Shown: piece by piece, positions 1-64,000 of the stretch
Numbering within the stretch: position 1 is the first letter of the stretch
How the letters are laid out: each line of letters opens with the position of its first letter
From: a virus
Taxonomy: Duplodnaviria > Caudoviricetes
Strand: one strand, 5' to 3'
Length of the DNA: 64,000 bases
IMG/VR virus record: IMGVR_UViG_3300032334_001433
Location: 32,001 to 96,000 of that record
The notes under the pieces: generated by a model
Told to the model about the DNA's origin: nothing
The model's input: only the letters and a program-made list of their open reading frames with translations
The model's database searches: none
Program-made: the position numbers and the translations under genes

Positions 1-546
1 ATCCGAAAAATTGAACAACTGTCTGATAAGTATAAAAACACGTTAAAAACATCTGAACCCAGATTGGTCATTCCTTTCTATGACCAGGATGGTTTATTAG
101 TAGGAGTAACTTGTAGAGCATTGAGAAATGAATCTTTGAGGTATGTTACTATTAAAATTAATGATGAAAAGCCTTTTATCTTTGGGCTTGACTTCGTCGA
201 TAAAAAGAAAAAGGTTTATGTAGTTGAAGGTCCTATTGATAGTTTGTTTATTCCAAATTGTATTGCAGTTGCAGGTACTGCATTTGGTAAGTTGGATAGC
301 TTAGGTATTCCAAAAGAGAATCTAGTTGTCATTTTTGATAATCAGCCAAGGAATAAAGAAGTTTGTAAGATCATTGACAAAGCTATCAATAGCAATTATA
401 ATACTGTTATATGGCCTCAGACTTTGGAAGAAAAAGATATTAATGATATCGTATTAACGGGCAAGGATCCGTTTAAATTGATTACAAAGAACATATATAA
501 TGGTCTAGAAGCAAAAATGAAATTCGTATCATGGAAAAGGTGTTAA
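1..546 (+). CDS. 61: DNA primase (T4 gp61-like), 3' part; ORF open from window start
   Basis: TOPRIM motifs VVEGPIDSLF and IFDNQPRN, C-terminal KDINDIVL; frame is open upstream of position 64. Confidence 0.9.
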   Translation: MRKIEQLSDKYKNTLKTSEPRLVIPFYDQDGLLVGVTCRALRNESLRYVTIKINDEKPFIFGLDFVDKKKKVYVVEGPIDSLFIPNCIAVAGTAFGKLDSLGIPKENLVVIFDNQPRNKEVCKIIDKAINSNYNTVIWPQTLEEKDINDIVLTGKDPFKLITKNIYNGLEAKMKFVSWKRC

Positions 547-1218
547 ATGAAAGTTAAATTAATCTCAAATTCGAAACCATCTAGAGATATGGTGGCTGAA
601 GGAATTTATGAAATTGAAGATTTGGTATCGTTTTGTGCAAGGGTATCAAATCCATCCAATCAATATAATTTAGAAACTGCGGACAAATTAATTAAATATC
701 TAATTAAGCACCAGCATTGGTCTCCGCTTGAAATGGTTAGTGTATGTTTAGAGATTACTACAACACGAGATATTGCTAGACAGATTTTACGTCATCGTAG
801 TTTCTCATTCCAAGAATTTAGTCAGCGTTATGCAGACCCAACTAAAGAATTGGATTTTGAGGTAAGAGAAGCAAGAATGCAGGATCCAAAGAATCGTCAA
901 AATTCTATTGAGACTGAAGATACAGAATTAAATAAAATGTGGCAAGCTAAACAAAGAGATCTTATTGCAGAAGCAAGACGAACTTATATTTGGGCAGTTA
1001 CTAATGGTATTGCTAAAGAACAAGCCAGAGCAATATTGCCCGAAGGTTTAACAGTTAGCCGACTTTATATGAATGGAACCTTGAGGTCTTGGATACATTA
1101 TATAATCCTACGTGCTAGCAATGGCACACAAAAAGAACATGCTGAAATTGCACTAGCATGCGCTCAAGTAATTGCAGATATTTTTCCGTTGACTAAGGAA
1201 CTTGTAAATGAACAGTAA
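547..1218 (+). CDS. thyX: Flavin-dependent thymidylate synthase
   Basis: ThyX motif RHRSFSFQEFSQRY, HQHWSPLE, QARAILP. Confidence 0.97.
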   Translation: MKVKLISNSKPSRDMVAEGIYEIEDLVSFCARVSNPSNQYNLETADKLIKYLIKHQHWSPLEMVSVCLEITTTRDIARQILRHRSFSFQEFSQRYADPTKELDFEVREARMQDPKNRQNSIETEDTELNKMWQAKQRDLIAEARRTYIWAVTNGIAKEQARAILPEGLTVSRLYMNGTLRSWIHYIILRASNGTQKEHAEIALACAQVIADIFPLTKELVNEQ

Positions 1219-1585
1219 TGATGACGTTAAAACATTTATGCTTGCAGGCGAGCAAAAAGTTTATATTAATCCAGCAATTACAGATGATAGAACCAATCAA
1301 GCAGAATTATATTTAAAATTAGTGACAGAAGAATACAATGAATTAATTGAAGCATTTCGCAATAATGATCTTATTGAAATTGCAGATGCTTGTGCAGATT
1401 TAAAATGGGTAATCGAAGGACTTGAACATTCTTTAGGCATTCCGCAACAATCAGTTTGGGATGAGGTGTCTAGATCAAATATGTCTAAGATGGTTGATGG
1501 AAAATTAATAAAAAGAGCAGACGGCAAGGTGTTAAAGCCCGACACGTTTGTACAACCAAACATAAAAAAAGCATTGGGGATTTAA
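1208..1585 (+). CDS. MazG-like/PRA-PH-type NTP pyrophosphohydrolase
   Basis: EEYNEL...EIADACADL acidic helices, VSRSNMSK, RADGKVLKP. Confidence 0.85.
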   Translation: MNSNDDVKTFMLAGEQKVYINPAITDDRTNQAELYLKLVTEEYNELIEAFRNNDLIEIADACADLKWVIEGLEHSLGIPQQSVWDEVSRSNMSKMVDGKLIKRADGKVLKPDTFVQPNIKKALGI

Positions 1586-2302
1586 ATGTGGTTACTGAAT
1601 TTCGTACCTGATATCATATTTCACGCTATATTGATAGCTGGGATAATGGTATTTCTTGTTTCTTTTCTTTTAAGATTTATTCCATTCTTTAGAACATACG
1701 GTGCACTTATTCAATTTGGTTCAGTAATATTAATTGCATTTGGCGTATGGTTTGAAGGTGCAATGAGTAATCAAGCAGAATGGGAAGCTAAAGTAGTAGA
1801 AATGGAAGTCAAGGTTGCTGAAGCTCAAGCAAAATCTGAAAAGACAAATACTGAAATTGTTACACAAGTTGTAGAGAAAACAAAAGTTATCCACGAAAAA
1901 GGTAAGAACATTATTAATTACGTAGATAGAGAAGTCGTTAAAGATAAAGAAGTAATTAAGTTTGTAGAGAATTGTCCAATCCCTAGCGTAATTGTAAAAG
2001 CACACAACGCAGGTGCATTGAATCAACCTATTGAAATTGTTAAAGCGCCCGAACCTGCTGCATCTGCAGTACCAGCACCAAAAATAGAATCTAAAACTCA
2101 AGACCCAGTAAAAACTGTTGCAACTGTAACAACTTGGGCAAATATTAGACCAACCAAAGATAGTTCAAGCGAAAAAATTGAAAAGCTAGCACCATACACT
2201 AAGATAGAAATTATTCGTTTGGAAGGCAACTATGCTTTTGTTAAATCAAATAAAGAAGGTTGGATAGGTAAAGAATTTATCTCCATAGAGAAAAAAGGAT
2301 AA
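1586..2302 (+). CDS. Putative i-spanin (Rz-like) with C-terminal SH3b-like domain
   Basis: N-terminal TM helices, coiled coil AEWEAKVVEMEVKVAEAQAK, Pro/Ala linker, SH3b-like ANIRPTK...EGWIGKEFI; directly upstream of a lipoprotein. Confidence 0.65.
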   Translation: MWLLNFVPDIIFHAILIAGIMVFLVSFLLRFIPFFRTYGALIQFGSVILIAFGVWFEGAMSNQAEWEAKVVEMEVKVAEAQAKSEKTNTEIVTQVVEKTKVIHEKGKNIINYVDREVVKDKEVIKFVENCPIPSVIVKAHNAGALNQPIEIVKAPEPAASAVPAPKIESKTQDPVKTVATVTTWANIRPTKDSSSEKIEKLAPYTKIEIIRLEGNYAFVKSNKEGWIGKEFISIEKKG

Positions 2303-2305
2303 GTA

Positions 2306-2572
2306 ATGAAATATCTAATAATTTGTTTGGCAATGTTTCTTGTTGGATGTGCTACAACTGTTCCAGTAGTTGCAAAATTTCCTACAGCACCCGAAGTATT
2401 AACAGAAAAATGCGCAGCACTAAAAACAATTGAGGGCGAGAATATTAGTATAATTGAATATACTAAAACAGTAATAGCGAACTATACATTGCATTATGAA
2501 TGTGTGGCGAAAAATGATGCTTGGATTGAATGGTATAACAAGCAAAAATCTATCTTTGAAGAAGTAAAATAA
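2306..2572 (+). CDS. Putative o-spanin (Rz1-like lipoprotein)
   Basis: Signal peptide with lipobox LVGC, Pro-rich segment, two Cys; follows i-spanin-like gene. Confidence 0.75.
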   Translation: MKYLIICLAMFLVGCATTVPVVAKFPTAPEVLTEKCAALKTIEGENISIIEYTKTVIANYTLHYECVAKNDAWIEWYNKQKSIFEEVK

Positions 2573-2592
2573 CAACTGGAGTAAGAAAAAAT

Positions 2593-4413
2593 ATGTCGCA
2601 AGAAATTGTACATGGTATTAATGTAGATTATACAAGAGATAATCTATTTGATGAACTAGGAATTAAAAGATTAAAAGAAAGTTACATGAAAGATGACGAA
2701 AAATCTCCACAGGAAAGATTCGCATTTGTATCGTCGTCGTTTGGTTCGAACAATGCACACGCTCAAAGATTATATGATTACTCTTCTAAGCATTGGTTGT
2801 CTTATTCCACTCCCATTCTTTCTTTTGGTCGTAGTAAGCGTGGGCTCCCTATTTCGTGTTTTCTACCATATCTTGATGATTCCGCAGAGGGTTTGGTTAA
2901 TACATTATCGGAAGTAAATTGGCTCAGTATGTTGGGCGGAGGAGTTGGTCTTGGTATTGGAATTCGTTCTTCTGATGATAAATCTGTTGGTGTCATGCCT
3001 CATCTTCGCACATATGACGCATCCAGCCTCGCGTATAGGCAAGGAAGGACTCGCCGCGGTAGTTATGCTGCATACCTTGACATTTCTCATCCTGACATTT
3101 TAATGTTCTTGGATATGAGAAAGCCAACAGGTGATCCAAATATGCGAGCATTGAATCTACATCATGGAATTAATATCACTGATGATTTTATGCACATTAT
3201 TGAAAAGTGCATGATGGATCCTACTGCTAATGATGATTGGCAATTAAAAGATCCTCACGATGGCGCTGTTCGTGAAATTGTATCCGCAAAAGAATTATGG
3301 CAACGTATTCTTGAGATGCGTATGCAGACAGGCGAACCATACCTACATTTTATTGATACCAGCAATCGCATGATGCCAGAGTTTCAAAAGAAACTTGGAT
3401 TGAGTATTAAACAAAGTAACCTATGTTCTGAAATTATTTTACCAACAGATAAAGAACGAACCGCAGTATGTTGTCTATCATCTTTAAACTTAGAATACTA
3501 TGATGATTGGAAAAATGAACCGCAATTCCTTAAGGATGTTGCTGAAATGCTTGATAATGTTCTGCAGTATTTTATTGATAACGCACCATCTGCAATAGCT
3601 AGAGCAACTTATTCTGCTACCCGTGAACGTTCTATTGGTATTGGTGCATTGGGTTGGCACGCATATCTGCAAAAAAATAATTTGCCATGGGAATCTGCAA
3701 TGGCAGTAGGCGCTAATCATAAAATCTTTAAGCATATTCGTGAAGGTTTAGATGATGCAAACATTGCAATAGGAAAAGAAAGAGGCGAGGCACCTGATGC
3801 TGCTGGTACAGGTAAAAGATTTAGCCATATGATGGCAATTGCACCCAATGCATCATCTTCTATTATTATGGGCAATACTTCTCCATCTATTGAACCTTTA
3901 AGAGCAAATGCCTATAGACAAGATACATTATCAGGTTCTTCTTTAAATAAGAATAAATGGCTTGATAAAGTTATCATGGCATACTTGTCGCCAAATGATA
4001 CTCCATTGACGCCAAAAGGTGAGCAAGAATATGCAGACATTTGGTCTTCTATTATTGCGAATGATGGCAGTGTTCAACATCTAACATGGATGGATGATTG
4101 GACTAAAGATGTATTTAAGACATCTATGGAAATTGACCAACGATGGGTTGTGCAGCATGCGTCAGATCGTCAACAATATATTGACCAAGCACAATCGGTT
4201 AATCTATTCTTCAGACCAGATAGCAATGTGATGTATATTCATGCTGTTCACTTCCAAGCATGGAAACAAGGATTGAAAACACTTTACTATTGCCGCTCTG
4301 AAAAGATTGGTAAAGCAGATAAAGTGTCTAAGAGAATTGAAAGAAAAGTGATGGAAGAATTAGATATGAAAACTTTAGCTTCTGAAGAAGTTTGTTTAGC
4401 TTGTGAGGGATAA
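2593..4413 (+). CDS. nrdA: Class I ribonucleotide reductase alpha subunit (short, no evident ATP cone)
   Basis: PISCFL, SNLCSE, IAPNASSS, KTLYYCRS, C-terminal CLAC. Confidence 0.97.
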   Translation: MSQEIVHGINVDYTRDNLFDELGIKRLKESYMKDDEKSPQERFAFVSSSFGSNNAHAQRLYDYSSKHWLSYSTPILSFGRSKRGLPISCFLPYLDDSAEGLVNTLSEVNWLSMLGGGVGLGIGIRSSDDKSVGVMPHLRTYDASSLAYRQGRTRRGSYAAYLDISHPDILMFLDMRKPTGDPNMRALNLHHGINITDDFMHIIEKCMMDPTANDDWQLKDPHDGAVREIVSAKELWQRILEMRMQTGEPYLHFIDTSNRMMPEFQKKLGLSIKQSNLCSEIILPTDKERTAVCCLSSLNLEYYDDWKNEPQFLKDVAEMLDNVLQYFIDNAPSAIARATYSATRERSIGIGALGWHAYLQKNNLPWESAMAVGANHKIFKHIREGLDDANIAIGKERGEAPDAAGTGKRFSHMMAIAPNASSSIIMGNTSPSIEPLRANAYRQDTLSGSSLNKNKWLDKVIMAYLSPNDTPLTPKGEQEYADIWSSIIANDGSVQHLTWMDDWTKDVFKTSMEIDQRWVVQHASDRQQYIDQAQSVNLFFRPDSNVMYIHAVHFQAWKQGLKTLYYCRSEKIGKADKVSKRIERKVMEELDMKTLASEEVCLACEG

Positions 4414-4414
4414 T

Positions 4415-4663
4415 ATGAAGATTTATAGATTTACCGCATCATGGTGCCAGCCATGTAAAGCAATGGCAAAGATATTAGAAGGTGCAAACACAGGTAATAT
4501 TCCAATTGAAGTAGTTGATATTGATGTATTTCCTGATGTGGCTGCAGAATATAGAATACGTAGTGTACCTACATTAGTAATGGTAAATGAAGATGGACAA
4601 GCATTGAAAACAATCGTTGGTGTAAAATCTGAAACAATTTTAAAGGAGTGGTTAAATGATTAA
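4415..4663 (+). CDS. trx: Thioredoxin
   Basis: WCQPC active site, IRSVPTL; ATG 4415 preceded by GAGG. Confidence 0.92.
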   Translation: MKIYRFTASWCQPCKAMAKILEGANTGNIPIEVVDIDVFPDVAAEYRIRSVPTLVMVNEDGQALKTIVGVKSETILKEWLND

Positions 4664-5642
4664 GAAAGCTTCTAGTAGATTGACTGACGAAAGACAATCA
4701 TTTAAACCATTTAACTATCCATGGGCATATGATGCTTGGTTGAAGCATGAGCAATCTCACTGGCTTCATACAGAAGTACCTATGTTGGAAGATGTTAAGG
4801 ATTGGAAAAACAAACTAACAGATTCCGAAAAACATTTTCTTACTAACATTTTCCGTTTCTTTACTCAAGGTGATATTGACGTTGCTGGCGGCTATGTAAA
4901 TAATTACTTGCCCTACTTCCCACAACCTGAAGTACGAATGATGTTATTAGGATTTGCTGCAAGAGAAGCATTGCACATTGCAGCATATTCCCATCTTATC
5001 GAATCACTTGGTATGCCAGAAAGCACATACAATGAGTTTATGGAATATCAGGAAATGAAGGACAAGCATGAGTATGTGTTGGATTTATCCCAAAAGAACT
5101 CGACAAAAGAGAATACAGCAACGCACATCGCAGTATTCTCAGCATTCACCGAAGGTATGCAATTGTTTAGTTCTTTCATTATGTTATTGAACTTTCCACG
5201 TAATGGAAACATGAAAGGCATGGGTCAAATTGTTACTTGGTCTATTGTAGATGAAACAATGCACGCTGAGAACATGATTAAGTTGTTTAGAACATATATC
5301 GAAGAGAACAAAGAAATTTGGAACGATGATCTAAAAGGCAAAATTTATTCTATTGCTGAAAAGATGGTTGAGCTTGAAGATAAGTTTATTGATCTAGCAT
5401 TTAGCATGGGTGAGATGAAAAATCTTACATCCGAAGAAGTCAAAAAGTATATTCGTTATATTGCTGATCGTAGATTAATTTCATTAGGTCTAAAAGGCAT
5501 CTTTAAAGTTAAACGTAATCCATTGCCGTGGGTTGAGGAAATGATTAATGCTCCTACACATACTAATTTCTTTGAGCAACGTGTAACTGATTATGCTAAA
5601 GGATCCTTGTCTGGTTCATGGGAAGAGGTCTGGGCAAAATGA
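4656..5642 (+). CDS. nrdB: Ribonucleotide reductase beta subunit
   Basis: FFTQGD, EALHIAAYS, DETMH di-iron ligands, NFFEQRVTDY tail. Confidence 0.97.
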   Translation: MIKKASSRLTDERQSFKPFNYPWAYDAWLKHEQSHWLHTEVPMLEDVKDWKNKLTDSEKHFLTNIFRFFTQGDIDVAGGYVNNYLPYFPQPEVRMMLLGFAAREALHIAAYSHLIESLGMPESTYNEFMEYQEMKDKHEYVLDLSQKNSTKENTATHIAVFSAFTEGMQLFSSFIMLLNFPRNGNMKGMGQIVTWSIVDETMHAENMIKLFRTYIEENKEIWNDDLKGKIYSIAEKMVELEDKFIDLAFSMGEMKNLTSEEVKKYIRYIADRRLISLGLKGIFKVKRNPLPWVEEMINAPTHTNFFEQRVTDYAKGSLSGSWEEVWAK

Positions 5643-5815
5643 GCAATGAAAAGGTGATAACGTTCGTAGATAAAAGACGAGCAATTTGTAATGAATGTGA
5701 GTTTAAAGAAAAGATTATTGGCGCAGACATTTGTTCAAAATGTGGATGTGCTATATGGGGTAAGGTGAGATTGAGCGGACAAAAATGTCCAGAAGGAAAA
5801 TGGCATGCCGAATAA
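5639..5815 (+). CDS. Small Cys-rich (Zn-binding) hypothetical protein
   Basis: CNEC...CSKCGC...CPEGKW; ATG overlaps nrdB stop. Confidence 0.7.
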   Translation: MSNEKVITFVDKRRAICNECEFKEKIIGADICSKCGCAIWGKVRLSGQKCPEGKWHAE

Positions 5816-6272
5816 ATTTGATGATGCACATATGAAGGTTGCAGAGACCTATGCTAAGTTATCTTCTGCAGGTAGATTGAAGGTTGGAGCAATTATTGTT
5901 AAAGATGATAGAATCATTAGCATTGGGTACAATGGTACACCTGCTGGTTGGGATAATGCGTGTGAGGATATAACTTCAGAAGATTCTTCGTATATAATTG
6001 ATCCTGGCGGTCCGGAATATCAAATGCGGGTAATTGGTACAAAGACAAAACCAGAAGTTATCCATGCTGAAATGAATGCTATTGGTAAACTTGCTAAATC
6101 TGCAGAGTCTGGTAATCAGGCAACAATGTACATCACCCATGCGCCATGTTTTGAATGTGCTAAGCTTATACATATTGCAGGTATAAAGAAAGTATTTTAT
6201 CGCGAGCAATATAGAAGCACCGAAGGTTTAGAATTTTTAAATAAATGTACTATTGATGTGGAGAAGATATGA
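5805..6272 (+). CDS. cd: dCMP deaminase
   Basis: GYNGTP, HAEMNAI, PCFECAK zinc motifs. Confidence 0.95.
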   Translation: MPNKFDDAHMKVAETYAKLSSAGRLKVGAIIVKDDRIISIGYNGTPAGWDNACEDITSEDSSYIIDPGGPEYQMRVIGTKTKPEVIHAEMNAIGKLAKSAESGNQATMYITHAPCFECAKLIHIAGIKKVFYREQYRSTEGLEFLNKCTIDVEKI

Positions 6273-6769
6273 AAACAGAAAATTTAAGAATTGGTTTTGT
6301 TGCATCAACTTTTGATTTGTTCCACGCAGGGCATGTCATTATGCTTGAAGAAGCAAAGAGACAATGCGATTATTTAATTGCAGCAATACAACTTGATCCT
6401 ACATTGGATCGTCCAACAAAGAATAAACCTGTACAATCTATTATTGAAAGACAGATTCAAGTTTCATCATGCAAACACGTTGATGAGATTATTGTTTATT
6501 CTACAGAAAAAGAACTTGAAGATATTTTAATGTCATTGCCAATAGACGTTAGAATATTGGGAGAGGAATATAAAGACAAAGAGTTTACTGGCAAAGACAT
6601 TTGCATTAAACGTAAAATAGATCTATACTATAATAAAAGAGATCACTTCTTTAGCTCGTCTGACCTTCGTCTAAGAGTTTACGAAGCAGAATCAAAGAAA
6701 CGAGGAGAACCCGAGGCATGCCAAAAAGCAAACACGAATGCGTCGAATGTGACGCAATCTTCACGATAA
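6269..6769 (+). CDS. Cytidylyltransferase (TagD-like)
   Basis: FDLFHAGH (HxGH) and terminal SSS-type motif FSSSDLR. Confidence 0.88.
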   Translation: MKTENLRIGFVASTFDLFHAGHVIMLEEAKRQCDYLIAAIQLDPTLDRPTKNKPVQSIIERQIQVSSCKHVDEIIVYSTEKELEDILMSLPIDVRILGEEYKDKEFTGKDICIKRKIDLYYNKRDHFFSSSDLRLRVYEAESKKRGEPEACQKANTNASNVTQSSR

Positions 6770-6873
6770 GCCATCAACTAGATGAGACTTATTATGAGGT
6801 AACAAACTGTCCTTTCTGCGGTGCAGAAATAGAACATGATGACCAGGACGATGACGACGAAGAATTGTCCTAA
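6718..6873 (+). CDS. Zn-ribbon protein, 51 aa (not in ORF track)
   Basis: Manual translation MPKSKHECVECDAIF...CPFCGAEIEHDDQDDDDEELS; GAGG upstream. Confidence 0.75.
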   Translation: MPKSKHECVECDAIFTISHQLDETYYEVTNCPFCGAEIEHDDQDDDDEELS

Positions 6874-7189
6874 ATGTGGTATCGAACATAAAAAGCCTGG
6901 GAAATTTTGTTCCCGGGCTTGTGCCAATTCCAGAGAATGGAAAGATGAGCATAAACAACTATTCTCTGAACGGCAAGCAGCCTACATGGCAAGAGAAGAA
7001 TCTGAAGAACACAGAGCAAAGAAATCTATTCAAACCAAAATGCTTGTTAAAGCTGGCATTATGGGAACAGGAGAAGCGACGGAAGATCCTGAAGATGTGA
7101 TGACAAACCCGGATGATTATTTCTTTGTTCCTCCAAGGGATGAGGGTGATAGTTTTTCTGATGGAAATGACTATTGGGAGACCGTATAA
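6851..7189 (+). CDS. Zn-finger hypothetical protein
   Basis: CPKCG...FCSRAC motif. Confidence 0.7.
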   Translation: MTTKNCPKCGIEHKKPGKFCSRACANSREWKDEHKQLFSERQAAYMAREESEEHRAKKSIQTKMLVKAGIMGTGEATEDPEDVMTNPDDYFFVPPRDEGDSFSDGNDYWETV

Positions 7190-7192
7190 ATA
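7185..7192 (+). promoter_or_regulatory. T4-type late promoter TATAAATA
   Basis: Exact T4 late consensus 21 nt upstream of ORF 7214. Confidence 0.6.
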
Positions 7193-7213
7193 CTAATTTA
7201 AATTGGTATTTAA

Positions 7214-7615
7214 ATGTGGTTATATAAGAACAAAGAATTAGAAGTAATTCCAGATGATGCATATGGGTATGTTTATCTGATTACTAACACTATTACTAAT
7301 CGTAGATATATAGGTAAAAAACTATTTTGGTTTAGAAAAACTAAAGTAGTTAAAGGTAAAAAGAAAAGATTAAAGGTAGAATCAGATTGGAGAGATTATT
7401 GGTCTTCATCTGATGAGTTAAAAGCTGATGTATTAAAGCACGGCGAAGATAATTTTGTTAGAGAAATATTGCATATATGTCCAAATAAAGGATTATGCAA
7501 TTACCTTGAAGCTAGGGAGCAGATGGATAGGAGAGTATTGGAATCGGAAGATTATTATAACGGTCAGATACAATGCAGAATTCATCGTACTCATATTAAA
7601 AACTTAAAAAGTTAA
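7214..7615 (+). CDS. GIY-YIG domain protein (Seg-like catalytic domain only)
   Basis: YGYVYLITN...RYIGKK, YWSS, YLEAREQ, YYNGQI. Confidence 0.85.
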   Translation: MWLYKNKELEVIPDDAYGYVYLITNTITNRRYIGKKLFWFRKTKVVKGKKKRLKVESDWRDYWSSSDELKADVLKHGEDNFVREILHICPNKGLCNYLEAREQMDRRVLESEDYYNGQIQCRIHRTHIKNLKS

Positions 7616-7625
7616 AGGGGACAAA

Positions 7626-7742
7626 ATGTTAGATACCTTATTTTGGATAGGAATTGGCGCATTCGTTGGTTGGAATTTTCCTCAACCTTTTTGGGCAAAA
7701 GCAATTCAAGCAAAGATGCAAGAAACGTTTAGCAAAAAATGA
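7626..7742 (+). CDS. Small membrane protein, 38 aa (not in ORF track)
   Basis: MLDTLFWIGIGAFVGWNFPQPFWAK...; AGGGG upstream; stop overlaps next ATG. Confidence 0.7.
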   Translation: MLDTLFWIGIGAFVGWNFPQPFWAKAIQAKMQETFSKK

Positions 7743-8389
7743 AACCGACAATTGCTATTTTTGTAAAACATCCAGAATGCTCATTGGATTCTGCGAATGG
7801 TATAAGAATAGCATTGTCTTCAGAATATAATGTTAGAACATTTTCAGTAGGTGATATTAAACCTAGTTTGTTTAAGGGTTTAGATGTTATTGCTTTTCCT
7901 GGCGGTATAGGAGATGCAGACAAATATTATAATTTTATTGGTCGCAAAGCCGGCAATATGATTGAAGATTTTATTGACGATGGCGGACATTATCTTGGCA
8001 TTTGTATGGGTGCTTATTGGGCAGGCCATCATTACTTGGATATACTAGACGGAGTAAAATGCGAACAGTATATAAAAAGAAAAACCAGCGATATAAAACG
8101 CAGTTACAGTACAATCGCAACTGTCAATTGGAATGGGCAATCAGAAGATATGTTCTTTTATGATGGGTGCGCATTAATTGGTGACGAGAGAAAATTTAAA
8201 ACTATTGCTCGATATTGTAATGGTGATCCAATGGCAATAATTCAAAATAGAATAGGTATCATAGGTTGCCATCCTGAGAGCACCAAACACTGGTACGAAA
8301 AACCCTACGAATACATTAATAAATATTGGCACAAGGGATCTCATCACGATCTATTATTAGATTTTACTAATACACTAATACAAAAATGA
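7739..8389 (+). CDS. Class I glutamine-amidotransferase-like (BPL_N-type) protein
   Basis: FPGG oxyanion strand, nucleophile elbow GICMGAY, HPE catalytic motif. Confidence 0.8.
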   Translation: MKPTIAIFVKHPECSLDSANGIRIALSSEYNVRTFSVGDIKPSLFKGLDVIAFPGGIGDADKYYNFIGRKAGNMIEDFIDDGGHYLGICMGAYWAGHHYLDILDGVKCEQYIKRKTSDIKRSYSTIATVNWNGQSEDMFFYDGCALIGDERKFKTIARYCNGDPMAIIQNRIGIIGCHPESTKHWYEKPYEYINKYWHKGSHHDLLLDFTNTLIQK

Positions 8390-9144
8390 TAATTACCGGC
8401 GGAATAGTTTTAACTCAAGGTATGTTGCTCGCGCCAGGGCCTTTGCCTGCAAGTATAAGTGCGCCATTAGTATTTGATTTGGATGCTGCTAATTTTTCTG
8501 CAGCACCGATCACTGGTTCAAAAGATGCTACAGGAACTTATACACTAACAGTGAATAATTCAAGTTCTACAATTGGTTGGAGTAGCAGCAATGGAGGTAT
8601 GTTTACCAAAAGCGCTAGCATAGCAACAGATAATATTGTAGTAGGCCCCAATACTACTAATGCAAATTATTCCGTATTCATGGCATATCAACCACAAAAC
8701 ATTTCTAGTGGTGGGCAAGGGCGAATATTATCTACAAACTCTGGACAAGATTGGTTACTAGGAACCTATGCGCCTGCTCCGGGAAGCGGAACAGTTTATA
8801 TGAATGTATACTACCCAGGCAGTGAGGTTTGGTTATCGCACGATCCTGCAGATGCAAACTGGCATTTTATCTGGGCAACATATAATTATACTACCGGTGT
8901 TGCAAATCTTTATATTGCATCATCTACAGTTAATAATACAATAGGGCCAACTGCAGTATATAAAACAACAACTTTTTCTGCCAGTAGTAATAGAGGATTT
9001 AATCAGTTTCTACTATGGTGCAGACCAGGGCCAAGCGAACCGGGTCAAGCAAATATTGGTTTTATTAAATCATATAGCGGGCCATTAACACTTACAGATA
9101 TACAAAATCTTTGGTCTCAATATCATAATAGATTTGGAATTTAA
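8386..9144 (+). CDS. LamG/concanavalin-A-like putative virion protein
   Basis: FDLDAAN start of domain, WHFIWATY...LYI beta strands, Ser/Thr/Gly rich. Confidence 0.65.
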   Translation: MIITGGIVLTQGMLLAPGPLPASISAPLVFDLDAANFSAAPITGSKDATGTYTLTVNNSSSTIGWSSSNGGMFTKSASIATDNIVVGPNTTNANYSVFMAYQPQNISSGGQGRILSTNSGQDWLLGTYAPAPGSGTVYMNVYYPGSEVWLSHDPADANWHFIWATYNYTTGVANLYIASSTVNNTIGPTAVYKTTTFSASSNRGFNQFLLWCRPGPSEPGQANIGFIKSYSGPLTLTDIQNLWSQYHNRFGI

Positions 9145-9876
9145 ATGATAATTCAAAATGTTACTTTTATAAACGGAAGCACATTGAGCCCGTCTTCGAC
9201 AGTGCAAGTATCTGCAATAGGATCTATTGCAAGTACAGTAAGTCCCACGTTAAATGGTACTACTACAACTAGTAGTAATCCATATTCAGGTATAACTGCA
9301 AATAGTTATAATATGAATGGCACGAGTAACTATCTTAGTATACCTGCTAGCTCAAATTGGGCATTTGGTACTGGAGATTTTACTGTGGAATGGTGGCAAT
9401 ATATGACAAGTCAACCTTCAAATCCTCGAGTATTTGCTGTAGGAAATTATCCTTCCACTTCTATCGGTGTCAGTATTGAAGGGGGTGCTTTTTATGTTTG
9501 GGAAGTTAATGGTTATAGATTCAGTTTTTCTCTAACATCTTATTTAAATAATTGGATACATTTTGCAATATCTAGAGTAAATAATTTTACTTCGATATAT
9601 AGGAATGGTACTAGAATAGGAGCATCTTATTCTGATAACAATAATATTACAAATAGTACCACATCTCTCAGTATTGGCCAAGAAAGTACCGCATCATCTA
9701 ACAGTTACTTCCCGGGATACATAACTAGTTTTAGAATATGTAAGGGACTTGGTGTTTATACTGGCAATTTTACTGTGCCTACAAGCCAATTAGGACAAAC
9801 TCAAAGCGCAAATCCATACGGCGGCGCCAACACTTCAGTGATCACAAACCAATGTGTTCTATTATTAAACCCTTAG
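9145..9876 (+). CDS. LamG/concanavalin-A-like putative virion protein
   Basis: FGTGDFTVEWW, WIHFAISR, YITSFRICKG typical of phage LamG domains. Confidence 0.8.
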   Translation: MIIQNVTFINGSTLSPSSTVQVSAIGSIASTVSPTLNGTTTTSSNPYSGITANSYNMNGTSNYLSIPASSNWAFGTGDFTVEWWQYMTSQPSNPRVFAVGNYPSTSIGVSIEGGAFYVWEVNGYRFSFSLTSYLNNWIHFAISRVNNFTSIYRNGTRIGASYSDNNNITNSTTSLSIGQESTASSNSYFPGYITSFRICKGLGVYTGNFTVPTSQLGQTQSANPYGGANTSVITNQCVLLLNP

Positions 9877-9885
9877 GATTTTATT

Positions 9886-10200
9886 ATGGATTTTTTTGAA
9901 ATACTATTAGCAATTGCATTTTTCTTTTTGCTAGTAAATTACATATCAACCACACGCAGAAGAGTGATGTTCATGTATAAAATGCATGAAGCTATGGAAC
10001 AGACCAGGGAACAGATTAGATTATGCTCTATAGAAAAGCACGGAGACATACTCTATCTATGGTCAAAAGATGGAAATACCTTTATTACTCAAGGTAGAAC
10101 ATTGGATGAGATTAGAGCAAATTGTCTAACTTATTTTCCAGAAGATAAGTTTATTATTGAAGATTCGCAAAACTTACTTGAACCCACACCATCAGTGTAG
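9886..10200 (+). CDS. Hypothetical protein with N-terminal TM helix
   Basis: Hydrophobic N-terminus; ORF track. Confidence 0.7.
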   Translation: MDFFEILLAIAFFFLLVNYISTTRRRVMFMYKMHEAMEQTREQIRLCSIEKHGDILYLWSKDGNTFITQGRTLDEIRANCLTYFPEDKFIIEDSQNLLEPTPSV

Positions 10201-10209
10201 ATATAAAGC

Positions 10210-10248
10210 ATACTATCATAAAAGGTAGTATTGTTTTTAATTTTTTTA
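10210..10248. terminator. Hairpin between convergent gene blocks
   Basis: ATACTATC-N6-GGTAGTAT followed by T-rich tract. Confidence 0.45.
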
Positions 10249-10764
10249 TCATGTAAATATCTTTGGTTCTTTACAACCAATTACTTTATCTAAAATATCA
10301 ATAGTGTCCATGATATAACCTTTGTGCATGATGGCAATACCGTTGCCCTTCTCATGCCAATCGACGATGTTTGAATACTTGTCGTCAATTAGGATATCTC
10401 CAGGGCGGCACCATTTCCATTTGTCTGTACTAAAAGGTCCAAAGTTTACTACAAATCCTGGAAAATATTTAGCAACCCAATCTTTTTTATCTTCCATGGC
10501 ATAAGGTACAGTATCTTTTCTTGGGATTGCTGTTAAGAACTCTACATTATACTTCGGAGTGATACCTTTACAGTATCCAACCAAAGTAGTAGCACCTTCC
10601 ATTAAAGGAAGATTGTAGTATAGTCTATACTCGGATGCTATTATTTTCCATTCTTCGGGTGAGATACTTCGGTCTGTCCAAAGTACTGTCCTACCCAGAA
10701 TTTTACTAACGTGTTCACTGAAGCCTGCTACGACTTCATCTAAGTCAATATAAATTGTGTTCAT
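10249..10764 (-). CDS. HAD-family 5'(3')-deoxyribonucleotidase
   Basis: YIDLDEVVAGF (DxD), FLTA, DILIDD, W..GNGIAI. Confidence 0.88.
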   Translation of the reverse strand: MNTIYIDLDEVVAGFSEHVSKILGRTVLWTDRSISPEEWKIIASEYRLYYNLPLMEGATTLVGYCKGITPKYNVEFLTAIPRKDTVPYAMEDKKDWVAKYFPGFVVNFGPFSTDKWKWCRPGDILIDDKYSNIVDWHEKGNGIAIMHKGYIMDTIDILDKVIGCKEPKIFT

Positions 10765-11036
10765 ACTATTCTTCTTAAAGTTCTTACTTGTTCATCTGGC
10801 ATAATACAAACTCTTGCTATAATTTCTTTAGTAAAAGTATTTGGATCATCTCTTAAATTAATCTCAATCAAATTATTATCCAACATATAAAGCGCAATCT
10901 GGTTGGCAATATTTCGTTGTATAGCTCTTTTTAAATCTGAATCACTATTTGCTCTTACAATTGTGTGATGAGAAAGTTGTTCTCTGTAAACAACAAGTTT
11001 GCCCCCAACTGGAACATCTACTATTTTTATATTCAT
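10761..11036 (-). CDS. Hypothetical protein
   Basis: ORF in a tightly packed minus-strand operon. Confidence 0.65.
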   Translation of the reverse strand: MNIKIVDVPVGGKLVVYREQLSHHTIVRANSDSDLKRAIQRNIANQIALYMLDNNLIEINLRDDPNTFTKEIIARVCIMPDEQVRTLRRIV

Positions 11037-11037
11037 A

Positions 11038-11193
11038 TTAATTCAATGGATCATTTGAATGATAATACATAAACAATTTTAGATAGTAATCAAATTGCGC
11101 AGGATAATGTACGGGAGAAGGTATCTTATCGCCAAACACTTCCTTCATCTTTTTAGCAATAAGTTGCAATTGTTCCTCAGTTACATTATCCAT
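11038..11193 (-). CDS. Hypothetical protein, 51 aa (not in ORF track)
   Basis: Manual translation MDNVTEEQLQLIAKKMKEVFGDKIPSPVHYPAQFDYYLKLF... Confidence 0.6.
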   Translation of the reverse strand: MDNVTEEQLQLIAKKMKEVFGDKIPSPVHYPAQFDYYLKLFMYYHSNDPLN

Positions 11194-11407
11194 GTATTCT
11201 CATTATCCTATTATAATTTTTTCTACTCTCTTCTAGATTAAAAGAAGATTCTACATTGGTTATTTCTTTTAATACGGGGTGCAGTAATTTGGCATTCAAT
11301 CTTTTAGACATTGTTTCAATAACAACATTCGCATCTTTACCTGCTCTAATTTCTTTTAGAGCTTTGTCTAATTCTTTAGATTGTACTTGCTCTATCCAGC
11401 CACTCAT
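11186..11407 (-). CDS. Stand-alone glutamyl-tRNA reductase dimerisation-domain-like protein
   Basis: ELDKALKEIRAGKDANVVIETMSKRLNAKLLHP resembles the HemA C-terminal domain. Confidence 0.6.
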   Translation of the reverse strand: MSGWIEQVQSKELDKALKEIRAGKDANVVIETMSKRLNAKLLHPVLKEITNVESSFNLEESRKNYNRIMRIHG

Positions 11408-11863
11408 TTAAAGTAACGGTTAATAGTCAGTAGCTTTGTCTCGCATTGTGCCATTGCTTCTAATTCTTTATAGAATGCGCCCATAATATCCGCAGAAGCA
11501 TTGCCTAAAGGATGGCTGATTACAATCTCAGCATTTAGCCGATGACTTTCCAATTCAGCTTCAAGCCTACGTTTTGTTGTAGCAACAATATCATTTCTAA
11601 AATCCATAGTATTCCTAGTATTCTTCTAATCGACGTTTAATGTCTTTGTGTTTAACTACGATAATGTTTCTAACGACACCATCGTTTTTGATAGGTAGAT
11701 CAAGATGTATTGTTACTTCAGGTCCATCATTTTCATTGACAAATCTATCATTGCCTACACTACCGATGAAAGGTATCTTGTTATAATAACCAAATACTCT
11801 ATCACCGATATCGTAAGTATGCTTATATGCCTTAGCTTCAAAATAATTTGTCTGCCAGCCCAT
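11404..11863 (-). CDS. Two small hypothetical proteins (11404-11607, 11615-11863)
   Basis: Abutting ORFs with phage-like composition. Confidence 0.65.
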
Positions 11864-12362
11864 CTTTAGCTCTCCAAATAGAGATTGATTCCGTCAATGC
11901 CTGCTCAACAAATTCATTGAATGTAATATCCAACTTATGTGCAGCCTTCATCATAAACAGTAACTCGTCATCTGGAATATTAACAGACATTAGTACTCGT
12001 GTATCATAATCTAGACCATGAATAATAGCGTTTGCTTTTTCTGCAAAGTCTTCGTATAAATCAAGATCGATAAACTTTACATCATCATACGCAGCATCTT
12101 CAATGCCTCGAGTTTTGCATTCATCAAAGTATGCATCTTTAAATTTTTCATTAAAGATACGATATGAACGTCTATTAATAAAATCATGCGCTTCCATGAC
12201 AAATACGGTTTGATCTTCAGTATCATACATGACAGATACTTCATATTGTTCGAGCGCGCTGCTAGTTAGACTATATGCATTGTCGCCGAAGCAACGCCAC
12301 ATATAATTCGACCCTTCTCCAATCTTATATTCAACCAACTCAAAGTAATCTTGTAGTGTCAT
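11838..12362 (-). CDS. Conserved phage hypothetical protein
   Basis: 174-aa ORF, AGGA upstream. Confidence 0.75.
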   Translation of the reverse strand: MTLQDYFELVEYKIGEGSNYMWRCFGDNAYSLTSSALEQYEVSVMYDTEDQTVFVMEAHDFINRRSYRIFNEKFKDAYFDECKTRGIEDAAYDDVKFIDLDLYEDFAEKANAIIHGLDYDTRVLMSVNIPDDELLFMMKAAHKLDITFNEFVEQALTESISIWRAKDGLADKLF

Positions 12363-12370
12363 AATATATC

Positions 12371-12785
12371 CTATTTGTTATTTAGCAAATCCTGCATATC
12401 TTTAAGCAATGGACGCATTTCATCCTTCACATTGGCCTCAACCATTCTTGCGAATAATTGCACTGCATCATAATCAAATGATGTTCCGTCACACGCTAAT
12501 CCAGCTTGTATTGCCATTTCATCAATTTTCTCGTTCGTCATCTATTTCCTCATCTATAATCTCAGCATCTTCTAACTTAACTATATTAAGGTACCCGGCT
12601 GGCTCTCTGCTCATGTAACAATCATCGTACTCCCGTACATAAGGAACTACTTCACCTACAAGTTTACTGTACCACATTAAAGAATCCGAGCATTTAAGAA
12701 TCTTTAATGATCGTTTAATTACTGGTAGTTTGAGAGTAGGGGCTTCCATATCTTCAATCTGAGTTTTGCGCCAGCCTTGTGCCAT
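12371..12785 (-). CDS. Two small hypothetical proteins (12371-12541 manual, 12522-12785)
   Basis: 12371-12541 reads MTNEKIDEMAIQAGLAC...; overlapping stop/start packing. Confidence 0.6.
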
Positions 12786-12789
12786 AATA

Positions 12790-13014
12790 TTAGAAACTTA
12801 AAATAGATTTTTTCTGATTAAGCATTGAAACAACTTTGTCAAGTGGTTCAGTTACTTCCCATGTACCGTGTGGAGGACAGAAGATAAAGGTGCGGAGTTC
12901 CGTCACTTCATCTACAGTTACCTCACTAGAGTGAATGGTAGCAATCAAATCTGAATTGATTGCGATTTTGTTTCCGCGATGCGCAGCGGTTGCGTTTGTC
13001 AAAGTAATATACAT
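12790..13014 (-). CDS. Small beta-rich hypothetical protein (FlbD-like)
   Basis: MYITLTN...KIAINSDLIATI pattern; likely start 13014. Confidence 0.5.
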   Translation of the reverse strand: MYITLTNATAAHRGNKIAINSDLIATIHSSEVTVDEVTELRTFIFCPPHGTWEVTEPLDKVVSMLNQKKSILSF

Positions 13015-13015
13015 T

Positions 13016-13363
13016 TTATTCCCAAGTTCTATGTGTTTCTGTAATGTGTTCACACCCGTCGTATTCTTCAATATACCATTCTACGTCATCGGGTATTTCC
13101 ACAACTTTTAAATCGGCATAAGCTCCGCTGGCCATATGTTTCAACTCCTCGACAACTTGTACAAGATACTTGTCGTCACGATCAAGATTGCCTTCATAGA
13201 AAAAGTGAGTATTATCTACACGACCTTCTTCATAGAAAAAAGATGCCCCATTTTTAGTTTCAGTCTTAACGAGATTCAACCCAGCAAGCTCACCATACCG
13301 AACTACAGCATCATCGGATAACCCGAATCCGCCATAGCATTTATTTATAACGATTTTTTTCAT
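13016..13363 (-). CDS. Widespread phage hypothetical protein
   Basis: VINKCYGGFGLS...RDDKYLVQVVEEL...LKVVEIPDDVEWYIEEYDG. Confidence 0.75.
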   Translation of the reverse strand: MKKIVINKCYGGFGLSDDAVVRYGELAGLNLVKTETKNGASFFYEEGRVDNTHFFYEGNLDRDDKYLVQVVEELKHMASGAYADLKVVEIPDDVEWYIEEYDGCEHITETHRTWE

Positions 13364-13945
13364 ACTATTTTACCTAACACTTTGTAGATTAATTTATCCA
13401 ACTCTGTTTGGTAATCGTTGTTACCCATTCGACGCTTCATCCAGATTTTTTCAAGCAATTCCTTTGGACCCTCAGGAAGATCATCTGGCATTGCGTCTCG
13501 AGATTCAAGCTCATCAATTAGATCCTGAGTATCAAAATCAGATAAGTCAACTTCTACTTCTGTAGTAACGTAAGCCATTATACAATCTCCTCAACAATTC
13601 CAAGAATTTCTGCTAAAATCAGCAACCAGCCTGTCAAGACAAATGACCCCATAATAAGAGCAGTCCCTGCTCCAATTCGTACAGCGCTCTTTACAATGCT
13701 AACATAAAAATGTCCCTTGCTTGTATCTTTAGGTTGAATTTCAATCTTATCAAAATCAATCATAGCATTTGCCTATTTAGTTTAGATTCTAGAAATGCAA
13801 TGCGACGCTCAATTGACGCATTCGCCTCATCGTCAAGTTCTCCTCGGATCTCGCACAAATGAACAAGCTCATTCATAATAGATTCGTTAGTTTCGTCTAC
13901 TTCACGTAGCTCGATTTGTTTATTCTGTTTCATCATCTGCTCCAA
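13360..13945 (-). CDS. Three small hypothetical proteins (13360-13578, 13578-13763, 13760-13945)
   Basis: Overlapping stop/start junctions; the middle ORF has two TM helices. Confidence 0.65.
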
Positions 13946-14240
13946 GTTTAATGGTTACGCTTGTGACACTATCATATCGAAAGCTGCGCCAAGCATTAGC
14001 TTCCAAATCATAAACTGCAAGTGTTTCTTCGCTCACCTTGCGTGTATTTTCTTTTTTGTTTTCTTCAATTGCTAGTCCGGGAACCAGCGTAGGATCCAAT
14101 GTGCAAAGCATTTTACGCTCTGTTCCATCTTTCTTAATGAACTCTACAGTTGAAGAGCCATGCTTCAAGATAGATTTAATCCAAATCTTGAATGCAATAT
14201 AGTCTTCGTCAGACAATTTTTTTTCTAAAGTATCAGTCAC
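13920..14240 (-). CDS. WYL_2/Sm-like domain protein
   Basis: VEFIKKDGTERKMLCTL...VYDLEANAWRSFRYDSV; GTG start with GGAG. Confidence 0.75.
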   Translation of the reverse strand: MTDTLEKKLSDEDYIAFKIWIKSILKHGSSTVEFIKKDGTERKMLCTLDPTLVPGLAIEENKKENTRKVSEETLAVYDLEANAWRSFRYDSVTSVTIKLGADDETE

Positions 14241-14261
14241 ATGATCTCCATTAATTTATCC

Positions 14262-14298
14262 TATATTGTAGCACACTTTACTCTGCTTGTCAAGCAAT
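14262..14298 (-). promoter_or_regulatory. Early sigma70-type promoter
   Basis: Minus strand TTGACA-17-TACAAT with the GCTTGACA/GTGC context of the cassette family. Confidence 0.75.
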
Positions 14299-14317
14299 TT
14301 TTATCCATTTGATAAAC

Positions 14318-14623
14318 TTATTGTGTATTCAAAACTGGCGAATACTCGGCAATCAGCGCTCGCTCTAAATTATGAGCAGGAGTCTTGCCACGAACAATCG
14401 CTAACTCTTGTGCTAGAAATGATTCAGCGCCAAACTCTCTGATTGCTTTACATAATGCCCAAGAACGATTCTCAGTACGAGCTCGTTGAATGTGCTTCAA
14501 TATACGAACACGTAAATCTTTCTTTCGAGATCCCTGCGTGATGCCAATGTAGAAATCACCAGTAACAGCATTTGTGATACTGTATACTATATGCTTTCGG
14601 TCAGAACGTTTCTTTCTCATCAT
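14318..14623 (-). CDS. Minimal GIY-YIG nuclease, probably leaderless
   Basis: IVYSITN...FYIGIT, R..KH, LERALI..YSPVLN; ATG 14623 lies 6 nt after TATAAT. Confidence 0.75.
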   Translation of the reverse strand: MMRKKRSDRKHIVYSITNAVTGDFYIGITQGSRKKDLRVRILKHIQRARTENRSWALCKAIREFGAESFLAQELAIVRGKTPAHNLERALIAEYSPVLNTQ

Positions 14624-14629
14624 GTCGTT

Positions 14630-14733
14630 ATTATAGCACCTTTTGTCCATTGTGTCAAGCATTTTTTAGTACCCATATGAGCAAAAGGGTCTTTCAAAAA
14701 ATGCTTGACAAGAGCATCGAAAGGTGCTAAAAT
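14630..14733. promoter_or_regulatory. Divergent early promoter pair around ACCC-N12-GGGT inverted repeat
   Basis: Minus TTGACA(14658-53)-17-TATAAT; plus TTGACA(14705)-17-TAAAAT(14728); IR 14671-14690. Confidence 0.85.
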
Positions 14734-14761
14734 AGAGGCTTAATTAATTAGAAAGTGTCTT

Positions 14762-15258
14762 ATGCGTAGAAAAGAAATTATCAAAGGCCTAAAGAACTCT
14801 ACTCGTTTTCGAGTGATGCTTAATGGCATTGGTCTTTATATGAGTATCAGCGACACTGAGAAGTGTTTCGCTACAAGTTCGCACAGAGTGGCGACACAAG
14901 TTGCGCTGCAGCAATTAGTTAAAGAGAAGACTACTGGTCTTGGCACCACAGTTAAAGTTTACAACGACAAGTTACAATCCGAATCAATTCAAGTACAGGT
15001 GGATATACTACAATGACAAATACAGATTACGATCTCGACGAATTCGTTAACAATAGCGGAACTAATGTCGATTTTACTAAGTATGAAGACGATGCAAGCA
15101 CAATCGATATGTTTGAACGACTTCCAGCAATGTTCGCAGCGAAATTCAAATGGGATACTTTGAATGAAGATGCAGACCCAGTACTGGTATGGGAGCTTAA
15201 TGGGCAACCCGTAGCATGGTACGATTGCGAAAGATTCGTAGGATATATAAAAGCATAA
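14762..15258 (+). CDS. Two early hypothetical proteins (14762-15016, 15013-15258)
   Basis: Directly downstream of early promoter. Confidence 0.7.
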
Positions 15259-15405
15259 AACGGAAAAACCCGTAATTTAAGGGTACTAACCTATTGATTT
15301 TATTGTGGAATCTGACACACGAAATCGTAAAAATGCTAAAGTACCCTTAAATAGACGTTTTACTTGACAATATACCTATATACCCTTTTCAATGAAAATC
15401 TTACA

Positions 15406-15497
15406 GTATCCGACTCTTTTGCTCGGATACTTACTTTTTGCTTGACACGATGACCAAAAAGTGCTATAATTGAGGCTTAAACAGTAAGGAACACGAA
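15406..15497 (+). repeat. Early promoter cassette
   Basis: IR GTATCCGA/TCGGATAC, TTGACA 15442, TATAAT 15465, GAGGCTTAAACAGTAAGGAAC leader. Confidence 0.9.
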
Positions 15498-17472
15498 ATG
15501 GCAAAGCTCTTAATTTCTACTCAGATTCACGAAAACTATGGCGCCCATGATTGGGACGGCGTAGGTGAATGCCCGCAATACTGGAAAGCCAAGGGCGGCA
15601 GTGATTATGTCGTTAAGAAGTTTAAAGGCGATGCTACTATGGCTATCATGGGTCTGCGTTCGCAAATTGAATGCGATGACGAGTACTATCGCGAATCCAT
15701 TATTGATTGGAAAATCGTTCCTAACGATTATATGACCGAGTTTGAAAAAGATCAGCTCGACTATATGGGTAAGATTCAGTTCGCTCCTAAAGAACTCGTT
15801 TGGTAATATATATTATATGTCCTACACAGTATTCAAAAATTCTAAAGAATTCGGACCTCGTAAAGGTCTTGAAGGTCCTTTCCATTATCGAAATGGCAGA
15901 GTTCTATATTACGATCCTAAAGAAGGAAAGTATTATGATCCTTTGACAGATTTCTATGTAGAATATGAAGAAGTTAAAGACTTATAAACTAACCAATAAT
16001 AAAATCTATGCATCAATACTTTTCATATTTGTATTGTATGTCACAGTATCCGTATTTGCTTTGGGATTGTTGGATTACCTGCTCTACGCAAAATGAAACA
16101 CATACTAGTAAACGCAGTTAGAGAAATGCTAGAACGTCATTGGGACGTCTATGAGATTGCAGCAAAGCTGAATTTAGATGTTAACCTAGTTCAGCAAATA
16201 ATTGACCTGTTAACCTAAAAGGAATTTTTGTTATGGAAAAACCAGTAGTCCAATATGTCGGAGAAGCCAAGGTATATGTTTGGCCTTATTCTCCAGAAGA
16301 CAAACCAGTCTATGTCGCCCGCATACCTTTGGCTTTAAATCATCCAACACTAGGCAAATGCCCCGATATTAGAACATCTCGAATTGTCAAACAACCAGAT
16401 GAGTCTGGTCGATTTGAAACCCTCAACACAATATATGAAAAAGTAGAAAGTGAAGATAATCATGGAAATGAATGAATATGTAAAAGAGCTCGAGGCTCAA
16501 GTTGACCCAACCTTTGTTGAAAAGATTAAAGATTGGCCAGTAGAAACAAAACTCTATATGTACTTGCACAATATTCAATTGGCAATGATGAAAGAGTTTA
16601 AAGAAAATCAAGTTGTATTTCCTAAAGTACCAGCTAAAGACTTTATGCAATGGCGTATGCCAAAGATTGAATATCTAGGTTATCCTACTCCAGGTACTAC
16701 AACTTATGAATACAAGCAAGGTTGATAAACTCTATAAGATTGCAATGGTTCAAGACGGTATAGAGTCTGAAAGAGATCTTATACACGCATTCGCCGAGTT
16801 GATTGTTCGAGAATGTGCTGATATTGCTGCCGATCATGATGGGTTGGATATTTACGAAGAAATTAGAGAACATTTCGGAGTTCAAGAATGAAAATAACAG
16901 AAGTGCAAGCACATAACACTCGTATTCATAATGAAGTCGTTAGAACAGAACGAATTCATAATGAACAACTAAACAAGCATCGTCTTGAGAAATTGCGTCA
17001 AGTTGATACTGAGGAAAAACGTATTGAAGCAAATCGGCGCATGAATCGCGCTGGTCAAAATATAGATAGGATGGCATAATGATAAAATATATTGCATTAT
17101 TCTTGGCAATAATAACCGCATTTCAAATGTATCAATTTTGGGATTCGGCATTATTTGATGTATGGTGTGTTGGATTCACAGGTTGGCTTAATGTATTTAT
17201 CTATGAGTTAGAAAAAGAAAAGAAAAACATTGCGAATGTCGCATAAAGATATTATTTGGATTGTTGCCGGAAATCGAGAGGAATTTCATTCGTATGTACG
17301 TCGCAAAATGCCATTAGGACATGATCCAAATAATTATAAGTTTGTATATTCTGTCGATCAATTGCGTGGATTAAATAGTATCAAAGGTTTCTATATTGGA
17401 AACTACAAATCAAGAAAAGATATTAATATTATTCAAGCAATTATTAATGTAATTAAACTTTCAGAAACTTAA
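15498..17472 (+). CDS. Cluster of small early hypothetical genes (15498-15806, 15817-15987, 15965-16096, 16093-16218, 16233-16475, 16450-16725, 16706-16891, 16888-17079, 17079-17246, 17236-17472)
   Basis: Abutting/overlapping short ORFs on the promoter strand; several translated manually. Confidence 0.65.
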
Positions 17473-17596
17473 CATCTTTTCCCTTCCTTGTCAACCTTTT
17501 TATAGTACCCGAGTCTTTTGCTCGGGTACTTCACTTTGTGCTTGACACTCTGCTCAAAAGGTGCTATAATTGAGGCTTAAACAGCAACAGGAGTAG
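17471..17596 (+). repeat. Early promoter cassette with upstream antisense promoter
   Basis: 10-bp IR AGTACCCGAG/CTCGGGTACT 17504-17530, TTGACA 17542, TATAAT 17565. Confidence 0.9.
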
Positions 17597-17983
17597 ATGA
17601 TGCGTGAACAGACAACGAAACTTCTAGATATGATGGCCGAGGGATTGATCTCTGCAGAAGCAGTTGCAGATATGTGTCTTGCCTATATGAGTGAAGACGA
17701 TGTGGCAGATATGATGCGGTCCAACGACATTGTTGACTATGATGAAGATGATGGTCAGCCCGACGAAGCCCAGGAATGGGAATCGTTTGACCCAGATTGC
17801 TAATAGAAAGGATAATATATGTGGATAGTACAAGTTTACGATACAGTTGAAGCAACATTCAAGTATGAGGAATTTCGCAATCGCAAGGCTGCAGAATCCT
17901 ACGCTGAAGATTTTGAAATTATCGCTAGTCTGTATGGACAGGCTGGACGCTATACAAAGATATCAGTTCAGTACATGAGTTAA
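17597..17983 (+). CDS. Two early hypothetical proteins (17597-17803, 17819-17983)
   Basis: GGAG/AAGG ribosome sites; second ORF translated manually. Confidence 0.65.
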
Positions 17984-18062
17984 CCCTTCGGAGCAAAGGG
18001 TCTTTGCTTGACATTTGACTCCAACGGTGCTATAATAGAGACATAAACAGTAAGGAACTTAT
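17983..18062 (+). repeat. Early promoter cassette
   Basis: ACCC-N11-GGGT, TTGACA 18008, TATAAT 18031, AAACAGTAAGGAACTTATATG. Confidence 0.9.
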
Positions 18063-18482
18063 ATGACACGAGAAGAAGCTAGAATCGCACAAGAACAAGC
18101 AGTTGCAGAATTCTTGGCAAAAGGTGGAATGGTTGAGGTGTTGAAGGGTCGGAAGAATCCGAAACCCGTTAGTGCCCGAGGCAAATTCAATTCTGGAATG
18201 AAAATTCGAATGGACCCAACGGCCCGTTTCCCTAGCAAAACTTACGCTTAAGGATTTTATATGATTGCAGAACAGACACAATACGATACTCGACATGGCG
18301 GACCCTTTGACCGGGGCAGTGCAGATTCCTATTACAATCGAGAATATTCTCCGCATTACTACACAGGTGATACCTACAATAGCAATCGGATTGATTTGAA
18401 AGATATGACTGCGGCTGAGATTACAGCATACACCGCAGGATACAATGAGAACGAAGAATCGAGCAACAAGAAAGCTTGGTAG
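18063..18482 (+). CDS. Two early hypothetical proteins (18063-18251, 18261-18482)
   Basis: Second ORF carries HGGPFDRGSADSYY, a motif common in phage early proteins. Confidence 0.7.
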
Positions 18483-18572
18483 TACCCAAGCAATCCGTAG
18501 GGTCTCTTTCTGAATGCTTGACAAGATGACCAAAAGGTGCTATAATTGAGGCTTAAACAGTAAGGAACTTAT
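18481..18572 (+). repeat. Early promoter cassette
   Basis: ACCC-N12-GGGT, TTGACA 18518, TATAAT 18541, same leader. Confidence 0.9.
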
Positions 18573-20653
18573 ATGGCAAGATACGAAATTACCCCTTTTA
18601 ATTTGGCTGACATTGGTTATAATGGACATGGTTCAATCCGTATTAAGGTTGAGGGTTATTGGTCTCAGGATGTCATTACCCTTTATATTGATCGCGCATA
18701 TGGTTCTAATGGATGGACCGTTAAGCTTTCTCATTCCTCCGGTGGTCGAGATACCAAAGTAATAGAGTGCGATATGGAAGCAGAAATGAATTTTGCTACA
18801 GCACTTAATGTGATGGCTAAAATTGGTCTTGATATTAAGACAACTAAGTTAGGTATGCTGGAAGAAAATTATCAGCGCAGAATCAAAGACGACAAAGAAC
18901 GCCTTGAGAAAGAAAAGGCAGAATTTGCTGCAGCTGTCGCGGCTGATAAAGAAATTGGAATTGCGTTGGCTCGATATAAATTAGATACCATAGGCGATTT
19001 CGGTGAATTGAAAGTATTTGCCCGCGGAACAGATAAAATCCGTCGATTCTCAGTATCGCATCGGGTTAAAAAGACATTCTTTCTGCAGGGAATGCGAATT
19101 TCCAAGCAGGAAGCAATTGTAGAGTTGGCAAAATGCTCAACTCGTGAAGTAACTATCTAAGGAAAACATTATGAATCAGATTCAAAAAGAAGCCGCCCTA
19201 TACGTGGCAAAAGTAATTAGTTTGGCAGTTGGCGTAGGAATGGTAACGTGTTTATCAATACTTTATATTGGTATGACAGAAACGTTTTTATTAATCGCCG
19301 GGTTATTGCTAGTTAATCTGGCATTTGCCGCATTCGAGAATAAAGTAAAAGAATTGGAACACTTGGAACGCATGAATGAAATTGCAGCTGATCGAGAAAA
19401 ACGTATGGCTGAATTGAATGCAAAATGAATTAAACAAGCGTTTGCTACATTATGAACGATCAGCTTAGAAAATTTTATCGTTTATCTGGACTTGACATCT
19501 ATGGTCTCGGAACAGATAGAGAGAAATGGGAAGCAGCAGTCAACAGATATACTGAGTTCGTTATCAGGGAGTGTGGGTGTTATCTCCTTGAAAATGAGGT
19601 AGTAGACATTATGGATGTGATTGGTATGGAAGATCACTTTAAAGGAAAATAAAATGGCAAAAGAAAAAATCAACGAAAACTTCAACCTGAGCTTCTCTTC
19701 ACGGGATAGTAATACTAGCGATACTATTATGGATTGCAATATCAGTTTTGAAAATCCACGAGACGACCATGCAGTCGTATCTAAGATTGCTACTTGGCTT
19801 GTAGCAATTGGTCGGACCAATATCGCAGTTCGAATTGTGAATCCAAAATAATATGTTCTTCTGGACAATTGTAATCCTCTCAACGAACATTACCTATATT
19901 GGTCAGTTTGAGGATGAGATCAAATGCAATAAAGCTGTAGAAGCGATTAAGACACAATATATTAAAGCGGCATGCGTTCAAGTCAAAGCGCCCGAACCTA
20001 AGAAATAATATGAGTATGATGATGAAAAGAGTAGTAACAATGTGCGATCCGCCTAGTGGGTGGAAATGGGGATTTCCGAAAGTAATGCCGGAAGGTCTAA
20101 TTGGCAAAGCATTTGACGAGTGGCTAATAAGCGAAGGAATGCCCAGGTCAGAAATTGATTATTGGAATAATAGTCAATTGGGTTATATGCCTATACGATG
20201 CTGGAATGAGGAGTTTGACGAATGAGTTATAGTCGTTGGAGTGATAGTGTTTGGCATAGTTTTTATAATGTGAATGGTAGGTTAAGTCTGTGGTATGATA
20301 TGGATCGTATTATAGATTGGACTGAGGGTGAATTGTTAGAACTTATGTCACTTGAACAAAAAGAGATTGTCGAAACATTAATGGAGACATATGGTTGCCT
20401 GGAATCTGAAGCAATTGAAGCCATTGAATATATCGAGCTGTTTCTAGAAGAGTATGATCCTGAATTAGATATAGAGTAATATGATTAGTTTTATTATGGG
20501 ATATATCGTAGGAGTCTTGTATATGTGCTATCGTAGTAATGAAGAACAAAAGGTCAATATACCATGATAGAAATACTAGTAATAATGATCGTTTCTTTGG
20601 CAATAAAGATAAGTATCGTATATACTATGAAATCAAGATATAGTAAGTATTGA
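18573..20653 (+). CDS. Early hypothetical gene cluster (18573-19160, 19171-19428, 19452-19652, ~19654-19851, 20010-20225, 20222-20479, 20481-20567, 20564-20653)
   Basis: Co-oriented short ORFs; several with TM helices. Confidence 0.65.
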
Positions 20654-20692
20654 TCGAATATTGCTATAATATAGCATATACTGTATATAGAC

Positions 20693-20712
20693 TGTGGATA
20701 ACCTGTGGATAG
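20693..20712 (-). promoter_or_regulatory. Tandem DnaA boxes
   Basis: TGTGGATAA-CC-TGTGGATAG, reverse complements of TTATCCACA (perfect) and CTATCCACA (1 mismatch), in non-coding DNA. Confidence 0.6.
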
Positions 20713-20858
20713 AGATCGCAGAGTTCTCTAAAATCGAGCCTAAAGAAAACTCTGTATTTATACGGTAGAACAATGGTTCAGATTCTATACGACCGTATCA
20801 GATTATAAACGGCAGAGTAATAATCTAAACTCGCGAGTCACCAAATAGATCTCTATGT

Positions 20859-20988
20859 TCTATAACATCTTTTCCCTCCCCTGTCAACCTTTTTATAGTA
20901 CCCATACACCCTGCAGGGTCTTTAAACTAATGCTTGACGATCTGACCAAAAGGCGCTATAATAGAGGCATAAACAGTAAGGAACTTAT
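20859..20988 (+). repeat. Early promoter cassette with upstream antisense promoter
   Basis: Minus TTGACA-17-TATAGA; ACCC-N12-GGGT 20900-20919; plus TTGACG 20934, TATAAT 20957. Confidence 0.9.
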
Positions 20989-21685
20989 ATGAACAGCAAA
21001 CAGATCGCAATGTATGGTATGACCGAAGCAGACATCAAAGCACAGTATATGGAGTCTATTACAGCAAAGTTCTCCGGTCTGGAGATGGTTGTAGCGGGCA
21101 TTCTAAGCGATTGTCAAGAGATGAATCAGTATCAGCACGCTGCAGCAGTGAATCAAGAAGCCAATAAAGAGCGGATTCGTCAGCAGTTGAACGTAGCAAA
21201 GTTCATTCTGTTCGATATGATGGATCAGCGTGGTCATAGCGTATAAGGAACCAGTTATGTCGTATTTCTCGAATCTCTACAATTTGATTACAGAGGCCAT
21301 TGAGATGGACATGGGGAAGTATAATATAATAGATCTGATGATAGATGAGGGAATCCCTGCAGAGGCGGCTCCTATTATATTAGATCAGTTCATTAAGTCG
21401 AAGGGATCGTATCCCCTAGGCGCCGAGTGAGAAATTCTCGGCAACTAAAGTATGGAGAATGGTATGAAAGTGTATTCGTTGGTGTCGTTCGTAGACTATG
21501 AGGGTTACTATCTGGTGGGTATATACGGATCTCTAGAGGACTTGATGAAGTACGTAGAAGACGGTAAGTGGTACGTTGATCGCCTGGGATACGTAGAGTC
21601 TGAGCTGGGGGAGGAGATAAACGTAATGGCTGAGGTAGTGTACGTGCCCTTTGTGAATTCTAGTAATGAGCAGGTAATGGTATAA
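20989..21685 (+). CDS. Three early hypothetical proteins (20989-21246, ~21257-21430, 21452-21685)
   Basis: Downstream of cassette; AAGGA/GGAG ribosome sites. Confidence 0.65.
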
Positions 21686-21776
21686 GACCCTACAGCCCAA
21701 AGGGTCTTTTGGAAAGTGCTTGACGATCTGACCAAAAGGTGCTATAATTGAGGCATAAACAGCAACAGAGGTGTAT
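21685..21776 (+). repeat. Early promoter cassette
   Basis: AGACCCT-N9-AGGGTCT, TTGACG 21720, TATAAT 21743. Confidence 0.9.
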
Positions 21777-22685
21777 ATGAAAGTAGCAGTCAAATTCAAC
21801 AAAGCAAAGAATCGTTTCGAAGGATTCGTGGATGGCAAAATGGTAACACGTTCAAAGCATGAGATGTACGTCAAGAACGTTCTAGCTAGCATGGGTCTAG
21901 AGGTCGAAGAGTCCACAGGTCTCGTGAACAATCAGCCCAAGATTGACGAGTTTGGCATCAATAAGCGCTTTGAGTTCGTTCAGCAGATGGTCACAATGGT
22001 TGGTAAGAAGACTATTGCCTCAGCGATCATCACAGGTCAGGGTGGTCTGGGTAAGACGCACACAGTGTTGAAGTCGCTCAAGGCTCAGGGCTTGATCGAT
22101 ACTACAGACCTCGCCTCGTTCGAAGAGGGTTACAAGTTTAACTCTTCGAAGTCTTATCGTGTTGTCAAAGGTTACAGCACAGCAAAAGGTCTCTATCGTA
22201 CGTTGTTCGAGGGTAACGGACAAGTGCTCGTGTTCGACGACTGCGACAGTGTTCTCAAAGATCCCGTAGCGTTGAACTTGCTCAAGGGTGCCCTGGACTC
22301 TTACGGTGAGCGCTGGATCTCCTGGAACGCAGACATGAAAGACGAAGATCTGCCCCGTTCCTTCAAGTTCACAGGTTCCATTGTGTTCATCAGCAACATG
22401 GACGCTGATCGTATAGACCAAGCAGTGAAGACACGCGCTATGTGCGTTGACTTGTCCATGACACAGATGCAGAAGCTAGAGCGCATGGAAGTGATCATGA
22501 AAGAAGACGAATTCCTGCCTGAGTACAGCATTAATTTTAAGCAAGACGCTTTGAATTTGCTTAAAGAAGTAGCAAATACAGTAGACAATCTGTCTCTGCG
22601 TTCGTTGATTGCGGTGACGAAGATTCGCGCTGAGAATGAGAACTGGAAAGATCTGGCTCGTTACATCGTCAGTGCCGGGGCGTAA
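21771..22685 (+). CDS. P-loop (AAA-type) ATPase
   Basis: Walker A GQGGLGKT, Walker B VLVFDDCD, sensor-1 FISN, AVKTRA arginine finger. Confidence 0.85.
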   Translation: MYMKVAVKFNKAKNRFEGFVDGKMVTRSKHEMYVKNVLASMGLEVEESTGLVNNQPKIDEFGINKRFEFVQQMVTMVGKKTIASAIITGQGGLGKTHTVLKSLKAQGLIDTTDLASFEEGYKFNSSKSYRVVKGYSTAKGLYRTLFEGNGQVLVFDDCDSVLKDPVALNLLKGALDSYGERWISWNADMKDEDLPRSFKFTGSIVFISNMDADRIDQAVKTRAMCVDLSMTQMQKLERMEVIMKEDEFLPEYSINFKQDALNLLKEVANTVDNLSLRSLIAVTKIRAENENWKDLARYIVSAGA

Positions 22686-22686
22686 A

Positions 22687-22766
22687 GCCCTACAGGGCAA
22701 AGGGTCTTTGCTTGACCCTCTGTCCATTATGTGCTATAATCGAGACATAGTAACAAGGAAACCAAA
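22687..22766 (+). repeat. Early promoter cassette
   Basis: GCCC-N11-GGGT, TTGACC 22712, TATAAT 22735. Confidence 0.85.
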
Positions 22767-23258
22767 ATGAAACGATTCGCTCTAGAACTCTTCCAAGCAA
22801 CAGTCTTCGCAGCGACAATGTTCGCAGCTTTCATCATCTACTTCTACGCAATGTAATATGACTACGAAATACACTAGAGAACAGATCAATAAAGTCCTTG
22901 ATACCTTCGTAGAGACAAGCTACGAACACTGGGGCTTCTACTCCTACTCTGCTGGTGCTCTACAGAGCCAGCTAACTACTCTACTCGCGGACATGCCAAA
23001 GCATAAGCAAGCAGAAGTGTTGAACGTATTCATAAAAATGACAGAGAAATATAGTAAAGAAAAGGAATCTGTATGAGCAAAATGAAGGATCTATTCATCG
23101 AAATCGAAGTTTTGTATGACGCAGGCATCTCAGAGACGGAGATCGCCAGACGCTTGAATATACCCTTAGGGGCGGTTCGGGCGGTGACAGATGCCGTGGA
23201 CGAGATGGCATACCATGTAGATATGCGCGAAGGGTACGACCGCGAGGTTATGGTATAG
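22767..23258 (+). CDS. Three early hypothetical proteins (22767-22856 manual, 22858-23076, 23073-23258 HTH-like)
   Basis: Last ORF has ISETEIARRLNIPLGAV HTH-like pattern. Confidence 0.6.
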
Positions 23259-23572
23259 TCTTAGAGGGGCTGGCGGGTACCTAGGGGGTACCCTCAATTA
23301 TAAGTCAGCACCCCTCGCTGCTATATCCTCAGCTTATGCCCCTCCACCTTATATCAACACTTATCCATTTCTCCCTACGGCTCTCCACTCTTATCTCAAA
23401 AAAATTTCCCCCAGAAAAATTTCCCCAGAAAAACAACACTAAAAAGAGTTCCTCTATTCCTACTCTATCGATACTCTACCCCTACACTATGACGTTTATT
23501 AATATATACTAGATAGAAGCCATAAACTACACTAATCGTTTCTATACTATACTACACTATAAGGAGATCTGT
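23259..23572. other. Non-coding palindromic, strand-asymmetric island (candidate origin or packaging site)
   Basis: GGGTACC-N5-GGTACCC, outer GAGGGG/CCCCTC, AAAAATTTCCCC(C)AG twice, G-poor plus strand. Confidence 0.45.
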
Positions 23573-24927
23573 ATGTCATCTGAAGAACAAAAATTCTTAC
23601 ACTCTCAACGCATTTTAAAGAAAGATGCATCTATACGTAGACAAACAAAGATCGCGAAGACATTTGGAGTAGATCGTTACATTAAAGAGCCTCATCGTTT
23701 GGCTAAGCATCATGCTCTGGATTGTGGGCATGCTGGCTGCATGATCTGTTCAAATGGTCGAAAGACTCATGGTGAACTTACTGTGCAGGAAAAACGTATG
23801 TTTCAGGATAAACTACACTTTGAACCAGTTGATTCTGTTGACGAGATTCTTGAAGAAGAGGCTTTCAAACGTTGAAAATACCAAGATGAACAAAGACGCT
23901 TGACACTTAACAGAAAAGATGTTATAATAGTACTATGAATGCCAAAGAACGATTAGAAACAGTCGAGGACCTTAAGGGTCTTTTAAAGCTCTTGAACGAG
24001 GGTAAGTACTGGGACGGACGCAGTTGGATCTATCAACTTATTATTCCGCATCGGTTCGTGCCGTATATCGACGGACTAGAAAAAGCAATTAAACTACTGG
24101 ACGATACCGAAGATGAACTATAAACAAGACTCCGAAACTGGAGAATTCGATATTAACTACGATAACATTATTAAGAACAAAGAATGTTTATCCATAACTA
24201 GAATCTTGGCAGCTGATCTGCAGGCCAATCCATACTACACCGTCGGACAGTTTCTAAAGAATCTAAACGACGTTGATCTGGCCGAACTGAATAATATCGT
24301 GAACTGTAACTTCAAAGCCGATCTTGACGATGTCGACGATGAGGAAGAACGCGAGACTGATCCTCGAATGGCCGATATCGTACTGTTGGCTGAGATGTTG
24401 TCAAGAGGTGAGGATGTCGTATCCAAATCCGACGAAGAACTTTTGACCAAAGTAAACCAGTTCATGATCTTTATCTCCATCGAGAGCCTACGTCGAAAAG
24501 GTATGGTTGAGGCATATCATTCCAATATGACATTCGGCGATGATGGAAACGAGAGAGTGATCGTAAAGAAACTAACTGATTTAGACGAAGACTAATAGGA
24601 ACTAATATAATGAGTAAACTTGAACAATTCTCCCGTCCGTGCGAGACATTTGATCCAACCAATAAACATCATAGAGAAATCTTTCACGCTGCCCTGCGGC
24701 ATCGTTCATGGGGCCGTTCTCCCATTCGATTCTGGTTAATCGAAGAAACTACTAGTTTGATGGATCAGTGTACTAAGAAGATGGCTCGTTATTATATGGA
24801 AAAAGAATTCGGCAAAATTGACGAAAAAACAACAGCTGACGAAATCAAAATTATCAAAGACTATAAAGAGGCATCTATTGATCCAAGTCGCTTGACAAGA
24901 ACAACATATGGTGTTATAATAGACTAA
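23573..24927 (+). CDS. Four hypothetical proteins (23573-23875, 23935-24123, 24113-24595, 24610-24927)
   Basis: ORF track; first has HALDCG..GCMICSN Zn-binding pattern. Confidence 0.7.
23900..23928 (+). promoter_or_regulatory. sigma70-type promoter (leaderless ORF 23935)
   Basis: TTGACA-17-TATAAT, ATG 6 nt downstream. Confidence 0.85.
24892..24920 (+). promoter_or_regulatory. sigma70-type promoter
   Basis: TTGACA-17-TATAAT with extended -10 TG. Confidence 0.85.
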
Positions 24928-24949
24928 GTAACAACAGCATAGGACTAAC

Positions 24950-26041
24950 ATGGCGCGAAATACATCTGCACTTTCCGGTAACGAACCTGACGTATCTTTG
25001 ATTGACGGTACTGATTCACAGTACAATATCAAGTTGATGCGTGTCATGAACTGGTATTCTGCAGAGAAGCTGAAGAGCGATGCTCGAAAGTATATCCGGG
25101 ATTATGTTAAGGCAAAGATGCCAACCGAACTAAAGACTTTCGACGAAGTAAAAGATGTCGAGATTGTAAATACCTATGGTTGGATTTCCCGTGTTATTAT
25201 GCTAGGTGGTTCTATTTCTGATAATCATCTTGTAAAGTTTAATAATTACATTCGTAGGATTCTAGATTCAACCGTTAAGGTAGAAGAACCTGTAGTACAA
25301 GTTGTAACTACATCCGCTCCTCGAGCATCTATTCAAGATGCAATGAAAGAAAAGATCTCTGAGTATATCGGAGAACTAGAAGGTTGCTTGGACAAGATGG
25401 TTCGAGACAAGGAAGATTTCTCATTGTATAAACATATGCAAGCAAATCATATTCCAAAGCCATATGTTGCAGATGTTAAAGAATGGTCTAAGAAGAATCT
25501 CAGAGAGTTTATTGCTGCGTATGAAGGTAAAGATGCTCAGTTGAATGAGGGATATTCCTTTTTGCAGAAACGTGAGCTAAAAGCTATCGTTAAAACACTG
25601 GCTCAATGTATTGAGGATTGTGATAAATATTCAGAATTCAAGAAAGCAAATCGCAAGCCTCGAGTGTCCAAACCGAAAGCACCGGGCATTCAAATCAAAG
25701 CTTTGAAGTTTAAACGTTCTGATACCGAACTTGGTCTGCAGTCTGTATCTGCAACAGAGATCATTGGTGCTCAACAAGCATGGTTCTACAATACAAAGAC
25801 TCGTAAGTTGATAGTATATCGTTCGGAATCAGGGTTTCAGGTTAAAGGTTCAAGTATTCAGAACTACGAACCAGAACAGTCTATTCAAAAGACTTTGCGT
25901 AAACCTGCAGAACAGATTAAGGCAATGATGGCTTGTGGTAAAGTACAACTAAGAAAATTTATGGATACGATTAATGCCAAAGATCAACCAGCAAATGGTC
26001 GTATCAATGCAGAAATGATTATCCTAAAAGCTATTAAATAG
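24950..26041 (+). CDS. Conserved T4-like hypothetical protein
   Basis: 363 aa, C-terminal YNTKTRKL...QKTLRKP...NGRIN pattern seen upstream of rnh in T4-like phages. Confidence 0.7.
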   Translation: MARNTSALSGNEPDVSLIDGTDSQYNIKLMRVMNWYSAEKLKSDARKYIRDYVKAKMPTELKTFDEVKDVEIVNTYGWISRVIMLGGSISDNHLVKFNNYIRRILDSTVKVEEPVVQVVTTSAPRASIQDAMKEKISEYIGELEGCLDKMVRDKEDFSLYKHMQANHIPKPYVADVKEWSKKNLREFIAAYEGKDAQLNEGYSFLQKRELKAIVKTLAQCIEDCDKYSEFKKANRKPRVSKPKAPGIQIKALKFKRSDTELGLQSVSATEIIGAQQAWFYNTKTRKLIVYRSESGFQVKGSSIQNYEPEQSIQKTLRKPAEQIKAMMACGKVQLRKFMDTINAKDQPANGRINAEMIILKAIK

Positions 26042-26051
26042 AAAGACCTTA

Positions 26052-26954
26052 ATGTCATTATCACTATCATATTGTCAACTAATAAGAATTGTTCTTGCAC
26101 AAATGGGCGGAAGCCCAGTTCAACAAATTTTCAACGAAACTTCTGGCGGCGCTCAAAAGATTATTAAAAGCTTAGGTATACCAGGAGCAGCAGAATTTGG
26201 CGAAGCAGCAGCATTAGCAGAATTTACACAACAAATTGTTGCACAGGTAAAACTAGTTTCCAGCGAAATTAATAATGCAACTGTAATTGCACAACAATTC
26301 TTTCATAATCCCGTAGCAGAGGGACTAGGAACAATTAATACAACTATTCAAACTAGGATTGATTACCTTTCAGCAATTGAATCTAAAACAGCCGATCAAA
26401 CAGATGAACTGGCACATTTGCAGGAAGTTAAACCTAAATTAACTAGTTTCTTAACATACACAAATCAATTATCTGGACAATCAACAGGTGGCGGCGGATT
26501 TGCTGGAGGATGTACTTTAGCAGATCTAATGGGATCTGGATGTAGTAAATCTGCAGATGTTCCTGATGTAGATTTACAAACAATTGTCGATGGATTTAAT
26601 AGTGGCGCAATTATAACTGCAGCAAAAGATAAATTGATTAAAGCAGTTGCGGATGGTACAGGATATACTGGGGCAGTTGCAGCATTACAAGATTTAAACT
26701 CTGCAGTAGTAAATTTTAATAATGTTATTGAAAACAAACTAAACGAAAAGATTATTACTGCAGCAGTTGAACAATTCATTGTTGGATTGGCTTTTGATTT
26801 GCTATCAGGATGCAACAGCAAGTTAATGAATGCAATTGTTAATCCTACTGCTAAAGCGGCAATTACCCCGTTTGTAGAATACCAACAAAAAATTAGAAAT
26901 GGCGAATTGCCTGCGGGTGGTGTATCTCCTGCAAATACTACAATGAATACTTAA
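26052..26954 (+). CDS. Hypothetical protein (helical, Ala/Gly rich)
   Basis: 300-aa ORF, no recognised motif. Confidence 0.7.
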   Translation: MSLSLSYCQLIRIVLAQMGGSPVQQIFNETSGGAQKIIKSLGIPGAAEFGEAAALAEFTQQIVAQVKLVSSEINNATVIAQQFFHNPVAEGLGTINTTIQTRIDYLSAIESKTADQTDELAHLQEVKPKLTSFLTYTNQLSGQSTGGGGFAGGCTLADLMGSGCSKSADVPDVDLQTIVDGFNSGAIITAAKDKLIKAVADGTGYTGAVAALQDLNSAVVNFNNVIENKLNEKIITAAVEQFIVGLAFDLLSGCNSKLMNAIVNPTAKAAITPFVEYQQKIRNGELPAGGVSPANTTMNT

Positions 26955-26969
26955 TAAAAAGGATATATT

Positions 26970-27857
26970 ATGATTGTTGTTGATTATAGCCAAACGGCTA
27001 TCTCAAATTTTATGGCTGAAATTGGAGGACGTAAAGATATTGAAGTACAGACTCCGCTTCTTCGACATATGATTTTAAATTCGATACGAGGATATAAACA
27101 AAGGTTTGGAAAAGAATATGGTCAAATTGTTATTGCGTGTGACAATCGAACATACTGGCGTCGTCAAGTATTCCAATACTACAAAGCTGGTCGCAAAAAA
27201 GCTCGAGAAGATTCTGGTCTAGATTGGAAGGCAATCTTTGAATCACTTGATCTTATTCGTAATGAAATCAATGCATTCTTTCCATATAAGGTTGTTAATG
27301 TCGAAGGTGCAGAAGCAGATGACGTTATTGCTATTTTGGCAGAGTGGTCTCAGACTAATGATTTGCGCGAAGGTTCTGTCTTTGACGATGATCCAAAGCC
27401 ATTCCTAATTATCTCAGGCGATCACGATTTCATTCAACTACAAAAGTATAAGAATGTGAAACAGTATTCGCCAATTCAAAAGAAATTTGTTAAACCGGAT
27501 AACTCGCCAGAACAGTATTTGTTTGAGCATACTATTAAAGGCGATAAAGGTGACGGCATTCCAAATGTTCTTTCTGCGGATGATTCTATTGTTGCCGGTG
27601 AACGACAAAAGCCGGTTTCATCTAAGAAATTAGAAGCTTGGTACAAAGACCAAAGCACGTTGCCAAATGATGCAGAATTTAAAACTAGATTTGAACGAAA
27701 TAAAACACTTGTTGATTTTGCATATATTCCTGAAGATCTTAAAAACGCCGTTATAAATAACTACGTAGAGCAGCCCGTAAAAAACAAAAGTATGCTTTTG
27801 AATTTTTTCGTTGAACATAAAATGAAAAACATGCTAGAATTGATTGAGGAATTTTAA
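26970..27857 (+). CDS. rnh: T4-type RNase H / 5'-3' exonuclease
   Basis: IVVDYSQ, IACD, EADDVIA, SGDHDFIQL, GDKGDGIPN. Confidence 0.95.
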   Translation: MIVVDYSQTAISNFMAEIGGRKDIEVQTPLLRHMILNSIRGYKQRFGKEYGQIVIACDNRTYWRRQVFQYYKAGRKKAREDSGLDWKAIFESLDLIRNEINAFFPYKVVNVEGAEADDVIAILAEWSQTNDLREGSVFDDDPKPFLIISGDHDFIQLQKYKNVKQYSPIQKKFVKPDNSPEQYLFEHTIKGDKGDGIPNVLSADDSIVAGERQKPVSSKKLEAWYKDQSTLPNDAEFKTRFERNKTLVDFAYIPEDLKNAVINNYVEQPVKNKSMLLNFFVEHKMKNMLELIEEF

Positions 27858-28345
27858 TGAAAACAACAATACCACAAATCTTTGCCGAAGTTGAGAAAGC
27901 TCAAACTAAACAGGCAAAAGTAAATGTTTTGCGCGCATATAGTCATCCTGTACTTATAGGTATGTTGCAGATTAATTTCAACCCAGATGTTAAACTGCAC
28001 TTACCCGAAGGACATCCTCCGCATAAAAGAGATCAAACTATACCCGAAGGATATTCTGAAACTAATTTGTTTGCAGAATTTCGTCGTATGTATATTTGGC
28101 TCGATCCAAATATTAACCTTACAAAAATGAAGAAAGAACAACTCTTTATTCAAATGCTTGAAGGTATTCATTGGACCGAAGGAGATGATTTGTGTCTTGC
28201 AAAAGATAAAAAATTGCAAACAAAATACCCCTCACTAAAAGAAGACATTGTTCGAGAAGCTTTCCCTGATGCATTGCCCCCTCCTAAACCAAAGGAGAAA
28301 AAGGAACCAGTAGCAAAAAAAGAGAAAGTCTCTTTGAAAGATTGA
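27857..28345 (+). CDS. Conserved T4-like hypothetical protein
   Basis: LFIQMLEGIH..E...L..KDK motif; usual neighbour of rnh. Confidence 0.7.
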   Translation: MKTTIPQIFAEVEKAQTKQAKVNVLRAYSHPVLIGMLQINFNPDVKLHLPEGHPPHKRDQTIPEGYSETNLFAEFRRMYIWLDPNINLTKMKKEQLFIQMLEGIHWTEGDDLCLAKDKKLQTKYPSLKEDIVREAFPDALPPPKPKEKKEPVAKKEKVSLKD

Positions 28346-28494
28346 CTCGGTTCTTCAAACGAGACATATCTGAACCTGAACCGGTCGTCAGTAAATGGTT
28401 AGATCAAGGAGAAATGCCAAATGATCCAAATCATGATCCTAGACTAATGAGACATCATAAGTACAGAGCATTTGATAAGTATTGAAAATAATGC

Positions 28495-28523
28495 TTGACA
28501 ATTGCTCTAAAAGATGTTATAAT
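28495..28523 (+). promoter_or_regulatory. sigma70-type promoter
   Basis: TTGACA-17-TATAAT. Confidence 0.85.
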
Positions 28524-28543
28524 TATATTATGGAGATCTTATT

Positions 28544-28933
28544 ATGACTATGCACCTTATTGGACCTTGGCTTTCTACAAACGGAAAGAAAAAAGGTAAA
28601 GTTAAATTTAAAAGCGCCGAAGAGGCTAAACGTGCGCGGCAACTTGATAAAGAATGGGTTGCTATGAAAAAGAAGTGGGGCGTTGAAGCAGAAGAGAAAA
28701 AACGTAAGCAGGCAATGTCTGCAGAAGTTTTGAAATATTCTCTTGACATTCCTGCAGGGCGTAGTACTGCCCACATCAAAAGTCTTAATCAAGACAACGG
28801 AGTTGCTGTTCTAGCACCCGCAAAAAAATATACAGGAACTAAAGTATTGGGTATTGGTACGATGCATAAATCTAACGCAGTACCTATCTTTAGTGATGAC
28901 GAAGCAAAAGAAATTTCATCTATGAGGCGATAA
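28544..28933 (+). CDS. Conserved phage hypothetical protein
   Basis: YTGTKVLGIGTMHKSNAVPIF motif. Confidence 0.75.
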   Translation: MTMHLIGPWLSTNGKKKGKVKFKSAEEAKRARQLDKEWVAMKKKWGVEAEEKKRKQAMSAEVLKYSLDIPAGRSTAHIKSLNQDNGVAVLAPAKKYTGTKVLGIGTMHKSNAVPIFSDDEAKEISSMRR

Positions 28934-29277
28934 TGAGTATAACAACACGCAATTGGGGATATTATAATGTATTATATACCTACGGAAAAGAAGTTAAACT
29001 TAAAGAATTAACTATAGATCCCGGTAAATGTTTAAGTATGCAAAAACACAAAGATAGAGCAGAACATTGGTTTGTTGCTGAAGGTACTGCAACAGTCTAT
29101 ACTTTGGATGTTAGCACAGATGTTGAGCTATATGGAGTATTTGATAAATTTCAAAGCCTACATATACGCAAAGAAGAGTGGCACCAACTTTGCAACGAAA
29201 CTGATGCACCATTGAAAATTATTGAAATCCAGTATGGATATAATTGTATTGAAGATGATATTATAAGGAAAAATTAA
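28933..29277 (+). CDS. Cupin (mannose-6-phosphate isomerase C-terminal-like)
   Basis: WGYY, LSMQKHKDRAEHW, WHQL.N, IIEIQYG...EDDIIR. Confidence 0.85.
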   Translation: MSITTRNWGYYNVLYTYGKEVKLKELTIDPGKCLSMQKHKDRAEHWFVAEGTATVYTLDVSTDVELYGVFDKFQSLHIRKEEWHQLCNETDAPLKIIEIQYGYNCIEDDIIRKN

Positions 29278-29279
29278 TT

Positions 29280-29555
29280 ATGGCAGGTATTCCATCAAAC
29301 CCAAAAGATCGTAAAGAAATCTTTGATTGTATGAAAGAAATTTCAAATAGTATGACTCGCATGGAAGGCGAACGCGAATTCATCCGTGAAGCAATTAAAG
29401 AAATTTGTGATAAACAAGAACTTAGTAAAAAGACATTTCGTCGTATGGCTAAAGTATATCACAAACAAAATTTTAGCAAAGAAATTGAAGAACACGAAGA
29501 ATTTGAAACAATGTACGAAACTATTACAAATTCTACAACAATGGCAAGTGCATGA
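29280..29555 (+). CDS. dsbA: T4 DsbA-like double-stranded DNA binding protein
   Basis: EISNSMTRMEGERE...FRRMAKVYHKQNF. Confidence 0.8.
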   Translation: MAGIPSNPKDRKEIFDCMKEISNSMTRMEGEREFIREAIKEICDKQELSKKTFRRMAKVYHKQNFSKEIEEHEEFETMYETITNSTTMASA

Positions 29556-29941
29556 TTCGATATATACTAGAAGCAACCTGGCGTGACAAAATTGGTCGCA
29601 ATAAAAAGCAATCAATCGTTGGCGTATATGCCAGTGTTAAAGATATTGAAAAAGCCAAAGAAAAAGTAATTAACGCCCCGCATCGTTATAAGAGTGTTAC
29701 CTTTAACGTAAATGTGGAAGAACATCCATTTTTTGCCTAAATTTTAAGCAACCCTATGCTTGACACGAGTACTATTTTCTGTTATAATAGAGACATGAAA
29801 CAAGTAAAAAAACTTCCTGTTAGAAATTTTGTTGCGAAAGATCTTCGTACACCAAAATATCGTCTGAAAGTTGTTGAACTTAAAACTCGTTACAAACGTA
29901 AGGCAAAAACTCAAAATGACTACAATCTCCAATATCTTTGA
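29552..29941 (+). CDS. Two small hypothetical proteins (29552-29740; 29795-29941, basic, probably leaderless)
   Basis: Second ORF ATG 6 nt after TATAAT of promoter 29760-29788. Confidence 0.65.
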
Positions 29942-31238
29942 TTCGCTTGCAGCAGACAATTCTCGTCTGGCTAAAGAAGCAATTCTAACTTGGAACAAGG
30001 ATAATAAAGATCTTCAACGAGCAATTAAACTTGCGCTTGATCCTTTGATTAGTTTTTACATTCGCAAGATTCCATCCTATACTGCAAAAGGCAAAAAAAC
30101 TTTGTCTTGGGCAATGGATCAAATTGAGAATGAACTGGCTACTCGTAATGTTACTGGCCATGCCGGTATTGACCTATTGACTAATGTATTGGAATCATTA
30201 AATGAAGCAAACGCCAGCGTTATTGAAAAAATCATCAAGAAAGATCTTCGATGCGGAGTATCTGAGGCAACAGCAAATAAAATCTGGCCAAAGCTTGTCT
30301 CAACCTATCCGGTTATGTTGGCTTCTGGATTCGAGCAAAAACTTGTCGACAAAATTAAATTCCCTGCGTACTGTCAGTTAAAATTGGATGGTATGCGTTT
30401 TAACGCAATTGTGCGTAACGGCACAGTAGAATATAGGAGCCGAAATGGCCGAGAACTTTCTATTCCGAGTAAGTTGTTTAGTGACGCAATACTCAAACTT
30501 GCTAGTTATTATGGTTCCGATTATGTGTTTGATGGCGAACTACTTGTTGTAGATTCTGCAGGTAAACCGTTAGATCGTAAAACAGGCAACGGTATTCTTA
30601 GCAAAGCTGTTAAGGGTACTATGTCTGATAAAGAAGCGACAATGGTTCGTGTAACATTATGGGATGCAATTCCTTTTACTGCCTTTCAAATAGGCAAATA
30701 TACTACACCGTATAACGATCGCTTTATGGAATTGATACAAAATATTGATTTCCTTAAAGGTGCATCTGCAATAGGACATCTTGTAGATATTGTGTGGACT
30801 AAGGAAGTTAATAATCAGTATGATGCACAAAAGATTTTTGAGAAGTTTCTTGCTGAAGGTCAAGAAGGAACTATCCTAAAATCCAAGACAAATATCTGGG
30901 AAGACAAACGTTCTAAAGAACAGATCAAGTTTAAAGGCGAACTCGATTGCGATCTTAAAGTTGTTGATTGGGTTGAAGGTACAGGTAAAAATGTAGGTCG
31001 TCTCGGAGCACTTGTATGTGAATCCGAAGATGGCAAAATTCAAGTGAATGTTGGATCAGGATTTACTGATGATGAGCGAGATTCAATTGGTAAAGATGTT
31101 ATTGGTAAAATTGTGTCAGTAAAATATAATGCTCGTATTAAGGATCGTGGCGATAATGTTGAACGATTGTTCTTGCCAATTTTTATTGAGCTTCGTTTAG
31201 ATAAAACAAAAGCAGATATGGAAAATAAAATCAAATGA
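29916..31238 (+). CDS. 30: ATP-dependent DNA ligase (gp30)
   Basis: QLKLDGMR (KxDG), FDGEL, EGTILK, WEDKRS, VGSGFTD, LFLPIF. Confidence 0.97.
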   Translation: MTTISNIFDSLAADNSRLAKEAILTWNKDNKDLQRAIKLALDPLISFYIRKIPSYTAKGKKTLSWAMDQIENELATRNVTGHAGIDLLTNVLESLNEANASVIEKIIKKDLRCGVSEATANKIWPKLVSTYPVMLASGFEQKLVDKIKFPAYCQLKLDGMRFNAIVRNGTVEYRSRNGRELSIPSKLFSDAILKLASYYGSDYVFDGELLVVDSAGKPLDRKTGNGILSKAVKGTMSDKEATMVRVTLWDAIPFTAFQIGKYTTPYNDRFMELIQNIDFLKGASAIGHLVDIVWTKEVNNQYDAQKIFEKFLAEGQEGTILKSKTNIWEDKRSKEQIKFKGELDCDLKVVDWVEGTGKNVGRLGALVCESEDGKIQVNVGSGFTDDERDSIGKDVIGKIVSVKYNARIKDRGDNVERLFLPIFIELRLDKTKADMENKIK

Positions 31239-31405
31239 AAAAATGGTCTGTTAAAATAGAAGAAGATCCTGAAACAGGAGAAGCTATACTAAACTTTCCT
31301 TTTGATTTTTTAGAAGAAACAGGTTGGAAAGAAGGCGATACTCTTATATGGGAAGATCTTAAAGATGGCACTTGGGCTTTAAGTAAAAAAGGTGATAAAA
31401 ATTAA
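31235..31405 (+). CDS. AbrB/MazE-like small DNA-binding protein (not in ORF track)
   Basis: MKKWSVKIEEDPETGEAILNFP...GWKEGDTLIWE. Confidence 0.65.
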   Translation: MKKWSVKIEEDPETGEAILNFPFDFLEETGWKEGDTLIWEDLKDGTWALSKKGDKN

Positions 31406-31949
31406 TATCTTTTATCTACATAATGACACTATTGAATGTGCAAAACTACATACCGACAAGCATGTCGTAAAAATGATTCTTGAATATGCCCAGCTTCTTT
31501 CTACTGCCCATCGTTTTCTCGATGGTATTCTTTATGTGGGTCGTTCAGCATCTGGACGAAAGAAAACTTCATATATTCTTATGGATCAGCGTGATTCTGT
31601 TCTTTATGCTTCTACTCATATCAATCATCCTTCAGCTATTTGGGTAAGAAAGTCAAAAGAAAATTATATTTGGCTATCTAATATGTTAGTTGCACTATGT
31701 GGGGAATATACATATAGATATGGGAAGACACATAAAGTAGAACGAGACGGACTTTGCTTTGTTTTGCTGAAAAATATTCCAAAAAATATTGGTAATCAGG
31801 GCTGGTCAGAACCTACTCCTGCAATGCCTGATACATATAAAGTGGATGCAAATTCCATTAAATCATATATAAATTATTACGTAGGTGCAAAGCAACATCT
31901 TGCATCATGGAAAAAACGAGAAAAACCTGATTGGTACATTTATGCCTAG
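31392..31949 (+). CDS. Pyrimidine-dimer DNA glycosylase family (DenV-like)
   Basis: NIFYL...DKHVVKMILEYAQLLSTAH, HINHPSAIW, YRYGKTH. Confidence 0.8.
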   Translation: MIKINIFYLHNDTIECAKLHTDKHVVKMILEYAQLLSTAHRFLDGILYVGRSASGRKKTSYILMDQRDSVLYASTHINHPSAIWVRKSKENYIWLSNMLVALCGEYTYRYGKTHKVERDGLCFVLLKNIPKNIGNQGWSEPTPAMPDTYKVDANSIKSYINYYVGAKQHLASWKKREKPDWYIYA

Positions 31950-32196
31950 TTATACTTTAAAATGTTTAGATTGTGAAACTGTTTTTGATGTTTTATGTTC
32001 ATATGCATCTCGACCAGAACAACAATGTACTAATTGTCAGTCAACAAATCACGAATCTATTATTGGTGCTCCGGCACTAGGAGATGCTGTTCGTCTAGGT
32101 GTAACTAAACCAGATGGCGGCTTCAAAGAAGTCTTATCTAAAATTCATTCAAATAACTACAAAAGTAACTTAGGAGATAAGTTATCTAGGAGTTAG
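31942..32196 (+). CDS. FmdB-like Zn-ribbon protein
   Basis: MPSYTLKCLDC...CTNC. Confidence 0.8.
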   Translation: MPSYTLKCLDCETVFDVLCSYASRPEQQCTNCQSTNHESIIGAPALGDAVRLGVTKPDGGFKEVLSKIHSNNYKSNLGDKLSRS

Positions 32197-32254
32197 ACTT
32201 ATATTATGAGGGTGGGATAGAAATATCCTAAATATAAACTAACCGAGACTTTGC

Positions 32255-33025
32255 ATGGCGACTAAACGTTCAAACAATACGACAGCGGCGTATTCTGAAA
32301 ACTTATCAACAACTAAAGATCATAAACAAGGAACAAGAACAAATAATACTTTAAAATTGAGATTAGACGATCTCAAAACTTTTGCTCCGTTAACGGATAA
32401 TCAAAAGGATTTCTTTAATGCATATAAAAGAGGTGATTATTTTGTAGCATTGCACGGAGTTGCAGGTACAGGTAAAACATTTATTGCATTATATAAAGCA
32501 TTAGAAGAAGTACTAGATAAAAGTAATCCTTTTAATAAGATTATTATAGTACGTTCTGCAGTACAATCAAGAGAAATAGGCCATCTGCCTGGAGATGTTT
32601 CTGAAAAAATGGAAATCTACCAGCAACCATATCGTCAGATATGCGAAACATTTTTCGGCCGTAAAGACGCTTGGGATAGATTAGAAGAACAAGGTCACAT
32701 AGAATTCATTTCAACAAGTTTCATTAGAGGCATGAGTTTCGATGATGCAATCATCATTGTAGATGAAATGCAAAATATGAATTTTGAAGAGATTGATACT
32801 GTAATGACTCGCGTAGGATACCGATCTAAAATTATTTGGTGCGGTGATTATAGACAAACCGATTTAAGAAAAGCTGGCGATAAAACAGGAATTTTAAAGT
32901 TCTTCGATATTGCGGCAAAGATGCAAGCATTCACTCGTATAGAATTTACTGCAGATGACATTGTTCGTTCATCACTAGTAAAAGACTATATCTTAGCAAA
33001 ACTTGATTACGAGGACAATATATAA
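32255..33025 (+). CDS. phoH: PhoH-like protein
   Basis: GVAGTGKT, GHLPG, FIRGMSF, IIVDEMQN, GDYRQTDL. Confidence 0.95.
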   Translation: MATKRSNNTTAAYSENLSTTKDHKQGTRTNNTLKLRLDDLKTFAPLTDNQKDFFNAYKRGDYFVALHGVAGTGKTFIALYKALEEVLDKSNPFNKIIIVRSAVQSREIGHLPGDVSEKMEIYQQPYRQICETFFGRKDAWDRLEEQGHIEFISTSFIRGMSFDDAIIIVDEMQNMNFEEIDTVMTRVGYRSKIIWCGDYRQTDLRKAGDKTGILKFFDIAAKMQAFTRIEFTADDIVRSSLVKDYILAKLDYEDNI

Positions 33026-33070
33026 CGTATTAATTATGTCTCATGCGAATAACAATTATAAGGAGACAAA

Positions 33071-33709
33071 ATGGCTGACAGTTTTGATTTTAATTTTACA
33101 GAGGATCATCTAAGACATCTATTGCCAAAAGTTAAAAATATCTCAGAATGGTATACTGCAATTGTAGAAACACTTCCGCAGTATGATATTTACGACATAG
33201 GTAGAGTTGCGGCATTTATTGCCCAGTGTGCTCATGAATCGGGTGGGTTTACTCTTGTTCAAGAAAACTTGAACTATAGCGCAGATGGTTTGCAGAAAAT
33301 ATTTGGGAAGTATTTTCCAAATCACGAAATTGCTGCTCAATATGCAAGACAACCTGAAAAAATTGCTAATAGAGTGTATGCAAACAGAATGGGTAATGGA
33401 GATGAGGCAAGTGGCGATGGTTGGAAATATAGAGGACGTGGTCTAATTCAACTAACAGGAAAGTCTAATTATACAAAATGCTCAGAAGCATTCTTTGATG
33501 ATCATACTTTGTTAGACAATCCCGATATATTATTACAACCATACTATGCTTTAAATTCTGCATGCTGGTTCTGGAATGCAAATAATTTAAATGAATTAGC
33601 TGATACTCAAGATTTAAAAATGATGACTAAAAAAATTAATGGCGGTTTTATTGGTCTTGAAGATCGTATTGCCCATTACAATCATGCGGTGGACGTATTA
33701 CAAGGATAA
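33071..33709 (+). CDS. GH19 family endolysin
   Basis: FIAQCAHESGGF, ENLNYS, YRGRGLIQLTGKSNY, INGG. Confidence 0.93.
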   Translation: MADSFDFNFTEDHLRHLLPKVKNISEWYTAIVETLPQYDIYDIGRVAAFIAQCAHESGGFTLVQENLNYSADGLQKIFGKYFPNHEIAAQYARQPEKIANRVYANRMGNGDEASGDGWKYRGRGLIQLTGKSNYTKCSEAFFDDHTLLDNPDILLQPYYALNSACWFWNANNLNELADTQDLKMMTKKINGGFIGLEDRIAHYNHAVDVLQG

Positions 33710-34372
33710 TTGATGATATTTAATCATGTTAAGGTGAAAGAGTTTGAAAAATTAGAGCAAGTTACCTTACCAAATGGTACAAGGCATTACGTAACACCGA
33801 AGGGCAAAAAATATCCTTCGGTGACTACGGTTCTTGGTGCTCAAAGCAAACAAGGTATTCTCGAGTGGCGTAAAAAAGTCGGCGAAGAAGAAGCAAACCG
33901 GATTTCTCGTGCAGCTACAAGTCGAGGAACTAAATTGCATACGCACGTTGAAAATTATTTGAACAATGTAAATGCAATAGATTCAATGTCAATGTTTCAA
34001 AGAGAATTATTTGACAGTATTCTTAATGATTTACATAGAATTGATAATATTCATTTGCAGGAAGAAAGATTATACTCGGATCATTTGCGAATGGCGGGTA
34101 CAGTTGACTGTATTGGTGAGTTTGATGGCAAATTAGCAGTCATTGACTTCAAAACTGCAGGTCGACAAAAGGAAAAACAGTGGATTCATAGCTATTTTAT
34201 GCAATGCGCGGCATATGCAATCATGTATGAGGAAAGAACCGGCATTCCAATCAACAAATTGGTGGTATTGATAGCAGTAGAAGGGGATTCTCCTCAAGTT
34301 TTCATTGAAAAACGTGATAACTGGGTCGCAGAGCTGCTAAAATGTCGGGATTCTTACGAAAATGGACAATAA
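33710..34372 (+). CDS. PD-(D/E)XK exonuclease (Cas4-like phage exonuclease)
   Basis: YPSVTTVL, RGTKLH, GTVDC, IDFKT, YFMQCAAYA. Confidence 0.9.
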   Translation: MMIFNHVKVKEFEKLEQVTLPNGTRHYVTPKGKKYPSVTTVLGAQSKQGILEWRKKVGEEEANRISRAATSRGTKLHTHVENYLNNVNAIDSMSMFQRELFDSILNDLHRIDNIHLQEERLYSDHLRMAGTVDCIGEFDGKLAVIDFKTAGRQKEKQWIHSYFMQCAAYAIMYEERTGIPINKLVVLIAVEGDSPQVFIEKRDNWVAELLKCRDSYENGQ

Positions 34373-34376
34373 AAGC

Positions 34377-34414
34377 TTGACATTTTTCTAAATTTCTGTT
34401 ATAATATATAAAAT
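34377..34414 (+). promoter_or_regulatory. Overlapping sigma70 and T4-late promoters
   Basis: TTGACA-17-TATAAT (34377-34405) then TATAAATA (34407-34414). Confidence 0.8.
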
Positions 34415-34425
34415 AGGAGAAAAAA

Positions 34426-34722
34426 ATGAAAAAACTACTTTTTCTAGCAATTTTTGCATTCACAGTTTTGGCAAATGCTCAATGGCACCACAGACATTGG
34501 GAGCCAAGGACAGTTATTGTTGAACGCAGTGATTGGGTAGCACCACTAATTATCGGTGGTATTGCCGGCGCAGTAATTGCAAACCAAAATCAACCACAAC
34601 CTGTGGTTGTTCAACAGCAACCAGTAATTGTACAACAACCTCAAACCGTTTGTACTGACTGGAAAGAAATTCAAACACCTGATGGCAAAATTTATCGCGA
34701 AAGAAATTGCTATCAACGATAA
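34426..34722 (+). CDS. Small exported/membrane protein
   Basis: Signal peptide, second hydrophobic segment, Gln/Pro/Val-rich tail with 2 Cys. Confidence 0.75.
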   Translation: MKKLLFLAIFAFTVLANAQWHHRHWEPRTVIVERSDWVAPLIIGGIAGAVIANQNQPQPVVVQQQPVIVQQPQTVCTDWKEIQTPDGKIYRERNCYQR

Positions 34723-34819
34723 AATTATATACTTATGATCTCGGACACGGCTAGGCTGTGCAATTAGACAAGATCCCGCTTCTTAGTGGGTACGGGAGGG
34801 CAGATCTCCCTAAGTATAT

Positions 34820-35140
34820 TTTTATTGCTGTATGAAGCAAAGAGAAAAGTGTTCTGGACGCGGGTTCGACTCCCGCCAGGTCCACCATAAAGAGTATTGT
34901 TCGCACCAAATAATAGCGAAAAAAATAGTGGCGTAGTTCCGGACTATGGATCATTAGCAGTATTCTTTATAATGGGCCTGCCCTGGTTTCGACAGAGCAA
35001 AGAGTAACAGAGTGGACAGCACATCAGCAACGATGTAAAAAGAAGAAAAACCGTAAACGCAAACGACGAATTGTTCGCATTAGCAGCCTAAACACTGCTT
35101 AGGGTTTCGGTAGGTTTCCTCGTAACAGAATAACCTACCA
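34820..35140 (+). ncRNA. ssrA: Circularly permuted (two-piece) tmRNA, tag ANDELFALAA
   Basis: T-arm GCGGG-TTCGACT-CCCGC and CAGGTCC-ACCA end at 34887, before the 5' end GGGCCTG (34974); G3:U wobble; tag 35059-35091. Confidence 0.92.
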
Positions 35141-35165
35141 ATATGTTTAACAACAGGAGAAAATT

Positions 35166-35603
35166 TTGATTAAAAAACTTGTACTTGTAGCAGCACTCAT
35201 CGGTGCAGCAACTGTAGCACAATCTACAGAAGTTGGTATCAATGGTGGTACTAACATTAGCTCAAGCGAAAATGTTTGGGGCGTAACTATCGGTCGTAAG
35301 ATCGGTTTTGCGGATGTAACCGGTGGCTTTACTCGCAATATTTCATCAGACACATATAGTGTCGGTACTTACAAAACTCTTACAAAAATTGGTCCAGTAT
35401 CAGTTGCAGTAAAAGGAAGTGGTGCATTTGTTGATAACAAAGTTGATCCAGATGGATATGCAGTAATTGTCGGCGCAGGTGCTTCAGTGCCTTTGGCAAA
35501 TAAGCTATCCGCTACTGTAGACTATTCCTATCAAGCAGGCCAAGATGTTATCAAAGCACAAAATGGTAGCAGAATTACTGCAGGTGTAAAACTTAGTTTC
35601 TAA
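35166..35603 (+). CDS. Small outer-membrane beta-barrel protein
   Basis: TTG start with AGGAG, signal peptide, amphipathic strands, terminal Phe (GVKLSF). Confidence 0.75.
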   Translation: MIKKLVLVAALIGAATVAQSTEVGINGGTNISSSENVWGVTIGRKIGFADVTGGFTRNISSDTYSVGTYKTLTKIGPVSVAVKGSGAFVDNKVDPDGYAVIVGAGASVPLANKLSATVDYSYQAGQDVIKAQNGSRITAGVKLSF

Positions 35604-35671
35604 GTTATAGAGGTTTGGTAGGTTGACCAGCATAGCAAATAACCTACCAATATTAATTACATATACGAATA

Positions 35672-36202
35672 ATGAAAACTTATACAAAACCATTTCTATT
35701 ATTTCTATCCACACTATTATTGATAACAGTATTTGTTCAAGTAACAACAGAAAAATTAAATAATTTAAGAGAATCAAAGTTTAAGGATAGTGATATAACC
35801 GTCGCCGTAAGGGAACAACAATTAGATTGCCTGGCACATAATATTTACTATGAAGCAGCAACAGAACCATTTGAGGGCAAAGTTGCAGTTGCTCAAGTAA
35901 CACTTAATAGAGCAGCATCTAGCAAATTTCCAAATGATATTTGCAAGGTAGTATATCAACGCAATATTATTTACGATAAAGTAATTTGTCAATTTAGTTG
36001 GTACTGCGAGACTTCTGCAAAAGCAAAACCAATTTATGCCGCAGCATATAAAGAATCATACGAAGTCGCAAAGAAAGTTCTTTTAGAAGGATTTAGATTA
36101 AAGAGTCTAAATGATGCCATGTATTATCATGCCTCATACGTGTCTCCTAATTGGAATAAACAACAAATTGCAAAAATTGGCAACCATATCTTTTACAAAT
36201 AA
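35672..36202 (+). CDS. SleB-like cell wall hydrolase with N-terminal anchor
   Basis: CLAHNIYYEA..EPFEGKVAVAQV, CQFSW, YYHASYVSPNW, IGNHIFY. Confidence 0.92.
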   Translation: MKTYTKPFLLFLSTLLLITVFVQVTTEKLNNLRESKFKDSDITVAVREQQLDCLAHNIYYEAATEPFEGKVAVAQVTLNRAASSKFPNDICKVVYQRNIIYDKVICQFSWYCETSAKAKPIYAAAYKESYEVAKKVLLEGFRLKSLNDAMYYHASYVSPNWNKQQIAKIGNHIFYK

Positions 36203-36205
36203 ATT

Positions 36206-36514
36206 ATGATTAAATTACCTACACTACAAAATGTTATTGAATACTGCAAGACTACACTAACAGTTGCAACTGCAGAAACTATTGCTTGGATTGGTATTGT
36301 ACTAATTCATGCAGCAACAGTACCGACAATGATTTCATTAATGTCTGGTCTATCAGATAAGATGCCCCCTGTAGATTTTGTCCTATTTGTTTGGGCTGGA
36401 TTGTCTCTTCTATTTGCCCGAGCAGTAATTCTCAAAGATATGTTGACTATTGTTACTATCGGAGCAGGATTTATTGTACATTCTTGTTTTCTTGCCCTAA
36501 TACTATTTAAATAA
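36206..36514 (+). CDS. Three-TM membrane protein (possible holin)
   Basis: Three hydrophobic segments; adjacent to hydrolase. Confidence 0.5.
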   Translation: MIKLPTLQNVIEYCKTTLTVATAETIAWIGIVLIHAATVPTMISLMSGLSDKMPPVDFVLFVWAGLSLLFARAVILKDMLTIVTIGAGFIVHSCFLALILFK

Positions 36515-36515
36515 A

Positions 36516-37040
36516 ATGAGTCTAAAAGATCTAACCCATGCAAAACATAAAGAAGCAGAAACGCAACCGTTTATTAAAGCTATCTTTAAAAAATCAGTAA
36601 CAAGAGAAGAATACGCAGATTACTTATTTCAACTTGGTTTTATATACCATGTATTGGAAGAAGATGTCGGAAACAAATTTGGCTTATTTAACGATATGCC
36701 GGAATTGAAACGATCATCGTATATTAGAGATGACATTAATGAGCTTACCACTCCTACAACTTTATATTCGCCTAAAAAATCTACAGTAGATTATGTAAAT
36801 TATTTACTTGGTATAGACAATGCACAAGATGCAATGGCCCATGTATATGTTCGTCATATGGGAGATTTATTTGGTGGCCAGGCTCTTGCAAAACTTGTGC
36901 CTGGTTCTGGAAAAATGTACAAGTTTGAGAATAAAGAAGAATTAATTAGTAAAGTTAGATCTAAACTAGTTATTGAAATGGCAGACGAAGCAAACATTGC
37001 ATTTGACCACAATATTAATATGGTTAAGGAATATAATTAA
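36516..37040 (+). CDS. ho1: Heme oxygenase
   Basis: LKDLT..KHKEAE proximal His, YVRHMGDLFGGQ distal helix. Confidence 0.92.
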   Translation: MSLKDLTHAKHKEAETQPFIKAIFKKSVTREEYADYLFQLGFIYHVLEEDVGNKFGLFNDMPELKRSSYIRDDINELTTPTTLYSPKKSTVDYVNYLLGIDNAQDAMAHVYVRHMGDLFGGQALAKLVPGSGKMYKFENKEELISKVRSKLVIEMADEANIAFDHNINMVKEYN

Positions 37041-37714
37041 TGTCTATGGTGTGGGATAAGATGATTCCATTATCGGAATCAATTATTGATAGATTCAAAG
37101 AGTGTGATATTTTACCAATAGATAGTAAATATGAACATTCCGATATTGATTTCACTTGGAAAAATTATCTATTCAAATCTAATAAATTTCGTCGAGCACA
37201 TATCGAAATTGTAGATGCCAGAGAATCTAAAAAGATGTGGGTTATGCACATGACAATATTTCCACATCTAAATGATCCTGCACCAATATTTGGTTTTGAT
37301 GTAGTTTGTGGCGCAAATAAGATTACTGGTGCATTCCATGATTTTTCTAAATCTGGCGACAGTGAAATTTATAATTGGTATCAAGATAAAATGTCTTCTA
37401 TAAATTGGAGCAAACCAAGAGAATTGCCAGATTGGGCAAAACGTATTTTTAGTCCAATGATGCTTGCGGCAGGAAATGTTAGTACAGAAGAAGAATTGGA
37501 CAAATTAATTGCTGTTGCTATAGACAATCTAGACTATTACCTTTATAATGTAGGAAATGAAAGCGAAGATAATAGTTATGTTGAGGCATATAACAACTAT
37601 TGTAGCAATCAAAAGTTAAATCATCACACACTAGCAATGATGGTTAATTTAGGTGTAGACGAGACCAATTTTAAAAACTTTATGGATGAAATTTTATTTC
37701 CAGAAATTAAATGA
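37040..37714 (+). CDS. Ferredoxin-dependent bilin reductase (PcyA/PcyX-like)
   Basis: FRRAHIE, VMHMTIFP...PIFGFD, AFHDFS, RELPDWAKRIFS, YCSNQKLN; follows heme oxygenase. Confidence 0.88.
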   Translation: MSMVWDKMIPLSESIIDRFKECDILPIDSKYEHSDIDFTWKNYLFKSNKFRRAHIEIVDARESKKMWVMHMTIFPHLNDPAPIFGFDVVCGANKITGAFHDFSKSGDSEIYNWYQDKMSSINWSKPRELPDWAKRIFSPMMLAAGNVSTEEELDKLIAVAIDNLDYYLYNVGNESEDNSYVEAYNNYCSNQKLNHHTLAMMVNLGVDETNFKNFMDEILFPEIK

Positions 37715-37971
37715 ACGAACAAGAAATTTTAACCGATAGTTTAATTATTACAAAAAGATTTAGATCTCCAAACGAGTTTTCTTTGTATATCGAAGAACTT
37801 GTTGCAAAGGAACATATTAGTTATATGGATGCAGTAATTCAGTATTGTAATGAAATTGATATTGATGTTGAATCTGTAGCCAACCTAATTAATAAGTCTT
37901 TAAAAGATAAAATTCAGTATGAAGCCGAAGAACAAAACTATATGAAACCAAGGGGCAAACTGCCACTATGA
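37711..37971 (+). CDS. 33: Late transcription co-activator gp33
   Basis: SYMDAVIQYC...I.KSLKDKIQYEAEEQNY. Confidence 0.88.
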   Translation: MNEQEILTDSLIITKRFRSPNEFSLYIEELVAKEHISYMDAVIQYCNEIDIDVESVANLINKSLKDKIQYEAEEQNYMKPRGKLPL

Positions 37972-38579
37972 CAATGGATGAATTTTCAGTTTATAAAATG
38001 TATATTGCATTGAAGTTACATTTTACAACAGACAAATATGATGTAGTTAAACAACGGGGTAAGGTCAAAGCAAGCCGACAAGCTTTCGCAAAAAGAACTG
38101 ATCTTTTCTCTATTAGAAAAATTTCCAAAACTTATTCCGACGAAGAAGTTGCTAATTTTTTAGTCGCAAATTTTGTTTCTGGCGATCGCTGGGGAGGGAT
38201 GTTTGATATTGATGCAGGCGAAAGATATCAACTTTGGAAAAAGAAAATTGAAAGTTTATCTTATAATTTTTCTCAAGACTTAGATGCACTTATTGCAGAA
38301 ATGAAAGATAAAAATTTAAGTTTATCGGAAATCTTTAATGTGCAATCGGGACAACACCCATATATAATTAAAGCGTTTTTAAGAAAAACAATTAGCATTG
38401 AGACCTTGGTTATATTGGAAAAGCTTAACAAGTACGTGGAAGTTTTTGATAAAGAAATAACTGACACTATAGTTTGGCCCGATATATCTAGATTGATTAA
38501 AAAGTATAAACCATTTTTATCTATAGATACGGAAAAATTTAATGGAATCTTTAGACAACGAATTAGAAACGCAGGGTAG
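37968..38579 (+). CDS. 59: Helicase loader gp59
   Basis: YKMYIALKLHFTTDKYD, FLVANF, HPYII...ISIETLVIL. Confidence 0.9.
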   Translation: MTMDEFSVYKMYIALKLHFTTDKYDVVKQRGKVKASRQAFAKRTDLFSIRKISKTYSDEEVANFLVANFVSGDRWGGMFDIDAGERYQLWKKKIESLSYNFSQDLDALIAEMKDKNLSLSEIFNVQSGQHPYIIKAFLRKTISIETLVILEKLNKYVEVFDKEITDTIVWPDISRLIKKYKPFLSIDTEKFNGIFRQRIRNAG

Positions 38580-38966
38580 GTTTAAAAAACTAGAGGAAGA
38601 TCTTGTTAGAATGCAAGAACTACTAGCTTACCAACAAGAAGCGATAAAGGATACGCAACGATATTTAATTAAAGTTGCGCACGGTCAACAGGAACTTAGC
38701 AAGCGTTTGCTTGCTTGGCCGTATATCAAAGTTCCGACAAAAAAGACGAAAGATGTTTAATATTTTTATTTTGCAAAATGGACAATTACAGGAAAAAAGA
38801 TAATTACGAGCGTGAAAAGAAGATTCGCCGGGTAGAAAAGGGCAGTCACAAACTTGACAAGCATCGAAAGATTATATATAATATGACACCATCGAGTAAA
38901 GACGATGATGTATTTGATGAATATCTAGATTATGCATACGAAAATCAAAAAATTAAACGACGTTAA
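38542..38966 (+). CDS. Two small hypothetical proteins (38542-38760, 38778-38966)
   Basis: Located between 59 and 32 as in many T4-like phages. Confidence 0.65.
38854..38882 (+). promoter_or_regulatory. sigma70-type promoter for gene 32
   Basis: TTGACA-17-TATAAT inside the upstream ORF. Confidence 0.75.
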
Positions 38967-39005
38967 TACTACGCACATACTACGCCAATACGAAAGGAAA
39001 TTATC

Positions 39006-39929
39006 ATGGCATTCACATCACTAGCAGATCTACGCAAATCTCGCGGCGGCTTCGATTCTTTAATGAAAGAAGTTGAAAAGATTGCAAATCCCCAATCAGA
39101 ATCTAACAGCAAAAACGACGACCGCTACTGGCAACCAGAAGTTGACAAAGCAGGTAATGGTTATGCTGTTATCCGATTCTTAGCGCCACCAAAAGGCGAA
39201 GAACTTCCATGGGTTCGCATTTGGAATCATGGTTTTCAGGGACCTACTGGAAAATGGTATATTGAGAATTCTTTAACAACTCTTGGTAAACAAGATCCTG
39301 TTTCAGAACTTAATACTGAACTATGGAATTCCGGTTCAGAAGCAAATAAAGAAGTTGCTCGAAAACAAAAACGTAAACTAACTTATATCACAAACATTCT
39401 TGTTGTTCAGGATACTAAACATCCAGAGAATGAGGGTAAAGTATTCTTGTATAAGTTTGGTAAGAAAATCTTTGATAAGATTAAAGACGTTGCAGAGCCA
39501 CAATTTGAGGACGAAAAACCACTTAACCCGTTTGATTTCTGGGAAGGTGCAAACTTCAAGTTGAAGATTCGCAATGTAGAAGGATATCGCAATTATGACA
39601 AATCAGAATTCGATACTCCAAGTCCAGTTTCTAATGATGATTCCATCATCGAGGCAATTTGGTCCAAACAACATTCATTGACAGCGTTCTTGGAACCTAA
39701 GAACTTTAAATCATATGATGAGTTGAAAAAGAAACTTACTATGGTTCTTTCTAATGGTGCACCTCCGGTTAAACCTGCAGAAAGTGTTGATTTAGATGAA
39801 GACGCATCATTCACACGACCAGCAGCTCAAGTTACTCGGACACCAGCACCTACTCCTAAACAGGATGTAAATTTTGACGATGACGACGAGTCTTTGTCAT
39901 ATTTCTCAAAGTTGGCGAGTGACGACTAA
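39006..39929 (+). CDS. 32: ssDNA-binding protein gp32
   Basis: GNGYAVIRFL, HGFQGPTGKWYIENSLTT, PFDFWEGANFKLKIR, acidic tail. Confidence 0.97.
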   Translation: MAFTSLADLRKSRGGFDSLMKEVEKIANPQSESNSKNDDRYWQPEVDKAGNGYAVIRFLAPPKGEELPWVRIWNHGFQGPTGKWYIENSLTTLGKQDPVSELNTELWNSGSEANKEVARKQKRKLTYITNILVVQDTKHPENEGKVFLYKFGKKIFDKIKDVAEPQFEDEKPLNPFDFWEGANFKLKIRNVEGYRNYDKSEFDTPSPVSNDDSIIEAIWSKQHSLTAFLEPKNFKSYDELKKKLTMVLSNGAPPVKPAESVDLDEDASFTRPAAQVTRTPAPTPKQDVNFDDDDESLSYFSKLASDD

Positions 39930-39942
39930 TAAAGGAAATAAA

Positions 39943-40134
39943 ATGAGTTTAAAAGAAAATGTAATTATATTATTTGCATCTTTGGCTATGGCTCATTCTG
40001 GGGTTGCTTTTGCAGCGACTCCAGTTAAGAAAAACAATCTTGAAATTCGAAAGATTGAAAATAAGCATAAGAATGAAAAGAAGGTTAAAAAACCTAAACC
40101 AAAGGTTAAACGACCTTCAGAATTGAAGAAGTAA
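39943..40134 (+). CDS. Small basic protein with signal-like N-terminus
   Basis: AAGGA upstream; hydrophobic N-terminus, Lys-rich C-terminus. Confidence 0.6.
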   Translation: MSLKENVIILFASLAMAHSGVAFAATPVKKNNLEIRKIENKHKNEKKVKKPKPKVKRPSELKK

Positions 40135-40135
40135 A

Positions 40136-40163
40136 AGAAAAGCCCAGGAAACTGGGCTTTTTT
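40136..40163. terminator. Bidirectional rho-independent terminator
   Basis: A-tract AGCCCAG-GAAA-CTGGGCT T-tract between convergent blocks. Confidence 0.9.
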
Positions 40164-40168
40164 ATTGA

Positions 40169-41650
40169 TTATCTATCCGTATATGCTGCTCTTTTATCTT
40201 GCCATCTATTAAATGAACTATAACTAGAATGAGGGGTAGGAGAAGATCCTATAATTGTTTGTTCTGTATTGTTAACAACTTTATTAGATACGATAGGTGC
40301 AATTGTGTTTGTTTGTGTTGTTTGTGGACTTAGTTTTAAATCTGTATTTGTATCTGTTACGTTTTGTAGAACATTTTTTAACGCCGGTGATTCTTTTGGT
40401 GACACCATTTCTTTAGCTTGATCTGGCAATTTTAATGTCTTATTGCTTGGTGTTATTGTTTCAGATTTTTTTATTATATCTTTAAGTTTCTCTTCTCCGC
40501 CCCAATTTTTTATTTCTTCTTGGGTTCCCTTTTGTAGAATATATCTGGCTTCATCTGGATTAGGATCTTGTATAGCTTCAACTTTTGATTTATTTTCTTT
40601 TGGTGCTGCTTCAGTATTAGGTTTTCTATCTTCGTTGTCTCTGCTTTGTCTAATTATTGCTGCGGCCATACCAGTGTCATCACCTGCTCCTGAATTTGAC
40701 AACATATCAAGTTGTTCATTACTTGCATTTGATATTGCGTTGGTTGCGCCTGCAGCTAATGCAAGTCCACCTACTCCTACCGCAGCAGGTACTGCTACGC
40801 TTGAAAGTACACTTGCGGTTGCAGCCGCCTTGCCTGCTTTGCCGCCAGGAATTTCTGGTATATTAATACCTCCAGATAGAGAAGATAAAACATCGGATAA
40901 TTTATCTGCAATTGCTTCTGCTAATTTTTCTCTATCTTCGCTTTTTGCACTTTCATTATTTGGTTCAACTCCCTTTGATTTATCTGAAGGAGACACTATA
41001 TTTTCAGAAATAATTTTTTTAATGTTTATTGCTTCCTCAAGTATTTGTTTTTGTGTCTTATCATCTTTTAAATCTATAAGTACTTCAACCATGTCAGATA
41101 ACACTTTGTTTGTAGAGTCCGAGGAAACATGAGGAGGTGCAACTGCAGTTAATGGTGCAGAAATTTCTTTTGCTTGAATTTCCGGCATTGGCGTAGCAAT
41201 TTCTCTAGGCAGTTCTTTTGGAATATCTTGAACTGATTCTTCTCTAGGAACTATGTTGCCTATATCTCCTAATTTATTTTCCACAACTGGATTTTCATTT
41301 GGCGCCTGCAACATTGGTTCAATTTGTTGAGGTTCTTCTGTTTCCGAAGTTACTTTACTAATATTTTCAGGTAAAGAAGATTTTCCAAAACCAAGATATT
41401 GTGGTAGATCTTTTGTAAATGGTGAGGCAAATCCCTTACCAAAATCTTTTATATCTCCAATCAAAGTTCTTGAAGGTTTTTCAGAATCCTCTTGTTCTTT
41501 TTTAGATTTACCTGCACGTTTTTCTAATGTTTTAGTAAGCGAATCCAATGAGCTTTTTAGATCATTTATATCTTTATGCGCCATCCCATCCTTGCCGAAT
41601 AATTGAATTAATTCGGCTAAGGGATTTTCGGAATTGGATGTTTTATCCAT
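40169..41650 (-). CDS. Putative baseplate hub/tape-measure-related protein (gp29 position)
   Basis: Helical, low complexity, one hydrophobic stretch; downstream of 26/51. Confidence 0.45.
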   Translation of the reverse strand: MDKTSNSENPLAELIQLFGKDGMAHKDINDLKSSLDSLTKTLEKRAGKSKKEQEDSEKPSRTLIGDIKDFGKGFASPFTKDLPQYLGFGKSSLPENISKVTSETEEPQQIEPMLQAPNENPVVENKLGDIGNIVPREESVQDIPKELPREIATPMPEIQAKEISAPLTAVAPPHVSSDSTNKVLSDMVEVLIDLKDDKTQKQILEEAINIKKIISENIVSPSDKSKGVEPNNESAKSEDREKLAEAIADKLSDVLSSLSGGINIPEIPGGKAGKAAATASVLSSVAVPAAVGVGGLALAAGATNAISNASNEQLDMLSNSGAGDDTGMAAAIIRQSRDNEDRKPNTEAAPKENKSKVEAIQDPNPDEARYILQKGTQEEIKNWGGEEKLKDIIKKSETITPSNKTLKLPDQAKEMVSPKESPALKNVLQNVTDTNTDLKLSPQTTQTNTIAPIVSNKVVNNTEQTIIGSSPTPHSSYSSFNRWQDKRAAYTDR

Positions 41651-42237
41651 TATAGGGTAGGTCTTCTAACCACCGGTTTTATTGCTGAACTTTGTTGTGG
41701 TTGGGAGGTATCTCCAAATCCACCCGAGGATCCAAACGTAGACGCTCCAGTGCTTGGACTGCTACCAAAGCCGCCTGCGGTTGGTGTATCAAAACCGCCG
41801 GGGGAACCGAATCCTCCTGGCGAAGGCGCGCCAAATGCTGCTGGGCTGCTTGTTGGTGTACTGAATCCGCCATTAGTTAAACCTCCCTGTGTAGGTGTAG
41901 ATGGCGGTGGAACATACGTTGTCCCTGAACCGAGACCACCATTATTTGCGCCGTTTAATTTCTCTTGAGTTCTACCATGTGCAGCAATACCAAGTACAGC
42001 TCCCATCGCTACGTGAAATAATCCTGCGCCTTGTAGGGTTAATGGTTGCCATTGTACGTTAACTGATCCTTTACTTAATGATTGTAGTAAACTCCAAAAA
42101 ATAGGAGCAACTACAAAATCAAAAGTACATACAGCCATGTACATCCAACCCATCATTGGACGCCATTTACTGTTCATCCAATCTTCTTTTTTCTTTTCAC
42201 TGGCACTCATTTTATATTCTTTTTCTTCTTCGGCCAT
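41650..42237 (-). CDS. Holin-like membrane protein with G/S/F-rich tail
   Basis: WRPMMGWMYMAVC..DF, WQPLTL, LGIAAHGRTQEK. Confidence 0.6.
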   Translation of the reverse strand: MAEEEKEYKMSASEKKKEDWMNSKWRPMMGWMYMAVCTFDFVVAPIFWSLLQSLSKGSVNVQWQPLTLQGAGLFHVAMGAVLGIAAHGRTQEKLNGANNGGLGSGTTYVPPPSTPTQGGLTNGGFSTPTSSPAAFGAPSPGGFGSPGGFDTPTAGGFGSSPSTGASTFGSSGGFGDTSQPQQSSAIKPVVRRPTL

Positions 42238-42239
42238 TT

Positions 42240-42440
42240 TTAACCCTTTGCTGCTTTTTTAGCTTTTATTTTTTCATTTTCATCATTTATATAATTTACT
42301 AATAACGATACGTATATTTCTCTTTCCCATGGCAACATATTTTCTATTTCTGTTAATGAGTATTTATGGTGCTGCATTAACGAAAAATTTAACTGAAAAT
42401 AGTTTATAAGACTTTCATGAGAAAGAGTTAGACGAAAAAA
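42240..42440 (-). CDS. 51: Baseplate hub assembly protein gp51-like (not in ORF track; may be expressed by -1 frameshift)
   Basis: Manual translation ...SHESLINYFQLNFSLMQHHKYSLTEIENMLPWEREIYVSLL...; first in-frame ATG only at 42377. Confidence 0.85.
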   Translation of the reverse strand, partial: FFRLTLSHESLINYFQLNFSLMQHHKYSLTEIENMLPWEREIYVSLLVNYINDENEKIKAKKAAKG

Positions 42441-43120
42441 TTTTGGAGGCCCTCCAAATCTACAACATTCAAATGATTACATTGCGGACATTCTGCCTCA
42501 ATATGATGTACAAGTTTAGGAATGTTTCTAAAAAATTCTTCCAACAAATCAAATTGTTTCTTTGTAAATGAACTAACAAAATTATTTAATTCCTCCGGAG
42601 AATATGATTTTTTATCATAATAGTCCTCAGGAGTAAATACTGCGTCTATACAATTTGTAATTAATTCTACAATTTTTGCACTGTTTACATTATTATGTAT
42701 ATCTAACATTTCTTCAAATTTTGGATAACGTAAAACTACGCCAACAGTATCATTCAACATTATTTTATTGTCTACAGAATCTTTAGTAACTTTAAGATCC
42801 ATTATATTAATTGAATGATCTATTTTATTACCGCAAACACAATTCACAATTATATCTGCACTTTCACTTATAGATTTTGCTCTAATATTTAAGAACAAGT
42901 ATTCCACATCAAAGTGAGCAAGTTTATCAATATCTAATTTTTTAAACGTACAATTATCCACTAACTCTGTAACTATTCTAGAAATTTCTCCGACATCTGC
43001 TTCTACATTAGTTAAAAGTATTTTATATTCTTTAACTAAGAATGGTCTATATTTAACAGTTTTCCCCGTTGAAGGTAATGTCAATTCGTATAATGGTGTC
43101 TCTAATATTGGTAAAGCCAT
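42428..43120 (-). CDS. 26: Baseplate hub subunit gp26-like
   Basis: MALP...YELTLPSTGKTVKYRPFLVKE.KILL, FDVEYLFLNIRAKS, LEGLQNFF. Confidence 0.9.
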   Translation of the reverse strand: MALPILETPLYELTLPSTGKTVKYRPFLVKEYKILLTNVEADVGEISRIVTELVDNCTFKKLDIDKLAHFDVEYLFLNIRAKSISESADIIVNCVCGNKIDHSINIMDLKVTKDSVDNKIMLNDTVGVVLRYPKFEEMLDIHNNVNSAKIVELITNCIDAVFTPEDYYDKKSYSPEELNNFVSSFTKKQFDLLEEFFRNIPKLVHHIEAECPQCNHLNVVDLEGLQNFFV

Positions 43121-43136
43121 AATATATCCTTTATAA

Positions 43137-43763
43137 TTAAATTATTGTTCCAATGGCCTGCATAGGATCTGTTATTGTAGGTGTAGTTAATGTATCGTAA
43201 TTATAACTACTAGAAGTAGGCACCCATTTTCTATAACCAAAAGTTACAATTAATTTATGCGTTTGGTTTAGCGCGGCCATATTTAAATCCATCATATTAA
43301 TTGCTTTTGGAAAAGCATCTATTAGTTTTATAGTGTATGTTTCATTATCTTTATCATCTAATTGTTTTATAATAATGTCTGCAGTATTTTCTGGTCTATT
43401 ATTTTTAAATTGATACTGCGCATTAAATGAATTTGGATTTATGATACTAAATATCCATGCGTCAAAAAATGCTTTAGTTGCAAATTTAGTGTCAACATAA
43501 AAAGTCATACTAATTGCTTCGCCGCCATATTCTAAAGATACCGGTTTCTGATAAGCAGGTCCGTAAATTCGTTGACCTTTTGTTGTGACCGCAATACCAG
43601 GAAGATTTGATATTTCGCAAAATAAAGTAACCAATCTCCCGTCATCAGTAAATTTTTGCAATGCAGGTGGCGGATTTATTTGTACTTCAAATCTATTAAC
43701 CTTTGCAAGGCCTTTGGCTTTAACTGCACTAATAAAATTTGACAAGTTAAACTGAGATTTCAT
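43137..43763 (-). CDS. Tail tube/baseplate tube initiator (gp54/gp19-like)
   Basis: NRFEVQI, CEISNLPG, DAFPKAI, VTFGYRKW. Confidence 0.75.
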   Translation of the reverse strand: MKSQFNLSNFISAVKAKGLAKVNRFEVQINPPPALQKFTDDGRLVTLFCEISNLPGIAVTTKGQRIYGPAYQKPVSLEYGGEAISMTFYVDTKFATKAFFDAWIFSIINPNSFNAQYQFKNNRPENTADIIIKQLDDKDNETYTIKLIDAFPKAINMMDLNMAALNQTHKLIVTFGYRKWVPTSSSYNYDTLTTPTITDPMQAIGTII

Positions 43764-43771
43764 TTTAATCC

Positions 43772-44350
43772 TTAGTATAGATACTTTAATGCATCTTTTT
43801 GTGCTTCGCGCCAGACATTTGTTTTCTGTTCACCTACAAATTTTTCTACAGGCAGCTGCGAAGCGGTAATCCAATCATTATATTGAATTTTATAAAATCT
43901 AGATCTAATCTGAGAATTTAAATAATGTTTAACTGCAAACTTTGCAGGGCCAAGTCTAGATGTTGATTCCAACAATTTCCATGACAATCGTATTCTAGTA
44001 TCTCCGTTATTATTTACAGTATAGTCCGACAATAGTTGCAAAATTTTAAATCGCATCATATAGGGCAAGTAATGCAAATTAATACCATAGAATCCTCCAG
44101 GTACTTTTCTAAAAGGCAATACTAACGGTAATCTATCATAGTATGGTAATGTATCTTTGTGCTTAGGATCATAGTAAAATAGATACATTTCTCCAGGCAT
44201 TATACTTGTAACTAAAGGAGTGTCTTTTAACACCTCATTTACTGAAGTTATTTTACCAAGATTTGCAACTTGTTGCTTATACCATTGGTATGATTTTTCT
44301 TGACCCGCAGCATTAATTCTGATGGTTTCAAACGGATTCTTATTTACCAT
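43772..44350 (-). CDS. 2: DNA end protector gp2
   Basis: YDPKHKDTLPYYDRLPL, GINLHYLP, AVKHYL, LPVEKF. Confidence 0.9.
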   Translation of the reverse strand: MVNKNPFETIRINAAGQEKSYQWYKQQVANLGKITSVNEVLKDTPLVTSIMPGEMYLFYYDPKHKDTLPYYDRLPLVLPFRKVPGGFYGINLHYLPYMMRFKILQLLSDYTVNNNGDTRIRLSWKLLESTSRLGPAKFAVKHYLNSQIRSRFYKIQYNDWITASQLPVEKFVGEQKTNVWREAQKDALKYLY

Positions 44351-44800
44351 TTAATTCTTTATTCCTAAATCTTTTTCGGTTAGAATAATAAATTTCATAC
44401 TGCGATCCTTACAAAATTCAAACGCTGCTTTCCATTTTGCGTCATTTACTCCATATTGAAAAACCTCATCTATAAATCTTTTGGTTTTTCTTTCAGGGAT
44501 TGCCGGTGGTTTCGTAAATCTTTCCGGTTTTATCTCAACTAAATATTTTTCAATTCCATTTGAATTTGTTTTCACTTTTATATAAAAATCAACAAAATAT
44601 CTATGGACTTTATTGTCAATCGGAGAAATATAAGGTACAACGACTGTTTCCGACCCCCATTCTACGACAGATACGTTTGAATCGCACCATTTCATGAATC
44701 TGAGTTCCCATAAGGACCGATACACAATATTAGTAATATCTCCCCTATACTTTGCAGCATTTGTCACTCGATACTTGCCCTTATAGGTTTTGGTGTACAT
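44351..44800 (-). CDS. 4: Head completion nuclease gp4
   Basis: YKGKY...YRSLWE..FM.WCD, HRYFVDF, EIKP, NDAKWKAA. Confidence 0.93.
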   Translation of the reverse strand: MYTKTYKGKYRVTNAAKYRGDITNIVYRSLWELRFMKWCDSNVSVVEWGSETVVVPYISPIDNKVHRYFVDFYIKVKTNSNGIEKYLVEIKPERFTKPPAIPERKTKRFIDEVFQYGVNDAKWKAAFEFCKDRSMKFIILTEKDLGIKN

Positions 44801-44806
44801 AACTTA

Positions 44807-44835
44807 TATAAATAATTAATAACTATATATTTATA
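44807..44835. promoter_or_regulatory. Divergent overlapping T4 late promoters
   Basis: TATAAATA at 44807 (+) and TATTTATA at 44828 (- strand consensus) between genes 4 and 48. Confidence 0.85.
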
Positions 44836-44843
44836 GGAAAAAA

Positions 44844-45917
44844 ATGGCACAAAACATTAGAGGGCAAGGAAAATATGATGTGGTAGGATACCATTATCCC
44901 GATGGCGTAGGGGTAAATCAAGACCTATTACATTATGTTCAATTTTTCATTGCTGTGCGCGGAAAATCAAAATTTAAGAAATCTGGCAGATATCAGACAA
45001 CTGGCGTAATATCTACTAATGATGCATATACTCGCAGAGATAATAGTAATACCGGCGCAAAAAATGCAGCTGCGGCGGCAGTAGGATTAGTAGTAGGGGG
45101 AGCAGTTGCTAGTTCAGTTAAAGGCCTCATTCCAAATACTGGAGGATCTGCGGCATTCAAGGCAGGTAAAGCACTTGCGGTAACTGCAGCTGTTGGTATC
45201 CCTGCAGGTATTGCAGGATACGAAGCCGCAAAATCTGCAATTTCTGGACTTGAGAATGATAATAAATCTAGATTAAAAAGCGTTATTACTTTAGCAATGC
45301 AGGAAAGACCTACTGTATCTTACGGAGTAAATTACCAAGATAAAGATATGGGAATACTTGGTGGATTTTTAACAGGCGATACCTCTATTTCCGATACAAT
45401 TGGTAGCAAAGCTGGCGGAGAAATTGCACAATCAATTGGTTTAGAATTTGCAAAAATTCCTTCGATTCTTCCTGGATTTGGAAACGCCTCTCTCGGTGAC
45501 ATTGTACAATTGGGAGCAAAAGTAAAAACTAATCCATTTAGAGAAGTATTTTTTGAAGGGGTTGATTATAGAAAGTTTAACTTTAGATATAAATTTATGC
45601 CAAAAAGCGAAAATGAATCTAAACAAGTTAAAGAAATAATACAGCTATTTAAAGAACATATGCACCCTGAATTATCAGATGGCGGATATTTTTATATCTA
45701 CCCTTCTGAATTTTCTATAGAATATATTTACAATGATAAAGTGAATGGATATTTTAATAAAATTGCAAATTGTGCATTAACTGATATGACTGTTGATTAT
45801 GGCGGAGAACAATTTTCCTCTTTTGATAACGGCGCGCCAACAGAAATAAATCTTACATTGAGTTTTAGAGAATTAGAATTAGTGACAAAAGATTCCATAA
45901 TAGCAGAGGGGTATTAA
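44844..45917 (+). CDS. 48: Baseplate tail tube cap gp48
   Basis: NPFRE..FEGVDYRKFNFRYKFMPKS..ES, YPSEF, CALTDMTVDY, LSFRELE. Confidence 0.88.
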   Translation: MAQNIRGQGKYDVVGYHYPDGVGVNQDLLHYVQFFIAVRGKSKFKKSGRYQTTGVISTNDAYTRRDNSNTGAKNAAAAAVGLVVGGAVASSVKGLIPNTGGSAAFKAGKALAVTAAVGIPAGIAGYEAAKSAISGLENDNKSRLKSVITLAMQERPTVSYGVNYQDKDMGILGGFLTGDTSISDTIGSKAGGEIAQSIGLEFAKIPSILPGFGNASLGDIVQLGAKVKTNPFREVFFEGVDYRKFNFRYKFMPKSENESKQVKEIIQLFKEHMHPELSDGGYFYIYPSEFSIEYIYNDKVNGYFNKIANCALTDMTVDYGGEQFSSFDNGAPTEINLTLSFRELELVTKDSIIAEGY

Positions 45918-46514
45918 ATGTTCTTTGAAAAATTCCCGTTGACTCAGTATACTTTAGATAATGGAAAAACTAGACAAACTATTCCCGACATATTACGAAG
46001 AATAACATTGTCAAATGAATTAGTAAAAAATGACGCATTTTTTGAGCAATATTCTATAAAGGATGGAGAAACTCCAGAGATTGTTGCAGATTACTGGTAT
46101 GGCGATTCCGAATTACATTGGGTTATACTTTTAACAAACAATATTATAGATCCTAGATTTGATTGGCATTTAAGTTACAATGATTTAATTAAATACTGTA
46201 ACGGAAAATACGGAGCAGCAAATATTAATAAATTGCACCACTATGTAAATATGGAAGGGTATGTTATTAACGGATACCGATCTATGCGAGAAGATTCTAC
46301 ATTTGCAAATCCGGGATCAATAGAATTAGAACAAACAAATCAAAATATACAGGTTAATTTAGTTTTGCAGAATTTTCCATCCGGAGCATTATACCCGGTA
46401 ACAAATTTTATGTATGAAGATGCGTTAAATGAGAAAAGAAGACAGATTAATATTTTAAAACCTGAAATTGTATCTTCTATAGATTCAAACTTTACTGAAT
46501 TAATTACTCAATGA
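45918..46514 (+). CDS. 53: Baseplate wedge gp53
   Basis: Y.IKDGETPE.VA..WYGDS.LHWVILL.N.I.DP, LHHY, NE.RRQI.ILKP. Confidence 0.92.
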   Translation: MFFEKFPLTQYTLDNGKTRQTIPDILRRITLSNELVKNDAFFEQYSIKDGETPEIVADYWYGDSELHWVILLTNNIIDPRFDWHLSYNDLIKYCNGKYGAANINKLHHYVNMEGYVINGYRSMREDSTFANPGSIELEQTNQNIQVNLVLQNFPSGALYPVTNFMYEDALNEKRRQINILKPEIVSSIDSNFTELITQ

Positions 46515-47866
46515 CACAGTCTGTACAGAATGCGATTCAATCGCCAGGTGAAGTATCTATAGATCAATTAATACTTGTATCTAACAACACATATATTTCT
46601 TTATTAGATTATTTGGTTGAATTAAATATTTTTGAAAGCATTTTTAACAATATTTTATCTGGCGATATTGTAATTTCTGATAGTAGGAATTTAATAAAAA
46701 GTATACCTATTATAGGAGATGAATATCTTATAGTAAATTTTACTACTCCGGGGTTTGATGCAAAGATACATAAAACTTTTAAAATAACTTCTGTAGAAGA
46801 TAGACAAATAATAAGAGATCAAAATACTCAACTATACACGTTAAAATTTATATCTCAAGAAGGAGTGATAGATTCCCTGTCTCCAATGTATAATGCTTTT
46901 TCTGGAGATATTAGTGCACTTGTAGAAAAAATATTTACAGAAAATATACAGACTGTTAGAAATTTAGTATTTGAAAATGGGAATGTATCTGGAGCAGTTA
47001 TTCCCGGATTAGATAAAACACCGGTTGTTATTTTTTCAGAAACAGAAAATAATGTTAAATTCGTTAGTCCTGGATGGACACCTTTTGATTGTATTAACTG
47101 GTTATCTAAAAAATCAATACCAAAATCTGGCAAATCATGTAATTTTTTATTCTGGGAAACAAACAAATCTTTCTATTTTGGTAGTATAGAGAAATTATTT
47201 GATTTGCAAAATACAATAGGCAATTATAAATACGCTGCCACAAGTGTTATGCGAGGAACTGATGATATATCCGAAAAAATGGGATTAATTCAGTCTGTTA
47301 ATATTGTTAACAGCTTTGACTATCTTTCAAATCTAGATAATGGATATTTTGCAAGTAAATTCATAGGTGTAGATTTAATACATAAGAAAAGAAATAATAC
47401 TTATTATGACCATGTAACAGAATTTAATAAGTATACTCACATAGTAAAATCAAATCCAAAACCAATATTTAATGAAAATACAGTAATACGTAATTTTGAT
47501 AGTCATGTAAGAGTATATCCAGTACATCCTGGAATACATAATTATATTGCTAGTAATTATTCCGAAAAAATGAATAATATTTACGGCAATCGTTTATCAA
47601 ATATGTTAGATTTAAATTCTTTAAAATTAGATATAACAATATATGGTAGAACAGATATCGAAGCAGGAAGAACAATATCAATAGATTTTCCAGATGTTTC
47701 TCCTGCAAGGGAACAAGATATAACGTCATCTCACTTAGATCAAAAATATTCTGGCAATTACTTAATAACTTCAATACATCACAAAATTAATATTGCAAAA
47801 CATATGATTACAATGGAAGTTATTAGAGATTCTCAACCCACAGAAATTAATTGGGATTATATTTAA
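46511..47866 (+). CDS. Baseplate hub/tail protein (gp27-like position)
   Basis: ELNIFESIF..LSG, FLFWET, YSGNYLITSIHH; between 53 and 5. Confidence 0.7.
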   Translation: MTQSVQNAIQSPGEVSIDQLILVSNNTYISLLDYLVELNIFESIFNNILSGDIVISDSRNLIKSIPIIGDEYLIVNFTTPGFDAKIHKTFKITSVEDRQIIRDQNTQLYTLKFISQEGVIDSLSPMYNAFSGDISALVEKIFTENIQTVRNLVFENGNVSGAVIPGLDKTPVVIFSETENNVKFVSPGWTPFDCINWLSKKSIPKSGKSCNFLFWETNKSFYFGSIEKLFDLQNTIGNYKYAATSVMRGTDDISEKMGLIQSVNIVNSFDYLSNLDNGYFASKFIGVDLIHKKRNNTYYDHVTEFNKYTHIVKSNPKPIFNENTVIRNFDSHVRVYPVHPGIHNYIASNYSEKMNNIYGNRLSNMLDLNSLKLDITIYGRTDIEAGRTISIDFPDVSPAREQDITSSHLDQKYSGNYLITSIHHKINIAKHMITMEVIRDSQPTEINWDYI

Positions 47867-47867
47867 T

Positions 47868-49772
47868 ATGCAAAATATGTACGGAAATCCAAACTTCATT
47901 TGGTGGTTTGGTGTTGTTGAGGATAGGAATGATCCTGAAAAATTAGGCAGATGTCGAGTTAGGATTGTAGGATATCATCCAGAGGATGTTACAATATTGC
48001 CTACCAGAGATTTGCCATGGGCATTAGCAATGACGCCTATAACATCAGCAAGTACCTCTGGTATAGGTATCACTCCTATAGGACCAGTTGAAGGTACTTG
48101 GGTTGTTGGTTGGTTTTTAGATGGTGATGAAAAACAACAACCTATAATGATGGGCACCATAACAGGGTCTCCTGATCCAAATACAAATGAAGGAACAAAT
48201 GCAAGCAACCCAAATTTTGATCCTACAGGCCCATTAAACAGTTCAATCTTATCGCAGCAACAAGGATTTATTGATCCCAATAGGCTTTATCCTAAGAAAG
48301 AGTATGACGGCAAACCCGACACAAATAAATTAGCGGTAACAGATAAAACTCATGCATATTTTTCAGTTAAATCTAAAAATAGAAAAACAGGAGTAAAAAA
48401 AGCAAGTTCAAATTCTACTTGGAGCGAACCAACTCCTGCATATAACGCAAGATATCCTAGCAATCAAGTAATAGAAACTGAAGCTGGCCATGTAGTTGAA
48501 TTTGATAATACTCCAAATGCAGAAAGAATACACGTATACCATAAAAAAGGTACTTATATTGAAATTGATATAAACGGAACTATGGTTAAAAAAGTAGTGG
48601 GTGATAACTACGAAGTATGTGACAGAAATGGATATGTTTACGTCAAGGGAGCATACAATTTAACTGTAGGCGGCGCAACAAAAATATTAGTTGAAAATAA
48701 TGCAGATATTGAAGTTAACGGCGCACTTAATGTCACAAGTCACGGATCTACGTTGGTGCAATCTGCAAAAACGGTACAAGTAATAGCAGAAGATATTATT
48801 GTTTCTGGCAAATCTAGTTTACAATTAACAAGTGACGGGCCAGTAAATATACAAGGAAGTAGCATTGCAATAAATGCAAAAGACGGAACATTCTCAGCAA
48901 AATCTAGCGGAGATTTGGCATTGCAATCTGGTAGTGCATCGACTGCCAGTTTCAAAGGCGGGTTACTTACACAAATTGATGCTACCTCAATTACGACTCA
49001 CGGAGGATCAATTTCTGTTGCAGGTACTAAACTACCAGTATACCCTACACCTACAGAAGTTACAGTATACTCTGCAAATGCAGATGCGGGAGATTTAATA
49101 AGACCAGATGCTCCCGGAAGTATTTTCTTAGGTGATAGTTTAGAACCAGATGCAGATGCACTGTCTAAAGAACGGATAACGGCAGGAGAAATTGATTCAA
49201 ATGTCGAATTGCCACAAGGAGAAAGTAGTACTTCTACAAAAAACATTGCACCAAAGGCAGTAGATACTGCAGAATTTAAAAAATATTCTAAATTCCCCCA
49301 TTCTTTACAACTATCAAAATATTATACGTTGGGAGATTTAACTACAAAACCAACAGCAACGTCGTTTGAATTGCAAGCTCAAGAAGGATTATCTGAAGCG
49401 GATATTGTTGGAAATCTAAAGCATCTTGCCGTAAATATGCTGGATCCAATATTTGAAAATTACTCAGATGTTGTAATAACCAGCGGATTTAGGGTAGGGA
49501 CTGGATCTAGTCATAATAAGGGAAGCGCTGCAGATTTACAATTCCCTGGACATTCTTTTTCTGAATATTACTCTATTGCTAAATGGATTGCGGATAACTT
49601 GCCATATAAACAAATTTTGCTAGAATACGCCACACGCCCTTCCGGTACAATTTCTTGGATTCATATTGCATCTGCTCAAGACGGTTCAAAATCTGCAATG
49701 CCATATGGTACAATGTATAATCACAGTACATCCTCCCCAGGAGCCAAAAATCTGTTTGTAAAACTACTATAA
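47868..49772 (+). CDS. 5: Baseplate spike gp5 with C-terminal M15-type peptidase
   Basis: WWFGVVEDRNDPEKLGRCRVRI OB fold, YPSNQV.ETEAGHV.EFDNTP beta-helix, SGFR...SSHNKGSAADL...WIHI. Confidence 0.9.
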   Translation: MQNMYGNPNFIWWFGVVEDRNDPEKLGRCRVRIVGYHPEDVTILPTRDLPWALAMTPITSASTSGIGITPIGPVEGTWVVGWFLDGDEKQQPIMMGTITGSPDPNTNEGTNASNPNFDPTGPLNSSILSQQQGFIDPNRLYPKKEYDGKPDTNKLAVTDKTHAYFSVKSKNRKTGVKKASSNSTWSEPTPAYNARYPSNQVIETEAGHVVEFDNTPNAERIHVYHKKGTYIEIDINGTMVKKVVGDNYEVCDRNGYVYVKGAYNLTVGGATKILVENNADIEVNGALNVTSHGSTLVQSAKTVQVIAEDIIVSGKSSLQLTSDGPVNIQGSSIAINAKDGTFSAKSSGDLALQSGSASTASFKGGLLTQIDATSITTHGGSISVAGTKLPVYPTPTEVTVYSANADAGDLIRPDAPGSIFLGDSLEPDADALSKERITAGEIDSNVELPQGESSTSTKNIAPKAVDTAEFKKYSKFPHSLQLSKYYTLGDLTTKPTATSFELQAQEGLSEADIVGNLKHLAVNMLDPIFENYSDVVITSGFRVGTGSSHNKGSAADLQFPGHSFSEYYSIAKWIADNLPYKQILLEYATRPSGTISWIHIASAQDGSKSAMPYGTMYNHSTSSPGAKNLFVKLL

Positions 49773-49775
49773 ATA
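49768..49775 (+). promoter_or_regulatory. T4-type late promoter TATAAATA
   Basis: Exact consensus upstream of gene 25. Confidence 0.7.
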
Positions 49776-49833
49776 AAAGGTATTATTTATAATAAAATGC
49801 ATCTAGAAAAACGAATTCTTAATAAATATTAAA

Positions 49834-50235
49834 ATGGCCACCATTAATAAAGTCGTTAGACGATTTACGGACCTAAATCTGATTTTTAATCCGCATCCGT
49901 ATACAAAAGACATTCTAGTTCTAAAAAACATAGATGCCGTCAAAACGTCTATACAAAATCTGTTATTAACAAAGAATTATGAACGACCATTTCATCCCGA
50001 AATAGGTAGCCAAGTTAGTAATTTATTGTTTGAAAATGCAGGACCTAGTACTACATCTGCATTGCAAAAATCTATAAAAGATACGATTTCAAAGTTTGAA
50101 CCAAGAGCAACTGTAACTAATGTAAATATTGTAGATAATTACGATAGCAATGAAGTTGGTATAGAGATATCTTTTACTATTAATAATGTTTCAGATCCAG
50201 TAACAGTAACAACAACACTTAATAGAGTAAGATAA
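49834..50235 (+). CDS. 25: Baseplate wedge gp25
   Basis: FTDLNL.F..HP, AVKTSIQNLLLT..YERPFHPEIG, FEPR. Confidence 0.95.
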   Translation: MATINKVVRRFTDLNLIFNPHPYTKDILVLKNIDAVKTSIQNLLLTKNYERPFHPEIGSQVSNLLFENAGPSTTSALQKSIKDTISKFEPRATVTNVNIVDNYDSNEVGIEISFTINNVSDPVTVTTTLNRVR

Positions 50236-52100
50236 TGGCAAATTTAAGAATCGCAGAGTTAGATTTTGATACAATAAAAACAAATCTAAAAGAATTTTTA
50301 AAGAACTATACTGCAGATGACGGGGCACCATACTTTACAGATTTTGATTTTGAGGGATCTGGGCTATCAATTTTATTAGATCTATTATCGTACAACACTC
50401 ACTATAATGCATATTTGGCCAGTATGGTTATTAATGATATGTTTTTGGATTCTGCAGTAAAAAGATCGTCTGCAGTATCGATTGCAAAACATTTGGGTTA
50501 TACTCCCGTCTCTGCCCGAGGCGCAAGAGCAATGTTAACATTTGATGTAAGCGCCCCAACAAATTCTCCGAATTTTTTAACTTTAGAAAAATATACTCCG
50601 TTTACCACAACAATTGATAATGCAACATTAACATTTGTCAATCTTAAATCCGTAACAATACAACCAAAAGCTGGAACATATACTTTTACAGATGTTGAAT
50701 TAGTTGAGGGAATACCAATTCAGTATACTTATACGGTTGATGTTCCGGGTCCTGCAGAAAAATATATCATTCCAAATGATGATATTGATACGTCAACAAT
50801 ACAAGTAATTGTTCAAAATTCATTTACAGATACTACACAATCAATTTATACACTTGCAGAAGATACTTTAGATGTAACAGATACTTCTAAAGTTTTCTTT
50901 CTTGAAGAAACTGCAATTGGAAGATATCAAATATACTTTGGCGACGGAGTGGTCGGTAAAAAATTAACTAGAAATAATTTAGTTATTATTAATTATCTAA
51001 TTACTAGCGGAACTGCAGGAAACGTTGCAGGAACGATTGCACAATCTTTTACGTGCGCTACAACTATTGGCGGCGGTTCAGTATTAGGCGCTGTTACTGC
51101 TACTACAAATTCTAGAGGCGGCAAATCAAAAGAAAGTATTGAGAGTATAAAATTTAGGGCTCCAAAATTTTCAGCATCGCAAAATAGAGCAGTTACCGAT
51201 GCAGATTATAAAGCATTAATAGAAAAAGATTTTCCTTTAGTAGAATCTATTGCAGTATGGGGTGGCGAAAATAATGATCCTCCAAAATATGGAAAAGTTA
51301 TTATCTCATTAAAACCATATGATGGATATGTGGTAAATCAAGATACAAGAAATAATATTTCAAAAGTAATATTACAAAGTAAACAAGTATTAGGGATTGC
51401 CCCGGAATTTATTGATCCTGAATATTTTTATGTAAATTTATCAATTAATGTTAAATATGATTCTGCAAAAAGTACTTTATCTGCTACAGAAATTAATAAT
51501 TTCGTTATAACAGAAGTTAATAATTATTTCTATAATAATTTACAACAATTTGATAAAGATTTTGTATTCTCAAAATTATCAAAAAATATTGACAGTATAG
51601 ATGATAATATTATCGGAAATTTAATGACAGTTAAATTGCAAAGAAGAATTGAACCTGTCGCAAATTCTAATAACAACTATATAAGCGACAATGTTATAAC
51701 TTTTAAAAATGGATTAAAACCCGGAACATTAACTAGTACAAATTTTATAGTTTCGTATCAAGGAATTTCTAAAAATGCAACATTAAATGATTTTCCGGAT
51801 GATACGTTTCCTAATAATTTAGGAAAAGGGACAATTAAACTAATGGATGCAGATACTGGCGTAGTTTTAAATGATAACTATGGTAGTATTGATTATGGTA
51901 CGGGCATATTAACAATTTATAATTTACAATATACTGGATATGTTTCCGATCTTATAGACATAAGAATAAATGCAGAAGTACAAGATTCATATCTTGATAT
52001 CAATGTTAGTAGAAATCAAATTTTATTATTAGATGATAGTACATTAAATAGTAATGGTAATAGAGTACCGGGACTTACAGTTAATGTAATTGCAGTATGA
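50235..52100 (+). CDS. 6: Baseplate wedge gp6
   Basis: ELDFDTIKTNLK, FDFEGSGLSILLD.L.YNTHY, QNRAVT..DY. Confidence 0.95.
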   Translation: MANLRIAELDFDTIKTNLKEFLKNYTADDGAPYFTDFDFEGSGLSILLDLLSYNTHYNAYLASMVINDMFLDSAVKRSSAVSIAKHLGYTPVSARGARAMLTFDVSAPTNSPNFLTLEKYTPFTTTIDNATLTFVNLKSVTIQPKAGTYTFTDVELVEGIPIQYTYTVDVPGPAEKYIIPNDDIDTSTIQVIVQNSFTDTTQSIYTLAEDTLDVTDTSKVFFLEETAIGRYQIYFGDGVVGKKLTRNNLVIINYLITSGTAGNVAGTIAQSFTCATTIGGGSVLGAVTATTNSRGGKSKESIESIKFRAPKFSASQNRAVTDADYKALIEKDFPLVESIAVWGGENNDPPKYGKVIISLKPYDGYVVNQDTRNNISKVILQSKQVLGIAPEFIDPEYFYVNLSINVKYDSAKSTLSATEINNFVITEVNNYFYNNLQQFDKDFVFSKLSKNIDSIDDNIIGNLMTVKLQRRIEPVANSNNNYISDNVITFKNGLKPGTLTSTNFIVSYQGISKNATLNDFPDDTFPNNLGKGTIKLMDADTGVVLNDNYGSIDYGTGILTIYNLQYTGYVSDLIDIRINAEVQDSYLDINVSRNQILLLDDSTLNSNGNRVPGLTVNVIAV

Positions 52101-53872
52101 GTAGAATAAAAGAAAAATTATCTTCGATATTTGCAGCACAAATACCCGAGTTTATTCGGGTAGGAGAATCAGTTGCTGAGAATAGACAAGTAATATCTGT
52201 AGATTCTACAAAACATCCTAAGATTGTAAATGTTCGATCTACTTTAGATATTGTTGCAGGGGATAAGTTAATATATCCTGCAATTACAAATACAGTTTTC
52301 GTAACTAAAATATTATCTTCGTCTTCTGTAGAAGTTAGTGATAATATAAATGTAACATTAAGTAATGTTTCTGCAAAATTTGTAAGAACAGATACTACTT
52401 CGAATTTTGTAAAATTTTTAGAAGCATATTACAAATTTTTAGAACAAGATCAGCATCCTCAAGAGTTATTACAAAATTCAAGATTATATGCAGATATTGA
52501 TTATACTATTGATTCATTAATTGAAAACTTTTTTGTAAATTATGGCAATGATTTGCCAAGAAATATCGTTGCAGATAAAAGAACTTTTGTCAAACATTTT
52601 AAAGATATCTATAAAACAAAAGGTACAGAAGAAGCATATAAATTATTATTCAGAGTATTATTTAATACAGGAGCTACATTTAAATATCCTAAAGATGTTA
52701 TATTGAAAGCATCCGATGGTATTTGGATTAAAGATTATACTATTAGAGTAATTGCTAGTTCTACAGGAAATCCTTTTGATTTAATTAATACAAAAATTGT
52801 AGGACAAACATCTGGAGCAACTGCGGTTGTAGAAAACGTATTAAAATTAAGAATAAAAAATACCGATATCTATGAATTATATTTGTCAAAAATTAAAGGT
52901 ACTTTTGTTAAAGAAAATATTGTTTCTAGAAAACTAATTACTGCGCCAAACGTATATTCTACAATACAAGTTACTTCTATTCCTATATTAACTAAAATAG
53001 ATGTTATAGAAGGTGCGGTAGGATACAATGCAAATAGTAATATAATTATATCGGGCGTTTACGCAAAAATTACCGAATTAACTAGTACTGGCAAGATTAA
53101 AAATATAACAATTGTAGAACCTTCAATTTATATTAATACTCCGTTAGTTACATATAATGTTGGCAGTGTTATAAGTTCTGAAATAGATTATCCTGCAACA
53201 TATATTACTGGTAATATTACAATTTCTCAAAATATTGGTACTTTCACTTCGGATAATTCTCATGGATTGATAAAAGGAAAATTTGCAAATATTATTGGAT
53301 ATGGAAATACTTCTAGTTATTTAAATAATTGTGAAAACACAATTTCAATTTCAACAGTTCTTGACGATAAAAGATTTAGATTTGCAATATCTCCAGGATC
53401 AAATAATACAAGTTTATCTGCAATATTAAAATATACAGAAAAAGCAGTTATATCTCCAAAATTAGGAATTGTTAAAGAATCTTCGGGATATTGGTCTACA
53501 AATAGAGGCAAACTGTCTGAACTAAATTATATTCAAGGACCTTCTCCAAATAGTCCAGATAAAAATAAAATATATTATCAACCATATTCTTATGTTGTAC
53601 AAAGCGACGTTACTGTTGATAATTGGAAAAATATTGCATCCGCCACAGTTCATCCTGCAGGAACAGAAGTTTTTGGCGAGATATTAATTAATAATAATAT
53701 ATCAGGCAATCTAGAAACTTCTGGAAATGCGGAAATTTGGGATTATTTTAGTTTGACTACTGATAGTAATCTATACCCATTTTACGCTGATATGACAACA
53801 TATACAAATAGCAGAGTTACTAATTTATCAGTAACTACAGATGCAATATATTCTATACTTGGATATCTGTAA
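52097..53872 (+). CDS. 7: Baseplate wedge gp7-like
   Basis: QIPEFI, FLEAYY.FLE, KGTEEAY..LFR.LF, YYQPYSY, VHPAG. Confidence 0.8.
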   Translation: MSRIKEKLSSIFAAQIPEFIRVGESVAENRQVISVDSTKHPKIVNVRSTLDIVAGDKLIYPAITNTVFVTKILSSSSVEVSDNINVTLSNVSAKFVRTDTTSNFVKFLEAYYKFLEQDQHPQELLQNSRLYADIDYTIDSLIENFFVNYGNDLPRNIVADKRTFVKHFKDIYKTKGTEEAYKLLFRVLFNTGATFKYPKDVILKASDGIWIKDYTIRVIASSTGNPFDLINTKIVGQTSGATAVVENVLKLRIKNTDIYELYLSKIKGTFVKENIVSRKLITAPNVYSTIQVTSIPILTKIDVIEGAVGYNANSNIIISGVYAKITELTSTGKIKNITIVEPSIYINTPLVTYNVGSVISSEIDYPATYITGNITISQNIGTFTSDNSHGLIKGKFANIIGYGNTSSYLNNCENTISISTVLDDKRFRFAISPGSNNTSLSAILKYTEKAVISPKLGIVKESSGYWSTNRGKLSELNYIQGPSPNSPDKNKIYYQPYSYVVQSDVTVDNWKNIASATVHPAGTEVFGEILINNNISGNLETSGNAEIWDYFSLTTDSNLYPFYADMTTYTNSRVTNLSVTTDAIYSILGYL

Positions 53873-53902
53873 TAAATAATAAATTAGATGGAATAAAAAC
53901 TA

Positions 53903-55234
53903 ATGTCTCAAATTATTACAAACAATTTTAAACTATATAATGCGGCAACCTTTGTAGATGGCACTTCTGGCAGCGATACGTTATATCTTTCTGTAGGTAG
54001 ACCTCAAAGATGGGTAAATGAAAATTCTCCGCCAACTCCTACAAATACACAATATCAAGATGTTGTTTATTCTTCAGAAAATATTGCATTAAAACGAATA
54101 GTATCTGCAGATGTAAAACAAGTTGTCAAAAGATATGATTGGTCTCCGGGAGTAGTTTATTCTCAATATGATAATGCAAATAATAATTTATTTAATTCTA
54201 ATTTTTATGTATTAACATTGCCAGAATATAACGTATATAAATGTATTTCAAATAATAATGGAGCCACATCAACAGATAAACCTAGTGGCAAATCAACTTC
54301 AATAGTTACAACTGCGGACGGATATCGTTGGAAATATTTGTATTCTTTAACGGATACAGATTTATTAAAATTTTTAACAAACGATTTTATGGCGGTCAAT
54401 AATAATGCCGATGTGACCGCAACTGCTATTCCTGGAACAATTGATAGTATAGTAATAGAAAATCCGGGAACAGGATATTCAAATTCTATAGTTGGATCTA
54501 CTATAGTTGCATCTATATTGGGCAATGGAACAGGAGCTAGTATAGGGAATGTAAATTCCTCATCAGTTGGGGGATTAAATTTAATACAAATATTAGACAC
54601 GGGAACCAATTATACTTATGCAAATGTTGTTCTATCAAGTACAAATGGTGCGAATGCAGTTACTAGACCGATTATAAGTCCATTGCGTGGCCACGGATAT
54701 GATAATAAAGAAGAATTGGGCGGTTATTATGTAATGATAAATACAAGGTTAGATTATGCAGAAGGCGGAGGAGATTTTCCAATTGTCAATGATTACAGAA
54801 GAATTGCAGTAATAAAAAATCCAGTTTCAAATACAACTAATTCGGTTGCAACAGAATTAACCATGGATGCAACATATACGTTAAAATTAACAAGTGTTAC
54901 CGGAACATTTGTATTAGATGAAATAATAACAGGTTCAAATTCATCAATAACTAATACTAAAGGTTTTATTATATCTGCAAATGCAAATGTAATAACAGGC
55001 AATACAATAATAAAATATATTGTTCCTATTGATTATAAATTAAATCAAAATGCCAGATTTTTATTAGGTGAGACCATAACAGGCAATACATCTTTGGCAA
55101 CTGGTATTGTATCTTCTATAATTTTGCCCGAAGTAAAAGAAAATACAGGCAAAGTATTATACGTTGAAAATCGTAAAAAAATAACAAGAAGTTCTGACCA
55201 AGCAGAAAATATTCACATAGTTATAGAGTTCTAA
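53903..55234 (+). CDS. 8: Baseplate wedge gp8
   Basis: RYDWSPG..YSQYD, NVYKCISNN, DGYRWKYLY, LYVENR..ITR...Q.E. Confidence 0.92.
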   Translation: MSQIITNNFKLYNAATFVDGTSGSDTLYLSVGRPQRWVNENSPPTPTNTQYQDVVYSSENIALKRIVSADVKQVVKRYDWSPGVVYSQYDNANNNLFNSNFYVLTLPEYNVYKCISNNNGATSTDKPSGKSTSIVTTADGYRWKYLYSLTDTDLLKFLTNDFMAVNNNADVTATAIPGTIDSIVIENPGTGYSNSIVGSTIVASILGNGTGASIGNVNSSSVGGLNLIQILDTGTNYTYANVVLSSTNGANAVTRPIISPLRGHGYDNKEELGGYYVMINTRLDYAEGGGDFPIVNDYRRIAVIKNPVSNTTNSVATELTMDATYTLKLTSVTGTFVLDEIITGSNSSITNTKGFIISANANVITGNTIIKYIVPIDYKLNQNARFLLGETITGNTSLATGIVSSIILPEVKENTGKVLYVENRKKITRSSDQAENIHIVIEF

Positions 55235-55248
55235 TTGTAGGATAAAAA

Positions 55249-58200
55249 ATGGATATAAATTTACAAGCCGCACCGTACTATGATGATTTTGATAGTACAA
55301 AGAATTTTTACAGAATACTGTTTAAACCAGGCACACCAGTTCAGGCAAGAGAACTTACTCAATTACAATCTATCCTACAAGATCAGATAAAAAAATTCGC
55401 AAATCACATTTTTGTTGATGGTAGCCGAGCATTAAAAGACAATCCGGTATCTGTTACAATTAATCAAAACGTAAAATCTGTTAAATTGCAACCTAGCGCA
55501 ATTCTTGTAGAGTCTGCAACATATTTAAATAAGTATGTTACTAGTGGATCTAGTACTTTAATAGGTAAAGTTAATTTTGTATATGATGCAGACAATCCTA
55601 ATTTAGGCGACCCGCAAACATTAATTATTAATATTGTTACGCCCAATGACAGTACAAATGAATTCTTGCCAAATGATACTTTATATTTTTATGATACCCA
55701 CGCAGATGCATTTGCGAAGAAAGCAACAACAATAACTGGAACAACTGCTGCAGATGTCACTATTACTGCAGTTGCATCTACGGATTCTTTATCAGATGAG
55801 ATTATAATTTCTTCAAAGACAGGTACAATTGCTTTAGGAGATTATGTTACAGGTGTTACCGGAATTCCTCCAGATTTATACGTAGTAAAAATAATTTCTG
55901 ATACTAGAATACTATTGAATAAGAATTTTGGAGTTACTGATAATTCTGCAAATTTGACATTCATAAGAAAAAATACTTCGCCATCATTAATTTTAGGTAT
56001 TAGTAGTGGCGCATACTATAAGAATGGGTTCTTTATACAAGTCCCCTATCAATCTATTGTAGTACAAAAATATACAGCATTTCCACACAAATCTGTAATT
56101 TTAAAATATCAAGAAACAGTCATTAATTATAATGACGATACTTCATTACTAGATCCTGCATTTGGTAGTTCAAATTATTTAGGACCTGGTGCAGATAGGT
56201 TAAAAATAGAATTAGTAATTGATAGCATTGATCTAGATAGCAATGATAAACCAAATTATGTTGGCAATTATATTGAAATTGCTAGATTTGTAAATGGTAA
56301 GATAGATTTAATTGAATCATCTGTTGATAGTACATATGCTACACTTGGAACAATTCTTGCAGAAAGAACATATGCCGAATCTGGAAATTATATTGTAGAT
56401 CCATTTTCTTTATCTCCGTCGGGGTCAACCTCAGATGCATTAGGAAATAAATTTTACATATCAAAAGGTAGAGCATTTGTTGGCGGGTATGATATTTCAA
56501 CTACGGATAGAACAGAACTAATAGTTCCAAAATCAAAGGAATATGTTACAACTGAAAGTGTGACAATTAATACTCCTGCCGGTCCTTATATTTTAATTGA
56601 TGCTCCAAATTTTGGATTGCCTTCAGAACAAACTCTTTCACAATATAATTGGTTTGAATGTCATTCAACTACCGATAGAAATGCAATGCTTGGAGGAAAC
56701 TATGGTGCAAATTCAACACTTGTAGGATATATTGCTTTTTCGCATATGCAGTATGATAGCGGATATAGAGATTCTGCATCTTTTAAATTCTATTGGGATT
56801 TTTATACACACTGGTCGCAATCAAAACAACCAGGAGATATTCGATCAATAGTTGGTAATAGAAATTGGTTCTCGGATCCTGCAGGAAATAAAGGTAGTAA
56901 TACAAATCCTACATTTTTTGCCAATGTTAGCGTAACTAAAGGATTTGAATCAAATGGAGCTGGCGGAAAACAATTAAAAATATTTGATTCAACAAAAGTT
57001 GGTAGATTAGTGTTTCCAACAGGATCTTCTTATATAAAAGATGTAAGAAGAAACAATACAACTTATACTAAAACATATAGTGGCGTAACTATTGCTGCAG
57101 GTGTAGCTACTATAACAACAAATTCTCCAAATAGATTTGTTGGATATAGTGGAGAATTGTCTTCCTCAATTAAAAGACAATATTATATGTCTATAATTAA
57201 ACAGCCTACAGGTATTGATGGTCAATACATCTATGGTTATGGCAATACCGATCCATGGAAGGTCTCATCCAACGTATTTGTTCCTTTAGAATCTGTAGTG
57301 ATGACACTCGATAGTACAGGAACTTCCCTAACAATTAATTTTGGAAATACATATATTAATTCGAGCATGGATGTAAATGCCACTATTTACAATGATATAT
57401 TAACAAGAAAAACAAAGACTTTAGTATCAAACTATACAAGACAATCAAATATTTGGACTTCGGACCAATCATATTCTTTGTTCAAATCTGACGTATATGC
57501 ACTTAAAGGTGTTTATAAGATAGGTAGTAATACTTTTGCGGGAGATTACAATTCTTCGACAACATATACTACAAATTCTATGGTACAAGATTCTGGTTTA
57601 ATATATCAGGCAAAAGTATCAAGTAGCGGTGCAGCATTAACAGATTCTACAAAATGGACTAAGGTACCCGGAGAGTCCTTATTACTATATACTTTAGATA
57701 ATGGGCAATCTGATTTATTTTATAATCATGGGTCAATAAAATTCATAGGCAATCAATCTAAAGTACCAGGAAAAACTGTTGTAGTATTTGATTATTTTAC
57801 ACATTCTGGTTCGGGATATTTTGATGCAGTATCATATCCTGTAAATATGTATGATAGAATACCAAAATTTAAATCTCCTAAAGATGGAAGAGAATTTGAT
57901 TTGCGAGATTGTTTAGATTATAGATCTCGCAGACAAGATGATACAGGATATTTTAATCCTGGAGTATTTGAAAGCCAACAATTATCTGATATTTTCTTAT
58001 TTGATGATTGGTACAAACCAGTAATAGATACTGCAACGGGCACACAAGCAGATCTTGATTTTTATACAAGCAGAATTGATAGATTATATGTACAGAATAG
58101 AGACGCAAACACATCTGTAAATAGTAAATTCTATCTTGATAAAGGATTGCCTGCAATAAATCCTAAACCAAATCAGGATAAAACAGATAAAAACTTGCAA

Positions 58201-58875
58201 TTAATTGCAACTTTGGTAAATCCTCCATATACTGCAAGTGCAAGTGATGTAAAAATTATCTATAATAGTTCTCCTAGATATACAATGAAGGATATATCTT
58301 TGATAGATAATAAATTGCAGGATTTAGAAAAAAGAGTAAAGAAACAAGGTATTGAGATTTATGCACTAAACAATGCAGTTTTTGATAGAGCAGGAACTTC
58401 GGGAAATGTGCTATTTAAGACAGGAATTTTAATAGAAGATTTTTCTAGTTTAAATGTTGCAGATATTACAAATCCGCATCATACAGTTGCAATAGATACT
58501 GTTAAACATGAATGTCGACCTTCTTTCTCCGCAGATTGGCATAATTTATTCTTTGTATCCGACCCAGATGTAAGTATGAAGGACAATTTTGTTACTATGA
58601 ATTATACTGAGGAAGCATATGTTGATGTTTCGTCCACAACTACTTCAGCAAATACATATTTTAAAGTAAATCCTACAGGAATAGTTACCGATTCGGGAAG
58701 AGGTTCGTCTTTCAATGGTTGGTCTGTTGCAGCGGCCGCGGCAATTGGTTGGTTTGTTGCACCAGAACTGGCAATTGCTGCAGCAGTAGGTGCGGTTGTG
58801 GGAGGAGCAATTGAAGTGGTTACCGGAGTGGTAAATAAAATTGGCGACGCAATTGCGAGTATTTTTCACTGGTAA
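55249..58875 (+). CDS. Large virion structural protein, VrlC/DUF4815-like N-terminal part
   Basis: PYYDDFD..KNFYRILFKPG.PVQARELTQLQS, GADRLK, FKTGILIEDF. Confidence 0.85.
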   Translation: MDINLQAAPYYDDFDSTKNFYRILFKPGTPVQARELTQLQSILQDQIKKFANHIFVDGSRALKDNPVSVTINQNVKSVKLQPSAILVESATYLNKYVTSGSSTLIGKVNFVYDADNPNLGDPQTLIINIVTPNDSTNEFLPNDTLYFYDTHADAFAKKATTITGTTAADVTITAVASTDSLSDEIIISSKTGTIALGDYVTGVTGIPPDLYVVKIISDTRILLNKNFGVTDNSANLTFIRKNTSPSLILGISSGAYYKNGFFIQVPYQSIVVQKYTAFPHKSVILKYQETVINYNDDTSLLDPAFGSSNYLGPGADRLKIELVIDSIDLDSNDKPNYVGNYIEIARFVNGKIDLIESSVDSTYATLGTILAERTYAESGNYIVDPFSLSPSGSTSDALGNKFYISKGRAFVGGYDISTTDRTELIVPKSKEYVTTESVTINTPAGPYILIDAPNFGLPSEQTLSQYNWFECHSTTDRNAMLGGNYGANSTLVGYIAFSHMQYDSGYRDSASFKFYWDFYTHWSQSKQPGDIRSIVGNRNWFSDPAGNKGSNTNPTFFANVSVTKGFESNGAGGKQLKIFDSTKVGRLVFPTGSSYIKDVRRNNTTYTKTYSGVTIAAGVATITTNSPNRFVGYSGELSSSIKRQYYMSIIKQPTGIDGQYIYGYGNTDPWKVSSNVFVPLESVVMTLDSTGTSLTINFGNTYINSSMDVNATIYNDILTRKTKTLVSNYTRQSNIWTSDQSYSLFKSDVYALKGVYKIGSNTFAGDYNSSTTYTTNSMVQDSGLIYQAKVSSSGAALTDSTKWTKVPGESLLLYTLDNGQSDLFYNHGSIKFIGNQSKVPGKTVVVFDYFTHSGSGYFDAVSYPVNMYDRIPKFKSPKDGREFDLRDCLDYRSRRQDDTGYFNPGVFESQQLSDIFLFDDWYKPVIDTATGTQADLDFYTSRIDRLYVQNRDANTSVNSKFYLDKGLPAINPKPNQDKTDKNLQLIATLVNPPYTASASDVKIIYNSSPRYTMKDISLIDNKLQDLEKRVKKQGIEIYALNNAVFDRAGTSGNVLFKTGILIEDFSSLNVADITNPHHTVAIDTVKHECRPSFSADWHNLFFVSDPDVSMKDNFVTMNYTEEAYVDVSSTTTSANTYFKVNPTGIVTDSGRGSSFNGWSVAAAAAIGWFVAPELAIAAAVGAVVGGAIEVVTGVVNKIGDAIASIFHW

Positions 58876-58892
58876 ATAACTAAAGGCAAAAA

Positions 58893-59576
58893 ATGGATAC
58901 TACTCAAATATCAGATTATACTAATATTCTCAATGCGGCAATGTCGCAAACTTCAACGCCGGTACAATTAGATAATTTAAAAATAGACGGTGTAAGACAA
59001 GGTGCTGTGGATTTCTTTGGCAATGTTCTGTATGATTTATATACAAATTTACATGGAAATGCAAATAGTACCTCATTTTTAAATGTTGTAAATAAATTTA
59101 ATGACATTGTCCATGCAGATAATTTAAGAACTCTTGGCATGGATAGTACTGATACTATAAAATATCAAAGTTTAAGTACCTTGAATAAAAAACAAGGGAT
59201 TTATGTAGATTTAACTCAAGTACAAACCGCAACAGGAGTTGTTCCTACTAATATTAATTCTGCAAATGGAATTTTTATAAAATCATTTGAACCAATATTA
59301 TACGAAAAAGTTTTTACTTCAAATAATTATACATCAAATTCTATTTTAGTTACAAATTTTATTAATACTACTTTGAATACAAATAACACGTATTCAAATG
59401 CAGGAGTAACCACTGCATTGCAATACGCAATAAACAATGGTTATACCTCTAATTGGTCTACTTTAAATTCTGCAAGTTTTGATACATCTTCTATTTCTAA
59501 GGAAATACAGAATTCTGCAGAAGTACATGATTCAATTACAAAATCAAAATTTTTAGAAAATAATTTCTTAGCATAA
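58893..59576 (+). CDS. Putative virion structural protein
   Basis: Asn/Thr/Ser rich; between VrlC-like parts. Confidence 0.6.
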   Translation: MDTTQISDYTNILNAAMSQTSTPVQLDNLKIDGVRQGAVDFFGNVLYDLYTNLHGNANSTSFLNVVNKFNDIVHADNLRTLGMDSTDTIKYQSLSTLNKKQGIYVDLTQVQTATGVVPTNINSANGIFIKSFEPILYEKVFTSNNYTSNSILVTNFINTTLNTNNTYSNAGVTTALQYAINNGYTSNWSTLNSASFDTSSISKEIQNSAEVHDSITKSKFLENNFLA

Positions 59577-59588
59577 CGGACAAATATA

Positions 59589-61448
59589 ATGGCACTCTCA
59601 CAATCAATTGTCTTAGATTTTACAATTTCTGGCGTTGCTGCCTATACAAAACTTACGCCATATATTTTTGGAGTAGATTATTCTGGTTTAGTAATTCCAG
59701 AATATACTATTGCTAGAGCAGTTTCTCGAAGCGACGTTACTTCTCAAAGAGCAGGATTGCCCGGTGATCCTTTGATTACTAATAGTGCCGGTTCAGTAAA
59801 TGGAAAAATTATTTTACCAAGATCTGTTGTTGCTGGATATAGTGAAGAAAATTTACCAATCAAATTTTATGCAACTGTAACTACTTCGCGCGGGCAAGGC
59901 GGTGCATCTCTTACAGAAACAAAAGAATATAGTAGAGTTAGCGCAACAATTAATGTAAAATATTCATCAGTAGAAGATACTCAAACAAATACTTCAGCGG
60001 CAACTACTAGAGATAATAAAACTATTTCGGATACAGTTGGTACTGCCGCAATTCCATCTATAGGAACACGAGGGACTATTGGAGGATCCGATTCTCTTAT
60101 TCCTTTAGCACAAACATTTTATGTAGATGCAACTAGATATCCTCAAGGTATTTTTGTAACTTCAGTAGATTTATTTTTTGCAGAAAAAGATCCTTCAGCT
60201 GCAATTTCTATAGAATTAAGAAATGTGGTAAATGGATTACCAGATTCAAGTCAATACATATCTGGTACAGTAGCGTCAATGGTTCCTGCAGATGTAAACA
60301 TACCAACTGATATTATTGGCGGGCCGATTGTTGCTACTAAATTTAATATGACGCATCCTATACATTTGAGTCCAGGAGAATATGCAATTTGTATCCATAG
60401 TACTTCTGAAAAATATAGTTTATACTATGCAAAATTGGGAGAATATGTTTTAGGTACAAATAAAATATTGGATAAAGAGGCGTATTCTGGAAGATTATTT
60501 AAATCGCAAAATACAAATCTTTGGTTAGAAGAAACTAATACCGATATATGTTTTAGAGTAAATAAAGCAGTTTTTGAAACTGGTACACGACAATTTGAAT
60601 TACAAACATTAGATTGCCCTAATGATTTTTATCATAATTTATATCTTGATAGTAGACAATATAATTTTGGAGATTTAACTTCTGTATTCTATGATTTTAA
60701 AGGTAGATATGATGAAGCTGGCAATTTTACTGGATATGGAAGAATTAAAGAACAAACTCCAGTAAGAACTTCTGTACCACTTATAGTTCACAATACTGGC
60801 GATATTAAATTTCAAGTATCTTTTGTAAATACATCAAAAGATATTAGTCCTATATTTGATATGCAAAATAGTTCTATGTATACCTTTAAAAATAACATAG
60901 ATCCATATGATGCAGATACTTCCAATAGTGAAACTTACTCAAATGATGGAGTTGCTAGATCAAAATATATAAGTAAGGTAGTTACTCTTCAACCAGGATT
61001 TGATTCTACAGGATTGGAAGTTAAAGTTGCTGTAAATAGACAAATTGGTACAGACATTGAAGTATTTTGCAGAGTATTAAGTGCATATGATAATGGATCT
61101 AATTCTAAAATTGAGAATAGAACATGGCGCAAAATGCCATTGTTTAATCAAACAGCAAATGTAGATTCTTCTTATAATATTACTTCTGCCAAATCATATG
61201 CAGGTGCAGATGAAAATTCTTATTCTTTAGAAACTTATAAGATATTAGAAGGTGATAGTGCAGCAACAACTGGAACTAATAATTTATCATATACTGCAGT
61301 TGTTTCAAATGGAACAGATAGAACAGATATTTCTCCAACAACATTTAATAATTTTAATAAATTCCAAATAAAAGTAGTTATGTATGCATCTAGTGTTGAT
61401 ACATATATTCCTAAAATAAAAGGTATAATTGCAACTGCGGTAATTTAA
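59589..61448 (+). CDS. Virion structural protein, VrlC-like C-terminal part
   Basis: PLAQTFYV...GIFVTSVDLFF.EKD, GRLFKSQN..W, KYISKVVTL, FQIKVVM. Confidence 0.8.
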   Translation: MALSQSIVLDFTISGVAAYTKLTPYIFGVDYSGLVIPEYTIARAVSRSDVTSQRAGLPGDPLITNSAGSVNGKIILPRSVVAGYSEENLPIKFYATVTTSRGQGGASLTETKEYSRVSATINVKYSSVEDTQTNTSAATTRDNKTISDTVGTAAIPSIGTRGTIGGSDSLIPLAQTFYVDATRYPQGIFVTSVDLFFAEKDPSAAISIELRNVVNGLPDSSQYISGTVASMVPADVNIPTDIIGGPIVATKFNMTHPIHLSPGEYAICIHSTSEKYSLYYAKLGEYVLGTNKILDKEAYSGRLFKSQNTNLWLEETNTDICFRVNKAVFETGTRQFELQTLDCPNDFYHNLYLDSRQYNFGDLTSVFYDFKGRYDEAGNFTGYGRIKEQTPVRTSVPLIVHNTGDIKFQVSFVNTSKDISPIFDMQNSSMYTFKNNIDPYDADTSNSETYSNDGVARSKYISKVVTLQPGFDSTGLEVKVAVNRQIGTDIEVFCRVLSAYDNGSNSKIENRTWRKMPLFNQTANVDSSYNITSAKSYAGADENSYSLETYKILEGDSAATTGTNNLSYTAVVSNGTDRTDISPTTFNNFNKFQIKVVMYASSVDTYIPKIKGIIATAVI

Positions 61449-61449
61449 A

Positions 61450-61668
61450 ATGTTTGTACAATTAGAAAACGAAAATAGATTTATTAAAAACCTAAAGAAT
61501 GGTGCGTTAATTAATAACGACATTCAAGGCATAAAAGAATACAAACAAAAAAAAGAAAATTCTGAAAAAATACAGGTAATTTCCGAAGAGATAAATAATA
61601 TGAAAAACGAAATGTCTGAGATAAAGAATCTTTTACAACAATTGGTAAATCAAAATTCTTTGAAATAA
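61450..61668 (+). CDS. Small coiled-coil virion protein
   Basis: GALINND...EINNMKNEMSEIKNLL. Confidence 0.7.
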   Translation: MFVQLENENRFIKNLKNGALINNDIQGIKEYKQKKENSEKIQVISEEINNMKNEMSEIKNLLQQLVNQNSLK

Positions 61669-61679
61669 GAGAGCAATAA

Positions 61680-64000
61680 ATGGCAACAACGTATACCGTA
61701 AGTAATGTAAATGTAGGTACCTATCCTAATGATGGACAGGGCGAATCTTTACGAAGTGCTTTTACACGGGTTAATAAAAATTTCTCAAATTTGTATCAAT
61801 TAGCATTGCTTGGAGGTAGCAATACCGTAGGCTCCGCAAATATTGCAGTACAAGATGAGGGAACTTATTTAACAAATTCGGTATCCATATTAAATTTTGT
61901 TGGATCGGGTGTTACCGCAAACGCAAATGGTAGCGTTATTACAATTACAATTAATGGCGGGAATGGCGGTGGCGGAGCAAATGTAATTTATTATAGTAAT
62001 GTATACAACAATACAACTATAGCTAGCAATGTAGATTTGGGTGCGTTAAATAGTGCTCTTGCAAATTTAAGCTATGTTAGTTTGGGTGCATTAAATAATG
62101 CCCTTGCAAATTTAAGCTATGTTAGTTTAGGATATTTAAATAATGCTCTTGCAAATTTACAACCAACAAATTTAAGTGGTTTGGGAAATGCACTTGCAAA
62201 TTTAACATATACTGATCTATCAAGATTAGGAAATGCTTTAGCAAATGTTCAACCAGTAAATTTAGATTCTTTAAATAATGCTTTAGCGCGAGTTAATGTC
62301 AATACACTTGGCAACTTTACAAACGTATTTAATACCATTGCAGCAAATGCAGCAAATGTTTCTAAAGTAGGCATTGTATCTGGATTGCCTGCATCCGGAG
62401 CAAATGGTCAATCAGTTTATAATTCTGCAGATGGCGGTTTATATATTTGGCAAGGTAACGCATGGGTAAAACCTGCGGCGGCATTTACACCAACTGCGGC
62501 TTCAATTGCAACAGTTGAAATATGGACCACTACTCCAAAACCAACAACAAACTTAATTAACGGTAGAACAATTCTTTATACTGCAGATAGTAATCTGTAC
62601 ATATATGTAGGCGGTGCTTGGAATAGTTATAATAGTTATATTCAAGGCTCCGGTACTCCTACAGTTGGAGCAAACACAATTAATGCTGCGGCACTTCAGG
62701 CCGGAATTATTACTGCAGATAAAATTGCATCTGGAGCAATTATAGCCGGCAAGATTGCAGCCGGTGCAATTAATGCCTCAGAAATTGCGGCAGGAACAAT
62801 TACTTCTGGAATGATTGCAACAAACTCAATCATAGCAGGCAAGATTGCAGCCGGAGTAATAACTGCTTCAGAAATTGCTACGGGAACAATTACAGCAACT
62901 CAAATTGCTGCAAATACTATTACCGCAGATCAGATTGCTGCACAGGCAGTAACGGCATCAGAAATCGCGGCAAATGCTGTGTATGCTGCTGCTATACAAG
63001 CGTATGCAATTACCGCAGATAAAATTGCAGCAAATGCAGTTACTGCAGTATCAGTTGCGGCAAATTCAATCTATGGTAACTCCATTATGGCGTATACCTT
63101 AACCGGCGATAGGATTCGAGCAAATACAATTACAGGTATGAGTATTGTAGGCAATACTATTTACGGCAATGCTATTATGGCATACACATTGACAGGTGAC
63201 AGAATTATGGCAAATTCTGTTTCAGGTATGGTATTGATAGGCAATACAATATTTGGTAATGCTATTGTTGGCAATTCTATTACCGGTGATCAAATTAGAG
63301 CAAATTCTGTTTCAGGTATGGTATTGATAGGCAATACAATATTTGGTAATGCTATTGTTGGCAATTCTATTACTGGCGATCAAATTAGAGCAAATTCTGT
63401 TTCCGGCATGGTAATTACTGCAAACACGTTATTTGCGAATGCAATTCTAACTAATAGTATCACAGCTGCGCAAATTAAAGCAAATACTATTACGGGCAAT
63501 GAAATTTTAGTTAATTCTATAACTGCTGATAAAATTGATACCAGAGGATTAACAATAAAGGCAGCTGACGGAACAGTATTATTTGGTTCAGGACAACTTT
63601 CAAGTTCAGTAACATTTTTTGATGGAACAAGTAATGTATCAGTTGTTTCTGCATTGTCTCAAAATCCCGTTGTATTCATTGGTACATATGCAACAGCACC
63701 AAGCAGCGGAATAAAAGAAAATAACGTATATAAAAATTCAACAGATGGCAATACTTATGTTTATAAAAGCGGAACATGGACGACATTTGTTACTGGCGGC
63801 ACAGGATCACAAGGACCGGCAGGCCCACAAGGACCAGCTGGCGCAGCAGGAGCAAGTGGTTCACCTGGAGAAAGAGGATATAAAGAATTCATATATGGAG
63901 TCGCCGGATTATCTTCTTGGAATGATACCTATGCAGAAACAGCAATAACAAATGTAGGATTGACAAAAGTAATACTTGATAGAGTTACTTTATATAATTC
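61680..64000 (+). CDS. Repeat-rich tail fibre/baseplate protein, 5' part (runs off window; not in ORF track)
   Basis: Open frame from ATG 61680; N-terminal VNVGTYPNDGQGESLRSAFTRVNKNF (gp9/gp10-type anchor); 15-aa and 10-aa repeats; Gly-X-Y stretch. Confidence 0.88.
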   Translation, partial: MATTYTVSNVNVGTYPNDGQGESLRSAFTRVNKNFSNLYQLALLGGSNTVGSANIAVQDEGTYLTNSVSILNFVGSGVTANANGSVITITINGGNGGGGANVIYYSNVYNNTTIASNVDLGALNSALANLSYVSLGALNNALANLSYVSLGYLNNALANLQPTNLSGLGNALANLTYTDLSRLGNALANVQPVNLDSLNNALARVNVNTLGNFTNVFNTIAANAANVSKVGIVSGLPASGANGQSVYNSADGGLYIWQGNAWVKPAAAFTPTAASIATVEIWTTTPKPTTNLINGRTILYTADSNLYIYVGGAWNSYNSYIQGSGTPTVGANTINAAALQAGIITADKIASGAIIAGKIAAGAINASEIAAGTITSGMIATNSIIAGKIAAGVITASEIATGTITATQIAANTITADQIAAQAVTASEIAANAVYAAAIQAYAITADKIAANAVTAVSVAANSIYGNSIMAYTLTGDRIRANTITGMSIVGNTIYGNAIMAYTLTGDRIMANSVSGMVLIGNTIFGNAIVGNSITGDQIRANSVSGMVLIGNTIFGNAIVGNSITGDQIRANSVSGMVITANTLFANAILTNSITAAQIKANTITGNEILVNSITADKIDTRGLTIKAADGTVLFGSGQLSSSVTFFDGTSNVSVVSALSQNPVVFIGTYATAPSSGIKENNVYKNSTDGNTYVYKSGTWTTFVTGGTGSQGPAGPQGPAGAAGASGSPGERGYKEFIYGVAGLSSWNDTYAETAITNVGLTKVILDRVTLYN
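62037..63545 (+). repeat. Coding tandem repeats (45-nt, 30-nt and 90-nt periods)
   Basis: LGALNNALANLSYVS x~6; ITADKIAAGA-type decamers; 63210-63299 vs 63300-63389 identical at 88/90. Confidence 0.9.

Follow-up and report, generated by a model that had tools for sequence, protein, structure and literature searches.

A circularly permuted, two-piece tmRNA gene of the betaproteobacterial type in a T4-like jumbo lake phage

A complete T4-like lake phage encodes a circularly permuted, two-piece tmRNA (ssrA) gene of the betaproteobacterial (beta) subtype, and we consider it very likely, judging from the sequences of this gene and its viral relatives, that the gene is functional and performs ordinary trans-translation with the help of host factors. 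The gene lies in the 64,000-nt window analysed here, which corresponds to bases 32001-96000 of the record; the full virus genome measures 202,665 bp, bears direct terminal repeats and is estimated to be 100% complete. The label of this record as a phage is correct: the genome of this jumbo phage (~203 kb) is complete and repeat-bounded, and it encodes the T4-type genes gp5, gp6, gp8 and gp32 together with ribonucleotide reductase, ligase and PhoH. Among cultured phages, its gp32 is closest to those of Pelagibacter phage HTVC008M (58%) and Methylophilales phage Melnitz (56%), followed by those of Synechococcus myophages.

Identity and anatomy of the gene

ARAGORN called a "Permuted" tmRNA at 34795-35182 with the tag ANDELFALAA (all coordinates are those of the window; the tmRNA parts, the promoter and the inserted ORF described below are on the + strand). 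In Rfam searches, the model RF04321 (tmRNA_permuted) matched over its full length (model positions 1-213) with 129.5 bits (E 5e-25, cut-off 47), as did RF01850 (beta_tmRNA; 118.8 bits, E 1.5e-35, cut-off 84, full length), whereas the sister models, scored separately, all fell under their cut-offs (alpha 38.9 against 50, cyano 40.8 against 70 and standard 34.2 against 47). The permuted, two-piece gene order put forward in a preliminary description of the sequence is thus borne out by both ARAGORN and RF04321, and of the alpha, beta and cyano models that it had proposed as a check, only beta scores above its cut-off. A minimum-free-energy fold of 34826-35140 recovered the whole architecture (z = -3.6), and none of 100 shuffled sequences folded as well. 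The tmRNA identification is far beyond chance, and the observation is confirmed in all its details.

The acceptor piece, representing the 3′ tRNA-like half, occupies 34826-34887 (ARAGORN, Rfam) and precedes the coding piece, which extends from 34974 to a nominal 3′ end at 35140 (Rfam, single-sequence fold and pair counts). Within the acceptor piece, a T-arm with a TTCGAnT loop (34860-34876; ARAGORN, Rfam and an alignment of 83 viral copies) is followed by the acceptor 3′ strand CAGGTCC (34877-34883) and by ACCA (34884-34887), so that the discriminator A and the CCA are both encoded. The 5′ strand GGGCCTG (34974-34980) forms seven pairs with CAGGTCC, including G3:U (34976:34881); this full pairing, with the 3′ half ending at 34887 ahead of the 5′ half, is seen in the sequence just as had been claimed. 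The D-loop analogue extends up to 34993. Two further helices connect the pieces, namely P2a (TGTTCT 34850-34855 with AGAGCA 34994-34999) and an outer helix (TGCTGT 34826-34831 with ACAGCA 35016-35021), both assigned from the sequence and from pair counts; they correspond to the cross-piece helices of the preliminary description and covary across the 83 copies. Between the two pieces lies an intervening segment (IVS) of 86 nt (34888-34973), again as initially claimed, which is presumably excised. It is closed by a stem of 12 pairs, two of them G:U (34888-34899 with 34958-34969), and ends in a 4-nt leader, TAAT (34970-34973), opposite ACCA.

In the coding piece, the outer helix strand is followed by a hairpin (35022-35035) and by the tag frame at 35059-35091 (ARAGORN, gene positions 265-297), which consists of the resume codon GCA, the tag ANDELFALAA and the stop codon TAA, in agreement with the tag (A)ANDELFALAA* read earlier. 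ARAGORN reports a resume consensus upstream of this frame, and the tag stop is located within the loop of a further hairpin (35082-35086 with 35095-35099). The 3′ element (35102-35139) matches the consensus hairpin of beta_tmRNA and comprises a hairpin (35109-35116 with 35132-35139) bearing the conserved loop CCTCGTAACAGAA, and a pseudoknot stem of 3 bp (35102-35104 with 35118-35120) indicated by covariation and RNAalifold. Aligned to beta_tmRNA, the phage copy shows the model's tRNA domain, P2a, outer helix and 3′ hairpin, but has non-standard pairs at the middle helix and a deletion in place of the terminal 9-bp hairpin. A classical pseudoknot 1 was considered and rejected, as its position holds only the hairpin 35022-35035 and the alignment there is ragged (65% paired).

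Conservation among viral relatives and proposed function

The exonuclease gene upstream of the tmRNA has 397 relatives in IMG/VR. Among the best 80 of these 397 loci, a permuted tmRNA directly follows the homologous exonuclease in at least 67, at a median distance of 55 nt, and at least three of the remaining 13 also bear a tmRNA, either truncated where the contig stops or overlooked by ARAGORN. Exonuclease identity among the syntenic loci drops to ~55%, and at least 120 viral contigs match the tmRNA signature pattern. Covariation was evaluated in the alignment of 83 viral copies, all of which have 10-residue tags. Standard pairs account for 100% of cells in the acceptor stem (both-side changes at three of seven pairs, G3:U in 83 of 83 copies) and in the T-arm (three of five pairs), for 99.8% in P2a (five of six), for 97.8% in the outer helix (five of six) and for 92% in the IVS-closing stem (12 of 12). 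All five helices are well above shuffled and slid controls, the same helices are recovered by RNAalifold, and ACCA is unchanged in every one of the 83 copies. The 3′ hairpin has both-side changes at eight of eight pairs and keeps its loop, and the 3-bp pseudoknot stem, which RNAalifold picks independently, is paired in 96% of cells, with a change from G-C to A-U in eight sequences. We also considered whether CAGAA in the conserved 3′ loop might pair with TTCTG in the acceptor piece, and rejected this, since TTCTG variants leave the loop unchanged and the two do not covary. The gene is under purifying selection and is conserved across the clade; the mature sequence of the window copy is 83-93% identical to the closest phage copies.

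These observations bear on the possibility that the gene is a non-functional passenger, whether a captured host ssrA, an attachment-site remnant carried without selection or an assembly chimera. ssrA is a common integration site of which fragments occur in phages (PMC9004378, PMC4383910), and the G+C content of the gene (44%) differs from that of the genome (36.6%). However, the gene is complete, lies inside a complete, repeat-bounded genome, and is syntenic in dozens of contigs that carry compensatory substitutions. Moreover, even the best bacterial copy from the scan described below shares only ~70% identity with it, and the 145 unique viral copies fall in one clade. Covariation and synteny have already largely refuted a passenger, which we regard as extremely unlikely.

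Among the 145 unique viral copies, 143 tags begin with AN, AK, AT or VN and 140 end with AA; the middle of the tag varies and the frame is kept. This conservation argues against the RNA acting as an SmpB decoy or modulator, which would bind host SmpB and ribosomes mainly to disturb or adjust the host's trans-translation instead of rescuing ribosomes for the phage; this has been proposed for the RNA of mycobacteriophage DS6A, which consists of a tRNA-like domain (TLD) only. Such a role would be compatible with the lack of an SmpB of the phage's own, with the reduced pseudoknot content of the window copy and with a report that a TLD-only phage molecule inhibits tmRNA (PMC4131195, PMC11915505). 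However, a decoy would not need a resume codon, a complete tag frame and a stop codon placed in the loop of a hairpin, which are kept in 143 of the 145 copies, with conserved AND...ALAA ends. We therefore consider a decoy highly improbable. As a separate observation on the tags, a subgroup of relatives (including L103, L126, L130, L133, L137, L140, L141, L152, L153, L173, L179 and L181) encodes tags of 27-32 residues, roughly triple the usual size, with the conserved core ANADTFDFSAMSFTGNTV...ALAA.

Ordinary trans-translation would depend on factors from outside the phage. Searches of the phage genome for SmpB and AlaRS genes and for RNase P RNA found none of them, which indicates reliance on the host; the preliminary description had proposed a phage-encoded permuted tmRNA gene that depends on host factors and had noted that smpB is missing from the window; this core reading is supported, smpB being absent from the whole phage. 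Based on the anatomy of the gene, we infer processing, charging, use of SmpB and a benefit to the phage as follows. Early transcription would start at a sigma-70-type promoter at 34377-34405 and run through an inserted small ORF. Host RNase P would cut before G34974 and host 3′ processing would expose the encoded CCA at 34887, the two cuts releasing the 86-nt segment and leaving an acceptor piece of ~62 nt and a coding piece of ~165 nt, held together by the acceptor stem and the two cross-piece helices. Host AlaRS could then charge the RNA with alanine via G3:U and the discriminator A, and host SmpB, the compatibility of which is assumed, would bring it to stalled ribosomes, where translation would resume at GCA. 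The appended AANDELFALAA would represent a ClpXP-type degradation tag. The phage would likely benefit by keeping ribosomes free when host mRNA decay or RNA-cleaving defences yield non-stop messages.

Intervening segment, promoter and gene neighbourhood

The interior of the IVS is poorly conserved among viral relatives (median identity 0.48, versus 0.75 for the mature core), and its length ranges from 28 to 200 nt. The IVS interior of the window is 95% identical to that of the relative L093, whereas the mature parts of the two are only 81% identical, which suggests that the IVS may be exchanged as a module between tmRNA genes. An unconstrained, module-like interior of variable length is what one would expect of a segment that is cut out and absent from the mature RNA. 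Across the viral set, 55 pairs of copies have an IVS that is 85-98% identical but mature parts that are only 61-81% identical, with differing acceptor stems (e.g. L020/L032/L041/L104 and L049/L196).

A protein gene within the IVS of the window was rejected. Its lone ORF has a TTG start, has no properly spaced ribosome-binding site and enters the tRNA-like domain, and the differences between this ORF and L093 are explained by stem covariation. In some relatives (L097, L114, L123, L179, L157, L197, L103, L141 and L126; also L030 and L038), the IVS holds AAGGAG, an ATG and a strongly hydrophobic ORF of 22-24 codons (e.g. MNDNLNSLAIGVVIVLIVFALVLL), which stops at the TGA of a conserved TGAT just before G1 and has its ribosome-binding site within the closing stem. 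Relatives with an IVS of 150-200 nt have ORFs of 57-62 codons in it. Public freshwater metatranscriptomes were considered as evidence of expression and processing and rejected, as three runs share only conserved parts of the tmRNA with the window and their contigs diverge beyond these. In one contig the two flanks of the IVS seem to be joined, but undetermined bases lie between them, and the contigs in question are those of relatives or of bacterial tmRNAs.

The promoter at 34377-34405 agrees with the consensus at 12 of 12 positions (TTGACA, a 17-nt spacer and TATAAT), has a TG ahead of the second hexamer and is probably that of the tmRNA transcription unit. It is homologous to the promoter that abuts the tmRNA in L016 and L019, where it runs straight into TTGCTGT, and most relatives have a consensus sigma-70-type promoter ending ~7-10 nt ahead of the outer helix. 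In the window, a cassette of ~420 bp (34406-34825) sits exactly between this ancestral promoter and the first tmRNA base; according to the alignment, it is present in the window and in L012 and absent from L016, L019 and L033. The cassette comprises a ribosome-binding site, a 98-codon ORF outside the tmRNA (34426-34722), the product of which is hydrophobic at its N-terminus and rich in Q, P and V in its middle, and a ~100-nt tail to 34825 with two hairpins. Searches of Pfam and PHROG with the 98-codon ORF gave no match. A promoter immediately 5′ of the acceptor piece was rejected for the window, as the sequence there offers a weak TATATT and no -35 element and the promoter scan calls none. With the cassette between promoter and tmRNA, the 5′ end of the acceptor piece would derive from processing or from an unrecognised start.

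On the 3′ side, a scan for an intrinsic terminator found none between the tmRNA and the ORF that comes next (35166-35603). This ORF has a TTG start behind an AGGAG ribosome-binding site, a signal-peptide-like N-terminus and a weak match to the YfaZ outer-membrane beta-barrel (23.6 bits, cut-off 23). Two distinct genes for cell-wall hydrolases, one GH19 endolysin-like and one of the Hydrolase_2 (SleB-like) type, bracket the exonuclease-tmRNA region (33071-33709 and 35672-36202). A ferredoxin-dependent bilin reductase gene is found at 37040-37714 (PF05996, 76.7 bits); psbA was looked for in the phage and is absent, so the phage is not a typical cyanophage, the bilin reductase notwithstanding. 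The genome encodes 26 tRNA genes, the tRNA array being located ~84 kb away from the tmRNA, and the combination of a tmRNA with 26 tRNAs is a further example of how large phages bolster translation in their hosts.

This context is relevant to suggestions that phage tmRNAs act in selective tagging, by directing host proteins to proteolysis for amino-acid recycling, or sense stalled ribosomes to time lysis (PMC9004378, PMC7162821). The early, sigma-70 type of the promoter, the position of the gene between two cell-wall hydrolase genes and the wide variation of tags among relatives, including the forms of 27-32 aa, would all be in keeping with such functions. However, we know of no means by which tmRNA chooses targets beyond stalled ribosomes, no sensor output is indicated in the sequence, and both ideas overlap mechanistically with ordinary trans-translation; we judge either to have a very small chance of being correct. 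Ordinary trans-translation is preferred over a passenger, a decoy and a selective tagging or sensing role because the tag frame is conserved, the helices covary and the locus is syntenic.

Subtype, known relatives and bacterial copies

Phage tmRNAs have been catalogued since those of the Bxz1-group mycobacteriophages and phage G (PMC4131195), a 2025 tmRNA database lists 79 unique phage sequences (PMC11915505), and huge phages carry tmRNA and sometimes SmpB too (PMC7162821). A two-piece tmRNA was reported for Melnitz by Buchholz et al. 2022, according to whose count 53 of 133 unique phage tmRNA structures are permuted, 50 of these from aquatic phages (PMC9004378). The novelty implied by the preliminary description was therefore overstated, since phage two-piece tmRNAs are already in print (PMC9004378), and the gene is a well-supported but ordinary further example. 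Its value is mainly one of annotation, as the complete genome of a jumbo phage gains a genuine structured RNA gene that had been left unannotated and the anatomy of which is now defined. It resembles the one-piece tmRNAs of the Bxz1 group and Bacillus phage G, as well as the TLD-only RNA of DS6A (PMC4131195), in being a phage-carried ssrA homologue that is presumably dependent on host SmpB, but differs in that it is permuted and has a full tag frame, whereas those either have the standard gene order or are devoid of a tag frame.

Melnitz and the Pelagibacter phages Mosig and HTVC008M belong to the same aquatic T4-like group as the window phage (gp32 56-58%, exonuclease 40% and PhoH 49% identical), and all three have permuted tmRNAs (RF04321, 91-113 bits). 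In Melnitz, the gene occupies the same slot, with PhoH, a PDDEXK nuclease, the tmRNA, and gp32 a few kb downstream (window 32255-39929 compared with MZ577097.1 44000-48800, L332). However, the tmRNAs of these three phages are of the alpha subtype (alpha_tmRNA, 67.6-106.7 bits), whereas that of the window phage is beta, and their tags (ANDNYVPVDYALAA, GEDNFALAA and ANFNEYALAA) differ from that of the window. Melnitz also has a glutamine riboswitch just 3′ of the gene, whereas an Rfam search of the window finds none. An early promoter directly precedes the tmRNA of Melnitz (PMC9004378). The retention of the slot despite the difference in subtype indicates that the cargo was apparently either replaced within the slot or gained there on two separate occasions. 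That marine and freshwater relatives have the tmRNA slot in common and differ in subtype is of possible interest to tmRNA and phage specialists.

The beta subtype is shared with cultured phages of other families and hosts. Stenotrophomonas phage Marzo (Menderavirus) and Alcaligenes phage vB_Af_QDWS595 carry beta-type tmRNAs (RF01850, 94.6 and 93.8 bits), and permuted, phage-borne tmRNAs are found in Marzo and other Menderavirus, vB_Af_QDWS595, vB_Sm_QDWS359 and Xanthomonas phage BUDD (RF04321, 77.5-119 bits across the four). Marzo, like the window phage, is without SmpB. However, in Marzo and QDWS595 the gene lies amid tRNA genes, whereas that of the window is ~84 kb from the tRNA array, and Marzo, QDWS595, QDWS359 and BUDD all fall outside the freshwater clade in the tree and have other tags (e.g. 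VAANDDSYTVRIAA and ANDNVYAAAA). In the GenBank records of BUDD (L323), QDWS359 (L324) and QDWS595 (L325), the permuted tmRNA (RF04321, 77-111 bits) is unannotated, and in those of BUDD and QDWS359 its place is covered by a CDS labelled "hypothetical protein".

As cited in PMC9004378, the betaproteobacterial two-piece lineage was defined by Sharkady and Williams 2004. The bacterial tmRNAs matching RF01850 (Azonexus/Dechloromonas, Thauera and Accumulibacter) share with the window's gene the order of parts, the ANDExFAxAA tag, the 3′ hairpin with its conserved loop and the small pseudoknot. They differ in sequence (~70% identity), in IVS length (24-43 nt, versus 86 nt here) and in the middle helix, which is unformed here; furthermore, the permuted gene is the sole ssrA in Azonexus, versus an accessory viral copy here, and the phage copies form a separate clade. 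The preliminary description had suggested that the permutation might be an independent event. This does not hold, given the full-length match to the beta model including the 3′ hairpin with its conserved loop, the ANDExFAxAA style of the tag and the failure of the alpha and cyano models: permutation is common to the beta lineage, and therefore not an independent event here. The suggestion that permutation could mark the host also fared poorly, as Stenotrophomonas phages carry the beta type though a Stenotrophomonas genome has a standard one-piece ssrA, and Melnitz has the alpha type in a non-alphaproteobacterial host (PMC9004378). The tmRNA subtype is thus a poor host marker, which does not reliably report the form of the host's own ssrA.

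To place the phage copies, we compared them with bacterial ones from a scan of one genome per prokaryote species for an IVS of 15-45 nt, in which 110 signature stretches gave 107 permuted calls by ARAGORN and 97 unique mature sequences. These derive mostly from Rhodocyclaceae and Gallionellaceae and have tags of the form ANDE[QRNK]FA[ILVM]AA and an IVS of 24-43 nt. Among these species representatives (IVS 15-45 nt), the host look-up gave a best bacterial tmRNA only ~70% identical to the window's mature sequence and none closer. When 242-246 unique sequences were placed in trees, the 145 viral copies all grouped in a single clade (support 0.92-0.98); these trees are short and unrooted, and the IVS window used for ascertainment differed between the viral and the bacterial set. 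The phage clade stands beside the bacterial copies in a tree with no reliable root and a sampling filtered by IVS length. Judging from these comparisons, the phage copy is an old one and no recent capture, and the beta-type two-piece tmRNA is both widespread and old in freshwater T4-like phages. Like the shared slot, this spread of the beta type and its unreliability as a host marker may be of interest to specialists; all three points leave knowledge of how tmRNA works unchanged.

Bacterial genomes differ in how they hold the permuted gene. It is the only ssrA in the Azonexus genome, whereas Cupriavidus, Herbaspirillum and a Gallionellaceae genome have both standard and permuted ssrA, and in a Stenotrophomonas genome the standard ssrA is accompanied by an additional permuted one. 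It is conceivable, although in our view rather unlikely, that the "betaproteobacterial" two-piece tmRNA is at root phage-borne and that the sole-copy gene of Rhodocyclaceae came from a phage copy replacing the standard gene. This reading draws on the vertical inheritance of the gene in a fixed slot of a large freshwater T4-like clade, where marine relatives have the alpha subtype, on the copies in unrelated cultured phages and as a second ssrA in bacteria that keep the standard one, and on the placement of the Rhodocyclaceae sole-copy gene among phage and second copies in the tree. If true, a phage would have given a bacterial family its ribosome-rescue RNA. The idea that the bacterial second copies are mobile by context was rejected, as the Gallionellaceae pair is without an integrase and chromosomal genes lie ahead of the copy in Stenotrophomonas.

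Several features of the second copies may be added. In Gallionellaceae (L230:1-718 and L274:2236-3137), a standard one-piece tmRNA has a permuted tmRNA of the beta type (165 bits, tag ANDENFAMAA) ~280 nt downstream in the same orientation, and the next genes are of a housekeeping nature (T2SS ATPase, aldose epimerase and EarP), with no integrase. The genomes of L243 (Stenotrophomonas), L240 (Cupriavidus) and L271 (Herbaspirillum) have a standard tmRNA of 191-217 bits together with one or two permuted beta-type copies. Some of the extra bacterial permuted copies have unusual tags (ANNDDYHQVLKAA and ANDSQFLAYGT), and the Stenotrophomonas bacterial copies group in the tree with the tmRNA of the Stenotrophomonas siphophage QDWS359.
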